From Candidatus Moanibacter sp. (GTDB taxonomy: Bacteria > Verrucomicrobiota > Verrucomicrobiia > Opitutales > UBA2987): 64,000 bases of DNA. A program made the position numbers and the translations under genes. The stretch covers positions 128,001-192,000 of the forward strand of contig CBDCEW010000100.1 in NCBI GenBank assembly GCA_965215885.1, given 5' to 3'. How positions within the stretch are numbered: the first letter of the stretch is position 1; each line of letters opens with the position of its first letter. The notes beneath the pieces were generated by a model. That model was not told the origin of the DNA. It saw only the letters and a program-made list of their open reading frames with translations, and ran no database searches. Of this stretch, positions 1-64,000 are shown piece by piece.

Positions 1-289
1 TTGCTGCATGCAGGCAACTGGTTCTCAGCCTCAAGTCTTCCATGGGCGCTGAATCCACTCCCGCACTCTGTGATGATTTCGTCTTTAACTTACATAAGGC
101 CATCAATATCATCACCTAATGCTCCGAGAATCAAAATACCGTGGTGCAATAACCGTCCAGAAAAAGCGAAGCATAGTAGGCAAAACTGTAGGAAGATTGC
201 TTCGTTTATTATGATAAACTATTGACCATCGAGGGATAGGTGAACATATTTTCATCTATGAAACTTGAGAAAGGATCAATCGGGAGCGT

Positions 290-1222
290 ATGCGTGAGAA
301 GATTCGAAATTCGTATATGAGTATTCATACGGAAAACGCGTATATCGGCTGGTGTGAGCGGTATGTACGATTTCACCGCGGTCGAGCACCAAGCCAGATG
401 GGGGCAACCGAGGTGCAAGCCTTTTTAAACCACCTGACGGTTCGCGGTCGGGTCGCGGCGAAAACGCGGAATCAAGCACTGTGCGCCATCGTCTACATGT
501 ATAAGACGGTACTTGGGCGTGAAATCGGAAAGATCGGAGAACTGGAGCGTGTTCGGACTCCGAACAAGCTGCCGGTGGTATTGAGCGACGAAGAGGTTCG
601 TCGCCTGTTTCTGGGGCTCGATGGAATCTATTTGCTAATCGCTAAATTGATGTATGGAAGCGGGTTACGAATCTCTGAATGCGTCCGGTTGCGCGTCAAA
701 GACCTAGATTTCGGAATGCGACAGATAATCGTGCGCGATGGAAAAGGCCGCAAGGATCGCATTACGCTATTACCGGAAACCCAACGCGCTCCGTTACAGG
801 AGCATCTCTCGTTTGTTCACCTTCAACACGAAAGAGACCTTAAGAATGGGAATGGTGACGTCTACCTGCCGTTTGCTCTGGCAAGAAAATATCCGCGCGC
901 GCTGCGTGAGTGGTGCTGGCAATATGTATTTCCGGCGAAAGAGCACTCACACGATCCTCGAAGTGGAGCTTATCGCCGGCACCACATCAGCCCAAAGGCG
1001 GTACAGGACGCATTTCGCCGGGCACTGAAAGCAACGGGCATCGCTAAACCCGCGACCCCGCACACTCTGCGTCACAGCTTCGCCACTAGGCTGCTTGAAA
1101 ACGGATACGATATTCGAACCCTTCAGGAGCTGTTGGGACATTCTGATGTTTCCACGACGATGGTCTACACTCACGTGCTCAACCGAGGGGGGCGTGGAGT
1201 CGTAAGTCCGGTGGATCTGTAG
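290..1222 (+). CDS. intI: Integron integrase (tyrosine recombinase)
   Basis: Motifs [18 protein letters not shown] and HTLRHSFAT...[14 protein letters not shown], plus the IntI-specific insertion ([12 protein letters not shown]...WQYVFPA...RRHH) and the C-terminal GVVSPVD. Confidence 0.95.
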
Positions 1223-1465
1223 GGCACAGAGATTATGATCGGCCGATTCACAATTTGGCTCTAATGTGAAAATCGGGCTCCTATCGTAATTGCTCGTATT
1301 TCTGTCGCGGCTAACCTGGAAATCTCACGGATTTCCGGTTTAACGGCGAAGTCGAATTGTGATTTTCTGATTTTCGATTACGTAAACCTGCTTTAGACTG
1401 CATTTCAGAAAATCACGAGTCGACTTCGCTTGCTAGTCCGCTTATTTTTCGAAGTGAGCGGACTA

Positions 1466-2506
1466 ATGAAAGCCTATCAATTGCATGGCCCGAGAGATCT
1501 CCGCCCCGCCGAATTGGACAATCCCCGGCCGGGGCCGGGGGAGGTGCGGGTGCGGGTCGAGCGTGCCGGAATCTGTGGTTCGGATGTGCATTACTACCTG
1601 CACGGGCGGGCGGGGGACTTTGTCATGAAGCGGCCCTTTGTGCTCGGGCACGAGTTTGCCGGGGAGGTTGCGGAAGTAGGGGAGGGCGTGCGCGGTCTCG
1701 AGCCCAGGATGCGGGTGGCGGTCGATCCCTCGCAGGCCTGCGGGAAGTGCCGTTACTGTCGGAAGGGCCGGTATAACCTGTGCGAGGATATGCGTTTCTT
1801 CGGATCGGCGAGCCGCGATCCCCATATCGATGGAGCATTCGCGGAATCCATTGTGGCGCCGGCTCAAAACTGCCACCGCATCGCGGACAGTATGAATTTT
1901 GGGGAAGCGGCCATGCTGGAGCCACTCCCAGTCTCGCTTCACGCTGTCAAACGAGCCGGAGATGTTGTGGGGTCCCGGGTATTGATCATGGGCGGCGGGC
2001 CCATCGGGCAACTGGCGGCGCTCTCGGCGCGCGCACTGGGGGCGGGGCAGATCGTAGTCAGCGACCTGGACAGCTACCCCCGCGAGTTTGCCCTCGAAAA
2101 CGGAGTGGATGCGGTACTGGACGCCGCCGATCCGGAGGCGGCAGGGCAGGCGGCCGATCTGGCGCCGGGTGGTTTCGATTGTGCGATTGAAGCGACGGGG
2201 GCGAGCCAGGCTTTGGCTTTTGCGATCAACGCAGTGGCGCCGGGCGGCACGATCATCCAGGTGGGGACGCTGCAATCGGACGCTGTTTTGCCGGCGAATT
2301 TGATCATGGCCAAGGAGCTCGCGGTCCTGGGCTCCTTTCGGTTCGCGCATATATTTCCTGTCGCCCTCCAGCTCGTGGCATCGGGAAAAATCGACGTGGT
2401 TCCCCTGATCACCAGGACATATCCTTTCGCCGAACTACCCGATGGCATGGAGTTGGCATCCTCGAAGGATAAGGTCATTAAGGTGCAGGTGGAGTTGGCC
2501 CCATAG
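1466..2506 (+). CDS. Zn-dependent sugar-acid/polyol dehydrogenase (L-idonate 5-dehydrogenase-like)
   Basis: GICGSD, GHE, CxxCxxCx7C structural Zn site and GGGPIG motifs; ATG at 1466. Confidence 0.85.
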   Translation: MKAYQLHGPRDLRPAELDNPRPGPGEVRVRVERAGICGSDVHYYLHGRAGDFVMKRPFVLGHEFAGEVAEVGEGVRGLEPRMRVAVDPSQACGKCRYCRKGRYNLCEDMRFFGSASRDPHIDGAFAESIVAPAQNCHRIADSMNFGEAAMLEPLPVSLHAVKRAGDVVGSRVLIMGGGPIGQLAALSARALGAGQIVVSDLDSYPREFALENGVDAVLDAADPEAAGQAADLAPGGFDCAIEATGASQALAFAINAVAPGGTIIQVGTLQSDAVLPANLIMAKELAVLGSFRFAHIFPVALQLVASGKIDVVPLITRTYPFAELPDGMELASSKDKVIKVQVELAP

Positions 2507-2565
2507 TCTCAAACGCCTTCGCGAGTGCTCTTCATCACTTCTCGACTTTTTGAAACATTGGGGCG

Positions 2566-3501
2566 ATGAATTACAACCCTCTTGGTAAAACAGGCTTGCA
2601 GGTATCGGTGCTGAGTTTCGGCGCTTCCTCGCTCAGCAATGTCTTTCACGAGGTCGACGAAGCGGAAGCCATAAAGGCGGTTCACACCGCACTCGACCTC
2701 GGTATCAACACCTTCGATGTTGCGCCGGCTTACGGTGGTACGGTGTCGGAGACCGTTCTCGGGAAGGCGCTCAAGGGAATCTCCCGCGACCGCTACTTTC
2801 TCTCCACGAAGGTTGGCAAATATACCGACCCCAATCAGTACGGGAACGACGTTCTCGATTATTCGAGGGAACGCATTCGCCGGTCGCTGGATGAGAGTGG
2901 TGCCCGTCTCGGAACCGACTATTTCGACATCATTCACATCCACGACATCGAGTACCAGGATCGCAAGCACACGGAGTGGGCGCTAAGCGAGGGATTCGAG
3001 TCGGTGGCCGAGTTGAAAGAGGAAGGGCGCGTCGGCGCGGTGAGCTTCGGGATCTATCCCATCGATCTCTGGCACCGCATTCTGGAATCCCTACCGGTCG
3101 ATGCCGGACTCGTTCACAACCACTACTGCCTGCACGATACCCGGCTTCTCGAACTTCTGCTCGTTGCCGGAGCGAAAGGCATCGGGCTCATTAATGCTTC
3201 GCCCTTCGGGAGCGCCCTCCTCACCGACCGGGGTCCGGCCGACTGGCACCCGGCCAACGCCGAACAGCGCGCGGTCTTCAAGCGAGCAGCGGAGTTTTGT
3301 CGCGAGCAGGGCACCGATATCAGCCAGCTGGCGATGCAGTTCTCGAGCCAGAACCCGGAAATTGCCACAACCCTGTTCAGCAGTTCGAACCCGGCCTCGG
3401 TGAAGCGGAACGTCGAGTGGGCGCAGGAGCCGTTTGACCCGGCGTTGTTGACGGAGGTACAGAAGATATTGGAACCGGTGCGGAACGTGGACTGGTTTTA
3501 A
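2566..3501 (+). CDS. Aldo/keto reductase (L-galactose dehydrogenase-like)
   Basis: LGKTGLQVS, FDVAPAYG, STKVGKY and IHIHDIE AKR motifs. Confidence 0.85.
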   Translation: MNYNPLGKTGLQVSVLSFGASSLSNVFHEVDEAEAIKAVHTALDLGINTFDVAPAYGGTVSETVLGKALKGISRDRYFLSTKVGKYTDPNQYGNDVLDYSRERIRRSLDESGARLGTDYFDIIHIHDIEYQDRKHTEWALSEGFESVAELKEEGRVGAVSFGIYPIDLWHRILESLPVDAGLVHNHYCLHDTRLLELLLVAGAKGIGLINASPFGSALLTDRGPADWHPANAEQRAVFKRAAEFCREQGTDISQLAMQFSSQNPEIATTLFSSSNPASVKRNVEWAQEPFDPALLTEVQKILEPVRNVDWF

Positions 3502-4030
3502 CTGACTGTCGGATTTAGCCTCGGAATTCTTTGAGCAGATCGGGTGCAACCAAAAGAGATCGGAGGAACCGCAGATGCACGCAGATGGACGCGAATGGAG
3601 AAGGAGACTCATACTTCCTTGGTAACCTTGTCGCAAACCTTGGCGCAAACCTCGTCGAACGTAACCCATTGCTCACCATAAGACTTCGGAAACAATTTTG
3701 CTAAAAAAGGACAACGTTACGAGGGATTGTAGCACGAAGCGCTCTTGGTATAACGGTGCATTCGTGGATCGCGGCCGATTTCCCCACCGACATCTTCCTA
3801 AAGCAGCCGTCGATCGCAACTAAACTAGAAGGCGGATAAGAAACAAAGGGGTCACAGAGCCCCACCGAGAAGCACAGAGGCACACAGAGATGACATAGCT
3901 GACCGATTTCAGTGCGAAGTTACGATTGTGCTTTGGCTCGGGAAGGGGTTCAAGCTACGGTGACACCGACTCTACGTTAACCCGTCGTTTCGATAGCAAT
4001 CGATGACAAAAGTCGGATATCGCCTTAGCA

Positions 4031-4215
4031 GTAGAAAGTTGGGAAGAGTCGACTTCGCCTGCTCTGCCGTGCGGCAGAGTGGAAAACGGTCAATGAAGCG
4101 TTTGCGAGAGCGTTTTCAATGTTAACAGAAATAAAGGTACACTCTTGCAAATGCTTCATTGACCGTTTGAACCGCGCTCCGCGCGAGGCGAAGTCGACTC
4201 CTCCCAACTTTCTAT
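4031..4215. repeat. ~185 bp palindromic REPIN/MITE-like element (second copy 4794-4978)
   Basis: Outer arms TAGAAAGTTGGGA-AGAGTCGACTTCGCCT / AGGCGAAGTCGACTC-CTCCCAACTTTCTA; inner arms AAACGGTCAATGAAGC / GCTTCATTGACCGTTT. Confidence 0.85.
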
Positions 4216-4333
4216 ACCTCCAACTTACATTCTCCGTGGTGCTCTGTGCTTCTCTGTGGTGCTCTGTGGCCCCCGATTTAGTTATGATCTAACCGTTTGT
4301 TCCTAGCCTACGTAAATGACATATCTAGGCAGT

Positions 4334-4714
4334 CCGGCAGCTCCGCTGTGCGCCCTTCAAAGAACCTGCGATCTTCCAATCGAAGTTTCTTCTTCTCACG
4401 CGCATGGGCGTCCAGATCCTTCTCGATCGCCTCGATGATTTGCGGCGCGAACCCGGCCAATTCTTCAACTTCATCCAGAAAATCACGGAAATCCGTGTCT
4501 GGAACCGGCAGAATGAGGTTGCTAAGGGGCGTCTTATCGCTTTTGTTCTCCTCTGTCGCACATGTTGGCATGTTTAACTCATTTCTTAATCTTAGGTTGC
4601 TAAACACTAGCATGTTGCGACACTTTTTATCAAGCCACAAAATGATTTTTCTCAAGTTTTTCTTGCGCCTTTTGCGCCTCTTTGCGGCCAATCAGTAGCT
4701 TTTCGGATAAGGTC
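4334..4714 (-). pseudogene. 5' fragment (left end plus transposase start) of the IS at 37752 and 48156
   Basis: Near-identical to the start of the 37752-39668 element, ending at its terminal GGTC. Confidence 0.95.
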
Positions 4715-5108
4715 AAGCTACGGTGACACCGACTGTACGTTAACCCGTCGTTTCGATAGCAATCGATGACAAAAGTCGGATATCGCCTTAGCAGTAGAAA
4801 GTTGGGAAGAGTCGACTTCGCCTGCTCTGCCGTGCGGCAGAGTGGAAAACGGTCAATGAAGCGTTTGCGAGAGCGTTTTCAATGTTAACAGAAATAAAGG
4901 TACACTCTTGCAAATGCTTCATTGACCGTTTGAACCGCGCTCCGCGCGAGGCGAAGTCGACTCCTCCCAACTTTCTATACCTCCAACTTACATTCTCCGT
5001 GGTGCTCTGTGCTTCTCTGTGGTGCTCTGTGGCCCCCGATTTAGTTATGATCTAACCGTTTGTTCCTAGCCTACGTAAATGACATATCTAGGCAGTTTGC
5101 CTAGGCAC

Positions 5109-6872
5109 TTACTCCAACTTCCGGATATACACATAGTAAGGCGCGATCGTATTCTCCCGGTCGTTGTGAAAGGCGGCGACGAGGTGGTCGGCACCCGCTT
5201 CCAGTGCCAGTTCGAAAACGACGCTGTCGTCGTTCGGCCCAATTTCGCGGTGATGGCTCTGCCCGCCGACGGTCACCTGCGCCCAGCGGATGTCCATCGC
5301 CACGCCGCCGGTGTAGTGGGGGAATTCTTTCTGCTGGATGCAGTCGCGCCGCCAATCCACGTCATCGCCGTCGATACCCGCCGCGATGGCGTGGCCGGCC
5401 TCCATCGGCCACCGCCGTAGCTCAATTTCGTAGTTGCCGGGTGCTTTGACATCGATCTCCCAGTGGCCGCTGACAATGAAGCCCTGCCTGACTTGGGCGT
5501 GATTAAATGCAGTGGCGCAGGCTTCGTTTCGGATATCGTGCGTGGTGATCTTGACCGGCTCGTTGTCCCGGCCGATGGCGATGGGGATATCCCGATCAAA
5601 CTGCTCGCTCACGAGTTCCCACCACTCCTCGTAGGCTTCCCGGAGCGATTCGACGACAGTAGGGTTTGCGTCGGCGACGTCGTGCCGCTGACCCGGGTCG
5701 TCGCGCAGGTTATAGAGCTCCATTCCGTTCAGAAGACGCCACTTGTCCCGCATTACAGAGCTCTTCCGCCACTTCATCGGACGCGCGATGCGTTGCGTGT
5801 CGCTCACGACGACTCTTTCATTCCAATCGGAGCTTGATTCGTCTCGGAGCAGCGGCAGGAGGCTTCGCCCGTGAAAGCTTCGTTGTTCGGGGATCGACAG
5901 GTCGCAGAGATCGAGCATCGTGAGCATGAAATCGACATAGCTGGTGAGCGTCTCGCAGTCTTTGCCACCGCCGATACCGCCGGCCGGATACCGTATCAGA
6001 AACGGCACGCGGTGGCCGCCTTCATACGGGTGACCCTTCTTCCCGCGCATCCCCGCGTTGAAGCTCCCCGACCCCTCGAGAGGGAATCCCTCCCCATCGA
6101 GATCCACGCCGGTGGCGGTTCCGTTGTCGGTCATGAAGATGAGAATGGTGTCATGGGCGATCCCAAGATTCTCGAGCCTGGCTTCGAGAACTCCAAAGTT
6201 CTCGTCGATGTTTTCGATCATCCCGTAGAAGCGCGCCCGGTCCTCGTGTGGGGTGGAGGATCGATACGGCTCGACGTAGCGGTCTTCGATGTTGAGAGGG
6301 CCGTGGGGCGCGTTGGTTGCGATGTAGCAGAAGAACGGCTCCGAGGCGTGCTGTTCGATAAACTTCATCCCCTCGCGGAAAAACACGTCGGTACAATACC
6401 CTTCGAACTTTTCGGGCTCGCCGTTGACATAAAAGGTGTCGTCGAAGTAGTCGTTGCCCCACGGGTCACCGGTACTGCCGATTCCTCCCCCGGTGTGGTA
6501 GACCGACCGGTCGAATCCGCGTTCTTGGGGCCGATAGGGCTGGCTGTCGCCCAGGTGCCACTTCCCGAAATGGCCGGTGGCGTATCCTGCCTCGCGGAAG
6601 GCGTCGGCCAGGGTCCATTCGTCCTCCCGCAGGAGCGACCGGCCGCCGATCGTGTGCCATACCCCGGCGCTGTTGCAGTAGTGCCCGGTCAACAGGCCGG
6701 ATCGAGTCGGCGCGCAGGTCGTGCCGACGTGATAGTCGGTGAAACGAAAAGCATCACCGTGAAATCGGTCGATGTTAGGCGTACGGATCACATCGTTTCC
6801 GTGGCATCCGAGATCGCCGTAGCCCTGGTCGTCCGTGAGGACGAATACGAGGTTGGGTTGTTTTCTGTTCAT
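5109..6872 (-). CDS. Arylsulfatase (Cys-type formylglycine sulfatase)
   Basis: PNLVFVLTDDQGYGD, CAPTRSGLLTG, GKWHLG, TDNG and YEGGHRVP; the likely start is MNRKQ at 6872. Confidence 0.9.
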   Translation of the reverse strand: MNRKQPNLVFVLTDDQGYGDLGCHGNDVIRTPNIDRFHGDAFRFTDYHVGTTCAPTRSGLLTGHYCNSAGVWHTIGGRSLLREDEWTLADAFREAGYATGHFGKWHLGDSQPYRPQERGFDRSVYHTGGGIGSTGDPWGNDYFDDTFYVNGEPEKFEGYCTDVFFREGMKFIEQHASEPFFCYIATNAPHGPLNIEDRYVEPYRSSTPHEDRARFYGMIENIDENFGVLEARLENLGIAHDTILIFMTDNGTATGVDLDGEGFPLEGSGSFNAGMRGKKGHPYEGGHRVPFLIRYPAGGIGGGKDCETLTSYVDFMLTMLDLCDLSIPEQRSFHGRSLLPLLRDESSSDWNERVVVSDTQRIARPMKWRKSSVMRDKWRLLNGMELYNLRDDPGQRHDVADANPTVVESLREAYEEWWELVSEQFDRDIPIAIGRDNEPVKITTHDIRNEACATAFNHAQVRQGFIVSGHWEIDVKAPGNYEIELRRWPMEAGHAIAAGIDGDDVDWRRDCIQQKEFPHYTGGVAMDIRWAQVTVGGQSHHREIGPNDDSVVFELALEAGADHLVAAFHNDRENTIAPYYVYIRKLE

Positions 6873-7248
6873 CTTAATCGATCGTCCGACGCAGTATTCT
6901 TTGTCGCGAGCTTCGTCGCAAGCTTTGTCGTCAACTTCGTCGGTATCGGCAAGAGAGTCCCACCCTATAATGCAGATATACGATTCAATCGTAAATTGCA
7001 CATATGATTTCTGCGGTCGTTTCGTTCTCACGATCGGTGGAATCTGAATGGAGATGGGATTCAACTTACAACCTGCCTTCCCACGTTGTTCCCGCTCGGT
7101 ACGTGTTTAGCGCTATTTGAGCGCTATTTGAGGCTGCCCCGGTCTTGCGCCCATCGTTCTGAATTTCGGTTGGCCCGCAAATTGCGTGGAGTTCTCTGGT
7201 TAGAGCATGAAGAAAATGGGGAGCAGAGGGAGGGCACTGGAGTCGTTG

Positions 7249-9066
7249 TCAGGAGGCAATCCGATGGGGTTGCGGGTTTAAGGATTGATCCTGGCGATTA
7301 CAGACTTCGAAGAGTTCCTCAAGGAAGTTTTCTTTTCGCAGGAGCTTTTTGGGCAATCGACCCACGGCGAGGGTTTTTCTGTTCGCCCGCCAGTGACTGA
7401 AGGGGGGTGCTTTCTGTGCAGCCTGGGCAAGCTTTTGGGGCAGATTATCGATACTGCCTAAAACCAGCTCCACATAGCGGGGATTGTGTAAGTTGGCCAG
7501 GAGCATGTATTCTTCGGGGAGCGCTTCAAAGTCGCGCGTCAGATTTTTGCGCCCGTGGGTTTGACGGCGTTTGCGCTTGGAGGTGCGCCAGGTGCCTTCC
7601 AGCTCATTGGTCGTGCGTACGCTGTCTGGATGGGCCGGTGGGGGAAGCAGCCGCTGCCAGTATTTGTCCAGATGAGTGACCACGGTGCGGTAGAGTTTGG
7701 CTTTCGAGGGGTTGGTCAGGGAGGCGCCTTTTTGGCGATATTGGGCACGCAGCAACTGGAGAGCCTCGGTGAGCTCAGCGGCTTGTCCTGCTTGCAACAG
7801 ATAAGGGTCGCTTAAAGGGCAGGGGCCGCTGGCGCTGAGCCAAAGGGCATCGCGCAAAGCGCTGAAAATGCAAAAAGCGTTTTCATAGATAGTAGCGGCT
7901 TCGATGACGAGGGCATCAGCCAGATACTGCTTCAACCCGGTCGAAAGATGAAAGAAGCTTCGCAGAACAGAGCAACTGGCAGGAGCGCGGGCAAGCCACT
8001 GCTCCAGGGCGGCATGGGCGCGCACGACCCGCCGATGCCAATAAAGCAGGTAAGGATCGAAGGGAAAGCCCTGGCGGTGACCGTCGCAGGGATAATCCAA
8101 AATCCACAATTGCAGGGCCATGAGCAGTTCCCGTGCAAGGGTGGGATCGAAGGGCACTGCGAGCGCTTTGGCGGTGAGCAAATCGGCCAGGACGAGGGCG
8201 TGTTTTTCACGGAGGGCGTCACGGAGCTTTGCGGTGATGTGTTTGCGTTGCTCGCGCATGCGCTCCATGAGCTTCAATTGCCGCAAGCGCCCGTTGAGCA
8301 TCTGCTGGGGTTTTCGATAAAGCTGTTCGCCCACATTGCGGGCGAAATGATAATGGCAGACGCCATGGGGGGCCTGGAAGGTTTCGCTCTCGCAGGCCTT
8401 GCTGATCTGAGCGCTTAAATCATGATAGACATGGTGGGGTTGGCCAAAAGCCCGGGCCGCCCGGGCAAAACAGCCACTGATCGTTTCGCTCTGTTCGGAA
8501 GGCATTTTCCAGCTGCCCAAAAGGATCCCTTCGTCGGCTTCCTGAACAGCGAAGAAAACCGGCGTCTGCGGTTCCACGGTCCCATCCACCAGCCAGCGCA
8601 GGCAAGGGCGAGCGCTCAGGTAATCTTTAAGCACCGGAGCGGCCGCGGCGTGCAGCCGACCCAGATAAAAAAGAAACTTCTGCTGCATCTCATAGAGGCT
8701 GCTTTGAGCAATCTGCAGCTGCCCCGGGCCCTCGCGCAGTTCCCTGTGCACCTCTTTGAGGGTGGCGCTTTCGCACAAACATCGCTTGCCCACATAGGCA
8801 ATCAGATCGTAAGCGTAGCGACTATGCGAGGGCACGATCTGTTCCAGGCGAGCAGAACGGTAGCTGTTGCGGTGGCTCCCTTGCCCCTGCTCGCGCACAA
8901 CTTCCACCGCCTGGAAGCATCCATAGGAGAAACTGACCACCTTGCGGCGCAGGGTCTTGCGCACCTCTGAAGGACCCTCTTCGTCCTCCCGGGCATCGAA
9001 GCGATAACTCGTTTGCGCAGGCACAGCCCCCACCGTTTGCAGGGCCCGTTCAGCCTCTGCCCGCAA
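7249..9066 (-). CDS. Putative DDE transposase, catalytic part (probably expressed as a fusion with the upstream ORF)
   Basis: LVDGT...HDL...CHYHF...RTTNELEG resembles the IS256/ISL3/IS66-type D-D-(CxxH)-E layout. It has no ATG start of its own (TTG only). Confidence 0.75.
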   Translation of the reverse strand: MRAEAERALQTVGAVPAQTSYRFDAREDEEGPSEVRKTLRRKVVSFSYGCFQAVEVVREQGQGSHRNSYRSARLEQIVPSHSRYAYDLIAYVGKRCLCESATLKEVHRELREGPGQLQIAQSSLYEMQQKFLFYLGRLHAAAAPVLKDYLSARPCLRWLVDGTVEPQTPVFFAVQEADEGILLGSWKMPSEQSETISGCFARAARAFGQPHHVYHDLSAQISKACESETFQAPHGVCHYHFARNVGEQLYRKPQQMLNGRLRQLKLMERMREQRKHITAKLRDALREKHALVLADLLTAKALAVPFDPTLARELLMALQLWILDYPCDGHRQGFPFDPYLLYWHRRVVRAHAALEQWLARAPASCSVLRSFFHLSTGLKQYLADALVIEAATIYENAFCIFSALRDALWLSASGPCPLSDPYLLQAGQAAELTEALQLLRAQYRQKGASLTNPSKAKLYRTVVTHLDKYWQRLLPPPAHPDSVRTTNELEGTWRTSKRKRRQTHGRKNLTRDFEALPEEYMLLANLHNPRYVELVLGSIDNLPQKLAQAAQKAPPFSHWRANRKTLAVGRLPKKLLRKENFLEELFEVCNRQDQSLNPQPHRIAS

Positions 9067-9083
9067 ATCATGTAACAGCTCCG

Positions 9084-9785
9084 CTACCGCGATCGGTCCG
9101 GTTTTTTTTTGAGCGAGTAAAACGCCATCACCCGCTCAATTTGCTCCCCGCTCAGCTCTACTCCCTGCTCTTGCATAAGCTCGACAAGCTCCTTGACCCC
9201 GGCCTCGGGATGGCCGATACAGGCGACCAGCAAAGCGATCACGACCATCGTTTCGAGCCCTTCGGGAGCTGCCTGCAAAGCGCCCCCGGGGTCCCCTGCC
9301 TGAACTTGTGCCGCTGTTCTTCGCCCTTGCCGCCGCTTTTTCTGTTCGGCCCCGCCCTGTTCCCCGGCCGAGACATACACGCAGTGACGCCCTTCATAGT
9401 ATCGACTCAACCGCTTCTTTCTACAAAGCACGCTTATGGGGTTGTGCACCCGTACCCCAAGGAGGGTCTCCAACTCAGCCACCGTGTAGCCGCAAAGCGA
9501 AGCTCCCACCACCGCCTCCACGGTCTCCTCCAAGGTGCCGTGGCGCGAAAAGCGCCCCTTGCGAAAACGCCACAAACCGGCCCCGTCAAAGCGCGGAATG
9601 TCTTTCAAGCTCAGGTAGCCACAATTGGCATTGTAACTGGAGTAATGGCCATATTTTTGCAAAGCCCGATAGACCGTTCGCCGCGACACCCTCTGCTCCT
9701 TCATCAGCCTCCACACCGTGCTTACCCGATCCCGCCGTACCGCTTCGACCACCTCCCTCTCTTTACGCGAAAGCTCTTCTTGCAT
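9084..9785 (-). CDS. IS ORF A, putative HTH DNA-binding N-terminal part of the transposase
   Basis: HTH-like VSRRTVYRAL segment; the ORF ends just after an A9 run (YSLKKKPDRSR*). Confidence 0.65.
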   Translation of the reverse strand: MQEELSRKEREVVEAVRRDRVSTVWRLMKEQRVSRRTVYRALQKYGHYSSYNANCGYLSLKDIPRFDGAGLWRFRKGRFSRHGTLEETVEAVVGASLCGYTVAELETLLGVRVHNPISVLCRKKRLSRYYEGRHCVYVSAGEQGGAEQKKRRQGRRTAAQVQAGDPGGALQAAPEGLETMVVIALLVACIGHPEAGVKELVELMQEQGVELSGEQIERVMAFYSLKKKPDRSR

Positions 9786-10334
9786 GCACCGGCACAGTAT
9801 GGAAAGGAGGCAAAACTGCAAACTCTATTTTACATACAATGCCAATACCAACTTTCTCCAGCTCCCTTCGCTTCTACTCAATTGCCACCAGAAATCAACT
9901 CCCCGTTCAAAGCGCTTTTGTAACTGATTAATACTCAACAAGTTTCTAACTGAAAACAAACCTGCAGGAAAAGCTCTCTACCTCTAACGAACCCACACAC
10001 AACAATCGTTGAAACTCCATTCTGGCATACTATGTAATCAATAGAATCTTGCAAGTGCCTGAATAACATTTACTTTGGGTTCTCCAACCCAATTTCGTAA
10101 TTATGGGTCTTGTGCCGGGGTGTCGCGCGTTCCCTGCTATAAACCGTGTCTCTACCAACCCCTCCGCCCGTCCTTTTTCGCCTCAGTCCCGGCGTGCCGG
10201 GACTGAGGCGAAAAAGGACGGGCGGAGGGGTGCGCGGTGGAAATCGCGTATTGTAGCTGTATACCGTGCGCCACCCCGGCACAAGACCGGGGCAGCCTCA
10301 GAAACGCTAAACAGGTACTGGGTCCGACAGATCC

Positions 10335-10880
10335 CTAGTCCGTCCGCTTTTCAAAAAAGAGAATCTGAATAATGTAGATGGTTATTCCGACGGAGATTCC
10401 ACTGTCGGCGAAGTTAAAGGCGGGCCAGCGGTAACCGGGAAGGTGGAAGTCCAGAAAATCGATCACGAAACCGAGGTAAATTCTGTCGACAAGGTTGCCC
10501 ACGATTCCCCCACAGAGGAGGCCGAAAGGGATTTGCCTGGACCTGCTTTTCAATCCAAACTCGTTACGATAGTAGTAGATAGCGCCCAGCGCGATCAGGG
10601 CAAGAATCGCTAAGGCGCTGCCATAACCGGCAAGAATCCCCCAGGCCGCGCCTGTATTGCCGACGTTGGCAATGTAGAAAAATCGGGGAATGATCTCTAT
10701 GCCTCCATGAGGCCAGTAGGTTCCTGGGGCAAGTCCGGAAAATCTGAAGATCCAGAGTTTCGATAACTGATCGAGAGCCACGACAGCCAGCGCAACGATA
10801 TAAAAGGGGAGATAGCCTTCCAGTCCCGGCAAGCCGGGATCGGGCTTTATGCCTCTTTCGAAAGAGTTACTCGGTTTCAT
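10335..10880 (-). CDS. lspA: Lipoprotein signal peptidase II
   Basis: DQLSK, NTGAAWG, GNLVDR, VIDFLD and FNFADS motifs; located downstream of ileS-dksA. The start lies inside a repeat and is uncertain (10880 or 10943). Confidence 0.9.
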   Translation of the reverse strand: MKPSNSFERGIKPDPGLPGLEGYLPFYIVALAVVALDQLSKLWIFRFSGLAPGTYWPHGGIEIIPRFFYIANVGNTGAAWGILAGYGSALAILALIALGAIYYYRNEFGLKSRSRQIPFGLLCGGIVGNLVDRIYLGFVIDFLDFHLPGYRWPAFNFADSGISVGITIYIIQILFFEKRTD

Positions 10881-11227
10881 TCCGATCCCGGCTAGCAGAC
10901 TGTCGGACTTTATGCTTCTTTCGAAGGATTTGCTCGGTTTCATTCCGACAGGCTGCTAGAATCAAGAAAATGAACCTGAGATTTGTGGGGAAGGGTACGA
11001 ACTGTCGCACAGTGGTTTCGCTATGGGCCATTTTGACCCGATCAACCCGCGAGCGAAAATCTCTCATCATCGGATTCGTAGTCAATGAAAGAATAGATAT
11101 GACAATATGTCTCAAATCTCAGGTTCATTTTCTTCCAAGCAATCTGTCGGTCTCATCTGGGTCAAAATATCGATCTGGCATTCCCGGCGTGCCGGGATTA
11201 GGAATGCTAAGTCCGACAGATTCCTGG
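10821..11227. repeat. Composite of nested/adjacent MITEs, copy 1 (copy 2 at 30456-30801)
   Basis: Modules CTAGCAGACTGTCGGA...TCCGACAGGCTGCTAG, AAGAAAATGAACCTGAGATTT...AAATCTCAGGTTCATTTTCTT and (G/C)AATCTGTCGG...TCCGACAGATTCCT are colinear with 30456-30801. Confidence 0.9.
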
Positions 11228-11258
11228 CGCACCGAAGATAGAGCTCGTTCCTGCAATT

Positions 11259-12491
11259 TCAGTCTGATGTATCCGCGTCGGTAAACGGCACGGTAGCTGC
11301 CACGCTGGAATCGATGAAAACGCCTTGGCGGCTTACCTTCTTCCCGCTACTCGATTCGAATTTTTTCTGACCCTCTACCGAGAAACGGGTAAAAGGCACC
11401 GCATCCAGTCGCTCGCGGTTGATTGGTTTACCGGTAATCTCACAAATACCGTAAGTGCCTTCAAAAATCCGGTCGAGGGCCTCTTCAATCTCGAAAAGCG
11501 CCTCCTGTTCACTTGAGACGAGGCTGAGGGCAAAATCCCTGTCGAAGTTATCGGTTCCGAGATCGGCCATATGTTGGCTGTAGCTTGAGAGGTCGCCCGA
11601 ATCTTCTTTGGCGGAGCGTTTCAATGTATCTTTAGTGTGGAGATCGAGGCCGGATTGAACATGCCCGCGCAGGGCAATGAGTTTTCTATAGTACTTGATG
11701 AACTTTCTGGGAACGCGATCTATTTCCCCAGCTCGAGTGTTCCGTTTGGCGTCGGGATTGAAGCCGAGGATGTCGGTTATGGAAGCGGCCCCAAGCCGCC
11801 GGTGTGCTGTTGGAACGGCTTCTTTGACGACCTGCTTTGATGTCTGCTTAGAGGGTGTTCCAGTCTCGTCGGATTTCCCTTTCTTCTTTGCTCTCGACTC
11901 TCTCTTTTTCAGTTCTTTCGAGCGGGATCTCAGGACATCACGCACATCTTCGAGAGAGAAAACGATGGGGGTATGTTTCTTGGAGGGTAATTTGAAGACG
12001 GCTGGAGTATGCTTTGGCCTCTTGACATGTGCGCTAAACATCTGTGTGTCCCTTTCCTTCTTGGGAGCACCTTTCTTAGTCTTCCTTTTCTGGGCGCTTA
12101 GGTTCGGCTTCATTCCCGATTTTCCGGTCCGGGTCTTCTTCGTTGCAGTCTTCTTTGCCGCACTCTTTATCGTTTTCTTCACGGCGGTCGTCACAGCCGG
12201 CTTCCGCTTCGTGCGGGTGGTGGCAGGTTTCGATTTCGCGGCCACATGATTTATGGCCTTTGGGACGGGCTTCTTCGGAGAAAGAGTTTTTCTTTTAACC
12301 GTTTTCCTATTCACTTCCCTTTTCGCCGCCGTCTTTTTGGCGGCAACTTTGGTTTTCTTTGCAGTCACTACGCCCTTCTTGGAAGTGCCATGAACGGTGG
12401 TTTTACTTTTCCCCCCGGGAGTCTTTTTCGCGACACGCTTTCTCTTATTCGATGAGTTGGAAGTTCCTGGCTTTTTTTTCGTAGGCATCAT
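11259..12491 (-). CDS. dksA: TraR/DksA family transcription factor with a long Lys-rich N-terminus
   Basis: HMADLGTD...LSLVSSEQEALFEIEEALDRI..GTYGICE..G..I..ERL.AVPF. Confidence 0.8.
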   Translation of the reverse strand: MMPTKKKPGTSNSSNKRKRVAKKTPGGKSKTTVHGTSKKGVVTAKKTKVAAKKTAAKREVNRKTVKRKTLSPKKPVPKAINHVAAKSKPATTRTKRKPAVTTAVKKTIKSAAKKTATKKTRTGKSGMKPNLSAQKRKTKKGAPKKERDTQMFSAHVKRPKHTPAVFKLPSKKHTPIVFSLEDVRDVLRSRSKELKKRESRAKKKGKSDETGTPSKQTSKQVVKEAVPTAHRRLGAASITDILGFNPDAKRNTRAGEIDRVPRKFIKYYRKLIALRGHVQSGLDLHTKDTLKRSAKEDSGDLSSYSQHMADLGTDNFDRDFALSLVSSEQEALFEIEEALDRIFEGTYGICEITGKPINRERLDAVPFTRFSVEGQKKFESSSGKKVSRQGVFIDSSVAATVPFTDADTSD

Positions 12492-12515
12492 TACGTACGG
12501 TTTAGGTTGAGACGA

Positions 12516-15311
12516 TCAATGATTGAGCAACGGGCAAGGAATGCGAGGGCAGAAGCCATCGGCTCGTCCGTCACTGGTTTCTTCGGGCACCCATCGCCAG
12601 CACCGGGGACAGCGAAGTCCTTCACACTTTTGTGCTGATACCTCGATACCATGATTGGCGGAGTTGTCGGTGTTGAGGGAGACTTGAGAAACTATGAAGA
12701 GTTCCGGCAAAATGGCCGCGTGCTTCACGAGAAGTTGAAAGAGCTCATCTGTGTCGTTGCCCACCAGGTTGACCGCCGCCTCCAGAGACTGACCAATAGT
12801 CTTCTCCTGCCTCAGTCTCTCGAGCTCATCGTTTACCCTGCCGCGCACCTTTAGAAGGCGGTCAATTTGCGAGCAGGTCCCTGAATCAAACCATTCCTCG
12901 CGCGCTTCCGGGAAAGGTTGCAAATGGATCGAACCGTCGCCACAGGCCCGGTTTGACCGTGCATAGGAATACGCTTCGTCGGTAGTAAAAACAATCACTG
13001 GGGCAAGCAGACCGACGAGCGTCTCAAAGCAATGGCTGATGACGGTTTGCGCGGACCGCCGCTCCATCGAATCTTCCTGAAAAGTATAAAGTCGGTCCTT
13101 TAGAATATCGTGATAAATTGCCGAGAGAGTGACGGTGCAATATCGGTTAACGATCTGGTAGACCCGCTGGAATTCGTAACTCTCATAGGCCATTCTCGTT
13201 TCCACAACCACTTCCGCCGTCTTGTGAAGCGCCCATGTATCGATGGGAAACAGTTCACTGAGCGACACCGAGTCCTTCTTTGCATCGAATCCGGAAAGGT
13301 TACCGAGTTGGAATCGCAGAGTGTTGCGTATAGTACGGTAAGTCTCGACTACGTGCGAGATGATCTCTTCCGATACCCGGACGTCGTTGCGGTAATCGAC
13401 ACTCGCCACCCAGAGCCGGAGAATGTCACTACCCATTTTCTCGATTAGTTCGAGAGGTGAGACTGAATTGCCAGACGACTTGCTCATCGCTTTACCCTGC
13501 CCATCGAGGAGAAAACCGTGTGTCAGGACGGCTTTGAAAGGAGCGCGGTGGCGAGTGCCGATGGAGGTGAGGAGGGCGCTCTGGAACCAACCCCGATGTT
13601 GGTCGCTCCCTTCAAGATAGAGATCAGCGGGAGAGGAGAGTCGGGAATCCTGTTCGAGGCTCGCTACGTGGCTGGCCCCGGAGTCAAACCAGACATCGAG
13701 AATATCGTTCTCTTTGGAAAAGTCCTCTCCGTTGCACTCCCCAGTTGATTCGTAAACGAAGTCGTCCGGTAGAAATTTTTCGACCGGATCCCGAAACCAG
13801 CAGTCCGTCCCCTCTTTACTGACAGATTCTATAAATGCATCAATAATGCCTACATCGAGAATGGATTCTCCGGTTTTATTCGATCGGATGGAGGGAATGG
13901 GTACGCCCCATGAACGCTGTCGGGAAAGGCACCAATCCGGGCGATTTTCCACCATATTTCGGATGCGTTCGTACCCCCAGCGGGGAATCCATTGAACCGC
14001 GTTGTCAATTGCGTCGAGGGCCTTTTCACGAATGTCGCCTTCGCCCAACTCCATGAACCATTGTTCGGTGGCGCGAAAAATCACCGGTTCTTTGCTCCGC
14101 CAGCTGAACGGATAGTCGTGGATCACCTTGCCGGATGCAAGGAGGAGGCCTTTGTTACGAAGCAGATCGACAATCGTTGGATTGGCGTCGAAGACAAAGA
14201 CACCCTCCATGGCGGGGAATTCTCGTGTAAAGCAACCCTTTTCATCGACCGGTACGACTACTGGAAGACCGTAGCGGCGCCCGATATCGAAATCTTCGCA
14301 ACCGTGCCCGGGGGCCGTATGAACACAGCCGGTTCCCTGTTCGAGGGTAACGTGGTCACCGAGCATAACAAGGCTCGTTCGGTCGTCGAAAATGGGATGG
14401 GAACATTGCGCTTTTTCCAGTTCCTGCGCCTTAAATCGAACCGCAATCCGACCTGATTCGATGCCGCAAGAATCCATGAATGCTTCAGCCAGATCCTCGG
14501 CTACAATCGAAGTCCGGCTGTCGTGCTGAAGGGCGACGTAGTTGTGGGTGGGATGAAGAGAGATGCCCAGATTGGCGGGCAGGGTCCAGGGGGTGGTCGT
14601 CCAGATGACAATGGATACATTGTCGAGGCCTTTTAGAGAGGGATATTCTTCCGAATGAAGTAGCGGAAAACTGACAATTATGGAATCGGATGTGCGGGGA
14701 TGATATTCAATCTCGGCTTCGGCAAGAGCGGTACGAAAGAGAGGATCCCAGTGGACGACCTTGAAACCTTTCCGGACGAGCCCTCTTTTTACGAGGTCGC
14801 GAAAACATCTCAGAATGCCCGCCTCATATTCGGCATCGAAGGTCCGGTAGGGCGCGTCCCACTCCCCCAGGATTCCCAGGCGCTTGAATTGCTCACGTTG
14901 AATGCCGATATATTTTGAAGCGTAGTTGTGGCAGGATTTACGAATCTCGACCGGCGCCATCTCGTGTATTTTGGGGCCGATTTCCTTTAGCACCTGCTGC
15001 TCGATGGGTAGCCCGTGACAGTCCCAACCTGGCACATAGGGGGTGCGGAAACCACACATCGACTTGTAGCGGAGGACAATGTCTTTGAGAATCTTGTTTA
15101 AAGCGTGCCCCATATGAATGTCGCCGTTAGCGTAAGGGGGGCCGTCGTGTAAAATGAAAGTCCTGCCTTTTTCGCTTTTCTGTTGAATCCTGTCGTAGAG
15201 GCCTATCGATTCCCAGTGAGCGAGTCTTTTCGGTTCACGCTTTACCGAGTTTGCCCGCATCGGAAAGTCGGTTTCCGGGAGGTTCAGGGTCTCTTTATAA
15301 TTCTGGGCCAT
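12516..15311 (-). CDS. ileS: Isoleucyl-tRNA synthetase
   Basis: LHDGPPYANGDIHMGH, GWDCHGLPIE, WTTTPWT, EGSDQHRGWFQ, AMSKS and C-terminal CPRCW. Confidence 0.98.
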   Translation of the reverse strand: MAQNYKETLNLPETDFPMRANSVKREPKRLAHWESIGLYDRIQQKSEKGRTFILHDGPPYANGDIHMGHALNKILKDIVLRYKSMCGFRTPYVPGWDCHGLPIEQQVLKEIGPKIHEMAPVEIRKSCHNYASKYIGIQREQFKRLGILGEWDAPYRTFDAEYEAGILRCFRDLVKRGLVRKGFKVVHWDPLFRTALAEAEIEYHPRTSDSIIVSFPLLHSEEYPSLKGLDNVSIVIWTTTPWTLPANLGISLHPTHNYVALQHDSRTSIVAEDLAEAFMDSCGIESGRIAVRFKAQELEKAQCSHPIFDDRTSLVMLGDHVTLEQGTGCVHTAPGHGCEDFDIGRRYGLPVVVPVDEKGCFTREFPAMEGVFVFDANPTIVDLLRNKGLLLASGKVIHDYPFSWRSKEPVIFRATEQWFMELGEGDIREKALDAIDNAVQWIPRWGYERIRNMVENRPDWCLSRQRSWGVPIPSIRSNKTGESILDVGIIDAFIESVSKEGTDCWFRDPVEKFLPDDFVYESTGECNGEDFSKENDILDVWFDSGASHVASLEQDSRLSSPADLYLEGSDQHRGWFQSALLTSIGTRHRAPFKAVLTHGFLLDGQGKAMSKSSGNSVSPLELIEKMGSDILRLWVASVDYRNDVRVSEEIISHVVETYRTIRNTLRFQLGNLSGFDAKKDSVSLSELFPIDTWALHKTAEVVVETRMAYESYEFQRVYQIVNRYCTVTLSAIYHDILKDRLYTFQEDSMERRSAQTVISHCFETLVGLLAPVIVFTTDEAYSYARSNRACGDGSIHLQPFPEAREEWFDSGTCSQIDRLLKVRGRVNDELERLRQEKTIGQSLEAAVNLVGNDTDELFQLLVKHAAILPELFIVSQVSLNTDNSANHGIEVSAQKCEGLRCPRCWRWVPEETSDGRADGFCPRIPCPLLNH

Positions 15312-15461
15312 TTTCAGCGCCTTCGGAAATAAAAGCGCCGAAACAATGGAAACTTCATTATCCAAGTCAAGCTAAGACCTTCCAGGTTGACTCCCCATCA
15401 GGATACGGGGATACCATGTGCGAGGATGTTTAAGAGGTTAATTCCGACAGATTCCTAGGCC

Positions 15462-16484
15462 GTGGCAGAACTCCTAAGCCAATTTATGGAAGGGCAGTCG
15501 CTACTCGTCCTGCTACTTCTGATCGCCTTCCTTATCTATATCCTGGGAAGGGGAGCGGAAATGCTGGTGGAAGAAGCGGCGTCGCTCTCCAGGAGTTGGG
15601 GTGTGCCCGAGGTGCTGATTGGGGCGACGATCGTGAGCTTGGGTACTACACTGCCGGAGGCGGCCGTTTCGGTGCTTGCAGCGATACAGGGTAATCCTGA
15701 TCTTGCCTTGGGAAATGCGGTTGGTTCGATTATCTGCGACACGGGCCTGATTCTCGGAATTGCAGCGGTAATATCGCCCCTTCCTCTAAGGAAGAGTATA
15801 GTGAATCGACAGGGGTGGATACAATTTGGCGCGGGAATACTGCTCGTCCTGTCCAGTATGCCCTATTCCTCTATGCGGGAGATTACCGTAAGTGGCGGGA
15901 ATTTACCGCAGTATATGGGCTTCGTCTTTCTTCTTCTGCTGATTGTCTATATCTCGATTTCCATCGGTTGGGCGAGGAGCGATTCAGGCCCGGAAGCAGG
16001 TAGAGAGAGAGCTGAATCTAAGAGGGGGAAAAGGCCCTCGCTTGTCCTGGTCAAACTGATCGTTGGGATTACTCTTGTCGTCGTATCTTCCACGATACTC
16101 ATTCCGGCGGTGGAAGAGACGGCGGTTCGGCTTCATGTTCCGGACAGCATCATAGCTGCAACCCTGGTCGCTTTTGGGACTTCCCTGCCGGAGCTGGTTA
16201 CTGCTATGACTGCTTTGCGAAAGGGGCACGGGGAACTGGCGCTGGGAAACGTAATCGGAGCGGATATCCTGAATGTGCTATTTGTCGCCGGTGCGGCGGC
16301 TTCAGTGACGCGCGGTGGATTGGAGGCGACGCCGGAATTCTTCACCTTTCTCTTTCCGACCATGTTGTTTATACTGGTTGTCTTTAGAATGGGAATATTT
16401 TTCTCCAAGGATAAGTTGGGGCGTCCTTTCGGCGCTATCCTGCTCGTGAGTTACGTTTGTTATTTGTTATTAAGCGTTTTTTGA
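15462..16484 (+). CDS. Ca2+/Na+ antiporter (YrbG family)
   Basis: Two alpha repeats, GTTLPE and GTSLPE, each followed by ALGN. Confidence 0.9.
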   Translation: MAELLSQFMEGQSLLVLLLLIAFLIYILGRGAEMLVEEAASLSRSWGVPEVLIGATIVSLGTTLPEAAVSVLAAIQGNPDLALGNAVGSIICDTGLILGIAAVISPLPLRKSIVNRQGWIQFGAGILLVLSSMPYSSMREITVSGGNLPQYMGFVFLLLLIVYISISIGWARSDSGPEAGRERAESKRGKRPSLVLVKLIVGITLVVVSSTILIPAVEETAVRLHVPDSIIAATLVAFGTSLPELVTAMTALRKGHGELALGNVIGADILNVLFVAGAAASVTRGGLEATPEFFTFLFPTMLFILVVFRMGIFFSKDKLGRPFGAILLVSYVCYLLLSVF

Positions 16485-16601
16485 GAAATTTAACTTGGAA
16501 ATACTCCGTCCCGGCACAAGACCGGGGCAGCCAGTAATCGAAGGCATGATGCTAAACACTTACATGCCGGGACGGACCGCTGACTTGAAACTATTGTTAT
16601 T

Positions 16602-18173
16602 ATGTCCGACAGGCAGGTAGCGCTCATAATTCGGGACGGCTGGGGTGAGAACCACAATGCCGAGCACGATTCGTTTAATGCCGTCAAGAATGCGCGCACG
16701 CCGGTTTCGGATAGGATTGGGAAAGCCTACCCGCGCACTGAAATCATGGCATGTGGGCTGGATGTGGGATTACCGCAGGGTATCGTGGGAAATAGTGAGG
16801 TGGGGCATCAGAATATCGGAGCGGGCAGGATAGTAGACCAGGAGATCGTTCGTATCAGCCGGGCGTTTGCTAAGAGTGAGGTTCGTGCGAGTCCGGTAGT
16901 GGGCGTCTGTCTGGCGAGACTCAGGGAAACCGAAGGGAGCCTACATTTAATGGGATTGGCGTCGGATGCGGGAGTTCATTCCATTCTGGAACATTTATAC
17001 GGCCTGCTGAGGATCGCTCGAGCCGATTCGGTTCGGAAAGTCCTCATCCATATTTTTACCGATGGTCGCGATACAACACCCCAAAGCGGAATGGGGTATG
17101 TCCGGCAAATCGAAGAACAATGCCGTGAGATCGGCGTTGGGCGCATCGCCACCGTGTGCGGCAGGTATTGGAGTATGGATCGGGACCGGCGTTGGGATCG
17201 GATCGAAAAGGCCTACGCGTGTCTGACCGGAAGGAAGGCAGCAGCAGTCGCTTCGAGCGGTGAGGCGGCGGTGCGTCACTACTATGATAACCCCATTGGG
17301 GGGTCCCTTCGCGGCGACGAGTTCGTCCTCCCCACTTGGGTTGTTGACCAGGATGATAAGCCGATAGGAACGGTAAAAGACGGGGATTCGGTGGTTTTCT
17401 TTAACTTTCGCGGTGACCGACCCAGGGAGCTGACACGTGCGTTTATGGAACCGGCATTCGATAAATTCGAGCGAGGGAGAAAACTCGACATTTTCTTCGC
17501 CACCCTGACAGAGTACGAAAAGGGACTGTGCCCCAATATTATCTTTCCGAAGCGTCCTCGCATGCCGAATATTCTCGGTATGTATCTAAGCGATCTCGGA
17601 ATAAGACAATTTCGCTGTGCTGAAACAGAGAAGTACCCCCACGTCACCTTTTTCTTTAATGACTATCGGGAAGAGCCCTTTTCGGGAGAAGATCGAAGGC
17701 TCATACCGAGCCCGAAAGAGGTGGCGACTTATGACCAGAAACCAGAAATGTCGGCTCGTGGAGTTTGTAAAGCGACGGTAGATGCGATTTTACAGGAACG
17801 GTACGGCCTCGTTGTGGTCAATTTTGCCAATCCCGACATGGTGGGACATACCGGTTCGTTTGAAGCCGCCGTCCAGGCTTGCGAAACGACCGACGATTGC
17901 CTGGGTGATATTCTTCTGGCCCTTGAAAAAGTGGGAGGTTGCGCCATCGTCACTTCCGATCATGGCAATTCAGATCAGATGTGGGATCCCGTCACCAATG
18001 GTCCGCATACTGCGCATACCCTCAACCCGGTCGAGCTGGTTATTGCGGGCGAAGGCAGTGAATCGCTTAGGCTTGTGGATCGAGGTTGTCTCGCCGATAT
18101 CGCGCCCACGCTTCTCCGGTTGATGGCTATTGAGAAACCGGACGAGATGACGGGTGAGTGTCTGATTGTGTAG
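16602..18173 (+). CDS. gpmI: 2,3-bisphosphoglycerate-independent phosphoglycerate mutase
   Basis: [36 protein letters not shown] and DHGN motifs. Confidence 0.97.
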
Positions 18174-18179
18174 GGGGAT

Positions 18180-18660
18180 CGAAAGAGTTCGGGGCAAGGT
18201 TTGCGACGAGGTTTGAACAAAGGTGATCAGTGCCTTTCCTTTGATTTTCTCTTCCATTTACGCGGGACCACCCGAAAGGGAAACCTTGTCGCGAACCTTG
18301 TCGAATCCATTCTGACCGGCTCATGGCAGGCCGTGATCTCCCGTGGAACTTGCTCTTCCCGAATTTCGACTACGATTAGGACGACGAATTTCGATTAAAA
18401 TCCGATTTAAATTCCACTCGAAGGTCGTCGTCATAATCGTAGTCGTTGGTCGGAAGTTTGGGCAGTGTCCCCGTCGTTGCCGACGCGGCTACCAGACTTG
18501 CTCTTTGTCGTAAGCTTCGTCGTAAACTTTGTCGAATTTCGACTACGATTATGACCACGATTAAGATTGGGGGGATTTCCACTCGCAAGTCGTAGTCGTA
18601 ATCGTCGTCGTCGGGCGTATACTGGTTCCCGACTTTCGATTACGATTAATATCACGAATT
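18180..18660. repeat. Cluster of short inverted/tandem repeats (CGACAAGGTT-type and CGACTACGATT-type)
   Basis: GGCAAGGTTTGCGACGAGGTT pairs with AACCTTGTCGCGAACCTTGTCG; ACTACGATT and AATCGTAGT recur. Related motifs occur near 3625, 6900, 20110 and 63570. Confidence 0.7.
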
Positions 18661-18691
18661 TAGATTGGAGGTGGGGGAATCGATAGGATAA

Positions 18692-20062
18692 TCAGAAGCC
18701 TGGTGAGCCCGGGATACTGGCGCCTATACCAGGGAAACCTGAGCCGGCGTTGGCCTGAAGGCGCTTCATCATTTTTGATCCCTTGGCGCCTTTCATCTTT
18801 CTCATCATTTTGCGCATCTGGGAAAACTGCTTTATGAGAGTATTGACATCGCGTACCTGGACACCGGCGCCTGAGGCGACGCGAAAACGCCGGCTACCAT
18901 TGAGGATACGTGGATTTTGGCGTTCCCGAGGAGTCATGGAGAGAATAATTGCTTCAGTATGCTTTATTTGGTTCTCTTCTTTTTCGCCGATATCGATTCC
19001 ATTCATACCAGGTAGCATCTCCATGAGAGAACCAAGTGGACCCATTTTTTTGACCTGCTGCATTTGGGCGAGAAAGTCTTCAAGAGTAAATTCGGCCTTG
19101 CGCATTTTCTCCGCCATACGCTCAGCTTCATCCTGATCGATAGTCTCCTGGGCCTTCTCGACAAGTGAAACAACATCGCCCATCCCGAGGATTCTCGACG
19201 CGATGCGGGCGGGATGAAACATCTCGTAGTCAGCGGTCTTTTCGCCGGTCCCGATAAACTTGATCGGGACATTGGTGATCGCTTTCATGGAGAGAGCCGC
19301 GCCTCCTCTTGCGTCGCCATCGAGTTTTGTGAGAATAGTGCCGGTGAGATTCACCGCTTCATGGAAGGACTTGGCGATATTCACTGCCTCCTGGCCGAGA
19401 GCGCTGTCGGCCACCAACAGCACCTCGTCTGGAACTACGGTCTTCTTCAGAATCCTTATTTCTTCTATGAGTTCATCATCGACGTGAAGACGTCCCGCGG
19501 TATCAAAAATAATGGCATCGGCCCCCTGTTTCCTGGCTTCCTTTAGAGCGTTCTTCGCGATCGTGGATACTTTGCTTTGTGATCTCTCCGCATAGGAGAG
19601 CAATGCCTCCTCACGGGCCAGAGTTTCAAGCTGGTCGATTGCGGCGGGACGGTAGACGTCGCAAGCGACGAGGAGCGGAGAATATCCTTTTTTGTGTAGA
19701 AACCTGCCCATTTTCGCCGCGCAGGTTGTCTTCCCCGAACCGTGGAGACCGACCAGCATAATGCGGAGCGGGCGCTTATCGATCAGATTGCTACTACCTT
19801 CGCCGAGAAGTTTTACGAGTTCGTCGTGAATGATCTTTACGACCATCTGACCCGGCGAGACCGACTTCGTTACGTCCTTGCCTACACATTCACGTTTGAC
19901 GTTCTCAATGAACTCACGGGCAACACGGAAATGAACGTCGGCGGATAATAGGGCGGTTCTAATTTCTTTGAAGGCTTCCGCCATATTCTCTTCGCTCAAT
20001 CTTCCTACTCCGCGAAGGTTGCGCAGCGCTTTGCCGAGACGTTCTGATAGTGCTTCAAGCAT
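18692..20062 (-). CDS. ffh: Signal recognition particle protein
   Basis: [31 protein letters not shown] and an M domain. Confidence 0.98.
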
Positions 20063-20184
20063 AATCCGGGATTTCGCAGTACCCTAACGCAGCGTAGCCG
20101 CAACCAATCGACAAGGTTCGCGACGAGGTTGGCTCCTCTGGATTCCGCCAAAGTGGACTGTCGGACTCTAAGTCCGTCAGATTC

Positions 20185-20799
20185 CTAGCCACGGGCGGCG
20201 GCGTAGTTTGCCTCAGCCTGCTCCCAGTTGACAACGTTCCAAAAGGCGGCGATGTAATCGGGACGACGATTTTGATAGTTCAGGTAATAGGCATGTTCCC
20301 AGACATCGAGTCCTATCACTGGACTGCCGGAACCGTCCATGAGTGGGCTATCCTGATTCGGTGTTGAGGTGACGGCGAGGGAACCATCGGACTTTACGAT
20401 GAGCCAGGCCCAACCGCTCCCGAATCGAGTGGTGCCGGCAGTGGCAAACGCTTCTTTGAAAGCGTCGAAGCCCCCTAACTGAGCGTCAATTGCGGAGCCC
20501 AGGGATCCGGAGGGCGCGCCGCCGCCGGAACCGAGCACTTTCCAAAAAAATGAGTGATTGGCGTGTCCTCCGCCATTGTTGCGAACAGCCGTACGGATGC
20601 TTTCAGGAACGGCGTCAAGATTGGAGATTAGTTCATTGACGTCCTCAGGGGCATCGTGGTTAGCACCGGAAAGCGCATTATTGACGTTAGTAATATAGGT
20701 GTTGTGATGCTTTGAATGATGAATTTCCATGGTTCGCGCATCGATGTGCGGTTCCAGAGCATCGTAAGCGTAGTCTAAATTTGGAAGTTCGTATGCCAT
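20185..20799 (-). CDS. sodA: Fe/Mn superoxide dismutase
   Basis: [23 protein letters not shown] and DVWEHAYY; the GGG motif is Mn-type. Confidence 0.9.
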
Positions 20800-21155
20800 T
20801 ATTTTATTCCCGGTTTAAGATTAATTGTTGATTCTGATGGAAATTGACTCCCCTGTTTATGAAATGTCCAAGCTAGGAATCTGTCGGACTAAGTATCAAA
20901 AAGGGGATTTCCCCGTCCGTCAACCCCTCCGGCACGAATCAGGCAGGTTTTATTGAGAATTCAATGGAATCGAGTACCCGATTAGAGGAACGCGGGAGTG
21001 TTTCTACGTATTGGCGGGGTAATTTTGACGGAGAGCACGATTATTAACCACGTCAGCAGATCGAACAGGTTCCACGTTCATCCATCGTGACCTATCGAGA
21101 ACGAGGACGACCTGCGAGCGCACGTCCAGCCAACAATAATCGTAGTCCTACCAAC

Positions 21156-21659
21156 CTAATCAGAACCAATGCGGCGTCTGTGGGAAAAGAACGTCTGGAT
21201 CAAATCGCGGCATTCCTCCTCAAGGATTCCCGATGTAACAGTGGTGTGATTGCGGAGAGCAGGGAGCTGATTGATATCAGTGGCGCCACCAAGGCAGCCC
21301 ATATCCGGATCGGGCAGGGCATATATGACTCGCGACATGCGTGCCATGATAACTGCTCCTGAACACATGGGGCACGGCTCTTTAGTGACATAGAGATTTG
21401 CTCCGGTGAGACGCCAGTCCCCTAAATAGCGGCTGGCCTGCGTGATAGCGAGGATTTCCGCGTGGGCCGTCGGATCTCCCGTGGATTCTATGCGATTATG
21501 CTCGGAACCGATTACCCGGCCGTCATATTCTATAACCGCTCCCACTGGAACTTCCTCTTCCATCCACCCGTCGATGGCTTCATTATAGGCCAGTCGCATG
21601 AAGAATGTATCGTCTTTTCGCAGCTGTGACGGAAATACCTTCTGAAATGGGCAGTGCAA
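21156..21659 (-). CDS. tadA: tRNA adenosine(34) deaminase / nucleoside deaminase
   Basis: EVPVGAV, HAEILA and EPCPMCSG motifs; the start is uncertain (TTG at 21659). Confidence 0.85.
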   Translation of the reverse strand: MHCPFQKVFPSQLRKDDTFFMRLAYNEAIDGWMEEEVPVGAVIEYDGRVIGSEHNRIESTGDPTAHAEILAITQASRYLGDWRLTGANLYVTKEPCPMCSGAVIMARMSRVIYALPDPDMGCLGGATDINQLPALRNHTTVTSGILEEECRDLIQTFFSHRRRIGSD

Positions 21660-21864
21660 CGGCGCACAGTAATTCTTCGAGTAATGAAAAAAGCGAGTAG
21701 AAAAGTCTACTGCGGCAAGATTGTTATTGAACAATCGAAAATGAGGGGCAACGGTAGTTTCCGAATGTTTGAGCGAGAGCTTAGGTAGGAGATATAGGGA
21801 GCAGATTTAACTCTCATGAGAGCCGGCTCAAATGTCCCGTTAAGAGCGAGTATATTACAGATGT

Positions 21865-22140
21865 ATGCCAAACAATGATGCAGTAGAGATTGAAGGGAAG
21901 ATTGTAACTGTGCTTCCTGGGACGATGTTTCGCGTGGAACTTGAGAACGGTCATCAGGTTCTCGCCCACATTTCAGGAAAGCTGCGAAAACATTTTATCA
22001 AGATCACGGTAGGCGATACTGTAAAAATGGAGATGAGCCCTTACGACCTCGATAAAGCGCGGATTACCTATCGATTGAGGAATGCGCGGGCGAATCGCAA
22101 TGTTCCCATCCGGAGTTACGGGCCTCGCCGTCGGCGATGA
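21865..22140 (+). CDS. infA: Translation initiation factor IF-1
   Basis: [25 protein letters not shown]...[14 protein letters not shown]. Confidence 0.97.
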
Positions 22141-22251
22141 GGCACTGGTATTGTATCCGGAGCCGGCCCACCCGCGAGATTTACTCCTGATGGCCGGCAG
22201 AGCATTCCGTACCGGGTACGCGTTTAGCGTGATGGCAAATGCCTTAGTTCG

Positions 22252-23322
22252 ATGTTGGTCAGAAATCGGCACAAGCGACTCTATTTGGGCGGACTGGTGC
22301 TATTATTGCTTATCCTTGCGATTTGCTCTTTTGCAGTCGGCCCGGTTCGGATAAGTTTCCTTCAGATAACGGCGCTTGTGGGATCGCGATTGGGTTTGCT
22401 AACGGGAGGGGTCGATTTCTCCCCCTATAACGAAGAGACGCTCTGGTCCATTTTGTGGTCAATCCGGTTGCCTCGAGTTTTGCTCAGCCTGTTTGTAGGT
22501 GCGGCTCTCGCGGTAGCCGGTGCCGGCATGCAGGGGCTCTTCCGAAATCCTTTGGCCGATCCCTCCTTGATCGGCGTATCCGCGGGGGCGGCTGTGGGCG
22601 CAGTCTTTATTATTGTTTTTCGTGACAGCATTGCGGGATGGTCGCTACGATGGTTAGGGGCATTCGCGGTACCAGTCTTTGCCTTTATTGGAGGTGTCGC
22701 TACCACCTATCTGGTGTATCAAATTTCTAAGGTAGAGGGGAGGACGGTTGTGGCAACGATGCTGCTCACCGGTATCGCTATCAACGCCCTGGCAGCGGCA
22801 ATAATCGGATTTATCCTTATCACTTCGAATAATGACGAACTGCGAGAATTCACTTTCTGGTCACTGGGGAGTTTAGGTGGCGCCACTTGGAAGAGTCTAG
22901 CCGCGGTTGCTCCCTTCCTCCTCATCCCGCTGAGTGTCTACCCCTTTTTCTGGCGGGCGCTGAACGCCTTTCTCCTCGGCGAAGCGGAAGCCTTTCATTT
23001 GGGAGTCGATACGCAGCGGACGAAAGGCGCGCTCGTCTTTCTCAGCGCGGCGATGGTGGGCGCGACCGTTGCGATTTGCGGGATCATCGGTTTCGTCGGA
23101 TTGGTTATTCCCCATATCGTGAGGATATGTATCGGCCCCGACCATCGTTTCCTTATTCCGGGGAGTGCGCTTCTCGGTGCGGTCCTCCTTCTGGGGACGG
23201 ATCTAATCTCGCGTCTGGCGATGGCACCGGGTGAACTGCCGATTGGGATTGTGACGGCGCTGTTAGGGGCTCCCTTTTTTCTTGGATTAGTATACTACTC
23301 CCGGGCGCGAATCTGGAGTTGA
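22252..23322 (+). CDS. hmuU: FecCD-family (hemin-type) ABC transporter permease
   Basis: IRLPRV, QGLFRNPLADP, GEAEAFHLG and GFVGLVIPH motifs. Confidence 0.8.
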   Translation: MLVRNRHKRLYLGGLVLLLLILAICSFAVGPVRISFLQITALVGSRLGLLTGGVDFSPYNEETLWSILWSIRLPRVLLSLFVGAALAVAGAGMQGLFRNPLADPSLIGVSAGAAVGAVFIIVFRDSIAGWSLRWLGAFAVPVFAFIGGVATTYLVYQISKVEGRTVVATMLLTGIAINALAAAIIGFILITSNNDELREFTFWSLGSLGGATWKSLAAVAPFLLIPLSVYPFFWRALNAFLLGEAEAFHLGVDTQRTKGALVFLSAAMVGATVAICGIIGFVGLVIPHIVRICIGPDHRFLIPGSALLGAVLLLGTDLISRLAMAPGELPIGIVTALLGAPFFLGLVYYSRARIWS

Positions 23323-23342
23323 GTACAGAATTGAGCGGGTAA

Positions 23343-24128
23343 ATGCTGGAAGCCGAAGAGATTGTATTCCGCAGAGGCAGACGGACGATTCTGGACAGGG
23401 TTTCGGTTCGGATCGAAACCGGAAAAGTGACGGCGTTGGTGGGGCCGAATGCGGCCGGAAAATCGACATTGCTCAAAATGCTCACGGGAGAGTGGAGACC
23501 TTTGGAGGGTTCTATAACCCTGGAGGGACGCGCACTCAACGAGTGGACGGCGAGGGAGCTTTCGCGGATCCGGGCGGTGCTTCCGCAAGAATCGGAGCTT
23601 AATTTTCCATTCCGCGCCATTGATGTGGTATTACTCGGCCGATTGCCCTACTCGCATCGCACTGAAACGGGGCGGAATTATCAGATCGCGAATGCCGCTC
23701 TCGAGAGTGTGAATATGTTGGATCAGCGGGATTCTCTCTACACTACGTTGTCGGGCGGGGAAAAACAGCGTGTCCAGACTGCCCGTGTTCTTGCCCAGAT
23801 TTCGGGAGACGAGAATGGTCCCTCCAGCTATCTGATGCTTGACGAACCGACCAGCAGCCTCGATCTCTCCCACCAGTTCAAGATACTTCGCTCCGCTGTT
23901 GAGTTTGCCAGCAATGGCTCGGCTGTTTTCGTCATCCTTCATGATTTAAATCACGCTTTGCGCTACTCGGATTCGGTTCTCGTTATGGATGGCGGCAGGA
24001 TCGTTGTGGAAGGGCCTCCCCCGGAAGTTCTGAAACCGCAACTCGTCGAGAGGGTATTCAATGTGAAGGCGCGAATCATTGAGGATCCTTTGTCCGGCCG
24101 CCCCTCGATCGTGACCGATCCTGTCTGA
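23343..24128 (+). CDS. hmuV: Hemin-type ABC transporter ATP-binding protein
   Basis: GPNAAGKST, LSGGEKQRVQTARVLAQ and LDEPTSSLD motifs. Confidence 0.8.
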   Translation: MLEAEEIVFRRGRRTILDRVSVRIETGKVTALVGPNAAGKSTLLKMLTGEWRPLEGSITLEGRALNEWTARELSRIRAVLPQESELNFPFRAIDVVLLGRLPYSHRTETGRNYQIANAALESVNMLDQRDSLYTTLSGGEKQRVQTARVLAQISGDENGPSSYLMLDEPTSSLDLSHQFKILRSAVEFASNGSAVFVILHDLNHALRYSDSVLVMDGGRIVVEGPPPEVLKPQLVERVFNVKARIIEDPLSGRPSIVTDPV

Positions 24129-24303
24129 AAGATAGCCGTTCGAAAGTTTCTCGCGGATTCTTGAACTCGAATATTGACATGAGGCGGTTTTCCAGTAATA
24201 TGCGATAGTAGTTCTCAAAGAAGCTTTACACACTATAGAATTTGTTCATAACAATTTGTTAACTTTCTGTCCCCCGACAGAATCAGGTAGTAGTAGTAGT
24301 AAT

Positions 24304-24333
24304 AAAAGCCGCCAACTTCGGTTGGCGGTTTTT
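24304..24333. terminator. Rho-independent terminator (bidirectional-type)
   Basis: AAAAGCCGCCAAC-TTCG-GTTGGCGGTTTTT. Confidence 0.85.
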
Positions 24334-24343
24334 GTTTGCAACG

Positions 24344-24799
24344 GTGAGAGCGGTCATACAGCGAGTCAGTAAGGCATCGGTAGCAATCGACGGCGAAGTT
24401 ACAGAGTCAATTGGTAAGGGGTTCCTAGTCTATCTCGGTATCGATTCAGAAGATACGCGGGAGGATGTGAAGTGGCTGAGCGGGAAAATTCCTCAAATTC
24501 GTGTTTTTCCCGACAGTGCCGGATTAATGAACCGCTCTCTACTCGACTGCGGCGGTGAAGTCCTGGTAATTAGTCAATTCACTCTATTTGGAAGTCTGAG
24601 AAAGGGAACTCGCCCTTCCTTCAACCGCGCTGCATCACCGGAAGTAGCTGTTCCAATTTACGAAGCCTTCCTACTATCGCTTGAGGAGCAACTTGGAAAA
24701 TCCGTTGCAAAGGGCGAATTCGGCGCTCTCATGAGAATTGAATCGATAAATGAAGGACCGGTTACGTTGTTCATTGATTCCAAGAACAGGAAACTGTAG
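24344..24799 (+). CDS. dtd: D-aminoacyl-tRNA deacylase
   Basis: (M)RAVIQRV, SQFTL, G.RPSF and N.GPVT motifs. Confidence 0.95.
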   Translation: MRAVIQRVSKASVAIDGEVTESIGKGFLVYLGIDSEDTREDVKWLSGKIPQIRVFPDSAGLMNRSLLDCGGEVLVISQFTLFGSLRKGTRPSFNRAASPEVAVPIYEAFLLSLEEQLGKSVAKGEFGALMRIESINEGPVTLFIDSKNRKL

Positions 24800-24825
24800 C
24801 CCACTTTTCTCACCAGACATAGAGA

Positions 24826-25362
24826 ATGAAAGGTAAAGTCTTGGGCGAAGGCTTTTTTGATCGGCCTACATTGACGGTGGCGCGCGAGTTGATTGGAAAG
24901 AGACTCTGTCGTAGAATTGACGGGCGCTGTGTGAAAATTCCCATTATGGAGGTTGAGGCCTATGATGGAGTTAAGGATAAGGCATCGCACGCCCACCGCG
25001 GTATTACGAAACGGAACGCAGTGATGTTCGGTCCGGCCGGCTACTGGTATGTCTACCTTTGCTATGGCATTCACTGGCTTCTCAATATCGTGACCGGCCC
25101 TCGAGAATATCCGGCGGCAATACTCATAAGAGGCGCGGGGGAGTATAGAGGTCCCGGACGATTAACTAAGGCATTGGAGATCGATAAGAGTCATGACCGT
25201 TTGTGCGCCAAACCGCATAGCGGTCTATGGGTGGAAGAGGGTGGCCTAAGGTTACTTTCGTCAGCAATTGTGCGGAAGCCACGGATTGGGGTGGACTATG
25301 CTGGACTCCAATGGAGCCGTAAGCCATACCGGTTTTCGATTACTCGCGGACATATTTGTTGA
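24826..25362 (+). CDS. mpg: DNA-3-methyladenine glycosylase (MPG/AAG family)
   Basis: EVEAY, YVYLCYG.H, ILIRG, GPGRL and PRIG motifs. Confidence 0.92.
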   Translation: MKGKVLGEGFFDRPTLTVARELIGKRLCRRIDGRCVKIPIMEVEAYDGVKDKASHAHRGITKRNAVMFGPAGYWYVYLCYGIHWLLNIVTGPREYPAAILIRGAGEYRGPGRLTKALEIDKSHDRLCAKPHSGLWVEEGGLRLLSSAIVRKPRIGVDYAGLQWSRKPYRFSITRGHIC

Positions 25363-25690
25363 AGAGCGCGGCATAGTCTTCCCGCACCGGGCTGAAGACA
25401 TCAAGGACCGTCGCCGGACCATCCACGGGTTTGGCGGAGTGGGGAGTGAGGGACGGAATTATGAACATCTCCCCCGGTTCGCATATACGCGTGTCTTCAC
25501 CGATGGTCAGCTCCATCTTCCCTTTCAGAAGCATTCCGGCCTGCTCATGCGGATGCTTGTGGAGAGGAATGACGGAACCCTCGTCCAATTCGAGGTAGGA
25601 CAGCATGACATGTTTGCCATACGGTGTGCGCGCCCTTGCCCCCGGCGCCAGTTCTATCGGTTCGTAGTCGTCAATATTGATGAATGGCAT
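25340..25690 (-). CDS. Cupin domain protein
   Basis: PLHKHPHEQ...PHSA...LDVFSPVREDY. Confidence 0.85.
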   Translation of the reverse strand: MPFINIDDYEPIELAPGARARTPYGKHVMLSYLELDEGSVIPLHKHPHEQAGMLLKGKMELTIGEDTRICEPGEMFIIPSLTPHSAKPVDGPATVLDVFSPVREDYAALFNKYVRE

Positions 25691-25749
25691 AGCATTCTCT
25701 TTCAAATTAGTGATAATCTCAAATTAGGAATCTGTCGGACTTTTGGCAC

Positions 25750-26577
25750 ATGATGAATGACAAGAACGCAAATCTCGAAGACGCTTCAATCCCGATACCT
25801 CTACAGGAATATCTGTTCGATCTTCAAGGTTATCTGAATCTTCACAAGGCCTTGACGGTTGAAGAGGTTGGGAGAATCAATCTCGAAATCGATACCGTGC
25901 CTCGTTTGCAGCGAGGAGAATGGCACCGCAATGTTCGCCGCCGCGACCAGCGCGAAGATCTAGGCGTCAATCTCCAGCAGGTGCTCGAACTAGGCGGTCC
26001 GTTCGAAGAGCTGATTGACCATCAGTCTTGGATCGATCTCGTTTTGCGCTTCGTGGGCGGAGACGACGGACTCCAACTCGCTGAGAATTTTGTAAATTTG
26101 AGGGGGCCGGGTGAGGCCATAGGATTACATTCCGGGGCCCACAAGAGGCGCATTCGTACGTGCTATCGCTATCACAACAGCCAGTTTCGTTGTGGCCAGA
26201 TCAATATCCTGGTCGCGCTCACCGACATCGGTCCCGGTGACGGCGCAACCATGGTAATCCCGGGAAGCCACAAATCAAATATCATACACCCCCGGTTGGA
26301 GGAACCCCAGCAACTTTCAGGTTCCGTCGATGAAGTGGAGGGTGCGATTGAAGTTTACCTCGAAGCTGGAGACGCCCTCTTATTCGTTGATTGTCTCGCC
26401 CACGGTTCCGCCAGGCGCGTGAATGAAGGGGAGAGGCGCATCTTAATCTATCGTTACGGTCCACAATGGGGTAATTACTTCTCAGGCTATCAACCATCGG
26501 AGGAATTGTTAAACCGATTGAACGTGCGACGGAGAACGATCGTTCAGCCAGTACCCCCGATCCGACCTCCGAATTGA
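25750..26577 (+). CDS. Phytanoyl-CoA dioxygenase (PhyH) family Fe(II)/2OG oxygenase
   Basis: YLFDLQGY, LHSG, VIPGSHK, AGDALLF and HGS motifs. Confidence 0.8.
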   Translation: MMNDKNANLEDASIPIPLQEYLFDLQGYLNLHKALTVEEVGRINLEIDTVPRLQRGEWHRNVRRRDQREDLGVNLQQVLELGGPFEELIDHQSWIDLVLRFVGGDDGLQLAENFVNLRGPGEAIGLHSGAHKRRIRTCYRYHNSQFRCGQINILVALTDIGPGDGATMVIPGSHKSNIIHPRLEEPQQLSGSVDEVEGAIEVYLEAGDALLFVDCLAHGSARRVNEGERRILIYRYGPQWGNYFSGYQPSEELLNRLNVRRRTIVQPVPPIRPPN

Positions 26578-26581
26578 CGGA

Positions 26582-27610
26582 TCAAAAGTTCCCATCTCGT
26601 TGTTCGAACTTGGTCGGCTTGTTCCAGATCTTCCCCTTCTCAAGCAGCCAATGGGCGGTCCAGGAGGCCATATCATCGATACTTACTCGAGGCCGGCCGA
26701 ACAGTCTATGCGCTTTTTCAGCGTTATTGAGCCATGCTGTATCCGCTTCCTGACCGGTGTAGACAGGTGCCTTTTCGAATATCTTCCCGAATTTCGAAGC
26801 GAGTTTGCGCACGGAGAGAGTATCCGGACCCGTCACATTAATAATAGACGGCGGAGATCCGGCATTATCCAGAGATTGGATGGAGTGCGCGATCGCGTCG
26901 CTCTGCCAGATGAGATTCACATATCCCATCGTCACGTCGACGGGTTCACCGGCCAGAACCTTTGTCGCGATATCGACTAATACACCATAATGAAATTCAA
27001 CGGAGTAATTCAGCCGAATAATTGAACAATCAGTGCCGAATCTTCTCGAGGCGTGGACAAACTGTTCCTCACGATGAAGACACGAGCGCGCATAAGCTCC
27101 AACAGGCTCAGGAGGATCCGTTTCCTTTGACCCTCCCGATTCGATCGGCACGAAGGGATACACGCAGCCGGTGGAAAACGCCACAATACGGGCATCCTTG
27201 AATTTTTCCGCCACCAGCTTCGGCGCCTGAACGTTCATCCGGTCAAGTGATTCGGGCGAAGACGAGGAGCCGAACTTTTTCCCAGCCAGAAAGAAAAGGA
27301 CGGCACAATCGGGTAGAGCCTCGACCTCTTCCGGGATGCTCAAATCACACTTCACAGTCGCAATGTCGCAGTCCTCGAAATCCTCGCGAGAGTGCAAACT
27401 CTGAAACCTCGATACCGCCACGACCGAATTCGATTTATTGAGTTGCCGCAGTGCATTGCTCACCGTCATCGCCAGGTGCTTCCCAATCTTACCGCCCGCG
27501 CCCAGAATGCAAATTTCTCCTTTCACGTCTCTGAGTGCGTTCAAAACTCCCGCACCCGGTTGACTCAAGAAAGCGTCAACCTCCTTTTCCGTGTAAGGTA
27601 GTGTGATCAT
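26582..27610 (-). CDS. NAD-dependent epimerase/dehydratase
   Basis: ILGAGGKIG, FSTGCVY, YARSC and RLNY motifs. Confidence 0.8.
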   Translation of the reverse strand: MITLPYTEKEVDAFLSQPGAGVLNALRDVKGEICILGAGGKIGKHLAMTVSNALRQLNKSNSVVAVSRFQSLHSREDFEDCDIATVKCDLSIPEEVEALPDCAVLFFLAGKKFGSSSSPESLDRMNVQAPKLVAEKFKDARIVAFSTGCVYPFVPIESGGSKETDPPEPVGAYARSCLHREEQFVHASRRFGTDCSIIRLNYSVEFHYGVLVDIATKVLAGEPVDVTMGYVNLIWQSDAIAHSIQSLDNAGSPPSIINVTGPDTLSVRKLASKFGKIFEKAPVYTGQEADTAWLNNAEKAHRLFGRPRVSIDDMASWTAHWLLEKGKIWNKPTKFEQRDGNF

Positions 27611-28093
27611 ATTTGTGAGAATTTTCTTTCCGCTCCGCGCGGAGCAAGCGCACTGTATAGCTACCTGGGGTTGGAAATGGTTTCAAGCCTTAGAAGGTTC
27701 GTATTTGGCGCGATTGCTTATGTTCCTAAACATCTTGCACCTTTTCCAACTGCTCCTCCAGAGCCGGAATCAATTTCCGGGGTAGCGGCACCGTCCGGTC
27801 TTTGCGGCCCTTCCCGTTGTGGACGGTCGATATCGCCTCGTCGAGGTTCAGGTAATGGCACTCTCCGACTGCTGCACTGCCTTGGCCTGCATCAACTTCC
27901 GCGTCTTAGGTCTAAGGGAAAATCCAAGAAACTCTACTATCCTGATTTTAGGAGGGAACTCAAGTTAGTAAACCGGACCAGCACTTACCAATTTCATTGA
28001 CAGCATGTTCCGGCTCCGGGAATAGTGCAGAAACTGCTCAATCACTTGTTAGGCTGACATGGAAGATCTACTAAATGGGATGAGAGGAAGACT

Positions 28094-29161
28094 ATGAAAG
28101 GCGTTGTCTATCTGGGTGAGAGCGAAGTTGAGGTTCGGGATTTTCCTCAGCCAGAACCGGGTTCAGGGCAAGTAGTCGTTGAGATGAAGGTTGCCGGTCT
28201 TTGCGGCAGCGACTTGCACAAATATCACAGCAGCCGCATATGGGCTCAGGAACGAAAAGGGATGATCTCTGGACATGAGCCTACTGGTGTTGTTGCCGAA
28301 GTGGGGCCAGATATTGACTATCCTTCCGTCGGGGATCGGGTCTGCGTTTATCACCGGGTAGGATGTGGGCGTTGCATGGATTGTCGTTCGGGTAATGCCG
28401 CATTTTGTGATGATGTGAGAGGGGCTTTTGGCCGAACGCAGGATGGTTCTCATGCTGACTATATGCTCACGGATGCTCGTTATTGCCTTCCCTTACGCGA
28501 TGAACTTTCTTTTGCCGTGGCCACGCAGCTTTCGTGTACGGCCGGCACATCATTCTCTGCGTTGCGCAAAATCCCGGCGCACTCGGGAGATACGCTTGTG
28601 GTCTTTGGTCTGGGGCCAGTTGGTCTGTCTGGATTGTTGCTGGGGATGGGGATGGGGTATCGCGGGATTGGCGTAGATATTCACCCTTATCGGATTGAAC
28701 TTGCAAAGAAGGTGGGAAAGGGGGTGGTCATCAACGCCTTGGAAAATGACCCTGTTGAGGCGATTAGAGATTTAACCGGGGGCAAAGGTGTTGGGGGTGT
28801 CCTGGAGTGTTCGGGAAGCCCGGTTGCTCGAAGGCAGGCCGCATCCGTTGCCACTCGTGGCGCCACGGTTGTGTATGTCGGCGTTGGGGAATCAGATCTG
28901 GCAGTCGATTTTGGCGATGTTTTTGAGAAAGACCTCACAATTAGGAGTAATGCGGTTTTTTCCATTGCTTCCTATTACGATGCGGTCGAATTCTTGCTCA
29001 AACACCCTGTCCCTCTGGACGACATCGTTACCCAACGTTTCACTATTGACCAAGCAGTTGAAGCCTTCTCGCTCTTTGACACAGGGGAGACAGGTAAGGT
29101 GATTTTTGAGTGGGATGATGAGGGGAGGGCCGAGATGACACCCGATGGTATTATTAAATGA
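28094..29161 (+). CDS. Zn-binding dehydrogenase (MDR family)
   Basis: GLCGSD, GHE, CGRCMDC...C and GLGPVG motifs. Confidence 0.85.
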   Translation: MKGVVYLGESEVEVRDFPQPEPGSGQVVVEMKVAGLCGSDLHKYHSSRIWAQERKGMISGHEPTGVVAEVGPDIDYPSVGDRVCVYHRVGCGRCMDCRSGNAAFCDDVRGAFGRTQDGSHADYMLTDARYCLPLRDELSFAVATQLSCTAGTSFSALRKIPAHSGDTLVVFGLGPVGLSGLLLGMGMGYRGIGVDIHPYRIELAKKVGKGVVINALENDPVEAIRDLTGGKGVGGVLECSGSPVARRQAASVATRGATVVYVGVGESDLAVDFGDVFEKDLTIRSNAVFSIASYYDAVEFLLKHPVPLDDIVTQRFTIDQAVEAFSLFDTGETGKVIFEWDDEGRAEMTPDGIIK

Positions 29162-29481
29162 AAGGAAATTGCTTTTTTGCGACTAAGCCGCTGAGGTGGG
29201 GGGTTTAAAGCTCCATACCGACGGCAAAACCGTTCAGACGGAACGCAGCAGAACAAAGCTCTGCACCAGACCGCTGCACCAACATTCCTGATTCTCCTCC
29301 GCAAGCAACCTCCGCTTGCTATCGAGGTCAAGAGTTTGCCACGATCCAGCAGAAAGTTGGTGATCGCCAAATTAGCCAGAAACAAGGAAGCAAAGGTTGG
29401 GATCTAATGCCTGAGTTTCCCGTCGACGCTCCAAAGGCCTGCAAGTTCAGAACCCCCATGCTCTCGGGCCGAACGCTAGCG

Positions 29482-30516
29482 TTAGCCATCGGTTATTGTG
29501 CTATTATTATCGATCGCACGGCAGAATAGAGCCCAGTCGATATTTCCGCCCGATAGAATTAACCCCACTTTCCTTCCCTGCATCTTGTCTTTTTCTTTCA
29601 GGAGGGCAGCGAGGGGACATGAACCCGCACCTTCAGCTATGTTGTGAGTGTCGGTAAAATAGTATCCAATAGCGTCTAGAATTTCCTGCTCATTGAGCGT
29701 CACAATTCGCGAGACCCCTTTTAGAATACATTCGAATGCTTGTTGATTAGGAATACGTACCGCCACTCCATCCGCTAATGTATCAGCAGAGGTAGTTTCT
29801 CTGAGTTGAACATCCTCAAACGAAAGGGCGTAGGCTGGAGCATTTTCTGAAACAACGCCGACAACTTCAGTCTTAAGATTCAAGGCATTTCTGGCGGCGA
29901 TCATACCACATATCCCGGAACCCATACCGATCGGCACATAAACCGTATGCAGATCGGGAACGGTTTTGAGCAACTCAACGCTATAGGTACTAACTCCTTG
30001 AACCAACAGAGGATTAAACGATGGAAACAAATGGTGTCCACGTTCTTCAGCGAGCCTTTGAGCATAGATAAGAGCTTCATTAAAGTCCCGTCCGTGTTCA
30101 ATGAGTTTAGCACCGTAGGCCTGCATGGCTCGGTTTTTCTCGTGACTATTTCCGTGCGGAACCACGACAGTTGCTCGTAGCTTATGCCTGCGTGCGGCAA
30201 GAGCGACGCTTTGGCCATGATTCCCTCGGGTTGCGGCGATGACTCCATGTATATTTTTATTATTCTTAATTAGATTTTCGGTATACCAGACCCCACCTCT
30301 GACCTTAAATGCTCCCGTAGGTAAATGATTCTCATGTTTAACCCACACTTCACATCCGCATCTTTTGTTCAGAAGCGGCCACGAAATCTGAGGAGTTGCA
30401 CTCAGATATTTGTAGATAACCGATGCCGCTGACTCAATGTCAGCTATTGAGAAATCTAGTCCCGGCAAGCCGGGATCGGACTTTATGCCTCTTTCGAGAG
30501 AGTTATCCAGTTTCAT
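29482..30516 (-). CDS. PLP-dependent threonine/serine dehydratase family protein
   Basis: KHENHLPTGAFKVRG, ATRGNHGQS, PIGMGSG and SGGN motifs; the N-terminal ~20 aa come from a repeat. Confidence 0.88.
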   Translation of the reverse strand: MKLDNSLERGIKSDPGLPGLDFSIADIESAASVIYKYLSATPQISWPLLNKRCGCEVWVKHENHLPTGAFKVRGGVWYTENLIKNNKNIHGVIAATRGNHGQSVALAARRHKLRATVVVPHGNSHEKNRAMQAYGAKLIEHGRDFNEALIYAQRLAEERGHHLFPSFNPLLVQGVSTYSVELLKTVPDLHTVYVPIGMGSGICGMIAARNALNLKTEVVGVVSENAPAYALSFEDVQLRETTSADTLADGVAVRIPNQQAFECILKGVSRIVTLNEQEILDAIGYYFTDTHNIAEGAGSCPLAALLKEKDKMQGRKVGLILSGGNIDWALFCRAIDNNSTITDG

Positions 30517-30801
30517 TCCGACAGGCTGCTAGAGACAAGAAAATGAACCTGAGATTTGCGGGAAAGTGAACGAATTGTTGCAGAGCAGGTTCGCTATGGG
30601 CCATTTTGACACGATCAACCCGCGAGCCACAATCTTTCATCATCAGATTCGTATTCGAGGACGGAATAGATATGTCAATATCTCTCAAATCTCAGTTTCA
30701 TTTTCTTCCAAGGAATCTGTCGGTCTCATCTGAGTCGGAGTGTCGATCTGTCACCGTGAAATCTACACCACGGAGAAGCTAGGAATGCTAAGTCCGACAG
30801 A
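30456..30801. repeat. Composite MITE, copy 2; its terminal repeat is interrupted by IS110 (remainder at 32502-32510)
   Basis: Colinear with 10821-11227; AAGTCCGACAGA...GATTCCTAG is split by the IS. Confidence 0.9.
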
Positions 30802-30852
30802 AAACTGAGGTAGTCCGTCAAGGGATTTTTTGAGTTTTTTCTCATGTTGTGT

Positions 30853-32163
30853 TTACAAGGCGTTGGCATTTGCTTGCTGAAGTCTTTTCCACACCGGTGA
30901 ACCGGTGCGTTGGAGCGATTGGAGATACTTTTGCTCATCGTAGCGTTCGCTATTTTGCCAACAGCGAAACAGAATGCGGGTCCACTTGAGAGCGAGGGCA
31001 CGAAGAATGGTTTGGCGGGGTTTGCCCTGTTCTTTTTTGATCTGGTAAAAGGCCTTTGCCCAGGCACAGTTTCGGATCGAATGTTCGGCAAATTCAACGA
31101 AACTTTGCCGCACGAAGGTAGGAGCCGCCCACCGCCAGTTGACCATTCGTTTCGGTTGTCCGGTTCTTTTGTCCTGCCCGCTGTTGATCGTGACCGGAGC
31201 GGATCCATTCCACTGGGTCATGTTCTGGGCCGTTTCGAAGTGCGAACGATCGGTCCCGAACGCGCACAGCAACCGGGGACTCATGACCTCGCCGGCTCCG
31301 GGAATGCCACTGAACACGGCTGCATCGGGATGGCTTCTGAATAGCTCCCTGATACGCTTCTCATACGCTTTGATCTGCGGGCACAGGGTCAAAAGCTGTC
31401 CGGCCAACGTCTGTGCTTTTCTGCTGGATGCTTCAATGATGGCTGCATCTTCGGTCAAGGCTCGTGCGTTACCGATCAATTCGAGACGCTCCTGGATTTT
31501 GGCGTCACTGCGACAGTTGTGCTTATAGAAGAACTTTCGCAAGACACCCTCCGATGCTCTGTGCAGCTTCTTGAGGGTCGGCCAACGCAATATAAAGTGC
31601 AGGCACAGGCCACTGCCTAGATCATCGAACAATTTCAAGACCAAAGGGTTATATTGCTTCAGACAACTGCCCAACTGCTGTTCGAGGCTGGTAGCCTGAT
31701 CGACGAATCCACGGCGGTCCTCGCACAACAGGTTCAGCTCCCGTGTTTGGGCCGTGTCAGGTATGAAACATTTGGTAAAAAGCTCGGGATGTTTGAGGAA
31801 AAACTCCGCGTGTATTTGCGCATCGACCGGGTCGCTCTTGGCCCCTGATGGATACAGCGCCCGGCGATAATCCTTCGCCCTGGCCGCATGCACTGGATAG
31901 ATATCGACAAACTCCAAGCCCATCAGAAAGTTGATCAACCCTCCTCGCTTCTGGTCCACCACCATGGCCATGCGCTTGCCCACGCTGGCATACTTTTCTC
32001 TCATCTCTACGGCAAATTCGTGCAAGCTGACCGCATCCTGCGCCACCTGTCGATGGGTCCCTTTTCCCGTTTCGCTCTCTATGATCCACAGATCGTTTTT
32101 CTGATCCGCCCAATCAATTCCTATCACCACACTATATCGATTTGTTTTTTCCCTTTTCTGCAT
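30853..32163 (-). CDS. IS110 family recombinase/transposase
   Basis: RuvC-like IGIDWA...VDQ...KSDPVDA and Tnp20 domain GIPGAG...APVTINSG...RALALKW. Confidence 0.93.
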   Translation of the reverse strand: MQKREKTNRYSVVIGIDWADQKNDLWIIESETGKGTHRQVAQDAVSLHEFAVEMREKYASVGKRMAMVVDQKRGGLINFLMGLEFVDIYPVHAARAKDYRRALYPSGAKSDPVDAQIHAEFFLKHPELFTKCFIPDTAQTRELNLLCEDRRGFVDQATSLEQQLGSCLKQYNPLVLKLFDDLGSGLCLHFILRWPTLKKLHRASEGVLRKFFYKHNCRSDAKIQERLELIGNARALTEDAAIIEASSRKAQTLAGQLLTLCPQIKAYEKRIRELFRSHPDAAVFSGIPGAGEVMSPRLLCAFGTDRSHFETAQNMTQWNGSAPVTINSGQDKRTGQPKRMVNWRWAAPTFVRQSFVEFAEHSIRNCAWAKAFYQIKKEQGKPRQTILRALALKWTRILFRCWQNSERYDEQKYLQSLQRTGSPVWKRLQQANANAL

Positions 32164-32175
32164 CCCTTTGTTCCT

Positions 32176-33843
32176 TTAGTTTGTCTTTTTGCTTTTTTCA
32201 AAGGCACTGGATGTCCAGGCGAAGTCCTTATAGTTGGATCCTGTTATGAGGATGTAAACTGAGTGTTCGTTTTCGGTCATCCAGGCAGGCCGTCCACTCG
32301 AAATTCTGTCGGAAGTCCTCTTCGGACTGATTCCTAAGTTCGTAGTGGACGGCTGCCTTTGAATATTTTCACCCTTAGCCAAACAAACTCTTTGACCCAT
32401 CGCCAACCACTGATCGGCCAAGTTATTCACAAAGGGGCCTCGCCGAGTTTTTCCTGCGGCTCCACTCGGCCCCTTGGATGAATAACCTGGAGCTACTATA
32501 AGATTCCTAGCGCGATGAACGTGTCCAGCGTCGTTGCGGTCGAGGGTGAAGGTCTCGAACCAGACTGTGCCTTTCGGCCGCGAGACTAGATTGATGAGAA
32601 TCTCTTTTTGCTGAAATCCGCGGATGGCGAAGACAGTGTGTCCGATCTGCAGAGGAGAGGCGGGCCGGGCTCTCGACGCGTTCCGATCGGCAGGTTTTTG
32701 GGGATCCCCGTCGTAGGCGACGACAATTGCCTTTTCCGCATCAAACACCCCGCGGTTTCGCACCCTTGCTTTCAGAGTCTTGCGAGATCTTCGATTCTTG
32801 AAACGGACTGTCGAGGGGAGCAGCTTCACATCGCGGCACAATTGTGAATCCTTGAGAGTTACGGCGCGGCGGGCGTCGAGGATCCCAAAACCGAGATTCG
32901 GTTCCCACCCGTAAGGGTCGTAGACGAGACCGGATACGGGCCGAGTCGTATTGCGGAGAACCTGGCGTAGTTGTTCATTTTCGAGATGTGGAAAACGCGA
33001 CCATACAAGCGCCCCGACTCCGCCCGCAAACCCGGACGCCATGCAGCCTCCAGTGAAATTTATGAAATTCTGATCGCCTCCGTATCCGCGAATCTGATCG
33101 CTGAGGCGTCCCGAGGAGCGTTCTCCGCCCGGCGCCCCGGCTTCGACGTAGTCGCAATCGGGACAGATATCGGCGGGCCAGCCCTTCCGGTTTGTCGAGC
33201 CCACAGTGAAGACAGCATCGAATCCGGCTTGAAAGGTCACGACGCGCCGGCCACGGTTGTCCCCGCTGCTCTTGAAAATGAGGCATCCATGAGCAAAGGC
33301 GTAATCCATCGCCTCCCGTAGCCCGGGATTGTCCCATGGGTAGCTGAAATCCGTCCCCTGGTAGAAGAGGGGGATGCCGTTAGCCCGTTCGCCGCTTATG
33401 TAGCCGTGAGGCGTTACAAGGATCTTTGCGCCGTGGTCTACGGCGTATCGGATACCCCGTTCCCAGCTCTCGGGGTTCCCGTAGCCGACGCGCACCATCA
33501 TGATGGGGCACTCCGGCGCGAGGTGGGCCACTTCGCCGCCCACAAACCCGTGGTGTCCCCGAAAATACTCGCTGCTTTCCTCACGCACGCCCCGGTATTC
33601 AAGGCTGGCGTCGTCATCGACGAAATCCCATCCATGCCGTCTGCTTCGCTTGTTCTTCGGGTCGATCCACAGATGCGGTTCAAGATCGCTGTGGGTCCGG
33701 TAGCCGATATCGATTACAGCTACGATCAGGTTCTTGCTGCCCCGTGTGGTCTCGTGCGCCCTTTGCACCCCCAGTTGCCGCAGCGCCCAACCGTAGAGGG
33801 CAGGACCGCGACGAGGCGAAGTACCTGAGGAGCGAGGACTCAT
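32176..33843 (-). CDS. Subtilase (S8)-like protein with atypical catalytic motifs; C-terminus reads through into IS110
   Basis: VAVIDIG (Asp), GHHGFVGG (His), SSGDN and TGGCMASG (Cys in place of Ser). Host-derived sequence ends near 32510. Confidence 0.75.
   Translation of the reverse strand: MSPRSSGTSPRRGPALYGWALRQLGVQRAHETTRGSKNLIVAVIDIGYRTHSDLEPHLWIDPKNKRSRRHGWDFVDDDASLEYRGVREESSEYFRGHHGFVGGEVAHLAPECPIMMVRVGYGNPESWERGIRYAVDHGAKILVTPHGYISGERANGIPLFYQGTDFSYPWDNPGLREAMDYAFAHGCLIFKSSGDNRGRRVVTFQAGFDAVFTVGSTNRKGWPADICPDCDYVEAGAPGGERSSGRLSDQIRGYGGDQNFINFTGGCMASGFAGGVGALVWSRFPHLENEQLRQVLRNTTRPVSGLVYDPYGWEPNLGFGILDARRAVTLKDSQLCRDVKLLPSTVRFKNRRSRKTLKARVRNRGVFDAEKAIVVAYDGDPQKPADRNASRARPASPLQIGHTVFAIRGFQQKEILINLVSRPKGTVWFETFTLDRNDAGHVHRARNLIVAPGYSSKGPSGAAGKTRRGPFVNNLADQWLAMGQRVCLAKGENIQRQPSTTNLGISPKRTSDRISSGRPAWMTENEHSVYILITGSNYKDFAWTSSAFEKSKKTN
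32200..32490 (-). ncRNA. Predicted IS110 bridge RNA (accessory hairpin, target-binding loop, donor-binding loop)
   Basis: Two stem-internal loop-stem modules whose loop strands match the target and the circle-junction donor (see findings). The ends are approximate. Confidence 0.85.
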
Positions 33844-33890
33844 ATTCGTTGACGGATTAAATCTTATCTTCGCATTGATTGGACACGCAA

Positions 33891-35018
33891 CTACGCGGAA
33901 ACTCTGAAGCGCGAGGCGAGCCACGGTGCGAGGTCCAGCGGGCAATTTCCGGTACGAATCCATTCCGCGAGGTGAGGCCCCAGGGCGACCGAGTATTTAA
34001 ACCCTTTGCCGCTCCACCCACAGTCGATGAAGAGATTTTCCAGCCCCTCGACAAAACCCAACAGGGGCTTCATGTCGGGAGTCTCGTCGTAGCAGGTGGC
34101 GTAACCGCCCTGGAATACCCCCCTGCGCATATTCGGCAGGTGATATCGGATCGATTCAGAACACCGGTCGACCATCCAGTTTGGGCAGGTCGACTCGGTT
34201 GGGTCGGGGTCGACAGGTATCCGCGGTTTACGGTCATCGCAAAGAACCCTGATGTTGGAAGCGTGCCAGGGTACGAAGCCACCGATCCCGTCGACCCATA
34301 CTACCGGCGGCCGTTCGAAGAACCCTGGGGGTCGACGGTAGAAGGACACCCCCACGCGAACGTTTTCAATGGGTAACTGGATGCCCGCCATGGCCGCCAC
34401 TTTGAGGCTCCACGGACCACAGGCGAGGACCACTTTCCCAGGTGAAATCGAACCGGTGGCGGTATCTACGGAGGTAATTTCCCCCTTTTCTACGTGGAAG
34501 CGTTCCGCCGGCGAAAACTCCCTTAATTCCGCGCCGTATTCCCGTGCCGCCCGGGCATAAGAGTGCACCGTCTGAAAGGCATCGACACAACCCGTTCTGG
34601 GAAAGAAAGCCGCCGCTTCGACGCCGTCGGTGTTAAACTCCGGATAGACATCGTGGATCTCTTTTCCCTCTAAAACTCGAACCGTGGACCCGTTCCGTCT
34701 GGCGGCGGCCGCGTACTTCTCTGTGGTGGCCAGATCATTGCGGGCGACGAGCAGGCCATGATTGAAAAAACCGCAACTTCCTCCGACCTCCTCTTCAAAG
34801 TTTTCGTATGCCTCCAAGGCACTGACCGCAAGGCGGCTGATGGTGTCGGTTTCAGCCGCTTGCTGTCCGCACATCGCTCCTGAGAATGCGGTCGTACCCG
34901 AGGCGAGGGCTCTGCGTTCGCAGAGCACGACCTTGCCCTCCTTCCTTCGGGCGAGGTGGTAGGTGATCGTAATACCCACGATCCCTCCTCCGATAACTAA
35001 ATAGTCGGTTGATTCCAT
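33891..35018 (-). CDS. FAD-dependent oxidoreductase (DAO/sarcosine oxidase beta-like)
   Basis: VIGGGIVG, GPWS, YDETPD and GWSGKGFK motifs. Confidence 0.85.
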   Translation of the reverse strand: MESTDYLVIGGGIVGITITYHLARRKEGKVVLCERRALASGTTAFSGAMCGQQAAETDTISRLAVSALEAYENFEEEVGGSCGFFNHGLLVARNDLATTEKYAAAARRNGSTVRVLEGKEIHDVYPEFNTDGVEAAAFFPRTGCVDAFQTVHSYARAAREYGAELREFSPAERFHVEKGEITSVDTATGSISPGKVVLACGPWSLKVAAMAGIQLPIENVRVGVSFYRRPPGFFERPPVVWVDGIGGFVPWHASNIRVLCDDRKPRIPVDPDPTESTCPNWMVDRCSESIRYHLPNMRRGVFQGGYATCYDETPDMKPLLGFVEGLENLFIDCGWSGKGFKYSVALGPHLAEWIRTGNCPLDLAPWLASRFRVSA

Positions 35019-35083
35019 TGGTCCCTGTCAGCGCAAAAAACCTCTACGGATGGCCGCATAAGCGGATTTGTATCGAACTCCCG

Positions 35084-36673
35084 TTACTCCTTAAACCAGA
35101 TGGGGCTGCTCCATGCCCGGTGTCCGTCTTCCTGTGTTACCTTCGCCAGATACCATTGAATGTCATCGCTGCCCTCCGAGGTGTCCTTGAACTCGACCTC
35201 CATCGTCGTTCCATTGCCCGGGTGTGAGGCTACAGTTTTCCCTCTCCGGATCAGCTCGATCCGCGCTATGTCGTGCGAGCCCTCCGCGCAAACCTCGAAT
35301 ACCCGCTCGGCCTTCACCGGGAGGATGGTTCCCATCATGCTCCCGTTTGATTCGAATCTGAGCGCGATTCGGGCGCCCGTCGTGCCGAAAACGCGGCGAG
35401 CGAGGATCGCTTCGTGGAGCGCTTCGAGGGAAAGCTCGGGCGCGAGCACGCCGGTCTGACCGGCAGGAAATGGACATCCCGGTTCCGGGTCGGGGTTGCC
35501 GGGCATGGAGTCATGGGTGTCGCTCCCGGACACGATGCCGAGGATATGCCCCTTGTTGAGGAGATCGAAAATCCTCGCTTCCTCCTTCAGCGCTCCCCGC
35601 TGTTTCTGCCAGATCTCCGCGAGAATCTCGCGGTGAAAGTCCAGCGTGTGGAAGTGCCCGCTGACGATTCCATTATACCGCTGGACGGTTTCATAATACT
35701 GGTCGAGGTTCTCGCAATGAATGGTATCATTGTTGAAACGGCGAAGGAACCGGGGATCGAGCGCGGGCGGCCGGTCTTCACAGAATATCGGCGGAACCTG
35801 CTCAGGTTTTACAAAGAAGTGGGCGTTACGGTGGGCGCCGTTGGGGACTGTTCCCGCCTCCACGCCGGTGATCGCGATAAACTTGCCCGGCTCCGTCCAG
35901 TGTGCCGCGGCTCGTTTAACTCCATCCCAGACATTGTCGACACAAACGTTATAACTGAAAAGCATAGCTGCGGCGAAGTCGTAGTGAGCTTCGTCCCGGG
36001 CGTAACGGTAAAAGTCGTCCAGCGGCCGTTGGTTGAATGCCATACCGTGTAAATCATCCCAAAAAATGCCTGGTGTCCGCCGCGTGTTTTCCGGGGATGG
36101 TCGGGGCAGGACTCCCTCCACCGAGATTTCCTGTGTGAAGACGGTTTCGGGGATCGTGTCATCATCGACGCTGCGGTGGAATGCACGGTAGGACTTGTAA
36201 TGGGTGGGTTCAAAACGCCATCCGCCCGGTTCGCTCTCCACCAACCAGAAGCTGAATGAATGTATCGGATGGGTGGGAAGCTCCCAACCGGCGAAATCGG
36301 ACCCGAGCCGGACGACCACCGTTTCGCCGTCCGCCAGTCCCTCTTCAAAGATAATTTCGCAGACATAGAGGAATTCGACTACCTTCGGATATAGATCGAG
36401 CGTTCGCGCCTTGTAAGTCTCGCACCTCACGGCCCTGTTTGCCGACGTCGTGGCCGAAACGTAGTTCGGCTCTAGTTCGTCCGTGCATTGGGGAAATCCC
36501 GCGTGCTGGCGAATATCGCAGCAAAGCCACACCCGCGAATCCGCTGGCAGCTCCCGGTTTGGTTCATATTGAAATTCAAGCGACGCAGTCTCTCTATAGC
36601 GATGCGAGGATTCGCTCAGAAGCAGGAACGATGCCGGCGATTGAATCGGCGTTACTTCTGATTTAATCATCAA
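35084..36673 (-). CDS. PHP/DUF3604-like putative metallohydrolase
   Basis: WDDLHG, SGSDTH..PG, FGTTGARI and AWSSPIW motifs. Confidence 0.6.
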   Translation of the reverse strand: MMIKSEVTPIQSPASFLLLSESSHRYRETASLEFQYEPNRELPADSRVWLCCDIRQHAGFPQCTDELEPNYVSATTSANRAVRCETYKARTLDLYPKVVEFLYVCEIIFEEGLADGETVVVRLGSDFAGWELPTHPIHSFSFWLVESEPGGWRFEPTHYKSYRAFHRSVDDDTIPETVFTQEISVEGVLPRPSPENTRRTPGIFWDDLHGMAFNQRPLDDFYRYARDEAHYDFAAAMLFSYNVCVDNVWDGVKRAAAHWTEPGKFIAITGVEAGTVPNGAHRNAHFFVKPEQVPPIFCEDRPPALDPRFLRRFNNDTIHCENLDQYYETVQRYNGIVSGHFHTLDFHREILAEIWQKQRGALKEEARIFDLLNKGHILGIVSGSDTHDSMPGNPDPEPGCPFPAGQTGVLAPELSLEALHEAILARRVFGTTGARIALRFESNGSMMGTILPVKAERVFEVCAEGSHDIARIELIRRGKTVASHPGNGTTMEVEFKDTSEGSDDIQWYLAKVTQEDGHRAWSSPIWFKE

Positions 36674-37694
36674 TTAATACAGTGATTCCCTTGTCAGCTG
36701 ATTTCTGGGTGAGACAAGCGATGCGATTTGCTCGAATTGAAGCGGCATCGGGAACCAGCGGTGAGGCGGATGCGTCATGCAGGGACTCGAGCCAGTCTTT
36801 AACGACTGACCGGTTGGCGGGAAGCTCAGCCAACGGGAAATCTTCGACCGTGTTTCCCTCTTTCTGCAGGCGGATATACTTTCCCAGACGAAACTCAATC
36901 TGGCCCTCCGTCCCTACCACATCGAGTCGGTAGTCATTGCGGCACCCATCCGGAAGCACCCGGTTATACTGTATGAATGCGGTCCCACCGTTTTCCAGTT
37001 GAAAGAGGGCGCCCCCACTGTCGATCAGCTCGGGCATTTCCGGGCGCGACCTGTTGGCCTGATATGCGGTTACCTGCGTGAGCCGCAGCCCGGTGGCCCA
37101 CTCCACCGCGTCGATGGAATGAATCGCCAGATCGAGGATCGGTCCCCCTGAGAGGCGTTGGTCGAGAAACCACGGCGGCCGCGCGCCCGGTTTCAATTCA
37201 ACCGACATCTTCGCCTGACACTGTATGGGCTCTCCGATCGCGCCCGAGCGGACAAGGTCTCTCACCTTGCGATACTGCGGATTGCCGCGGAGGGTCAGAA
37301 GCATGAGCAATCGCCGCGCATGGGACTGCCCATGGCGCTCGATCTCATCGAGTTCGGCGAGGTTGATGGCGGCGGGTTTATCCGCGATGACGTGACAACC
37401 GCGACGGAAAGCCTGTAAGATCGCGGCCGCTTTTTGATCATTCTCATTCGCCACGACCACGATGTGCGGTTCGCAGGCTTCCAGCATTTCTTCCGCGTCG
37501 GTGTAGATCTCGGTTTGGAATAGTTCCTCAGCCCATCCGATCTGCTCTTCGCGCACGGAGGCTCCATTGATCTCGACCATCTCGCCGCATAGAGAAGTGA
37601 TCTCCTTTATGTGGGTCTCGCCGCCGATAATGGAAACCGTCCATTTTCGGGGATCTGCACCACCCGATGCGGATACCGGATTATTCGACTGCAT
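36663..37694 (-). CDS. Gfo/Idh/MocA family oxidoreductase
   Basis: HVIADKPA and GGPILDLAIHSID motifs. Confidence 0.85.
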   Translation of the reverse strand: MQSNNPVSASGGADPRKWTVSIIGGETHIKEITSLCGEMVEINGASVREEQIGWAEELFQTEIYTDAEEMLEACEPHIVVVANENDQKAAAILQAFRRGCHVIADKPAAINLAELDEIERHGQSHARRLLMLLTLRGNPQYRKVRDLVRSGAIGEPIQCQAKMSVELKPGARPPWFLDQRLSGGPILDLAIHSIDAVEWATGLRLTQVTAYQANRSRPEMPELIDSGGALFQLENGGTAFIQYNRVLPDGCRNDYRLDVVGTEGQIEFRLGKYIRLQKEGNTVEDFPLAELPANRSVVKDWLESLHDASASPLVPDAASIRANRIACLTQKSADKGITVLIDD

Positions 37695-37751
37695 ATACCC
37701 CTATAGCGTTCACAACAGAGGACATATACCTTTTCGAACAGGCTCTAAATA

Positions 37752-39668
37752 GACCTTATCCGAAAAGCTACTGATTGGCCGCAAAGAGGCGCAAAAGGCG
37801 CAAGAAAAACTTGAGAAAAATCATTTTTTGGCTTGATAAAAAGTGTCGCAACATGCTAGTGTTTAACAACTTAAGATTAAGAAAGGAGTTAAACATGCCA
37901 ACATGTGCGACAGAGGAGAACAAAAGCGATAAGACGCCCCTTAGCAACCTCATTCTGCCGGTTCCAGACACGGATTTCCGTGATTTTCTGGATGAAGTTG
38001 AAGAATTGGCCGGGTTCGCGGCGCAAATCATCGAGGCGATCGAGAAGGATCTGGACGCCCATGCGCGTGAGAAGAAGAAACTTCGATTGGAAGATCGCAG
38101 GTTCTTTGAAGGGCGCACAGCGGAGCTGCCGGAGCTGGACATCGAGGAGGAGAATATTCTGGCTGCTGAATTGAATCTTGGGGCAGGCCGGCCGCGGATG
38201 CCGGCTTATGCGGTATACGTGTTCGTGATGCTTCGAGGGTTTCTGGGTTCGTTGACCACGAAACCGGCACGGCGGTTTGTGCGCGAGTCGATGAGCTTGT
38301 ACGGATTTTTGCAGAGCGGGGGACTGAGAATGCCGGCGGTGACGACGATTCTGGAGAACGTGAACCTGGTCAGCCATACGACCCGCGAGTTGATCTTTGA
38401 TAAACAGATTGGGTTTATCCTCCAGGAGCAATGGGACGATTTCGGGAAGCTGACGATCGACAGCACCTCGGTGAAAGCAAACAGCTGCTGGCCCACCGAT
38501 GGGAAGATTCTGAGCGGTCTTTTGATGCGGGCCAATCGTTTGGGTCAGAAGTTGCATGTCTTCGGGCTGGAGGATTTTCGCAAGGGATGGGTTGGGCGTT
38601 GGCTGGAGGAAATGGACAAGCTGGAGTTTCAGATTTGTCTGGCCGCGGGCAAACCGAAGTCGAAGGGCAAGCTGAAGAAACACTACCGGCGGTTGCTCAA
38701 GCGGGGCCGCAAGGCGGCCGACTCACTAACGGGGGAACTGAGCCATCTTGAAGAGGGCCTGTCGATGGATTCACTGCCTCCCACTCGCCGGGAGCTTCTG
38801 GAGCGGGCATTGAGCCAGATCAGGGGCGATATTGCCGACGCCAAGCGGGTTGTTGAGTATGCTCATGATCGGGTGTTTCACGAAAAGAAGCTACCGTCCA
38901 CACAGAAGGTCCTGAGCCTCTCGGACGGATCGGCGGCCTACATCAAGAAGGGCAGCCGCAATCCAGTGATCGGGTACAAGCCACAACTGGTTCGCAGCGA
39001 AAACGGTTTTGTCACCAGCCTGATCGTACCGCAAGGCAACGCGGCAGACTCCATTGAGCTGGCGCCGGCCATCGGCGATTCGATCAAGCGCACCGGTGTC
39101 ATTGCTGAACTGGTCAGCACCGATGACGGATATGCTTCGGCGAAGGGACGCAAGGAGGTGCTGAGCATGGGGGTAAAGCAGATCAGTATCAGTGGGGCGA
39201 AGGGCAAGAAGTTGACCACCCCCGAGGACTGGGAGAGCGAGGCGTATCGCGAGGCACGCCGCGATCGCTCCGCAGTGGAGTCGCTGATGTTCACGATTAA
39301 AGATGGATTTGCCTTTGGCGAACTCGGCCGCCGCGGCATCGATGCGGTAGGCGATGAACTGCTCGAGAAGGTTCTGGCCTACAACTTCTGCCGCATCATA
39401 CTGATGAAGAAACGCCGAGGGGAGGAACTGGAACAGGCAGCCTGAATCTGACCGCTTTGAAGCTCAGAGAAAAAAGCACCACGGGATGAGTATGCCTCCA
39501 GACAGCGGCAAATATACGTATTGTGCAGCAAGCCACGCCGATGGCCGCTCAATACCTGCTCATCGGCAGCGCCGGCAGCCTAAAACCCGAAACCTGCCAG
39601 CCATAGGCTGGTCCGCCCGTGGCGGAGAACCTTAAACCGCCCGCTCGAAAGGCTTTTCGAATGGGGTC
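37752..39668 (+). mobile_element. IS5/IS1182-like (IS4 superfamily) insertion sequence, copy 1
   Basis: IRs GACCTTATCCGAAAAGC / GCTTTTCGAATGGGGTC; TAAATA duplicated on both sides. Confidence 0.92.
37855..39445 (+). CDS. DDE transposase
   Basis: TIDSTSVKAN, STDDGYAS and RSAVESL motifs; the start is uncertain (37855 or 37894). Confidence 0.9.
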
Positions 39669-39684
39669 TAAATAGGTTACCCTA

Positions 39685-41887
39685 TTACCACCGGGAGGAA
39701 ACCGTAAATTTGACGCGCCGTCTTTCAACAAGAAAGTTGTTTGTTGCGCTGAACATTTCGCCCCATAGGGTCTCGTCAGTCAAATTGGCGACATTGACCT
39801 GGAACTTGTAGCGGCCCTTCGTGTAGCTGGCAAAGATATCGAAATCCCAGGTGCTGGGCTGGAATACAAGAGTGCCGTCCGGTGCACGGGCACGGTTTGA
39901 GGGGGATGTGCCCTGAAATTTACCGCCGCCACCGAAGGTGAATCCTTGCATTGAACCTTCCTCAAATGTGTATTTGGCAAATACACTGAATGTCTCCTGA
40001 GGAGCGCTGGGCGGCAGGCTGCCGTCCTGATTAACGATGTCTCCATTATAGTAATTGGCTATGGCAGAGAATCCTCTGTTCGCATAAATCAGAGACATAT
40101 CGAAACCCGAACCGACATTGTTCTGGTCCTGAACGTCAAACCCGAAGTTGTCCGGATCCTTGCGTTTCAGACCTGTAATGTTCAGACTGTAGTAGGAAAT
40201 CGTGCCCGAAAAGCCATTAAATAAATCAAGTTTAACACCACCTTCGGTGCTTTCGGCGCGCGTGGGACCGAATAGATTGCCCGCAAAATCCGCGCCGGAT
40301 GCCGGCCGGAACGATTCGTTGAATCCGGCGAAAAAAGACAGGTTGGTAAACTCACTGAATGGCTTGAAGACGACGCCCCAGCGCCCTGTCCATAAGGCGG
40401 AAGTGCCACCTGGAGAGTTTCTTTGGGGGTTACTCGGATCGTAGAAAGCTGTGACCGGGTCAATGCCGCCGGAAGCCGGATCTGCTCCCTGCCAACGCAT
40501 AAACCGCGAGGTGTGTGTGTAATTATAGCGGACACCGCCTGTGATAGCGAACCGTCCATCCCAGAATGACAGGCTTTCCTGTGCGTAAATGCCGGTAAAA
40601 GCGTTAGCTTGGGATTGAAAGCGGAAGAACCGCCAGAAATCCTCAAACACCGCGCCGGGCTCCTGCTCGGGATAAGTGGGCGCTTTAAAATCGAAATCAG
40701 CATTGCTTAATGGTAAAACGAACAAGAAATCCTGACTGGTTTGATTGTATTCTCCACCTATGCTGGTTCGTGACTGTATGTTGTCACCCAAATCAAATTT
40801 ATAGACGATATCGCCCTGCACAGCTTCAAGGGTATTCCAATGGGTCTGGGTTTGATGCGACCGAGTCACATTCCAGGTAAGACCGCCTACAGGGGAGTCC
40901 TCTAAATTGGACGTGTTGCCCACGGCACGTTGCGTGGGGCGCTTGCTTCTCTGTACGAGAAAAGCGCTCCGAAAGGCAAGGTTGTCCGTTATTGCGGATG
41001 TAAAGTTGGCGTATATGTCATGGCTGATTATGGAACGATGGGGGCGCGAATTTGGCCCGTTCCATGTAACGTCTTCAATAATCTTTACCTGGGGATACAC
41101 ATCCGGGTCGAGGAACTGTGATGTGTCACCAAATTTGCGATCGAGATAGCGGTAACGGACGACGAGATTAGAGCGATCACCTATATCAAAGGAAAATGCG
41201 GGAGAAAGGACGATCTGATCATCCTTTGCAATATCCCCGAAACGGGTTCTGTCAGCATCCCGCAGTTCCCCGATGAAGCGGTACTGAATTCCCTTCCTTT
41301 CACCCAGTGGGCCGCTGACATCGAACGCGCCGCCGTACCAATTGTCGGTTCCGATCTCGAATTTAATCTGGCCTTGAAACTCGCGTGAAGGCGTCTTCAA
41401 AACCCGGTTTACCGTGCCGCCGTTTTCCGATGCACCACCGTAGAGGATAGAAGCAGGCCCTTTGATGATTTCCAAGCGCTCGACCATAATATCCGGAGTG
41501 ATCGTCTTGTTAAAACTCTCAAATCCGTCCACGGAGGTAAATGTCGTGCGAAAACCCCTGATATAAAAATCATCCGTCCAGACTGACTTGTTTGACGTCC
41601 CTGCCGAGGCGTATTGTACCGCAGTGGCAGAATTAACCGGAGAAAGATCGTCAAGAAAATCGCGCGTGGCGATGTTGATATGCTGCGGCACATCGGTAAG
41701 CAACTGTGCGGAACGCAGGCCGGATACTGTCTGCGAAGAAACCCATCCCTTGACGGCGTCTTCGGACACTTCGAATTCGGACAAGGTTACGATGTTCTCT
41801 TCGGAAGGCTCCTCTGCCTCCTGTGCTTGTGAGGATAATTCCGCTCGCCAATAAGCAAGGTAGAATGCCAAATGATAACATTTTCAT
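39685..41887 (-). CDS. TonB-dependent receptor (signal peptide apparently out of frame)
   Basis: VTLSEFEV, plug motifs IRGF and ERLEIIKGPASILYG, and a C-terminal aromatic residue. A signal-like MKMLSFGILPCLLASG from 41887 is in a different frame. Confidence 0.85.
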
Positions 41888-42010
41888 AGAGTAAACCTTA
41901 GTTTGAGGATTATATTTCGATTGGCGAATTGCTCCGCCAAGAAAAAACGGAAAGGATAACAATTTCGCCTTTCCCGCGAAAAAAGGGGGTGTAAGATAAC
42001 TTTGTCAAGG

Positions 42011-42235
42011 ATGATTCCGAAGAGACGAATTTTGGCCGCTCTTTGCGGCGGAGAGCCCTGCCGCGACGACGTCGAGGTGTCCCTCAATCACCGTCGGGCG
42101 GGCGGAGAAAACCGGAGGGAGCGTACCATCGAGACACCCTCGGGCGCGCTCCACGGCGTCAAGCGAGGTTTGATTGTGAAGGAGGGTTCAGGTTCGGGAC
42201 CGGAATCTGATAAGAAAAGATCGATAAGAGAATAA
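42011..42235 (+). pseudogene. Possible remnant of a uroporphyrinogen-decarboxylase/MtaA-like gene
   Basis: MIPKRRILAALCGGEP and RTIETPSGAL resemble the N-terminal motifs of that family; the ORF is short. Confidence 0.3.
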
Positions 42236-42269
42236 GACCTCCGCCCATTAAGTGTTATCGTTTCCTGCC

Positions 42270-43736
42270 ATGGAAGGGAATGCCATGAACGTTGTATTCA
42301 TACTGAGCGATGCCCATAAGAGCGAATACTGCGGATGCTATGGACACAAGACGGTGCGGACGCCGAATATCGATCGACTGGCGAACGAGGGAGCGCGTTT
42401 CACCAGGGCCTATTGCGTGAGCCCGATTTGTTCGCCGACGCGAAGCGCGATCTACACCGGGCGGTTTGTGCATGAAATTGGGATCTGGGACAACACTGTG
42501 GGTTACGACGGCGTTCCTGAAGGGTGGGGGCATATTTTCGAGAAGAATGGGGTGCATTTTACGAGTGTCGGCAAGCTCGACTTCAAGCGAGGTGCGCCCC
42601 ACGGAATCAGCGAAGCGATTTTGCCTTCTTATAGGGACAATCTCGACGTCCATGCGCTCTACCGGGAAGCGGAGATATTGCCCCGGCGCGATTTGCTCCG
42701 GAAACATAAGGGGACCGGGCCGGATGATACTCTCCAAAACTATGCAGATGACGATAAAGTCGCGGCCGCGGCTGTTCGCTGGTTGAAGGAGGGGCGTCCC
42801 CGAGACAGGCCCTGGGTATTGTACGTCAACTTCAACGACATGCACCGGCCCTGGAAGCCGCCGCAAGAAATCTGGAACGCTTATGCACGCGAGGTGAATC
42901 TGGATGAAAGGGATGAGCGATTTCGGGAGGACCGAAGCAACCTTCATCCCTATAACAGAGACTACGCCGGCCACCATAATGATGGACTATTCGACGAGGA
43001 AGATTTGCGTAAAATGATGATTGGGTACCTCGGAACCGTGGAAATCTTGGACGGAAACGTCGGAAAAGTGCTCGCCGCCCTGGACGCAGAAAACCTTCGT
43101 GATGAGGTCCTCGTAGTTTATGGCACGGATCACGGTTATTCCCTGGGCGAGCATGGGCATTTCGAACATGGATCGATCTACGAGGAATCGCTACGCGTTC
43201 CTCTGGTTTTCGCCGGGCCCGGTATTGAGGGGAACCAGGTCATATCGGAAGTTGTTTCGATGTTGGACGTATTCCCGACGGTCTGCGATGCGACGGGCCA
43301 CCAGAATCCGGAAGAAATGCGGGGGCGATCGCTGTTGGGCTTGCTTCGAGGGGAACGTGAAGAGGACCGGGGGGCGGTGGCTTTTTGCGAATACCATGCC
43401 TCCGGATATCCGAGCAGCATGTTCGCGGTTTGCGCTGACGAATTTAAGTATGTCCGGTGTGTCGGCGCCCGGCCCATGCTGTTCAATCTGAAAAAAGACC
43501 GGCACGAAATGCAGGATCTGGCAGCACATCAGCCCGAGAACAGAAAGGTTAACGCGAAAATGCAAGAACTCGAGAATCTGCTCGCCGCCGTCTGTTCGCC
43601 GGAACTTGTGGATGCCCGGGCGAAGGCCGACCAACGGGCGAGGAAGGAGGAGTTGCGCCGCAGCGGGCGGCTATTCAAGGAACTTGCCAAGCGAAGATAT
43701 GAGATGAATACGAAGAGACTGGTTTATGCCGAATAA
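42270..43736 (+). CDS. Sulfatase (choline-sulfatase-like)
   Basis: NVVFILSDAH, CSPTR, GKLD, TDHG and YEESLRVP motifs. Confidence 0.88.
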   Translation: MEGNAMNVVFILSDAHKSEYCGCYGHKTVRTPNIDRLANEGARFTRAYCVSPICSPTRSAIYTGRFVHEIGIWDNTVGYDGVPEGWGHIFEKNGVHFTSVGKLDFKRGAPHGISEAILPSYRDNLDVHALYREAEILPRRDLLRKHKGTGPDDTLQNYADDDKVAAAAVRWLKEGRPRDRPWVLYVNFNDMHRPWKPPQEIWNAYAREVNLDERDERFREDRSNLHPYNRDYAGHHNDGLFDEEDLRKMMIGYLGTVEILDGNVGKVLAALDAENLRDEVLVVYGTDHGYSLGEHGHFEHGSIYEESLRVPLVFAGPGIEGNQVISEVVSMLDVFPTVCDATGHQNPEEMRGRSLLGLLRGEREEDRGAVAFCEYHASGYPSSMFAVCADEFKYVRCVGARPMLFNLKKDRHEMQDLAAHQPENRKVNAKMQELENLLAAVCSPELVDARAKADQRARKEELRRSGRLFKELAKRRYEMNTKRLVYAE

Positions 43737-44011
43737 GGGCAACCGGCGGCCACACAATTCATGGTGAGAGCCCCGGGGCAATTACTCTTTCGATAGTGCT
43801 TTTCAATATTCCCTCCGAGTGACGGGAAACAAACGCATCCGTGGGATCGTAAACGCCTTACCTTTTCCCGCCATCGGGTGCAACAATGGGGGGAATACGG
43901 CTGTACTATTTGCCTGCGGCGGGCGTTTAGCCGGGCGAGGAGAGCGGCCCAGTAGGTCTTCATGCAGGTGAATTTTCATGTCGTAGATCAGGACGGTAGG
44001 GTGTCCCAAAT

Positions 44012-45154
44012 TTATCGTGCGGAGTAAGGGTCGGCCGCGTCGCGCAATCCGTCCCCGAGAAAATTAAACGCCAGTACCGTCACGATTATCATGACGACTG
44101 GCATCAAGTGCCAGGGATAGCTGGCCACGACCTCGAGGTTCAGGCAATCCTGCAGAAGGACGCCCCAGCTGACGATCGGCGGCCGCAACCCTAGACCGAG
44201 AAAGCTCAGGGTGGTCTCGCCAAGGATCATCGCGGGTACGCTGAGGGTCAGGGAGACGATGATGTGGCTGGTGAATCCGGGGAGTAGATGGCGAAACAGC
44301 ACCCGGCCGTGCCCGGCCCCAATCAAGCGCGCCGCGACGGCGTAGTCTTCTTCCCTCAGGGAAAGTATCTTCCCGCGCACAACCCTCGCCAGGCCAGTCC
44401 AGTTCAAAAGGCTGAGGACCACTGTAATCGCGAAATACACGCGCAGCGCGGACCATTCGCCCGGAACAACCGCGCCCAGCGCGAGCCACAACGGGAGATG
44501 CGGGAAGGAGTTGACGATCTCGATAAAACGCTGGATCACGAGGTCTGTCCTTCCGCCGAGATACCCTGAGATGCCGCCGATCGTGATTCCGAGGAAAAAC
44601 GTGATGGCGATGGAAAAGAGCCCGATCGAAAGACTGATGCGGGAACCGTAAATCAAACGGCTGAAAATATCCCTGCCGTATCGGTCGGCTCCCAGCAGGT
44701 AATACGGAGCGGGAGTTTGGGCGTTGCCCGGGTCCGCGGTTCGCCGGGCGCCGAAAAAATGCCGCTCCATGGGAATCAGCCCCCACAGACGGTAGGGTTC
44801 TCCGCGAACGAAAAATCCGAGCGAGGTCAATCTGGCCATGTCCGTCCGGTAGAATTTCCGAAGGGTCACCCGGTCCGTTTCCTGTTCCAAAGCTGCCACA
44901 TGGATCCCGTTGGCAAGGTCGAAGGCTGGGAACTGGGGAGGGCAGTAGGAGAAGCTCAGGTGTTTCCAGGTTTTCGGATAGGGTGCGAAGAACTCCGCAA
45001 AAGCGGCCACAAGGTAGAGCACCAGTATTAGAAAGAGGGAGATATGAGCTAATAAATGGCGCGCGAAGCGGATGCGGATGAGCTGCCATTGGGAGAGGGT
45101 AGCTTTTTCTAAAGCACCGGAATCCACTTCGATCCTTCCGGCTTCGATCATCAT
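44012..45154 (-). CDS. Peptide/oligosaccharide ABC transporter permease (OppC/DppC type), orphan
   Basis: LGADRYGRD, the EAA motif EEDYAVAARLIGA, and FNFLGDGLRDAADP. Confidence 0.9.
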   Translation of the reverse strand: MMIEAGRIEVDSGALEKATLSQWQLIRIRFARHLLAHISLFLILVLYLVAAFAEFFAPYPKTWKHLSFSYCPPQFPAFDLANGIHVAALEQETDRVTLRKFYRTDMARLTSLGFFVRGEPYRLWGLIPMERHFFGARRTADPGNAQTPAPYYLLGADRYGRDIFSRLIYGSRISLSIGLFSIAITFFLGITIGGISGYLGGRTDLVIQRFIEIVNSFPHLPLWLALGAVVPGEWSALRVYFAITVVLSLLNWTGLARVVRGKILSLREEDYAVAARLIGAGHGRVLFRHLLPGFTSHIIVSLTLSVPAMILGETTLSFLGLGLRPPIVSWGVLLQDCLNLEVVASYPWHLMPVVMIIVTVLAFNFLGDGLRDAADPYSAR

Positions 45155-45621
45155 TTTCCAATAATCGGCTCAGGTTTTCCGCTTTCCAGGTTTCGGGCGG
45201 CCTGGACTATCATCAGTGTGGCCATCAAACCATCCATGGGGTTCGTTATCCGTTCAGGTTGCTTGAGACAATTAATTGGACTGATTATTCTTCCGGGCTA
45301 TCGTGGGAAGCCGGAACAAGAAAGACAACGATGAACCTCGAAGATGTCGAAAATGGTCTCGCCATTGGATAACCGCAAAGTATTGATCGACCCCAGAAAA
45401 CCCGAACACGATGTAATCTTCGCTACGTCAATTGATGGCATAAAGATGTCAAAGGTAATGGAAAAGGCGGAGTCGGAAATGGCTCGGTGGTTTGTGGCTT
45501 ATTGACACTCTTGGAGCGCAATTGAGCTTACCACTTTGAGCAGTCACGAAAACTGATACCGATATCAGAAAGGCATAATAAAGGTTGAAAGCGTCACTGA
45601 ATCGTGGTTAATTAGGCGGAA

Positions 45622-45718
45622 ATCGACGGGGAGTCTCACGCTTGGGGCTGAGAGCGGGAAGTGATCGTTCCCGATACCCTTTGAACCTGATCCGGATCAT
45701 GCCGGCGGAGGGAAAGTC
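45622..45718 (+). promoter_or_regulatory. TPP riboswitch
   Basis: GGGGAGTC...GGCTGAGA...ACCCTTTGAACCTGATCCGGATCATGCCGGCGGAGGGAA fits the THI-box consensus. Confidence 0.93.
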
Positions 45719-45728
45719 TCGTGTTTTC

Positions 45729-48146
45729 ATGGTTATCCGCTCCTTCTGCCGGAGCGATCCGAAACCGGAGTCTACCACGAATACGAGAACGACCATCACC
45801 GACAGACGCGCGCTCCGCCTCTTAATGGCATACTTGCTCCTCGTCCATTGCGGAGAGCCCCTATTTGGTGATGAACCGATATCGGTTGAGATCACTGAAC
45901 TTCAGGAATACGTCGTTAAAGGAGTCTCCGAGGAAAAGACGGTAAACCCCCTGGCAGGACCTGTCGGATCCGTTTACGGAACCGATCAAAACATCCTCGG
46001 GATCCCGCGTGGTGTCAGTGTAATCACGCAAGCGCTAATCGAAGAGAGGAATGTTGATACTTTGGATGAAATCATCCCATTTACGCCGAGCGCGTTCGCG
46101 CCCAACAGCTATGGAAATGCCACCACGCCTACCATCCGCGGTGATGTTGCTGAGAATTATGTTAACGGGCAGCGTCGTAGCGGCAACGAATATGGAATCG
46201 ATCTCAGCTTTAACGCGATTGAGTCGATCGACATTGTCCGCGGGCCCGGATCGGTCGTTTACGGCCCCGGTTTCGACAGCGGAGGATATGTCAATTTCGT
46301 TACCAAGCGTCCCAGCTTCGACGAAAAGACAACGACCGTGAAGATGCGTTTAGGAACGTGGATCCCGGGCGGGGATTCGTTCATCGACGGATTCGTCCGC
46401 ATCGACCACAACCATCCCCTGATCCAGGACCGGCTCGCCCTCCGCCTGAGCTATGAGGGTCAGGAGAGTGAGACGCTCTACACCGCCAACGGCGGCCGCG
46501 AGGATTACCAGGATATCTATCTGGCGCTGAGCTGGAAGCCGAGCGAACGATTCTTGCTCGACTTTAATGCACAGTATGTCTGGCAGGTGGCACCGCAGCA
46601 CCTGGGCGCCAACCGCCCCTATGACGGGCTCACCCACGACGGTCTTTACCTCAATGGTGAAGCGATCGATTTCAATGACGTCGCGGGTGATGGCTTTTCG
46701 CTTCGCACCACGGTAACCGGGACAACGCCGATCGAGAATGAGGACACGCTCCTTTCCCGCGGTGATTTCAGCAACGCTAATATCGTCTACGGCCAGCTCA
46801 TTGCCCGTTGGCACGGGGATACGGATACAACGTTTATCAACCGAACGTTCGTTGAACACATCAACCGCCGTCGGCATCATGAATTTTCATATACGGAGTA
46901 TGTCACCCAGTTCACCTTTGAAAATCGCACCGAATTGAACGCTTCACCGGATTGGTTTAATCGACGCCACGAAATCGTCGGCGGGTTTACCGTCCGATAC
47001 GAGGATCGGGAAGCCCACATGAATTACTTTAATTACTACCCGTTTACTTACGACATCACCGCAAACCGGAGCTTTCCGGCGGCGGCCCTTTTCGGACTCT
47101 TCGGCCAGCCGGGACCGGGAAATCGGTTGTTTTTCGGCGCCGAGGAGGGTATTCCCGAGACCACCGATTCAAAAGTCTGGAATCCGGCCCTGTTCTGGCA
47201 GCACGAGATCGGATTAGGAGACAGTATTACGTTGCTTTACGGATTTCGCGGGAATGCCTATTTTGCCGACGTCACCGACCCGCTCCCTCCCGCCGGCGGC
47301 ACATCCCCATGGAATGATACGCACGATTTCTACAGCGCCGACTATAACATCAGCCTCAGCTTCCGGCCGGTCGAGACGTTGGCGCTTTACGGGACATTCA
47401 ATCGGACCCACGCTCTCGACGGTAGTACCGGCGGTGGTGCTATCATGCTTTCGCTTTCCGATGGTAAGCTCGAGAAAGACGACTTCCGCGTCCGCAGCGA
47501 GCTCTGGGAAGTCGGCGTGCGCTTAAGTCTCCTCGGTAATCGACTTTACAGTTCCCTGACGGCCTTTCGTCAGGAGCGTTTCCGCTCGGAATTGGGCGGA
47601 GGTCGCAGCGGCATTCTTGTCCGCGGCGCCGAGCTGGAGGCGGTTTTTCAACCCGATGAGCGATTCTATCTCCTCGCCAATCTTACCTATACGCAGGGTA
47701 ATTATCTCAACGCATCGCCTTTCACTCTGGGTGGAGCGGATCTGAACAGCCTCTACGACGTAACGGTCGCACGGCCGGAAAGGTCCAATCTGATTGGACC
47801 GGACGGGCAGGTCGTTCCCGGAGATTATCGCATCACAGGGCTCTCGCGTTGGGTTTTCAAAGGTGGAATGAGCTACCATCGGAAAAACGGATTGGGGTTC
47901 AATCTGTGGGGCGATGTGCGCTCTCCTCAGAATGGGAATATCCTAGCACAGTACACTATACCGACTCAGTTTACCTTGAACGCATCCATTATCTATCGCA
48001 GGCCGGGATGGGAAGCGACCGTAAGCTTTCTCAATTTCACCAACGAAACCAACTGGATTCATAACGGCGACGACTTCGGCAGCGTAGCTTTCATAGGGCG
48101 TGAACTGCCGTTTCGTGTGGACCTGCACCTGAAGTATTATTTCTGA
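45729..48146 (+). CDS. TonB-dependent receptor, probably for thiamine or a precursor
   Basis: Plug motif IDIVRGPGSVVYG, C-terminal YYF, and position directly after a TPP riboswitch; the start is uncertain. Confidence 0.85.
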   Translation: MVIRSFCRSDPKPESTTNTRTTITDRRALRLLMAYLLLVHCGEPLFGDEPISVEITELQEYVVKGVSEEKTVNPLAGPVGSVYGTDQNILGIPRGVSVITQALIEERNVDTLDEIIPFTPSAFAPNSYGNATTPTIRGDVAENYVNGQRRSGNEYGIDLSFNAIESIDIVRGPGSVVYGPGFDSGGYVNFVTKRPSFDEKTTTVKMRLGTWIPGGDSFIDGFVRIDHNHPLIQDRLALRLSYEGQESETLYTANGGREDYQDIYLALSWKPSERFLLDFNAQYVWQVAPQHLGANRPYDGLTHDGLYLNGEAIDFNDVAGDGFSLRTTVTGTTPIENEDTLLSRGDFSNANIVYGQLIARWHGDTDTTFINRTFVEHINRRRHHEFSYTEYVTQFTFENRTELNASPDWFNRRHEIVGGFTVRYEDREAHMNYFNYYPFTYDITANRSFPAAALFGLFGQPGPGNRLFFGAEEGIPETTDSKVWNPALFWQHEIGLGDSITLLYGFRGNAYFADVTDPLPPAGGTSPWNDTHDFYSADYNISLSFRPVETLALYGTFNRTHALDGSTGGGAIMLSLSDGKLEKDDFRVRSELWEVGVRLSLLGNRLYSSLTAFRQERFRSELGGGRSGILVRGAELEAVFQPDERFYLLANLTYTQGNYLNASPFTLGGADLNSLYDVTVARPERSNLIGPDGQVVPGDYRITGLSRWVFKGGMSYHRKNGLGFNLWGDVRSPQNGNILAQYTIPTQFTLNASIIYRRPGWEATVSFLNFTNETNWIHNGDDFGSVAFIGRELPFRVDLHLKYYF

Positions 48147-48155
48147 GATTAACTA

Positions 48156-50073
48156 GACCCCATTCGAAAAGCCTTTCGAGCGGACGGTTTCAGGTTTTCC
48201 GCCACAGGCGGACCAGCCTATGGCTGGCAGGCGTCGGGATTCAGGCTGCCGACGCTGCCGATGAGCAGGTATAGAGCGGCCATCGGCGTGGCTTGCTGCA
48301 CAATACGCATATTTGCCGCTGTTTGGAGGCATACTCATCCCGTGGTGCTTTTTTCTCCGAGCTGCAAAGCGGTCAGATTCAGGCCGCCTGTTCCAGTTCC
48401 TCCCGTCGTCGTTTCTTCATCAGTATGATGCGGCAGAAGTTGTAGGCCAGAACCTTCTCGAGCAGTTCATCGCCTACCGCATCGATGCCGCGGCGGCCGA
48501 GTTCGCCAAAGGCAAATCCATCTTTAATCGTGAACATCAGCGACTCCACTGCGGAGCGATTGCGGCGTGCCTCGCGATACGCCTCGCTCTCCCGGTCCTC
48601 GGGGGTGGTCAACTTCTTGCCCTTCGCCCCACTGATACTGATCTGCTTTACCCCCATGCCCAGCACCTCCTTGCGCCCCTTCGCCGAAGCATATCCGTCA
48701 TCGGTGCTGATCAGTTCAGCAATGACACCGGTGCGCTTGATCGAATCGCCGATGGCCGGCGCCAGCTCAATGGAGTCTGCCGCATTGCCTTGCGGTACGA
48801 TCAGGCTGGTGACAAAACCGTTTTCGCTGCGAACCAGTTGTGGCTTGTACCCGATGACTGGATTGCGGCTGCCCTTCTTGATGTAGGCCGCCGATCCGTC
48901 CGACAGGCTCAGGACCTTCTGCGTGGACGGTAGCTTCTTTTCGTGAAACACCCGATCATGAGCATACTCAACAACCCGCTTGGCGTCGGCAATATCGCGC
49001 CTGATCTGGCTCAATACCCGCTTCAGAAGCTCCCGGCGAGTGGGAGGCAGTGAATCCATCGACAGGCCCTCTTCAAGATGGCTCAGTTCCCCCGTTAGTG
49101 AGTCGGCCGCCTTGCGGCCCCGCTTGAGCAACCGCCGGTAGTGTTTCTTCAGCTTGCCCTTCGACTTCGGTTTGCCCGCGGCCAGACAAATCTGAAACTC
49201 CAGCTTGTCCATCTCCTGCAGCCAACGCCCAACCCATCCCTTGCGAAAATCCTCCAGCCCGAATATATGCAACTTCTGACCCAAACGATTGGCCCGCATC
49301 AAAAGACCGGTCAGAATCCTCCCATCGGTGGGCCAGCAGCTATTTGCTTTCACCGAGGTGCTGTCGATCGTCAGCTTCCCGAAATCGTCCCATTGCTCCT
49401 GGAGGATAAACCCAATCTGTTTATCAAAGATCAGCTCGCGGGTCCTATGGCTGACCAGGTTCACGTTCTCCAGAATCGTCGTCACCGCCGGCATCCTCAG
49501 TCCCCGCCTCTGAAGAAATCCGTACAAGCTCATCGACTCGCGCAGAAACCGCCGTGCCGGTTTCGTGGTCAACGAACCGAGAAACCCACGAATCATCACG
49601 AACACGTATACCGCATAAGCCGGCATCCGCGGCCGGCCTACCGCAAGATTCAATTCAGCAGCCAGAATATTCTCCTCCTCGATGTCCAGCTCCGGCAGGT
49701 CCGCTGTGCGCCCTTCAAAGAACCTTCGATCTTCCAATCGAAGTTTCTTCTTCTCACGCGCATGGGCGTCCAGATCCTTCTCGATCGCCTCGATGATTTG
49801 CGCCGCGAACCCGGCCAATTCTTCAACTTCATCCAGAAAATCACGAAAATCCGTGTCTGGAACCGGCAGAATGAGGTTGCTAAGGGGCGTCTTGTCGCTT
49901 TTGTTCTCCTCTGTCGCACATGTTGGCATGTTTAACTCATTTCTTAATCTTAAGTTGTTAAACACTAGTATGTTACGATACTTTTTATCAAGCCGAAAAA
50001 CTGATTTTTCTCAAGTTTTTCTTGCGCCTTTTGCGCCTCTTTGCGGCCAATCAGTAGCTTTTCGGATAAGGTC
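48156..50073 (-). mobile_element. IS5/IS1182-like insertion sequence, copy 2
   Basis: Near-identical to 37752-39668; TAACTA duplicated on both sides. Confidence 0.92.
48379..49971 (-). CDS. DDE transposase
   Basis: Same protein as 37855-39445 with scattered substitutions; the start is uncertain. Confidence 0.9.
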   Translation of the reverse strand: MLVFNNLRLRNELNMPTCATEENKSDKTPLSNLILPVPDTDFRDFLDEVEELAGFAAQIIEAIEKDLDAHAREKKKLRLEDRRFFEGRTADLPELDIEEENILAAELNLAVGRPRMPAYAVYVFVMIRGFLGSLTTKPARRFLRESMSLYGFLQRRGLRMPAVTTILENVNLVSHRTRELIFDKQIGFILQEQWDDFGKLTIDSTSVKANSCWPTDGRILTGLLMRANRLGQKLHIFGLEDFRKGWVGRWLQEMDKLEFQICLAAGKPKSKGKLKKHYRRLLKRGRKAADSLTGELSHLEEGLSMDSLPPTRRELLKRVLSQIRRDIADAKRVVEYAHDRVFHEKKLPSTQKVLSLSDGSAAYIKKGSRNPVIGYKPQLVRSENGFVTSLIVPQGNAADSIELAPAIGDSIKRTGVIAELISTDDGYASAKGRKEVLGMGVKQISISGAKGKKLTTPEDRESEAYREARRNRSAVESLMFTIKDGFAFGELGRRGIDAVGDELLEKVLAYNFCRIILMKKRRREELEQAA

Positions 50074-50097
50074 TAACTAGCGAATGGGCAAGATGGA

Positions 50098-51117
50098 TCA
50101 TTCCAAAATCAATTCGTGAATATTCTCGTCGGCGGCTCTTTGAATCATCAACGCCAGACGAGAGGCCGTCAGCACTGATGTTGTATTGAGATCGTCGGTT
50201 CTTGATTCGCCCCGGATATCCGCTAGAAAAGCTTCGAGATAGGTTCCTTCCATCCGTTCAGGCAACGGCAATTCGTTGATCTTCTCATCATCCTTGAGGA
50301 GCAGAGACATACCCTTGCTGTTCTGGGAAGTCTCCAGAATGCCCTTCTCACCAAAGTATGTCATTCGCCAATAATAGGGAGACTCATAGGCCATCCCATC
50401 GACTGCGAAGTATGAAACGTCGCCGAGCACGCCGGCGCCGTTTTCCATCGTGAGCAGCATTTGACCGGCGTCCTCGAAGTGCGGATATTCCTTTGCGAAT
50501 GCGTTCCAGCAACGCGCCGCGTTGACCCTGTCGAAATTCAACCCCGTTACCCAGGGAATGGTGTCCGCTGCATGGATAACGATGTCGTTGATTGTACCCC
50601 CATGAAGACCGGGTTCAAAATACCAGCCCGGACGAGTCCCAAGTAGCAGTGGATGTTGCCCGTTGAAATGAATTGCATGAATCTCTCCCAATTCTCCATC
50701 CAGAATCAGTCTTCTCGTGCCGATTGTGCTGGGCAAATCTCTCCTTGTCAGCATACATCCCACACTCAGTTCATTGTCAGTGGCCAGACGTTCAATCTCT
50801 TCCAATTCGGCCAGACTGGTACAGATTGGCTTATCCGATAGGACATGTTTTCCCGCTTTCAGCGCGGAAATCGCCCTTCCTCCACGCAACCCGAATGCAT
50901 CCCCTATGGCAACGACGTCACAATCCGCCGATTCGAGTAGTGCATCGCAGCTATCGTGAGTGAATCTCACGCCGTTTCGTTCGGCATGTTTTCTGGCTTC
51001 GGGCTCTTCTTCCCATGAAGCGCACACCACTGTTTCCTCATGCTTCATGCACAATTCATAAAGTGAGAGAATGTGAAAATGGCGAAATCCGAGAAATCCG
51101 AATTTGATCTTATTCAT
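50098..51117 (-). CDS. Gfo/Idh/MocA family oxidoreductase
   Basis: HVLSDKPI and GGTINDIVIHAAD motifs. Confidence 0.85.
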   Translation of the reverse strand: MNKIKFGFLGFRHFHILSLYELCMKHEETVVCASWEEEPEARKHAERNGVRFTHDSCDALLESADCDVVAIGDAFGLRGGRAISALKAGKHVLSDKPICTSLAELEEIERLATDNELSVGCMLTRRDLPSTIGTRRLILDGELGEIHAIHFNGQHPLLLGTRPGWYFEPGLHGGTINDIVIHAADTIPWVTGLNFDRVNAARCWNAFAKEYPHFEDAGQMLLTMENGAGVLGDVSYFAVDGMAYESPYYWRMTYFGEKGILETSQNSKGMSLLLKDDEKINELPLPERMEGTYLEAFLADIRGESRTDDLNTTSVLTASRLALMIQRAADENIHELILE

Positions 51118-51175
51118 TATATGAACCTGTTAGCTGGAGCTCCCACATACATCATCGTTTTTACGAATTCGAGTA

Positions 51176-52648
51176 CTAGGACTGGAACAAAATTGGCGAG
51201 GTCCAGGCGATTTGTCCGTTTTTCTGCTGCGCCTTGACGATATAGGAGTCGCGTTCACCGGGATGGGCGTCCTTCCATTGTTTGCGAAAACGCAAGCATC
51301 CTTTATTGAGAGCCCGACCCAATCGAATTTTGGGCGATGAGAATCTGTCCAGCGGCATTCCCCATATGTCGTCCACGATCAGTTGTTCGAGAGTTCCTCT
51401 TACAATACACCCACCTGATTCGCTGTCCGTCGCGGCTTTGGCTTGGCATTTGATTGTGGTGTCTCCTGACCCCTTGAATTCGATGATCATCCCATTGACG
51501 GGACGGGGATTTTGACGGCTCGTGTGCGACGTTACGCGCACTCGGCGATCCGATTCCTGAGCAAAACTGTTATATAGCTCCGAAGAGGCGGCGCCTCCCC
51601 CGAAGCAGGGTGAGATCTTTTCGATTTCACCTTCCTTCACATCCACTAACAGCTCCCAGTTCGTAATCTCGGAACTTCCCAACCTGTCCCATCCCCATTC
51701 GAGTCGGGTAAGATAGCCTTCTTCGGCCAATCTATCCGTGCGGATATCGCCCGGCCACATCGCGACTGTAAGTCCGTTCTTTATTATTTGGACGTGTTCG
51801 AGCGGAGCGAGTGGTTTAACATCAATCTCAAGGATTCGAGGATCGCCGGCGCTCAGAATATCTCCCATTGTCGCTCCAAGTGAAGAGACTGATAATTCGA
51901 TTCTATCACCAGTGACTGCGTAGGTATTTCTCTTGTGAAGGGCCTCGATCACGGACTCTCGTGTAAGACGTTCCGCCAGCACCGCGGTGAGTCCTTGTCC
52001 ATAGTGGCCGGGATAGCCGTCATGATTGTCCGTCCCCGCGGTGAATCCGAAATGAAGACCCTTCCGAAGCTGTTCCAAGACTGTCTGTGAGATGGTGCTT
52101 CCGCCCATGGAATGCCCCAGCATGGGGTAGGAGGTTTCGCCTTCCAGGGAGTTTCCGTGTTCGCTGAAAATCTCGACAAGGGGCGAGAATTCAGCGGTGA
52201 ACTCTTGCGAGTTCAGACCTCTCCAACCTTGGCGATAGGCGACATGGTGAGGTATCAAGATAGCTTCGTTATCTGAAGCGAATTTCCTCAGCGCCTCTAT
52301 ATCATCCGCGGGATACAGAGCGCCGTCGTCGCCGGGAAAGAGGACGACGTAGTCACCCCACGTAACGGAGTGCCATTCGAAGGCGATAAAGGGTACAAAC
52401 TCGCCCGGGATATAGTGATCATTGGCAAATCGCTTCAGTTCATGAAATCGCTCTCTTACCCGCGCGAATCCCTTTTCATGATATGCAATCAATTGGGCGT
52501 CTCGTCCGGGAGGATCGGGCCAGTGCCCATGGGCACTCAATGCGTAGATATCGAGCGTGTTGGTTGCTATCTCATAGGAGCGTTCCAAAGAGCCTTTACC
52601 ATATCCGATCTCGTTGTGGTTGTGGATATCTGCCCAGTAGATTTTCAC
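51176..52648 (-). CDS. PHP/DUF3604-like putative metallohydrolase
   Basis: WADIHNH, FEWHS, IPHH, SEHG, AGTDNH..PG, YAVTGDRI and AWTSPI motifs. Confidence 0.65.
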   Translation of the reverse strand: MKIYWADIHNHNEIGYGKGSLERSYEIATNTLDIYALSAHGHWPDPPGRDAQLIAYHEKGFARVRERFHELKRFANDHYIPGEFVPFIAFEWHSVTWGDYVVLFPGDDGALYPADDIEALRKFASDNEAILIPHHVAYRQGWRGLNSQEFTAEFSPLVEIFSEHGNSLEGETSYPMLGHSMGGSTISQTVLEQLRKGLHFGFTAGTDNHDGYPGHYGQGLTAVLAERLTRESVIEALHKRNTYAVTGDRIELSVSSLGATMGDILSAGDPRILEIDVKPLAPLEHVQIIKNGLTVAMWPGDIRTDRLAEEGYLTRLEWGWDRLGSSEITNWELLVDVKEGEIEKISPCFGGGAASSELYNSFAQESDRRVRVTSHTSRQNPRPVNGMIIEFKGSGDTTIKCQAKAATDSESGGCIVRGTLEQLIVDDIWGMPLDRFSSPKIRLGRALNKGCLRFRKQWKDAHPGERDSYIVKAQQKNGQIAWTSPILFQS

Positions 52649-52760
52649 CTTGATCTATATGCTGTTCAGGTTTGGATGAAGAGAAGACTGGAACGTTCAC
52701 AGACGGCAGCGGCAAATACAAAATGATCGATCTTTCACAAAACCCGGAATCTGACAGCAT

Positions 52761-54122
52761 ATGAATCGCGGTGAGACAATGACAGGTACGGAATCAGACC
52801 GATCTGACCTCGCTATAAACGGTGGACCAAGAGGCGTTCAATCTGACCCAGGTAATCTCTTTAAATGGCCGATTATTACGCAGGAGGATGAAGAAGCGGT
52901 TCTCGGTGTGCTGAGAGGAGGGGCGGCCATCTCGCGCTGGGACATCAGCGCGAAGTTTGAAGAGGAGTTTTCTCAATGGCAGGGATGCGAATTTGCCATT
53001 ACTTTCCCGAACGGGACGTCCGCGATTCTCGCCGGTTTGTTCGGTTTGAAGATCGGAGTGGGAGATGAGGTTATCTGTCCGAGCATAACGTATTGGGCGA
53101 GCGCCCTGCCTTGTTTTTCACTCGGCGCCACACCTGTCTTCGCGGATATCGATTCCCAAACTCTCTGCCTCAACCCTGAGGATTTTGAGTCTCGAATAAC
53201 CGATAACACGAAAGCAGTAGTGGTGGTCCACTATAGCGGGTATCCAGCGGAGATGGATGCGATCATGGAGATCGCAGAGAGGAGGGAAATTTCGGTGCTT
53301 GAAGATGTGTCTCATGTTCAAGGTGGGATTTACAAAGGGAGTCGTACGGGGTCATTCGGTCGCGTTTCGGCGGCTTCGCTGATGTCGGGTAAATCACTCG
53401 TGGCAGGCGAGGGTGGGGTCGCATGGACCGACGACCAGGAAGTCTATGACCGTATGGTTGCCTGGGGCCACTACACCCGTTTCACGCCGGAGATTAAGAC
53501 CGAGTATCTCAGGAAATATGCGGGTTTGCCTATGGGAGGCATCAAAGGGCGTCTCAATCAGATGTCCTCCGCCTTGGGGCGCGTGCAGTTGAGGCACTAT
53601 GATGAACGTTGCGAAGTGCTACGGAGATCAATAAATCACTTTTGGGATTTGCTCGAAGACGTTCCGGGCGTGAAACCACACCGTGTAGAGAGAGATTCGG
53701 GCAGCAACATGGCGGGATGGTACTCGCCCAAAGGACACTATTGCCCGGAAGAACTGGGAGGTCTCTCCATTACCGGATTTTCCAATGCGGTCTCTGCCGA
53801 GGGTTTTGAAATAAGGCCGGGATGCAATTTGCCTCTTCATTTGCATCCGATTTTTTCCGAGGCTGATATTTACGGTCACGGGGCACCTACCCGCAACGCG
53901 CATTCGAAGCGGGAGATCCGGCAGCCGAGAGGATCTCTTCCTAAGAGCGAAGCTGTGTCAGCACGAGTCTTCGGCTTCGAACGATTTACTCAGTATCGGC
54001 CTGAATTGATCCAAGAATACGCCGGAGCGATACGCAAGGTCTCACGGAACCATGGTGAGCTGCTTGGAGACGATCCAGGGAATCCTCCGGGTTACGGGGA
54101 GTGGAGTTCGTCCTCGCGATAA
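52761..54122 (+). CDS. DegT/DnrJ/EryC1/StrS family PLP aminotransferase
   Basis: NGTSAI, EDVSH and SGKSLVAGEGG motifs. Confidence 0.88.
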   Translation: MNRGETMTGTESDRSDLAINGGPRGVQSDPGNLFKWPIITQEDEEAVLGVLRGGAAISRWDISAKFEEEFSQWQGCEFAITFPNGTSAILAGLFGLKIGVGDEVICPSITYWASALPCFSLGATPVFADIDSQTLCLNPEDFESRITDNTKAVVVVHYSGYPAEMDAIMEIAERREISVLEDVSHVQGGIYKGSRTGSFGRVSAASLMSGKSLVAGEGGVAWTDDQEVYDRMVAWGHYTRFTPEIKTEYLRKYAGLPMGGIKGRLNQMSSALGRVQLRHYDERCEVLRRSINHFWDLLEDVPGVKPHRVERDSGSNMAGWYSPKGHYCPEELGGLSITGFSNAVSAEGFEIRPGCNLPLHLHPIFSEADIYGHGAPTRNAHSKREIRQPRGSLPKSEAVSARVFGFERFTQYRPELIQEYAGAIRKVSRNHGELLGDDPGNPPGYGEWSSSSR

Positions 54123-54191
54123 TGAGAATCAAGCAAAACGATTGCCTGATATGGATTCCCTAACGAAGATTTGAACAAATCAAATAACGAC

Positions 54192-54430
54192 TATCGATCA
54201 CGATTATGATCACGACGGGAAGATCGAAACGGTATTCCTCTACCATCGTGCTTCTCAATCGTGATCTTCAGTCGATTTTCTCTTCTTTCGAATTTGGATG
54301 ACGATTATGATCACGACAGAAGATCGAACGAGTTCTCTCCTCTCCCATCGTGCCTCTCAATCGTGATCTCCCGTCGATTTTTCCTTCTTTCGAAATTAGA
54401 TCACGATTATGATCACGACGGGAGACGAAC
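54192..54430. repeat. 102 bp tandem repeat, ~2.3 copies, with an internal inverted repeat
   Basis: ACGATTATGATCACGAC at 54199, 54301 and 54403; each unit also carries AATCGTGATC. Confidence 0.85.
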
Positions 54431-54453
54431 CGGTGTTCGTGCACAGGGCCCTT

Positions 54454-55215
54454 TTACTGGGCTAGGAAACCTCCGTCCACCGCCATGGCATGTCCGGTCA
54501 CAAACGAAGCGGCATCAGAGCAGAGCCACAGGACGGTCGCGGCGATTTCTTCAGGGGTGCCGAGTCTGCCTAATGGGTACCGTTGAATGACTCCATCCCG
54601 CCTTCGGGGATCGCTCATATACTCTTCAATCAGGGGCGTCTCGGTGTGACCTGGACAGACAGCGTTTACCCTTATGCCATACTGAGCATATTCGAGAGCA
54701 GCGGCTTTAGTCAGGCCCACAACACCGTGTTTGCTGGCGACATAGGGGCTGATCCCGTGTCCCGCTCCGACCATGCCATGAGTTGAAGCGGTATTTACGA
54801 TCGCGCCTTTCCCCTGAACGCGCATTTGCCGAAGTTCGAATTTCATACACAGGAATACACCCTTTAGATTGGTGCTGAGGACCCGTTCCCACTCATCAAT
54901 CGAACAGTCTGCGACGGGAGCATTTTCGCGTGCGAGAATACCGGCATTGTTAAAAGCAAAGTCGAGTCGGTGGTAGACCGAGACGACCTTTTCAATCATT
55001 GATTTAACTTCCTGTGATCGCGACACGTCAGCTTTCAGAAAGATGGCCTCGCCACCATTCTCCCTGATCATCCCCACAGTTTTTTCCCCACCGGAAATCG
55101 CGATATCTACGGCAGCGACCTTCGCGCCCGCTTTGGCAAAGGCCAGGGCCGCAGCCCTGCCGATCCCCGAACTTCCGCCTGTTATAAGAGCGACCTTGCC
55201 TTCGAACCCATCCAT
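54454..55215 (-). CDS. SDR family oxidoreductase
   Basis: TGGSSGIG, NNAG, YVASK and VDGG motifs. Confidence 0.92.
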   Translation of the reverse strand: MDGFEGKVALITGGSSGIGRAAALAFAKAGAKVAAVDIAISGGEKTVGMIRENGGEAIFLKADVSRSQEVKSMIEKVVSVYHRLDFAFNNAGILARENAPVADCSIDEWERVLSTNLKGVFLCMKFELRQMRVQGKGAIVNTASTHGMVGAGHGISPYVASKHGVVGLTKAAALEYAQYGIRVNAVCPGHTETPLIEEYMSDPRRRDGVIQRYPLGRLGTPEEIAATVLWLCSDAASFVTGHAMAVDGGFLAQ

Positions 55216-55647
55216 TCAAGCAAATCGATTGTCTCTCATGGACCACCTGGATGGTTCCAGTGCCTTATTGAGGTATGTAGGCATGAATTGAAGCGTACTT
55301 AATACTGAGAGAATGAAGATGATCATTTTTGTTTTCGGGTAGTCGCTCGAAATTATGAAAATCCCAATTAGCTCAGCAGCCTCGGGAAGGGTAGCGCCTA
55401 TTATAAACAGAATCAACAATGTCTGAATCGATTTTGCTTTTGGTATGAATAGCCATCGTATGCAGGTAGAAATCAGGATGTGTCCAAAGGCGAGCGAGGG
55501 AAAAACGATATTGACGGGCTCTTCAGAATCTTTGCCTTCCAGAATACCTCCACCCAGGGCAAACTGGTAGGCAATAATCGCTGACAACAACGCGAGCCAC
55601 ATTATCCAGAAAACGATGACTTGCTGTTTTGGATTAGTCTCATTCAT
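55216..55647 (-). CDS. Hypothetical 4-TM membrane protein
   Basis: Four hydrophobic segments; AT-richer than its neighbours. Confidence 0.65.
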   Translation of the reverse strand: MNETNPKQQVIVFWIMWLALLSAIIAYQFALGGGILEGKDSEEPVNIVFPSLAFGHILISTCIRWLFIPKAKSIQTLLILFIIGATLPEAAELIGIFIISSDYPKTKMIIFILSVLSTLQFMPTYLNKALEPSRWSMRDNRFA

Positions 55648-55815
55648 TTCTCATAAACGTTGATTCATTCTCAACCGCAAAGCATAGTTTTTTGTAGATA
55701 TCCTGTGCCCCTGGAAGAGGAATGGCAAGGTTCCAAGAATGCTGCCCGACAACGACGGACCCGACCTCTCATCCGCTTCGAATAGCGTAGGAACGGTACT
55801 GCGATTGTGTGTTCA

Positions 55816-57015
55816 TCAAATCGCGTAGTAATTTGCATAAAAGCGTTTACTCTCTACTCTGATCCAATCCATATCCGCTGTTCGTTCGCCAAATCGCGAA
55901 GGTGAAAACATCTGCACACTATCTTCCGTCTGTCCGATGGTTACGTATTCTGTGAGCCACTTTCCGATCGCCGCGGAACCGGCAATCCCGAGGGCCGCGC
56001 AACCTGAGGCGAAAAAGAGATTGGAAACCGCTGGATGGGGGCCGATCACATAAGCTCCGTCCGGTGCGAATGTCGTTATTCCCTGATGTCTTTCCGAAAT
56101 GGGCAGTCCCTGCAGGTCCGGAAAGATCGGAGACAGCCGCCTCGTCGCTTCAGCCATTGTTTCGATTGGCGGTTGGACGTGGTCCGTAGCGAATTCACTC
56201 GGGTACAGATTCAGGTTGACTGTTTTCGGTGAAGATTCGAAGAAGCCATAGAGATAGCCTCCCAGTTCTCGACGTAAATAGCAACTGAGGTCAGTGACGC
56301 GGACGACTGGAAAGTGTTCAGGAATCGTTTTTGAAGGTCTCGTCACGACCCTCTGGTGACGAATCGGTTGTACGGGTAGAGTGCATCCGCACTCTTTTGC
56401 AAGAAGCGCGCTCCAGGGCCCGGCGGTAACAACAACCCGACTTGCATCAAACCGCTTGCCTTGGATTTCGACACCCTGAACTTCATCGCCGACCGTTAAT
56501 ATGTCCGTGACTCGCGCATTCGACACAATATTTACACCGAGATCCGTTGCCGCCGCAGCGTAAGCCTGTGCGCAGATGGAGGGGTCGAGGTAACCATCTC
56601 CCGGGACAAAGTAACCACCCTTAAGCAGAGTAAGATTGATGGATGGGGCGAGTTTCCGGATCTCAGTATCCGTCAGAAAGTTAGCCTCGATGCCTTCGCT
56701 ACATGCCTTTGCAACCTGCTCCTCATAGGATCTCATTCGCTCGTCACTGAGGGCAAGCATGAGGCTACCTGAGCGGTGGAGTCCGGGATCGTGACCAGTT
56801 TCCTCTTTAAAGGCAGACAGTAGATCGAGTGCATAGCGAACGGCTCGCAACATAGTCGGATCGCTTCGAATTTGACCGATGAGGCCTGCCGCACGAGGGG
56901 TGGTTTCGCTCGCGATCTTTGAGTTTCTCTCAAAAACGAAAATTTCCTTCAGACCAGATCTTGCGAGGTGGTAGGCCGTGGACAACCCCCAGATTCCACC
57001 TCCCACGATTGCGCA
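55816..57015 (-). pseudogene. FAD-dependent oxidoreductase (dimethylglycine dehydrogenase N-domain-like), 5'-truncated
   Basis: Begins at CAIVGGGIWG with no upstream in-frame ATG; TAGPWS and TFAPDG motifs. Confidence 0.7.
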
Positions 57016-57430
57016 TACCTGGCAGGCGCTGGAGATATTGAAGGTGTCGCGGATCGATCACGGGATGAACTCCGTCCAGGATCCCTGGCTCGTTCGTGAG
57101 ATCAATCGCCGAGACATAGCTCTTACTGTTTGTCCGCTCGCCTACAAGTGTGGCCACAGTGGCATGTATGAACATGTCATTCAGCAAATGATGGAGAAGG
57201 ACATGCGGGTGACGCTCAATTCGGATGATCCCGCATATATGAATGGATATATCGGGGACGTATTCAATGCTGTGCAGGCGGCGCTGGACCTGAACCCTAC
57301 GCAGATCTACAAGCTCTGCCGTAACGCTTTTGAGGCTGCCTTTCTCTCCGACTCGAAAAAAAGAGAGTATATATCCAAGCTGGATGAGGTGTCGCGCGAA
57401 TGGGAAAATGAGTGTAAGATCCCAAGTTAG
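57014..57430 (+). pseudogene. Adenosine/adenine deaminase, C-terminal fragment
   Basis: WQALEILKVSRIDHG, LTVCPL and TLNSDDPAY; the N-terminal two thirds are missing. Confidence 0.8.
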
Positions 57431-57480
57431 AGCAAAGCTCTTGTATTCCATCTGCTAAGCGGGACCTCATTATCTTCGAT

Positions 57481-57506
57481 CCCCCCCCCCCCCCCCCCCC
57501 CCCCCC
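57481..57506. repeat. Poly-C tract (26 C)
   Basis: Counted directly. Confidence 0.95.
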
Positions 57507-57549
57507 ACGGCTCTTAATGATAATTCGCTATTATTTTTAACTTGGTAAT

Positions 57550-57757
57550 TTCCGGTAGCTTGCTACGGGGTGCTGACTTGACTGTATTGTCATCGTGCGC
57601 GGAGCGCCCGATCCACCAGTAGCAAGGATGCTAGTGGTGGAACGGCCCCTCCGGGGACGTTCGTATCAACTTCGAGTAAAGCATAGGCAAGTTCTGCACA
57701 AATGGCGAAAGAGTTAGATACCCCGTCCGCGGCAAGCCGGGACGGGGAGTGTTCATT
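57550..57757. mobile_element. Short non-coding element bounded by IS200/IS605-like hairpins
   Basis: CCGGTAGCTTGCTACGGGG at the left end and CCCCGTC...GACGGGGAGTGTTCATT at the right end. Confidence 0.45.
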
Positions 57758-57772
57758 GAAAATTAAAAATAA

Positions 57773-59253
57773 GGGTCTACAGCAGAATCTGTGGGTGGGT
57801 AACGTCGCTTACAAGAGGAAATAGAGTCGGTGAGCACAAGGAGAAGTCAGGGCGCTGCCCTGAATCCCGCTCCTCCACAGCCGGAGGGGCTGGTCGGTGT
57901 TTTCTTTGCATATGGGATTGAAAGGTTGAAGCACCGGGCCGTTCCGAGGATGAAAGTAGTACCGAAAATACATCCTGAACACGGAGGACCCAGTGCTCAT
58001 CAAAACGCTACTGAATCGGTGCTATTGGCTCAAGAGCTTTGTTTACGCAAAGGCGAGTATGGAAATGGTGAAATCGGTGGAGGCGATTGTGGTGCAGATT
58101 GAGCCGCGCAAGAATAGTCGGGTGTGCTGTTCGGGGTGTGGCCGGACGGCCAGCGGCTACGACCACATGAGCGAGGCGAGGCATTTTGAATTTGTGCCCT
58201 TGTGGGGGATGAAGGTGTATTTTCGTTACCGCATGCGGCGGGTCAATTGCCGGCGGTGCGGGGTGAAGGTCGAAGAGGTGCCCTGGGCCAAGGGCAAGAG
58301 TCATCTGAGTTGGCCAATGCAATGGTTTCTGGCCCAGTGGGCGAGGCGCTTGAGCTGGGAAGAGACGGCAAGGGTTTTTCGCATTTGGCGCAACGTCTTC
58401 GAGTCGGTCGAGGCGATGGTGCGTTGGGGGCTCAAACGGCGCGATATGAGCGGGATTGAGGCGATCGGAGTCGATGAGGTGCAGTATCATCGAGGCCATC
58501 ACTGTCTCACCGTGGTCTACCAGCTTGACGAGGGGCGGCGTCGGCTATTGGGCGTATTCAATAAGCGCAACGTAAAATCGCTCTTGCGTTTTTTCTGGGA
58601 ATTGGGAGCGCAAAAGAGCAGCCAGATCCTCTACGTCTGCTCGGATCTGTGGAAGCCTTACCTCAAAGTGATCAAGAAAAAGGCACCCCAGGCGCTGCAC
58701 ATCCTCGATCGCTTCCACTTGGTAGCCAACCTGAACAAGGCCCTCAATGAGATTCGTGCTGCGGAAGCCAGGCGATTGCAACGGGACGGCTACATCAACG
58801 TGCTGGTCAAAAGCAAATACTGTTTCTTCGAAAAATCCGCAAAATCTCACCCCCACCCAACAGATTCGCCTCAAGGAGGTGCTCCAATACGATCTGAAGA
58901 GCGTGCGGGCCTATCTACTAAAGGAGAGCTTTCAGCTCTTGTGGCATTATAAAAGTCCCTACTGGGCCCAATGGTATCTGAAAAAATGGTGCACGCGCGC
59001 CATGCGTTCGCGCCTCAAACCGATCAAAAGGTTCGTGCGCTCGGTGCGCAACCACGAGCCGCTCATCCTCAACTGGTTTCGGGCCAAAAAGGCCTTTTCC
59101 TGCGGCATTGTGGAGGGCTTTAACCGCAATATAAATCTCACTATCAGAAAAGCATACGGCTTTAAGAGCTTCGAAGTGCTTAAGATCGCCCTATTTCATA
59201 CCATGGGCGACTTGCCTGAACCCGAAATAACCCACAGATTCTGCTGACGAGGC
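57773..59253 (+). mobile_element. ISL3 family insertion sequence
   Basis: 24 bp IRs sharing CAGCAGAATCTGTGGGT and an 8 bp TSD AAAAATAA. Confidence 0.93.
57993..59247 (+). pseudogene. ISL3 transposase, frameshifted near 58830
   Basis: Zn finger CSGC...CRRC, IGVDE, SDLW, DRFH; the second frame carries VEGFN...RKAYG. Confidence 0.88.
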
Positions 59254-59419
59254 AAAAATAAGGATCGAGCGACAGAAGAGAGCGGGAGACGCACGGCGAT
59301 ATCGCCGTGGCTACGGCGGAACGCATTGGTGCGGTTTGAGGGCGACCCTGAGGAGGGACAACCCACCCCAATCCCCTCCCAGGAGGGGTGCCTGTTCAGC
59401 CTCTTTCCCTTCCATTGCT

Positions 59420-59633
59420 GGCTGCCCCGGTCTTGTGCCGGGGTGTCGCGCGTTTCTTGCTACACATCGGATGCTTCCCCGACGCTCGCCCCCCGCGCCT
59501 TCTCGCCCCAGCGCGGCCGCGCTGGGGCGAGAAGGCGCGGGGGGCGTGAGGTGCCATTGGCTTATTGTAGCTTTAGATCGTGCGACACCCCGGCACAAGA
59601 CCGGGGCAGCTTCAAATCACGTTAAACACGTAC
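59420..59633. repeat. Palindromic MITE/REP-like element, same family as 7099-10318
   Basis: GCTGCCCCGGTCTTGTGCCGGGGTGTCGC / GCGACACCCCGGCACAAGACCGGGGCAGC arms with a perfect GC-rich inner hairpin. Confidence 0.88.
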
Positions 59634-59780
59634 CAGGAGGGGATCTTATCCTGTCGGTATTAAGTCATGAAATTCCCCTCCCTCGGAGGGGTAAGGGGTG
59701 GGTTCTTTCCAAGCCATCATGGGCCTCAATCCGTTTTAAATTGACCGCGGCTTCAGATCTGGTGCTATCGTATTACTCTT

Positions 59781-60722
59781 ATGAGATTATCACATTTTTC
59801 TGATAATTCACGGTCCTGTTTTAGTCCAATTCTAGTATTTCTCCTGATTTTCACCTCAGAAAGGGAAGTTAGGGGAGAAGAGGATGGCGGAGGCGAGAAG
59901 CGGAACGTCCTCGCTGTAATCGGAGGTTCAACCATCGACCGGCGTCGCGAAGGGAGATATTTCATCGACGGTGTAGCCGAGATTGAGAATGAGTTTACTG
60001 TCGAAACAGCGGCTGGAACCAGTCCCCAAATTCTCAAAGTTAAGTATCAAGGGATCTGGTTTTACTATGTAAAGTATCACGGGTATCCCGGTGTCGAGGC
60101 CCAACGATTCACGAGTGGGAAGAACTTTGTCACAATGTTTGCGGCATTCCACAAACTGGGAGTAACCCACATAATTGGGGGTGCGACAAGTGGGGGAATC
60201 CATGCGACCTACCGAAATGGCGATCTCGTAATTGCGGACGATATACTGAATTTCAACTTTGAGCGACCTTCCAGTATCTTGGCGGCGGCCGACATCGAGA
60301 GGCCGGGTGTGCGTGCTCGCTACAACCCGCCGTTCTGCCCGGACATTCGCAAGATCGTCTATGAACTGGCTTCCAAATCCTACGAGGGGCGTGTTCATCC
60401 GCGAGGTACAATCGTTCAAGACGATTCGAGTCGTTACGAAACTCCGGCTGAAATCCGTTTTTATCGGAGCGCGGGCGGCGACATCGTCACTCACAACGTC
60501 GTAACCGAAGCCATTTATGCCAGACAATTGGGTATGCATTTTGCAGTCATCAATTCCATTTCTAATCCGGCAGAGGGAGTGGGGAGTTTTACGCTTCATG
60601 AAGAGATGGGGGTAGGCGACAGGATTGCGGAAGGAGCAATACCAGTAGTGCTTCAAGCGTTACTTATTCTAAGCGACCACGAGCCGAAGTGCGGGATAAA
60701 TTGTACGGGTGAGAGATACTGA
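59781..60722 (+). CDS. MTAP/purine nucleoside phosphorylase family protein with N-terminal hydrophobic leader
   Basis: AVIGGS, YHG, GGATSGGI, PFCP.IR, RYETPAEIR, EAIYARQLG and SNPAEG motifs. Confidence 0.8.
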   Translation: MRLSHFSDNSRSCFSPILVFLLIFTSEREVRGEEDGGGEKRNVLAVIGGSTIDRRREGRYFIDGVAEIENEFTVETAAGTSPQILKVKYQGIWFYYVKYHGYPGVEAQRFTSGKNFVTMFAAFHKLGVTHIIGGATSGGIHATYRNGDLVIADDILNFNFERPSSILAAADIERPGVRARYNPPFCPDIRKIVYELASKSYEGRVHPRGTIVQDDSSRYETPAEIRFYRSAGGDIVTHNVVTEAIYARQLGMHFAVINSISNPAEGVGSFTLHEEMGVGDRIAEGAIPVVLQALLILSDHEPKCGINCTGERY

Positions 60723-61622
60723 ATGCATCTGCGTCGTTTCTTAACAGTCTATTTATTCTTTGGAGTGGTCATTATGAGTGCGGAAGAGATGAACAAAAAT
60801 GCAATAAAGCTTGCGGTTGTCGGAGGTTCGACGATCGACAGGTGGGGACGATTTTTCGCGGAAGGTCGCGGCGATGTTGAGGTGGAGCGCAAATTCACGG
60901 TTGAGACAAATGCGGGCACGAGTCCGGAATTTTACCAGTTGCGCCACAAGGACGTCTCTTTCTACTACGTGAAGTTTCATGGCTATTCCGATGAAGACAC
61001 GAGCGACCGGCTCAGTGGGTCAAATTTTGTCCTCGTGTTTGCCGCTTTGCACCAACTCGGAGTGACACACGTAATCGGAGGAGCGACCGGTGGTGGCATC
61101 CAGCCCACCTACCGAAACGGCGATCTCGTAATCGCCGACGACCTCCTGAATTTCAATTTCGAGCGACCTTCAAGCATCCTGGATGCGGCCGGCATTGAAA
61201 GGCCGGGTGTACGCGCACGATACAATCCGCCATTTTGCCCGGATATTCGAAAGATCCTCTATGAACTCGCTACGAAGAGCTATGAGGGTAGGGTGCATCC
61301 CATTGGGACCGTTGTTCAATCGCAGCCAAACCGCTACGAAACTCCCGCTGAAATTCGGTTTTATCGAAGTATCGGCGGCGATTTCGTAACCCATAACGTC
61401 GCGACCGAGGCGATATACGCCAGGCAGTTGGGTATACATTTTGCAGTAATCAATTCCGTCTCAAACCCGGCCGAGGGGGTTCGACCGTTTACGGTCGATG
61501 AAGAGTTGGATGTCGGAAAGAAGATAGCAGCAGGAGCGATTCCCGTCGTTCTCGAAACACTCGTTCGTTTGAACAACCATGAACCCCAGTGTGGGATTAA
61601 CTGCACGGGGGAGCAGTATTGA
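60723..61622 (+). CDS. MTAP/purine nucleoside phosphorylase family protein, tandem paralog
   Basis: Same motifs as the upstream gene, with a signal-like MHLRRFLTVYLFFGVVIMSA. Confidence 0.8.
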   Translation: MHLRRFLTVYLFFGVVIMSAEEMNKNAIKLAVVGGSTIDRWGRFFAEGRGDVEVERKFTVETNAGTSPEFYQLRHKDVSFYYVKFHGYSDEDTSDRLSGSNFVLVFAALHQLGVTHVIGGATGGGIQPTYRNGDLVIADDLLNFNFERPSSILDAAGIERPGVRARYNPPFCPDIRKILYELATKSYEGRVHPIGTVVQSQPNRYETPAEIRFYRSIGGDFVTHNVATEAIYARQLGIHFAVINSVSNPAEGVRPFTVDEELDVGKKIAAGAIPVVLETLVRLNNHEPQCGINCTGEQY

Positions 61623-61664
61623 GGGGAGAGTGGTTGGCAAGTGTGCAGTAAACAGCTACACTAA

Positions 61665-62774
61665 TCACAGTATCCGCTTCAAAGCATCAAACAGGCGGTC
61701 GACACTTTCTCGGGCTGAATTGCCACCCATGAGACCGACCCGCCACACTTTTCCCGCAAGCTGACCGAGACCTGCGCCGATTTCGATACCATATTCGTTA
61801 AGCAGCAGCGATCGTGTGGCAGCGTCGTCAACACCTTCAGGTATCGTGAAGGTTGTTAATGCGTTTAATCGATCGGCTTCAGGCACGAGAGGTTCCAGCC
61901 CGAGTTCAGCAAATCTTTCAATCAGGTACTGAGCCGTGGCCCTATGCCGTTCCCAACGCGCCTCCAAACCCTCTTCAAGGACTTCAGTGAGGCCCTGGTG
62001 CAGCCCAAAAATCATGCTGATGGGCGCCGTATGATGGTAGACACGCGCCGTCGCGTCCGTGAGATACTTTTGAAGTTCACGCAAGTTAAAGTAGAAGCTG
62101 GGTATATTGGATTTGCGGTTTGCAAGGACCTCTATGGCGCGAGGAGATATTGTAACCGGGGCCAGGCCAGGGGGGCAGGCAAGTCCTTTTTGACTGCATG
62201 AGAACACAAGATCAGCCCCCCAATTGTCGATTTCTACCGGGCAAGTGGCAAGCGTGGTGACGCAATCGACACAGAGGAGGCCTCCGTTTTCGTGGACCAC
62301 CTGTGAAACTCCCTCCATATTCTGGTAAACGCCGGTAGAAGTCTCCCCGTTGACTATTCCGACAACTTTGGGATTAATTTTTCCGATTTTTTGAAAGAAT
62401 TCCTCTCTTTCGATGGAAGTCCCCCAGGCATATTCGTAGCGAGTAGTCTCCGCCCCGATTCGCTCAGCAATACTCGCGAGGCGATCACCGAAAAAGCCGC
62501 CAACTGCGATCACGGCTTTGTCTCTAGGTTCGAGCATATTCACCAGGAGGAGTTCCATTCCGGATGTACCTGTACCGGAGACGGGGAATGTAATTGAATT
62601 TTCCGTTCGGAAAACTTCCCGGAGCATCGATTGGCACGAATCCAGAATCTCGATAAACTCCGGATCCATATGTCCTAACATCGGTCGCCCTAGAGCCTCC
62701 AGAACTCCCGCTGAAGGATTACTGGGTCCGGGACCAAGTAACAGTTTTTCTCTTACTGGTCGAGCGGTCGTCAT
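61665..62774 (-). CDS. Alanine--glyoxylate/serine--pyruvate aminotransferase (class V)
   Basis: LLGPGPS, GTGTSGME, ETSTGV, SQKGL, YHHT and WRVGLMG motifs. Confidence 0.92.
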   Translation of the reverse strand: MTTARPVREKLLLGPGPSNPSAGVLEALGRPMLGHMDPEFIEILDSCQSMLREVFRTENSITFPVSGTGTSGMELLLVNMLEPRDKAVIAVGGFFGDRLASIAERIGAETTRYEYAWGTSIEREEFFQKIGKINPKVVGIVNGETSTGVYQNMEGVSQVVHENGGLLCVDCVTTLATCPVEIDNWGADLVFSCSQKGLACPPGLAPVTISPRAIEVLANRKSNIPSFYFNLRELQKYLTDATARVYHHTAPISMIFGLHQGLTEVLEEGLEARWERHRATAQYLIERFAELGLEPLVPEADRLNALTTFTIPEGVDDAATRSLLLNEYGIEIGAGLGQLAGKVWRVGLMGGNSARESVDRLFDALKRIL

Positions 62775-62861
62775 TTCCCCTATTATTTGAATCAACTCTT
62801 TTCCGAATGGAATGAAACGGTGGCAAATTAACCGGGGCGAGAGTAATTACAAGAAAAGAGT

Positions 62862-63377
62862 ATGTTTGTCGTTGGCATTTCTTTCAGGCTCGTTTTTGGT
62901 ATCGGCATGAAACATTCAGTGAAGGGATATGGGTGGAAGGTGAAGCGGTTATGCGTGACGCTGGTCTTGATTACAGGTCTATTCTATTGGATTAATGCGG
63001 GGACTGGTAGGGCTACTTCGACTGATGAAATCGCACAGTCTGGAGCTAATCCCGTTCGATATGTAAAGACTGAACTCTACTACGGCGCAGGCTTGAGAGA
63101 GGGTAGAGGCGACTACGAAACTCTATGGAATGATTACCTCGACAATGACGTTACTCCCCGATTCAGAGAGGGATTGACGCTCTTGGAAGCCACCGGCCAA
63201 TGGCGGGTGAAGGAAGGCAAAAAGCCGAGGCGCAATCGCTCGAAGATCCTGATTCTGATTCACGAAGCTTCGCCGGATAGATTTGATATGATCGAGGAAG
63301 TTCGGGAGATCTGGAAGAAGAAATCAGGGCACCGATCCGTGCTTAAGGTAACAATTCCTGCTGAGGTGAGCTACTGA
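62862..63377 (+). CDS. DUF3574-like exported protein
   Basis: TELYYG, VTPRF..GLT...A.GQW and SVL motifs; the start is uncertain. Confidence 0.7.
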   Translation: MFVVGISFRLVFGIGMKHSVKGYGWKVKRLCVTLVLITGLFYWINAGTGRATSTDEIAQSGANPVRYVKTELYYGAGLREGRGDYETLWNDYLDNDVTPRFREGLTLLEATGQWRVKEGKKPRRNRSKILILIHEASPDRFDMIEEVREIWKKKSGHRSVLKVTIPAEVSY

Positions 63378-63723
63378 TTCAAGACAATGAATGCCTAGCG
63401 CAGGGTAGCCGCAATCAAATTGATCGAAAGAGAGGAACCGCAGATGAATCCCGGCAAGCCGGGACGAATGAAGAAGAATTGACCACGGATTCGAGAAAAC
63501 CGCGGATGAGGGAATAGTGATAGGAATCTTCATGTTCGAATGTCGGAAGCAATTTCGGTTTCCCTGGAAACCCTGTCGCGATCCCGCTGAGCGGGACGAT
63601 CGAACCTTGTCGATCGCAACACTTTGAATACCAGACTCTTATAAATCACCAAAAGAATCGGCGTGGTTTGCTGCAAAACGTGTTCAAAAAACTAAGTTCT
63701 GACGGATAGTGATATAAAGTATC

Positions 63724-64000
63724 ATGTCTTTGGATACGATTAGAATGCGTCCCTTCGCCGAAGCATATCCGTCATCGGTGCTGCCGCTCTACGAAACGAC
63801 TGCGGCTGGAAAGGCTCCGGATGAGGGATTTTCAATTGAAGACGTGAATTACGCCAAAGATCCTGTTGGATACCATCTCAGAGCATTTCGTGAATTCGGG
63901 CCAATCTATCGGATTCAATTTCAAAATCGAATGTGGGTTGCTATCGGGGGATTGGAGGCGAATGATTTTGCCTGGCGAAATCCGGACCTGTGGAATTATC
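63724..64000 (+). CDS. Probable cytochrome P450, N-terminal part (runs off the window)
   Basis: Open frame MSLDTIR...DPVGYHLRAFREFGPIYRI...IGGLEANDF resembles P450 N-termini. Confidence 0.5.
   Translation, partial: MSLDTIRMRPFAEAYPSSVLPLYETTAAGKAPDEGFSIEDVNYAKDPVGYHLRAFREFGPIYRIQFQNRMWVAIGGLEANDFAWRNPDLWNY

Follow-up and report, generated by a model that had tools for sequence, protein, structure and literature searches.

An IS110-group insertion sequence in Candidatus Moanibacter sp. with a predicted bridge RNA whose loops match its repeat target and its own ends

The window analysed here, to which all positions refer, is a stretch of 64,000 nt from a metagenome-derived genome of Candidatus Moanibacter sp. 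On its minus strand, an IS110-group insertion sequence of 1700 bp (TTATAGT...CTCAGTTT) occupied 30802..32501, as delimited by ten full genomic copies and an empty allele. The ends TTATAGT and CTCAGTTT were not inverted repeats, and a TC dinucleotide was read directly on each side. At the left junction (32502..32503, minus strand), TC was present in 9/10 copies, the copy on contig C84 having AC; at the right junction (30800..30801, minus strand), it was present in 10/10 full copies. The TC core named in a preliminary description of this DNA was thus borne out by direct reading and by comparison of the full copies. The same description held that removal of 30802-32501 restores CTAGGAATCTGTCGGA. 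Excision of the element did restore it, but 1702 nt (the element plus one TC) had to be removed instead of 1700 nt. The empty allele was shorter by 1702 nt (1700 + 2), with no target duplication and a 2-nt core, as in the IS110 group. In that group, a long left end holds a non-coding RNA and the right end is short, and the IS1111 group is reversed (Durrant 2024). IS1111-group elements are described with the RNA in the right end and long subterminal inverted repeats, whereas here the predicted RNA lay in a long left non-coding end of 338 nt and the right non-coding end was short (51 nt). Pfam domains, end layout and core all agreed with the proposed IS110 family assignment.

The recombinase gene (30853..32163, minus strand) encoded 436 aa with a RuvC-like DEDD domain and a Tnp domain, identified from Pfam, PDB and homolog columns. 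Pfam PF01548 matched the product with an E-value of 1.2e-17 and 64.5 bits (cut-off 29), and PF02371 with an E-value of 2.3e-09 and 38 bits (cut-off 21.3). The predicted active-site residues were D17, D70, D111 and D114, together with S328-G329 in the Tnp domain. In the columns of 120 homologs, D17, D111 and S328-G329 were invariant and D114 was found in 119/120. Position 70, which is D here (VVDQ), was E in 113/120, in agreement with the earlier reading that the second RuvC acidic residue is D rather than E; this replacement was confined to the seven closest relatives. Since phmmer against the PDB aligned only the Tnp domain, to IS621 and ISCro4 chains, D70 is taken as the probable equivalent of E60 of IS621 from the family alignment and the spacing, not from a direct alignment. 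Activity is evidently possible with this E-to-D variant of the active site.

The 338-nt 5' end of the element was predicted to fold into a hairpin followed by two internal-loop stem-loops (z = -5.25 against 100 shuffles). The 5' stem-loop (32419..32489, limits approximate, minus strand) appeared in both the minimum-energy and the centroid folds and was kept in an 80%-identical element. The putative target-binding stem-loop (32289..32353, minus strand) consisted of an outer stem, a closing CGAA/UUCG, an internal loop and the inner hairpin AGUCC-GAAGA-GGACU; besides the fold, it was supported by a covariance model, pair counts in relatives and a compensatory change. The putative donor-binding stem-loop (32207..32284, minus strand), supported by the fold, the covariance model and the pair counts, had an outer stem CUGGAUG/CAUCCAG, a closing CGAA/UUCG and the inner hairpin AUCCU-CAUAAC-AGGAU. 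As a refuting observation, the preliminary description had named guide segments that fold into stems. The two stem-loops were present, but the minimum-energy fold paired parts of the guides together, and this guide-guide pairing would have to open on the protein. A search of Rfam 15 over 30500-32800 returned no match at E <= 1 except a chance, sub-threshold miRNA match. Ten public runs held the stretch, of which 0/10 were on record as RNA.

Four segments in these loops corresponded to the target and to the element ends. The left target guide UUAGGAAUC (32329..32337, minus strand) had the same sense as the left half of the target plus the core, and the right target guide UCCGACAGA (32305..32313, minus strand) was the reverse complement of the core plus the right half TCTGTCGGA; both were assigned by flank match. 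The left donor guide CUCAGUUU, which is followed by AC (32254..32263, minus strand), equalled the last 8 nt of the element and mismatched the core at its first base (AC vs TC). The right donor guide ACUAUAAGG (32226..32234, minus strand) was read directly as the reverse complement of C-TTATAGT, its last G opposing the core T as a wobble. Both element ends were therefore matched by the donor loop: the right end reads CUCAGUUU, and C plus the left end gives ACUAUAAG when reverse-complemented. The loop segments lay on the minus strand where they had been placed before, TTAGGAATC at 32337-32329, TCCGACAGA at 32313-32305, CTCAGTTT at 32263-32256 and ACTATAAGG at 32234-32226, with the stems AGTCC/GGACT and ATCCT/AGGAT between them. 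The proposed bispecific target and donor loops also stood, as the guides matched the target halves and the element ends and relatives repeated the pattern with other sequences.

The genome contained ten full copies, each with 0-2 differences (100% identity after rounding), and the reading frames of all copies were intact. Nine of them sat at AGGAA-TC-TGTCGG, the end of a repeat, and this motif had 256 further, unoccupied occurrences. In these nine, the left flank AGGAATC matched the left target guide (preceded by T in 6 of the 9) and the right flank was TCTGTCGG (ninth base A in 7 of the 9); beyond the target motif, the flanks of the ten copies differed. The programmed flanks, which had been expected for all genomic copies, were therefore present in 9/10, and the remaining copy was at a donor look-alike site. 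In the window, the short repeat is interrupted by the element, and its left piece, CTAGGAA, was the left half of the target (32504..32510, minus strand; read directly, copies compared). The right piece of this ~95-bp repeat was read directly from TGTCGGACTTAG onwards to the inverted copy CCGACAGATTCCT at 30723-30711 (30711..30799, minus strand). Across the genome, 105 inverted motif pairs were spaced 90-99 bp (~95 bp), and further pairs were spaced at ~35 bp (31), ~65 bp (14) and ~85 bp (14).

It had been claimed that the target is another mobile element, a MITE. MITEs are short, non-autonomous elements that have terminal inverted repeats, show target duplications and are related to an autonomous transposon. 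The abundant repeat end bounded by inverted motif copies was confirmed, but no evidence was found for mobility. Among 16 candidates bounded by the motif, there was no autonomous partner: 15 were regions present in single copy, for the most part ordinary genes lying between solo repeat ends, and the remaining one was a different IS, which had inserted into a repeat of another type. Nearby repeat ends flanked none of 19 Y1-transposase loci on both sides; at three of these loci, one or two such ends lay within 500 bp, but on a single side. Since neither an autonomous partner nor a repeat-associated tyrosine transposase was linked to the repeat, MITE stays a label.

A promoter was predicted where the two element ends would meet in a circle. 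The -10 hexamer TATAGT, located where the left end begins (32495..32500, minus strand), pairs only in the circle with the -35 hexamer TTGACG of the right end (30816..30821, minus strand), which comes to lie 17 nt away when the TC core links the two ends. The resulting TTGACG-17-TATAGT had 10/12 consensus matches and arose nowhere but at the circle junction, which itself had 0 matches in the assembly; the integrated copy yielded no sigma-70-like site. The same geometry was present in 16/16 relatives with both ends mapped, 15 with the same spacing and one with an 18-nt spacer.

The related genome G492 contained an 80%-identical element of 1712 bp with the left target guide AGGAG, and 23/23 of its left flanks were AGGAG. 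The unoccupied sites of that genome comprised 591 AGGAA vs 237 AGGAG, so that AGGAA was 2.5 times commoner; by our own arithmetic, a random choice among the G492 sites would give 23/23 AGGAG with a probability of about 1e-12. Two stem pairs changed compensatorily in the G492 element; in its inner target stem, the compensatory change was from C-G to G-C. Its right donor guide ACUAUAAGA gave a perfect 9-nt match, and core positions were mismatched in both of its left guides. Covariation of guide and target across homologs, put forward as a check of the guide assignment, was thus seen as an AGGAG guide with AGGAG sites, and permutation tests in the family agreed.

Relatives were also sought more widely. 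A peptide-pattern scan with one genome per species found no relative; whole-genome searches found relatives in 6/400 other genomes sampled from the order (E <= 1e-40) and in 16/400 other genomes sampled from the phylum (E <= 1e-20). An RNA covariance model built from two sequences, this element and the 80%-identical one, placed the RNA immediately upstream of the gene at 68/92 loci (E < 0.001). In the RNA alignment, which was fitted to the model, 92.5% of cells were paired vs 27-45% with slid partners, and 43/46 pairs varied on both sides. The family analysis, from which 26/74 hits were dropped for incomplete loops or absence of upstream sequence, located the left end in 29/48 loci and the right end in 26/48, the latter on finding 8/8 guide positions. 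The left flank matched the left guide at a mean of 6.76 of 8 positions (permuted 4.44; 29 loci), and the right flank matched the right guide at 6.15 of 7 (permuted 3.06; 26 loci with 21 distinct guides). Loops likewise tracked flanks in metagenome relatives of about 40% identity, and ACUAUAAG was kept across the clade. Positions 1-8 of the right target guide matched in 23-26 of the 26 loci. The right target guide of ~9 nt, which had been called unusually long, is indeed long compared with IS621 (4 nt), but 8-9 nt was the norm in the clade, and longer right guides were already reported for some orthologues (Durrant et al. 2024). Handshake guides, in which bases beside the core-binding ones pair with the non-cognate DNA, were looked for in 15 distinct elements, the register being possibly off by one at some loci; at the first post-core position, cognate pairing outnumbered non-cognate pairing by 9 vs 4 in the target loop and 10 vs 5 in the donor loop.

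Because nine of the ten copies shared their flanks, the fold had a z of -5.25 and the loop-flank matches of relatives exceeded permuted controls, the correspondence between guides and flanks is beyond chance. We consider this locus to be, with a probability of about 0.93, an IS110-group insertion sequence that is active and relies on a bridge RNA specified by its left end of 338 nt. After excision, the ends would join through the TC core, by analogy with IS621, and the TTGACG-17-TATAGT promoter created in the joined sequence would transcribe the left end. The RNA, to judge from the fold and the covariation, would form the 5' hairpin and the two internal-loop stem-loops. UUAGGAAUC would pair with the target's bottom strand because it has the same sense as the left half plus the core, and UCCGACAGA would complement the top strand of the core plus the right half; CUCAGUUU and ACUAUAAGG would relate likewise to the right and left ends of the element. 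The recombinase, whose architecture of a DDDD RuvC-like site and the Tnp serine S328 is predicted by homology, would unite circle and target on the RNA, swap their strands across the 2-nt core and so insert 1702 nt without duplication. The repeat family at whose end the programmed site AGGAA-TC-TGTCGG lies has hundreds of copies and so gives the element many safe landing sites, mostly intergenic.

The protein may instead pick the sites, or the repeat hairpin may be what is recognised, with the loop matches incidental, for instance as a captured repeat fragment in the left end. The target does lie in a palindromic repeat able to form a hairpin, and a combined sequence-and-structure requirement is described for another IS110 element, ISPpu10, in a 2026 preprint. 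However, the guide halves are no contiguous copy of the repeat, one being sense and the other antisense with a hairpin between them; guide and sites change together between two genomes that each hold both site variants; and the 21 distinct right guides of relatives predict their own flanks. We therefore regard site choice by protein or hairpin as improbable. A fossil element, whose copies came from segmental duplication or from misassembly of the metagenome-derived genome and not from recent transposition, is highly improbable. That genome is estimated to be 90.3% complete and 5.47% contaminated, and one copy, taken together with 5 kb or more of its flank, is present twice at 99.6% identity; against this, the ten copies differ in their flanks outside the target motif, their reading frames are all intact, and public runs contain one site in both its occupied and its empty form.

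The observation is well supported, and the mechanism of the preferred reading, an RNA-guided IS110 recombinase, has been known since bridge RNAs were first described in 2024. With IS621 (E. coli, IS110 group), as described by Durrant 2024 and Hiraizumi 2024, the element shares a bridge RNA in the long left end with the order 5' hairpin, target loop and donor loop, left guides in the top-strand sense, right guides antisense and the core within the guides. The DEDD plus Ser active-site layout, insertion into a repeated palindromic element and a sigma-70 promoter across the joined ends, predicted here from the sequence, are further features reported for IS621. IS621 differs in its protein (326 aa vs 436 aa here), whose alignment with this recombinase is limited to the Tnp domain (E 1.7e-4), in its core (CT vs TC), in the reported length of its right target guide (4 nt vs 8-9 nt) and in having E at the second acidic position vs D here; both loops here are closed by an identical CGAA/UUCG stem. 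ISPpu9 and ISPpu10 of Pseudomonas putida, which lie in REP sequences, are by description likewise IS110 elements with multiple copies, restricted to a single conserved intergenic sequence that is repeated, in other hosts and with other targets. Durrant 2024 cites an IS110-family element with the same kind of target, namely another element's inverted-repeat end.

For basic biology, the element adds little new in kind. It is an unusually legible natural bridge-RNA system, in that the sequence suffices to read both loops, and its target specificity was confirmed twice, once by the many copies found here and once by a sister element with a single guide change that tracks another repeat variant. 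Since lengthening of the right target guide is reported to improve IS621 specificity (Durrant et al.), this clade, in which the core is TC and the right guide has 8-9 nt, could interest bridge-recombinase engineers.

The tenth copy, on contig C84, lay inside a gene at the donor look-alike ACCTCAGTTT-AC-TTAT, which resembles the joined ends of the element and not its target; all 10 nt of the left donor guide plus AC equalled its left flank. The empty allele of this site in public contigs was shorter by exactly 1702 nt, i.e., the element plus one core. A 1700-nt insertion, considered from the reading frames, was rejected, since the empty allele differs by 2 nt at a place 33 nt downstream, which accounts for that reading. 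No uninterrupted version of the gene was found in the 8 other genomes of the family. Four insertions had unequal junction cores, AC on C84 and GC, GC and CC in the G492 genome. In all four, the variant core was on the left and the TC of the donor on the right; variant cores at right junctions numbered 0/10 here and 0/23 in the G492 genome. Such a variant-left pattern would be expected from top-strand exchange followed by replication, or from insertion of a single-stranded circle, but full double-strand exchange with random segregation would not give it. We suggest, only tentatively and with more doubt than confidence, that these genomes preserve an in vivo signature of mismatched-core resolution. 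If so, the core pattern and the C84 insertion would lend natural-population support to the copy-and-paste and half-match models of cell-free work (2026). The C84 copy is like the donor-directed (half-match) off-target insertions of IS621 described in a preprint (Xie et al. 2026) and in the legend of Extended Data Fig. 7f,g of Durrant 2024, and differs from them in being a natural, fixed event in a wild genome and not an assay read.

The element (TTATAGT...CTCAGTTT) was read from the sequence as 1700 bp on the minus strand (32501-30802), with the core TC on both sides (32503-32502 and 30801-30800). Its single long ORF (32163-30853, minus strand) encodes a 436-aa recombinase carrying PF01548 (E 1.2e-17) and PF02371 (E 2.3e-09), both domains of IS110-family recombinases. 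The non-coding ends were 338 nt on the left and 51 nt on the right, and this long left and short right arrangement is the IS110-group pattern of Durrant et al. 2024 (PMC11208160), as given in the available part of that paper. As the preliminary description had proposed, the repeat end was regained by excision, but the excised stretch was 1702 nt (the element and one TC), not 1700. Its interpretation was supported, and the element is an ordinary though very clear example of an already known type, an IS110-group bridge-RNA element directed at an abundant genomic repeat.

The predicted fold of the left end had an energy of -120.6 kcal/mol, compared to -90.6 +/- 5.7 for shuffled sequences (z = -5.25), and consisted of a 5' hairpin and two stem-loops beneath a shared closing stem. 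The four loop segments named beforehand were all recovered exactly where they had been placed. The target and donor loops were built to one common design. The target loop read, in order, ACGAAC, the guide UUAGGAAUC, the hairpin AGUCC-GAAGA-GGACU, the guide UCCGACAGA, and AUUUCG; the donor loop read ACGAAC, the guide A-CUCAGUUU-AC, the hairpin AUCCU-CAUAAC-AGGAU, the guide CCA-ACUAUAAGG, and ACUUCG. The 5' guides have the top-strand sense of the left target (target loop) or the right end (donor loop), and the 3' guides are the reverse complement of the core plus the right target (target loop) or the core plus the left end (donor loop), which is the arrangement described for IS621 in the source text available. 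A few guide bases were mutually paired in the minimum-energy fold; such pairing is expected for partly palindromic targets and does not argue against the model. The stretch from the donor loop to the gene showed no intrinsic terminator.

In the genome holding the window (G000; 6.36 Mb in 105 contigs, estimated completeness 90.3%), ten full-length copies were found at 100% identity, a rounded search value that covers 0-2 differences per copy. Partial matches were a piece of 488 nt where a contig begins (C84:1-488), a recombinase-gene fragment of 211 nt (C99:54428-54638, 97% identity), and a weak 72-nt match to the 5' hairpin region (C6:7714-7785, 78%); the latter two may be relics of the element or of a related one. 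A left flank of ...AGGAATC and a right flank of TCTGTCGG... were shared by nine of the ten full copies. Among these nine on-target copies, the base preceding AGGAA was T, the same as in the guide, in six, and the ninth right-flank base was A in seven and T in two. The unoccupied 13-mer AGGAATCTGTCGG occurred 256 times on both strands counted together, and the target pattern read backwards occurred 0 times. With up to two mismatches, 388 + 393 repeat ends were found, and their inverted pairs were spaced mostly by about 95 bp (n = 105), with others at about 35 bp (n = 31), 65 bp (n = 14), and 85 bp (n = 14). The element in the window splits one ~95-bp unit, and a subtilase-family gene overlaps that unit with its 3' end. 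This gene (Peptidase_S8; 32502-33963, minus strand) extends into the short repeat, and with the IS present its frame runs for about 110 further codons into the left end of the element, so that the C-terminus is altered.

The target repeat may be a MITE, a REP-like element or of another kind; neither an autonomous partner of it nor a tyrosine transposase associated with it was found in G000. This genome encodes a 152-aa IS200-like Y1 transposase in nine near-identical copies (e.g. C2:12509-12871) and has about 15 longer ORFs with a Y1 domain, and the target repeat bracketed none of these ORFs. A second IS, unrelated to the element (1855 bp, 471-aa transposase), was present in about 20 copies (e.g. 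C68:35882-37736). The C68 copy lies inside another short repeat type with the same TAGGAATCTGTCGGAC end, of which an empty version was found at C34:8613-8905.

A related element of 1712 bp, with an 80% identical protein, was present in more than 20 copies in G492, an 8.3-Mb genome from the same family. The left target guide was UUAGGAGGC in this element versus UUAGGAAUC in that of the window, and the right target guides were identical. CTAGGAG preceded the core at 23/23 left junctions in G492, and the distinct right junctions read TCTGTCGG in 21/23, the remaining two having one base different. The unoccupied sites in G492 comprised 591 AGGAA and 237 AGGAG (828 in total). Both variants are on offer, and its element is therefore confined to the rarer one, as spelled by its guide; by our own arithmetic, random site choice would give this pattern with a chance of (260/851)^23, or ~1e-12. 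In G000, the sites were 256 AGGAA versus 7 AGGAG, and 9/9 on-target insertions were at AGGAA. Between the two elements, two stem pairs differed in a compensatory manner, with C-G replaced by G-C in the target-loop inner stem and A-U replaced by G-C in the closing stem; one pair was broken. One related copy in G492 (C1:1020940-1023215, loci L063/L064) was split by a ~560-bp insertion between its positions 1473 and 1467.

The sequences of these two elements served to build a covariance model, which was run on 92 loci from related genomes and metagenomes that encode relatives ~26-46% identical. Hits were obtained in 74 loci at E <= 1 and in 68 at E < 0.001; they lay directly upstream of the gene and on the same strand in nearly all loci whose coordinates were compared, and in one (L151) the match overlapped the predicted start of the gene. 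In an alignment that was itself fitted to the model, 92.5% of the cells were paired, compared to 27-45% with slid partners, and two-sided changes were present in 43 of the 46 pairs. The donor guides were kept across the clade (CUCAG..., ACUAUAAG), and the target guides were highly variable. After exclusion of 26 of the 74 hits with incomplete loops or missing upstream sequence, 48 were retained. A position for the left end was obtained in 29 of them, with offsets of up to 3 nt permitted in both the observed and the permuted sets, and the left guide matched the 8 nt preceding it at a mean of 6.76 positions, compared to 4.44 (maximum 5.00) in 200 permutations. For 26 of the 48 loci, a match at 8/8 guide positions located the right end, with a core of TC in 24 and AC in 2. 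Over the 7 nt past the core, the right guide scored 7/7 in 13 loci, 6/7 in 9, 5 in 2, 4 in 1, and 1 in 1; the mean was 6.15 versus 3.06 (maximum 3.85) in 500 permutations (21 distinct guides). Positions 1-8 of the right guide matched in 23-26 of the 26 loci and position 9 in 13/26. The long right target guide, regarded earlier as unusual, was confirmed here but therefore characterizes the clade and not just this element. Durrant et al. (PMC11208160), in the part available, had previously described right guides of greater length for some orthologues and reported that a 7-bp right guide raises IS621 specificity.

The tenth full copy in G000 (C84:54655-56354; L009:1501-3200) interrupts a polytopic membrane-protein gene, and the flanks of this copy read CACCTCAGTTT-AC (left) and TC-TTATGGGG (right). 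Its left flank equals the left donor guide at 10/10 nt, AC included, and the whole site resembles the joined ends (ACCTCAGTTT-TC-TTATAGT), unlike the target. Two other public runs have contigs with the empty allele, which has the sequence ACCTCAGTTT-AC-TTATGGGG and lacks precisely 1702 nt; on one such contig, the gene frame is preserved by 2 additional nt located 33 nt further downstream. Together with 5 kb or more of its flank, the copy is found a second time on C84 (C84:54655-56354 and C84:1-488), inverted and at 99.6% identity. It is a natural donor-directed off-target insertion, of the same kind as the IS621 assay insertions in the legend of Extended Data Fig. 7 of Durrant et al. and as those in the available portion of a 2026 'half-match' preprint. 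The target's AC was retained at its left junction and the donor's TC at its right. Three variant-core copies in G492 (L046, L055, and L063) had left cores of GC, GC, and CC, each with TC at the right junction, and no variant core was present at a right junction among the full G000 copies and the G492 junctions examined. The variant core thus lay on the left in 4/4 insertions with differing cores, for which random segregation would give 1 in 16; this is at best suggestive of top-strand exchange resolved by replication.

The right end contains the hexamer TTGACG (30821-30816, minus strand), and the left end starts with T-TATAGT (hexamer at 32500-32495, minus strand). When the ends are joined via TC, the two hexamers lie 17 nt apart and match the consensus at 10/12 positions. 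Among 16 relatives with both ends mapped, the geometry was equal in 15 and the spacer was 18 nt in one. A consensus scan found no sigma-70-like site in the integrated copy, and the circle junction was absent from the G000 assembly. Of the 10 runs in which the stretch occurs, none is registered as RNA. The predicted promoter spanning the joined ends agrees with that reported for IS621 in the available source text.

When the 120 best homologs were aligned, D17, D111, and S328-G329 were invariant, and D114 was kept in 119 (E in one). The suspected replacement of the second acidic residue (VVDQ) held: D70 aligned with E in 113 homologs and with D in 7, namely the cluster of the query itself and the six relatives closest to it (identity at least 59%). 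The residue spacing parallels D11, E60, D102, D105, and S241 of IS621 as given in the available part of its description; phmmer aligned the Tnp domain alone with the IS621 chain, and we thus infer the equivalence of D70 and E60. Since both D-bearing elements are present as many near-identical copies, D at position 70 is evidently tolerated.

Follow-up and report, generated by a model that had tools for sequence, protein, structure and literature searches.

Here we report a natural family of subtilisin-fold proteins in which cysteine occupies the position of the catalytic serine, represented by one gene in a 64,000-nucleotide stretch of Candidatus Moanibacter sp. DNA (the window; Table 1). We suggest, at a rough probability of 0.55, that the protein works in a catabolic gene cluster as a Cys-His-Asp hydrolase whose substrate is a small amide or ester, with an acylated amino sugar or similar sugar-amine as the probable target. 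The family protein is likely not a protease.

The initial annotation had proposed a subtilase fold with Cys at the catalytic Ser position, and both parts are borne out. The window gene matches PF00082 at 61.8 bits (cut-off 21.8), and the AlphaFold model of its protein (pLDDT 94.1) aligns with subtilisins and thermitase at a VIA-align Z of 34-36 and an rmsd of 1.8-2.3 Å, with a Foldseek E of about 1e-18. By the secondary structure of this predicted model, rather than its coordinates, Asp45, His97 and Cys267 are placed on the expected strand end and helices. The altered S8 motifs that had been read in order were all found, on the minus strand, as VAVID45IG, GH97HGFVGG, SSGDN196 and TGGC267MASGFAGG, with D45, H97 and N196 in the canonical S8 columns and order. 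The Cys267 codon, TGC, is the reverse complement of 33043-33045, and the family profile, whose two best matches in the PDB are 1gns and 7am3, places GGCM exactly on the engineered Cys221 of both.

Conservation was followed in 120 aligned proteins of 45-73% identity. The nucleophile motif G-G-C-M is present in every one, the canonical serine motif G-T-S-M was not encountered, and both residues of the His-His pair are nearly invariant, as expected of the diverged Cys subfamily that had been predicted; no close homologue has Ser. Cys is written TGC in 68 and TGT in 15 of the 83 locus ORFs that cover the site, counting redundant loci and setting aside 10 further ORFs that leave it uncovered, and contigs of three sequencing runs from two studies (X1, X2 and X3, of which X1 is possibly the source sample) span the TGC codon with no alternative base. 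All four catalytic positions are among the most conserved columns of the family, unlike the degenerate, variable positions of pseudoproteases. SSGDN, previously given as the oxyanion motif, is present in the window copy as its own variant, but the commonest family form is GTADN (66/120). A sedolisin-type reading of SSGD, which resembles the sedolisin oxyanion motif, was rejected on this family motif and its invariant Asn.

Table 1. Features of the subtilase locus, in window coordinates; residue numbers are those of the window protein, and fractions refer to aligned family members unless stated otherwise.
Feature	Positions	Strand	Remarks
Cys-nucleophile subtilase gene, native part	32509..33843	minus	445 codons; PF00082 E 8.5e-17; last few native codons and stop replaced by IS110
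Asp45 (subtilisin Asp32 position)	33709..33711	minus	119/120 homologues, one gap; same column as canonical Asp
His97 (catalytic His64 position) and His98 (in place of Gly65)	33550..33555	minus	118/120 each; aligned to 1gns, 7am3
His97 to Pro110, 13 residues, calcium site A loop (75-83) absent	33514..33555	minus	119/119 parsed clade A proteins; gap-free alignment to loop-deleted 1gns, 7am3
Pro145-His146-Gly147, in place of substrate-binding strand Ser125-Leu126-Gly127	33403..33411	minus	Pro and His 120/120, Gly 113; column match
Asn196 (oxyanion-hole Asn155 position), then Arg197, Arg199, Arg200	33244..33258	minus	120, 113, 120 and 118 of 120
Cys267, TGC, at Ser221 nucleophile position	33043..33045	minus	Cys 120/120; aligns on engineered Cys221 of 1gns, 7am3
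Gly271 at Pro225 position (subtiligase-type change)	33031..33033	minus	Gly 105, Ala 7, Ser 7, Glu 1 of 120
C-terminal beta-sandwich (Ig/FnIII, CARDB-like) domain	32509..32850	minus	invariant Gln399, His402, Gly409; 3 residues missing after 32643
IS110-family element at subtilase 3' end	30789..32508	minus	PF01548/PF02371; supplies 110-residue read-through tail, stop 32176-32178
FAD-dependent oxidoreductase, sarcosine-oxidase-like	33891..35018	minus	PF01266; best PDB match 1y56_B E 2e-35; 76% identical gene in relative's operon
DUF3604 / CehA-McbA-like (PHP-type) metallohydrolase	35084..36673	minus	PF12228; NF038032 70.7 bits, under cut-off 80; 8/27 dereplicated loci
Gfo/Idh/MocA dehydrogenase	36663..37694	minus	recurrent family neighbour, 15/27 dereplicated loci
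Multi-copy IS (DDE_Tnp_1) upstream of the four genes	37750..39670	plus	

The Cys is accompanied by changes elsewhere in the active site. Ser125-Leu126-Gly127, the strand that binds peptide substrates, is replaced, and the Gly154 position is mostly Asp in the family. A small residue (Gly, Ala or Ser) stands at the Pro225 position in 119 of 120 clade A proteins (clade A being the window family), and small residues at 225 rescue Cys221 according to PMC7921005 and PMC9126251. Canonical hits show a His-to-Pro spacing of 22-23 in 51 of the 59 parsed (210 examined), although three also show the 13 of clade A; removal of residues 75-83 speeds folding, according to PMC4865297. Neither the Pro225 nor the calcium-loop change was part of the initial annotation.

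At the N-terminus no signal or propeptide is evident in the window copy, as first noted, and Asp is already reached at residue 45. The stretch before the Asp never exceeds 83 residues in the 119 parsed family members, whereas its median length in canonical hits is 161, and the N-terminal length parse revealed no propeptide in any Cys clade. The proposed cytoplasmic location fits the window copy, but not the family as a whole, 12 of whose 120 members have a signal-like N-terminus. Apparent N-terminal fusions at three loci (L004, L096 and L097; ORFs of 900-980 aa) proved to be open frames in GC-rich DNA 5' of the normal start. The C-terminal domain matched no Pfam family in 20 homologues, and Foldseek gave weak matches for it (E 2e-4 or worse, TM about 0.5).

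Clade A belongs to one wider Cys lineage (SH-aLRT 96.8 with the motif columns removed), which also holds a secreted clade and members with Glu-His-Cys. One lineage member, P0251, has Ser at the nucleophile position, which indicates that this position alternates between Ser and Cys. Clade B, which has secreted members, and most deeper members retain Pro225 and the calcium loop alongside Cys (His-to-Pro spacing 23-24 in 14/14 parsed), so neither change is required for a Cys nucleophile. The clade A family is spread over many phyla, and median dN/dS is 0.065 across 56 close pairs, which come mostly from one Chloroflexota group and are not independent.

The window copy itself looks damaged, in that an IS110 element stands in place of its stop codon, it has lost three residues and its operon lacks two neighbours; the insertion and the deletion had gone unremarked. 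The start at 33843 coincides with that of a 73% identical homologue (P0002). The gene end originally placed at 32510 is instead the end of the IS110 element (right end about 32508); it carries no stop codon, and the subtilase frame reads through into the element as far as 32176-32178, for a total of 555 aa, while homologues end a median of 7 residues past position 444. Nine further near-full copies of the element lie in the same genome. Among the contigs of four sequencing runs we found no joint across IS110, that is, no IS-free allele with a native stop, under a bridging rule of 31 bases; contigs of X2, X3 and X4 enter the IS end by only 24-27 bases. Contigs of these three runs do carry 9 bp that the window allele lacks after 32643, equal to three residues present in the family. 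All five single-base differences in sibling contigs alter an amino acid, at a depth of 3.7-5.3 at which they are possibly errors. The window copy may be decaying. RNA run X12 covers the IS only and not the subtilase gene, and is uninformative about expression; a promoter and terminator scan yielded nothing beyond shuffled sequence (1 vs 3.1 and 5 vs 7.9).

The gene context supports the putative role first proposed, a small-molecule hydrolase or acyltransferase. Of 27 dereplicated family loci, 22 contain one or more of five neighbour families, compared with 1 of 33 canonical S8 loci, the five having been defined from the same loci as were counted and 5/27 loci having none. By family, Gfo was counted in 15 loci, a CE4-type deacetylase in 13, a URO-D-like protein in 13, a DegT aminotransferase in 12 and DUF3604 in 8; AraC regulators, solute-binding proteins, sugar-acid dehydratases, aldolases and other C-N hydrolases are also found. 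PDB sequence searches returned distant matches only for the DegT, Gfo and FAD-enzyme neighbours and none for the deacetylase-like and DUF3604 neighbours. DegT and Gfo can also serve biosynthesis, which counts against a catabolic reading, as the secreted-looking members count against a hydrolase in a catabolic cluster.

In the hydrolase that we propose, Asp45 would orient His97, which would activate Cys267 for attack on the carbonyl; Asn196 would steady the oxyanion, a thioester acyl-enzyme would form, and water would free the acid. Gly271 may give space for the bulkier thiol, as in subtiligase, and loss of the calcium loop may allow folding without a propeptide, making self-cleavage unnecessary. 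Pro145-His146 would disrupt the beta-strand pairing used for peptide substrates, and His98, His146 and the cluster of Arg197/199/200 may bind a small, probably anionic substrate. The released amino sugar would then pass to the aminotransferase and the dehydrogenase.

The main rival to hydrolysis is acyl transfer: a natural ligase or transacylase that, like subtiligase and peptiligase, would let an amine discharge the Cys267 thioester, the amine being either a peptide N-terminus or an amino sugar made by the Gfo and DegT neighbours. Amino sugars are made by a Gfo and a DegT enzyme in one standard pathway, and genes for both are found repeatedly next to the family gene. Clade A carries all three peptiligase changes, with Cys221, a small residue at 225 and the calcium loop gone (PMC7921005), and engineered thiol-subtilisin is a poor hydrolase whose thioester prefers amines over water (PMC7921005, PMC6642262), which favours transfer rather than hydrolysis. 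Against this, the remaining neighbours look catabolic (transport, AraC, dehydratases, aldolases, the sarcosine-oxidase-like enzyme), the annotated neighbour clusters include no recurring acyl-activating enzyme or carrier protein, and the peptide-binding strand is altered. We regard transfer as a tentative alternative and somewhat improbable. It is similarly doubtful that clade A is a natural peptiligase which arrived on its own at the engineers' Cys221, Gly225 and calcium-loop loss, needs no propeptide for folding and acylates amino sugars or peptides by way of a thioester intermediate.

A cysteine peptidase of narrow specificity, cleaving short or modified peptides in the subtilisin fold, would account for the full triad and retained oxyanion Asn, for the secreted members of clades A and B, and for the M24 and M14-like peptidase-fold genes that adjoin the family gene (2/27 dereplicated loci each). 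We consider it unlikely given that no clade has a propeptide, that the invariant Pro-His replaces Ser125-Leu126 with Gly154 mostly Asp, and that sugar enzymes are the commonest neighbours. More improbable still is a metalloenzyme, sensor or scaffold that forms no acyl-enzyme and binds a metal or ligand through Cys267, His97, His98 and His146. Two extra near-invariant His near active-site positions in the clade A sequence are consistent with it, as is the near inactivity of engineered thiol-subtilisin on ordinary substrates (PMC6642262); the catalytic Asp and oxyanion Asn are nevertheless retained, clade B lacks His98, the deeper Cys members mostly lack His98 and His146, and one member has Ser at the nucleophile site. 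Known pseudo-subtilases, moreover, lose triad residues rather than fix them. Finally, although a single base separates TGC from a Ser codon and the window copy is damaged, a sequencing error, one-off mutation or decay in a dying serine protease gene has a negligible chance of being the source of a Cys found in 120/120 proteins, in two codons and many phyla, and in agreeing contigs of three runs.

Since 1966, Ser221Cys subtilisin has been the standard demonstration that Ser and Cys are not freely interchangeable as nucleophiles, and engineers have worked for decades to rescue it in the form of a peptide ligase. A natural family with Cys fixed under purifying selection, together with two of the engineers' second-site changes, offers ready proteins for thiol-in-fold tests, and the clades form a graded series, differing in whether Pro225 and the calcium loop are retained, in Asp versus Glu and in a single Ser member, that makes the order of steps testable; if the reading of the lineage is true, its clades preserve steps of a Ser-to-Cys switch. 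Clade A proteins could serve as scaffolds for ligases or acyltransferases that need neither a propeptide nor calcium, and a natural peptiligase, if true, would be the first natural ligase or transacylase on thiol-subtilisin. Where databases name family proteins, they call them S8 serine peptidase or hypothetical protein; the former label would misstate the nucleophile and probably the function as well. The family genes would mark a putative sugar-amine pathway in many uncultured phyla.

Literature searches, which left most subscription journals outside their coverage, found no paper on a natural Cys-nucleophile subtilase; Siezen et al. in 2007 reportedly described subtilase subfamilies with different catalytic residues, which could bear on novelty. 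Natural Ser-to-Cys switches within one fold are known from dienelactone hydrolase (alpha/beta-hydrolase) and the picornain-type Cys proteases (chymotrypsin fold), where the nucleophile is likewise natural but the folds differ from subtilisin. With the S8A peptidases (MEROPS S8, clan SB; PF00082; thermitase 1thm, fervidolysin 1r6v) the window family shares the fold (Z about 35, rmsd about 2 Å) and the order and position of Asp, His and oxyanion Asn at about 20-27% identity. It differs in Cys for Ser, Gly for Thr220 and Pro225, Phe for His67 and His226, Pro-His for Ser125-Leu126, the absence of the propeptide and calcium loop 75-83, a conserved C-terminal beta-sandwich and a metabolic operon context. 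Sedolisins (S53) have the same clan and fold with changed catalytic residues (Glu-Asp-Ser; PMC9549277), but keep a Ser nucleophile, whereas the window family has Asp-His-Cys with canonical Asp and His, and GTADN with invariant Asn. The Aeromonas sobria subtilase ASP also lacks an N-terminal propeptide (PMC9549277), but is reportedly a kexin-like serine protease with an external chaperone, and no recurring chaperone-like neighbour was identified for the window family. With engineered thiol-subtilisin, subtiligase (S221C/P225A) and peptiligase/omniligase (which add the calcium-loop deletion; 1gns, 7am3-7am8) the window family shares Cys221, a small residue at 225 and the missing 75-83 loop; these are laboratory variants of one Bacillus enzyme with its peptide-binding cleft kept, whereas the window family is natural, with a rebuilt cleft and an extra domain.

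Translation of the minus strand upholds the altered subtilase motifs that the initial annotation had described for the Cys-subtilase, with Asp45 in VAVIDIG, His97 in GHHGFVGG, Asn196 in SSGDN and Cys267 in TGGCMASGFAGG, and the reverse complement yields the TGC codon it had given for the cysteine. At this codon, no differing letter appeared in the contigs of three sequencing runs that cover it (X1, possibly the source sample, X2 and X3; two studies in all), and the gene start matches in position that of a 73% identical homologue (P0002). The protein matches Pfam Peptidase_S8 (E 8.5e-17), and an AlphaFold model of residues 1-445 (mean pLDDT 94.1, pTM 0.93) resembles subtilisins, thermitase and furin (Z 34-36; Foldseek E about 1e-18). 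Asp45 is modeled at a strand end, His97 inside helix 92-108 and Cys267 at the start of helix 266-283, which is the placement of the catalytic residues in subtilisin. The C-terminal domain is all-beta (model pLDDT 92), bears a weak structural likeness to Ig/FnIII sandwiches and has invariant Gln399, His402 and Gly409; CARDB occurs in 15% and 86% of the members of two related ESM Atlas clusters.

Cysteine at the nucleophile position is a trait of the whole family. We aligned the best 120 of 446 matches among 8000 candidates, window protein included (clade A; homologues 45-73% identical to it), and found Cys267 in 120/120, within an invariant G-G-C-M, while the His of HHG, at the Gly65 position of subtilisin, is kept in 118/120. 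Asp45 is present in 119/120 (one gap), His97 in 118/120 and Asn196 in 120/120. Cys267 is very probably an active nucleophile in the family. Locus scans found clade A in Chloroflexota, Planctomycetota, Verrucomicrobiota, Armatimonadota, Kiritimatiellota, Lentisphaerota, Gemmatimonadota, Spirochaetota, Bacillota and a Bathyarchaeota bin, with 68 TGC and 15 TGT codons for the cysteine; because one of the three scan patterns included Cys, these loci test the residue with some bias. Over 56 close pairs, which are non-independent and mostly from one Chloroflexota group, dN/dS has a median of 0.065. Among 60 host relatives, one (G003) carries the gene.

The wider Cys lineage includes a second clade (clade B: L049, L120-L122, P0121-P0125, P0253 and P0260), in which a signal peptide is followed directly by the mature domain and the motifs are HGNHV at His, NHG or NHF at positions 125-127 and mostly GGCMAxPHV. 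Two secreted members, in L121 and L122, reach about 1200 residues with extra C-terminal domains that have no Pfam name, and a C5-epimerase-like gene comes next after the one in L121. Deeper members, from a profile search of 1.84 billion representatives, have about 450 residues, no signal or propeptide, and GGC, GQC or HCQ at the nucleophile; Glu replaces the catalytic Asp alongside Cys in five (P0263, P0268, P0276, P0277 and P0309), and a further Glu-bearing member, P0258, is ambiguous, its G-C-G motif being shifted and its oxyanion Asn absent. In a fast IQ-TREE search on 109 dereplicated domains (42 Cys lineage, 67 canonical; 269 columns, motif columns removed), the Cys lineage forms a single branch (SH-aLRT 96.8), with 100 for clade A, 100 for clade B and 94.3 for both together; three rows are fragments, three were trimmed short, and the deeper-member branches are weak. 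The pattern suggests a single switch to cysteine, after which clade A lost Pro225 and the calcium loop. Chloroflexota genomes (L040-L044) also hold a second paralogue with GGCMANGF, which does not retain His98, Phe100 or Pro145 and adjoins a DgaE-like PLP lyase, solute-binding proteins and an M24 enzyme. Outside the Cys lineage, four S8 proteins (P0136, P0146, P0155 and P0181) have GGTQAAPHV, apparently with Thr at the nucleophile position.

The two best PDB sequence matches of the family profile are the engineered Cys221 subtilisins 1gns and 7am3, onto whose Cys221 the GGCM aligns. Position 225 in clade A is Gly (105), Ala (7), Ser (7) or Glu (1), and Pro in 0/120. PMC7921005 describes P225A as restoring thiol-subtilisin activity by relieving crowding and reports good performance for Gly, Ser, Asn, Asp and Cys as well; a subtiligase screen in PMC9126251 tolerated Ala or Gly alone at this position and obtained better ligation from changes at 124-126. 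Clade A also aligns without gaps to 1gns and 7am3, both deleted for the calcium loop, and the spacing from the catalytic His to Ala-Pro equals 13, the 1gns value, in 119/119 members that were parsed (one fragment was not), compared with 22-23 in 51/59 parsed canonical S8 proteins and 13 in 3 (210 examined). The lack of a propeptide, noted earlier for the window protein, is family-wide, with at most 83 residues before Asp in 119/119 parsed members versus a canonical median of 161 (200 matches); a signal-like N-terminus directly precedes the domain in 12/120. According to PMC4865297, deletion of residues 75-83 makes folding much faster and an engineered subtilisin variant folds without its prodomain. 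Loss of the loop and loss of the propeptide may thus be linked in clade A, although clade B lacks a propeptide and yet retains the loop.

The gene order reported initially (Gfo/Idh/MocA dehydrogenase, PHP-like hydrolase, FAD enzyme, Cys-subtilase) stands; the hydrolase is a DUF3604 protein, CehA/McbA-like with a score below cut-off, and the FAD enzyme is sarcosine-oxidase-like. At least one of five neighbor families occurs in 22/27 clade A loci (kept of 75; at least 6 kb, below 75% identity) versus 1/33 canonical S8 loci (kept of 66), a description rather than a test because the families were chosen from those very loci: Gfo 15, CE4-type deacetylase 13, URO-D-like 13, DegT sugar aminotransferase 12 and DUF3604 8. 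Further neighbors are AraC regulators, solute-binding proteins, sugar-acid dehydratases, HpcH aldolases, a DgaE-like lyase and isochorismatase-, nitrilase-, M24- and M14-type hydrolases. A subfamily of CE4/NodB-like deacetylases marked by a TYDEG motif usually adjoins the Cys-subtilase; it had no PDB sequence match, and none was found in the host genome at E 1e-6. This context points to catabolism of an amino sugar, aminocyclitol or sugar-amine conjugate, and no neighbor is near enough to a characterized enzyme to identify the substrate.

We infer every catalytic step: within this catabolic cluster, the Cys-His-Asp triad would hydrolyze a small amide or ester, a reading to which we give a probability of roughly 0.55. 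The main rival, a subtiligase-like acyl transfer to an amine, ranks as such because thioesters in the subtilisin fold react preferentially with amines (PMC7921005); we consider it unlikely. Elsewhere in clade A, the His67 and His226 positions are mostly Phe, the Gly154 position is mostly Asp, and Arg197, Arg199 and Arg200 are conserved. Ser125-Leu126-Gly127, the peptide-binding strand of subtilisin, is replaced by Pro-His-Gly with invariant Pro and His, and a narrow cysteine peptidase is more doubtful still. A metal- or ligand-binding role is very improbable; one Cys-lineage member (P0251) has G-Q-S, possibly a reversion to, or retention of, serine, consistent with the site staying a nucleophile.

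Features of the window and of related loci
Feature	Location	Strand	Remark
Cys-subtilase gene	32509..33843	minus	ATG start at 33843
Cys267 codon (TGC)	33043-33045	minus
9-bp deletion	32643-32644		in frame, between short direct repeats
IS110	30789-32508		at gene 3' end
Palindromic-type repeat cluster	30450-30800		short; adjoins IS110
DDE_Tnp_1 IS	37750-39670		upstream of Gfo
TonB-dependent receptor gene	39685-41871
TYDEG deacetylase	L003:7303-8391
Clade B Cys-subtilase	L121:3240-6761
Clade B Cys-subtilase	L122:594-4217

The window copy itself is possibly undergoing decay, a tentative view that leaves the family-level claim unaffected. IS110, which ends at about 32508 and has nine further near-full copies in the genome, takes the place of the last few codons and stop and appends a 110-residue tail; homologues extend a median of 7 residues beyond position 444. 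The 9-bp deletion removes three residues of a conserved L-Q-x-R-Q-I-G-H motif; the longer allele, which is the family type, is present in X2, X3 and X4 contigs. The copy also has G192S, A194G and A300T where the 12 closest homologues match the family, and 5/5 single-base differences among sibling contigs are nonsynonymous, two at conserved sites, with low-depth errors possible. G003 has Gfo, DUF3604, FAD enzyme, DegT, Cys-subtilase, M14-like hydrolase and enolase-like genes, whereas the window locus lacks DegT between the FAD and Cys-subtilase genes, and a G003-type M14-like query found none in the host genome (90% complete). The DDE_Tnp_1 IS, with well above 50 near-identical copies across the assembly, is evidence of strong IS expansion; it separates the TonB-dependent receptor gene from the four-gene operon. 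The repeat beside IS110 occurs at many genome sites, and several other IS110 copies likewise start beside it, which suggests a target preference.

Among known systems, the window protein has the S8 fold but neither the Ser nucleophile nor the propeptide of that family. The literature searched, at the level of its listings, gave no example of a natural Cys-nucleophile subtilase. The closest parallel is with the engineered thiol-subtilisins, and the window family would work likewise.
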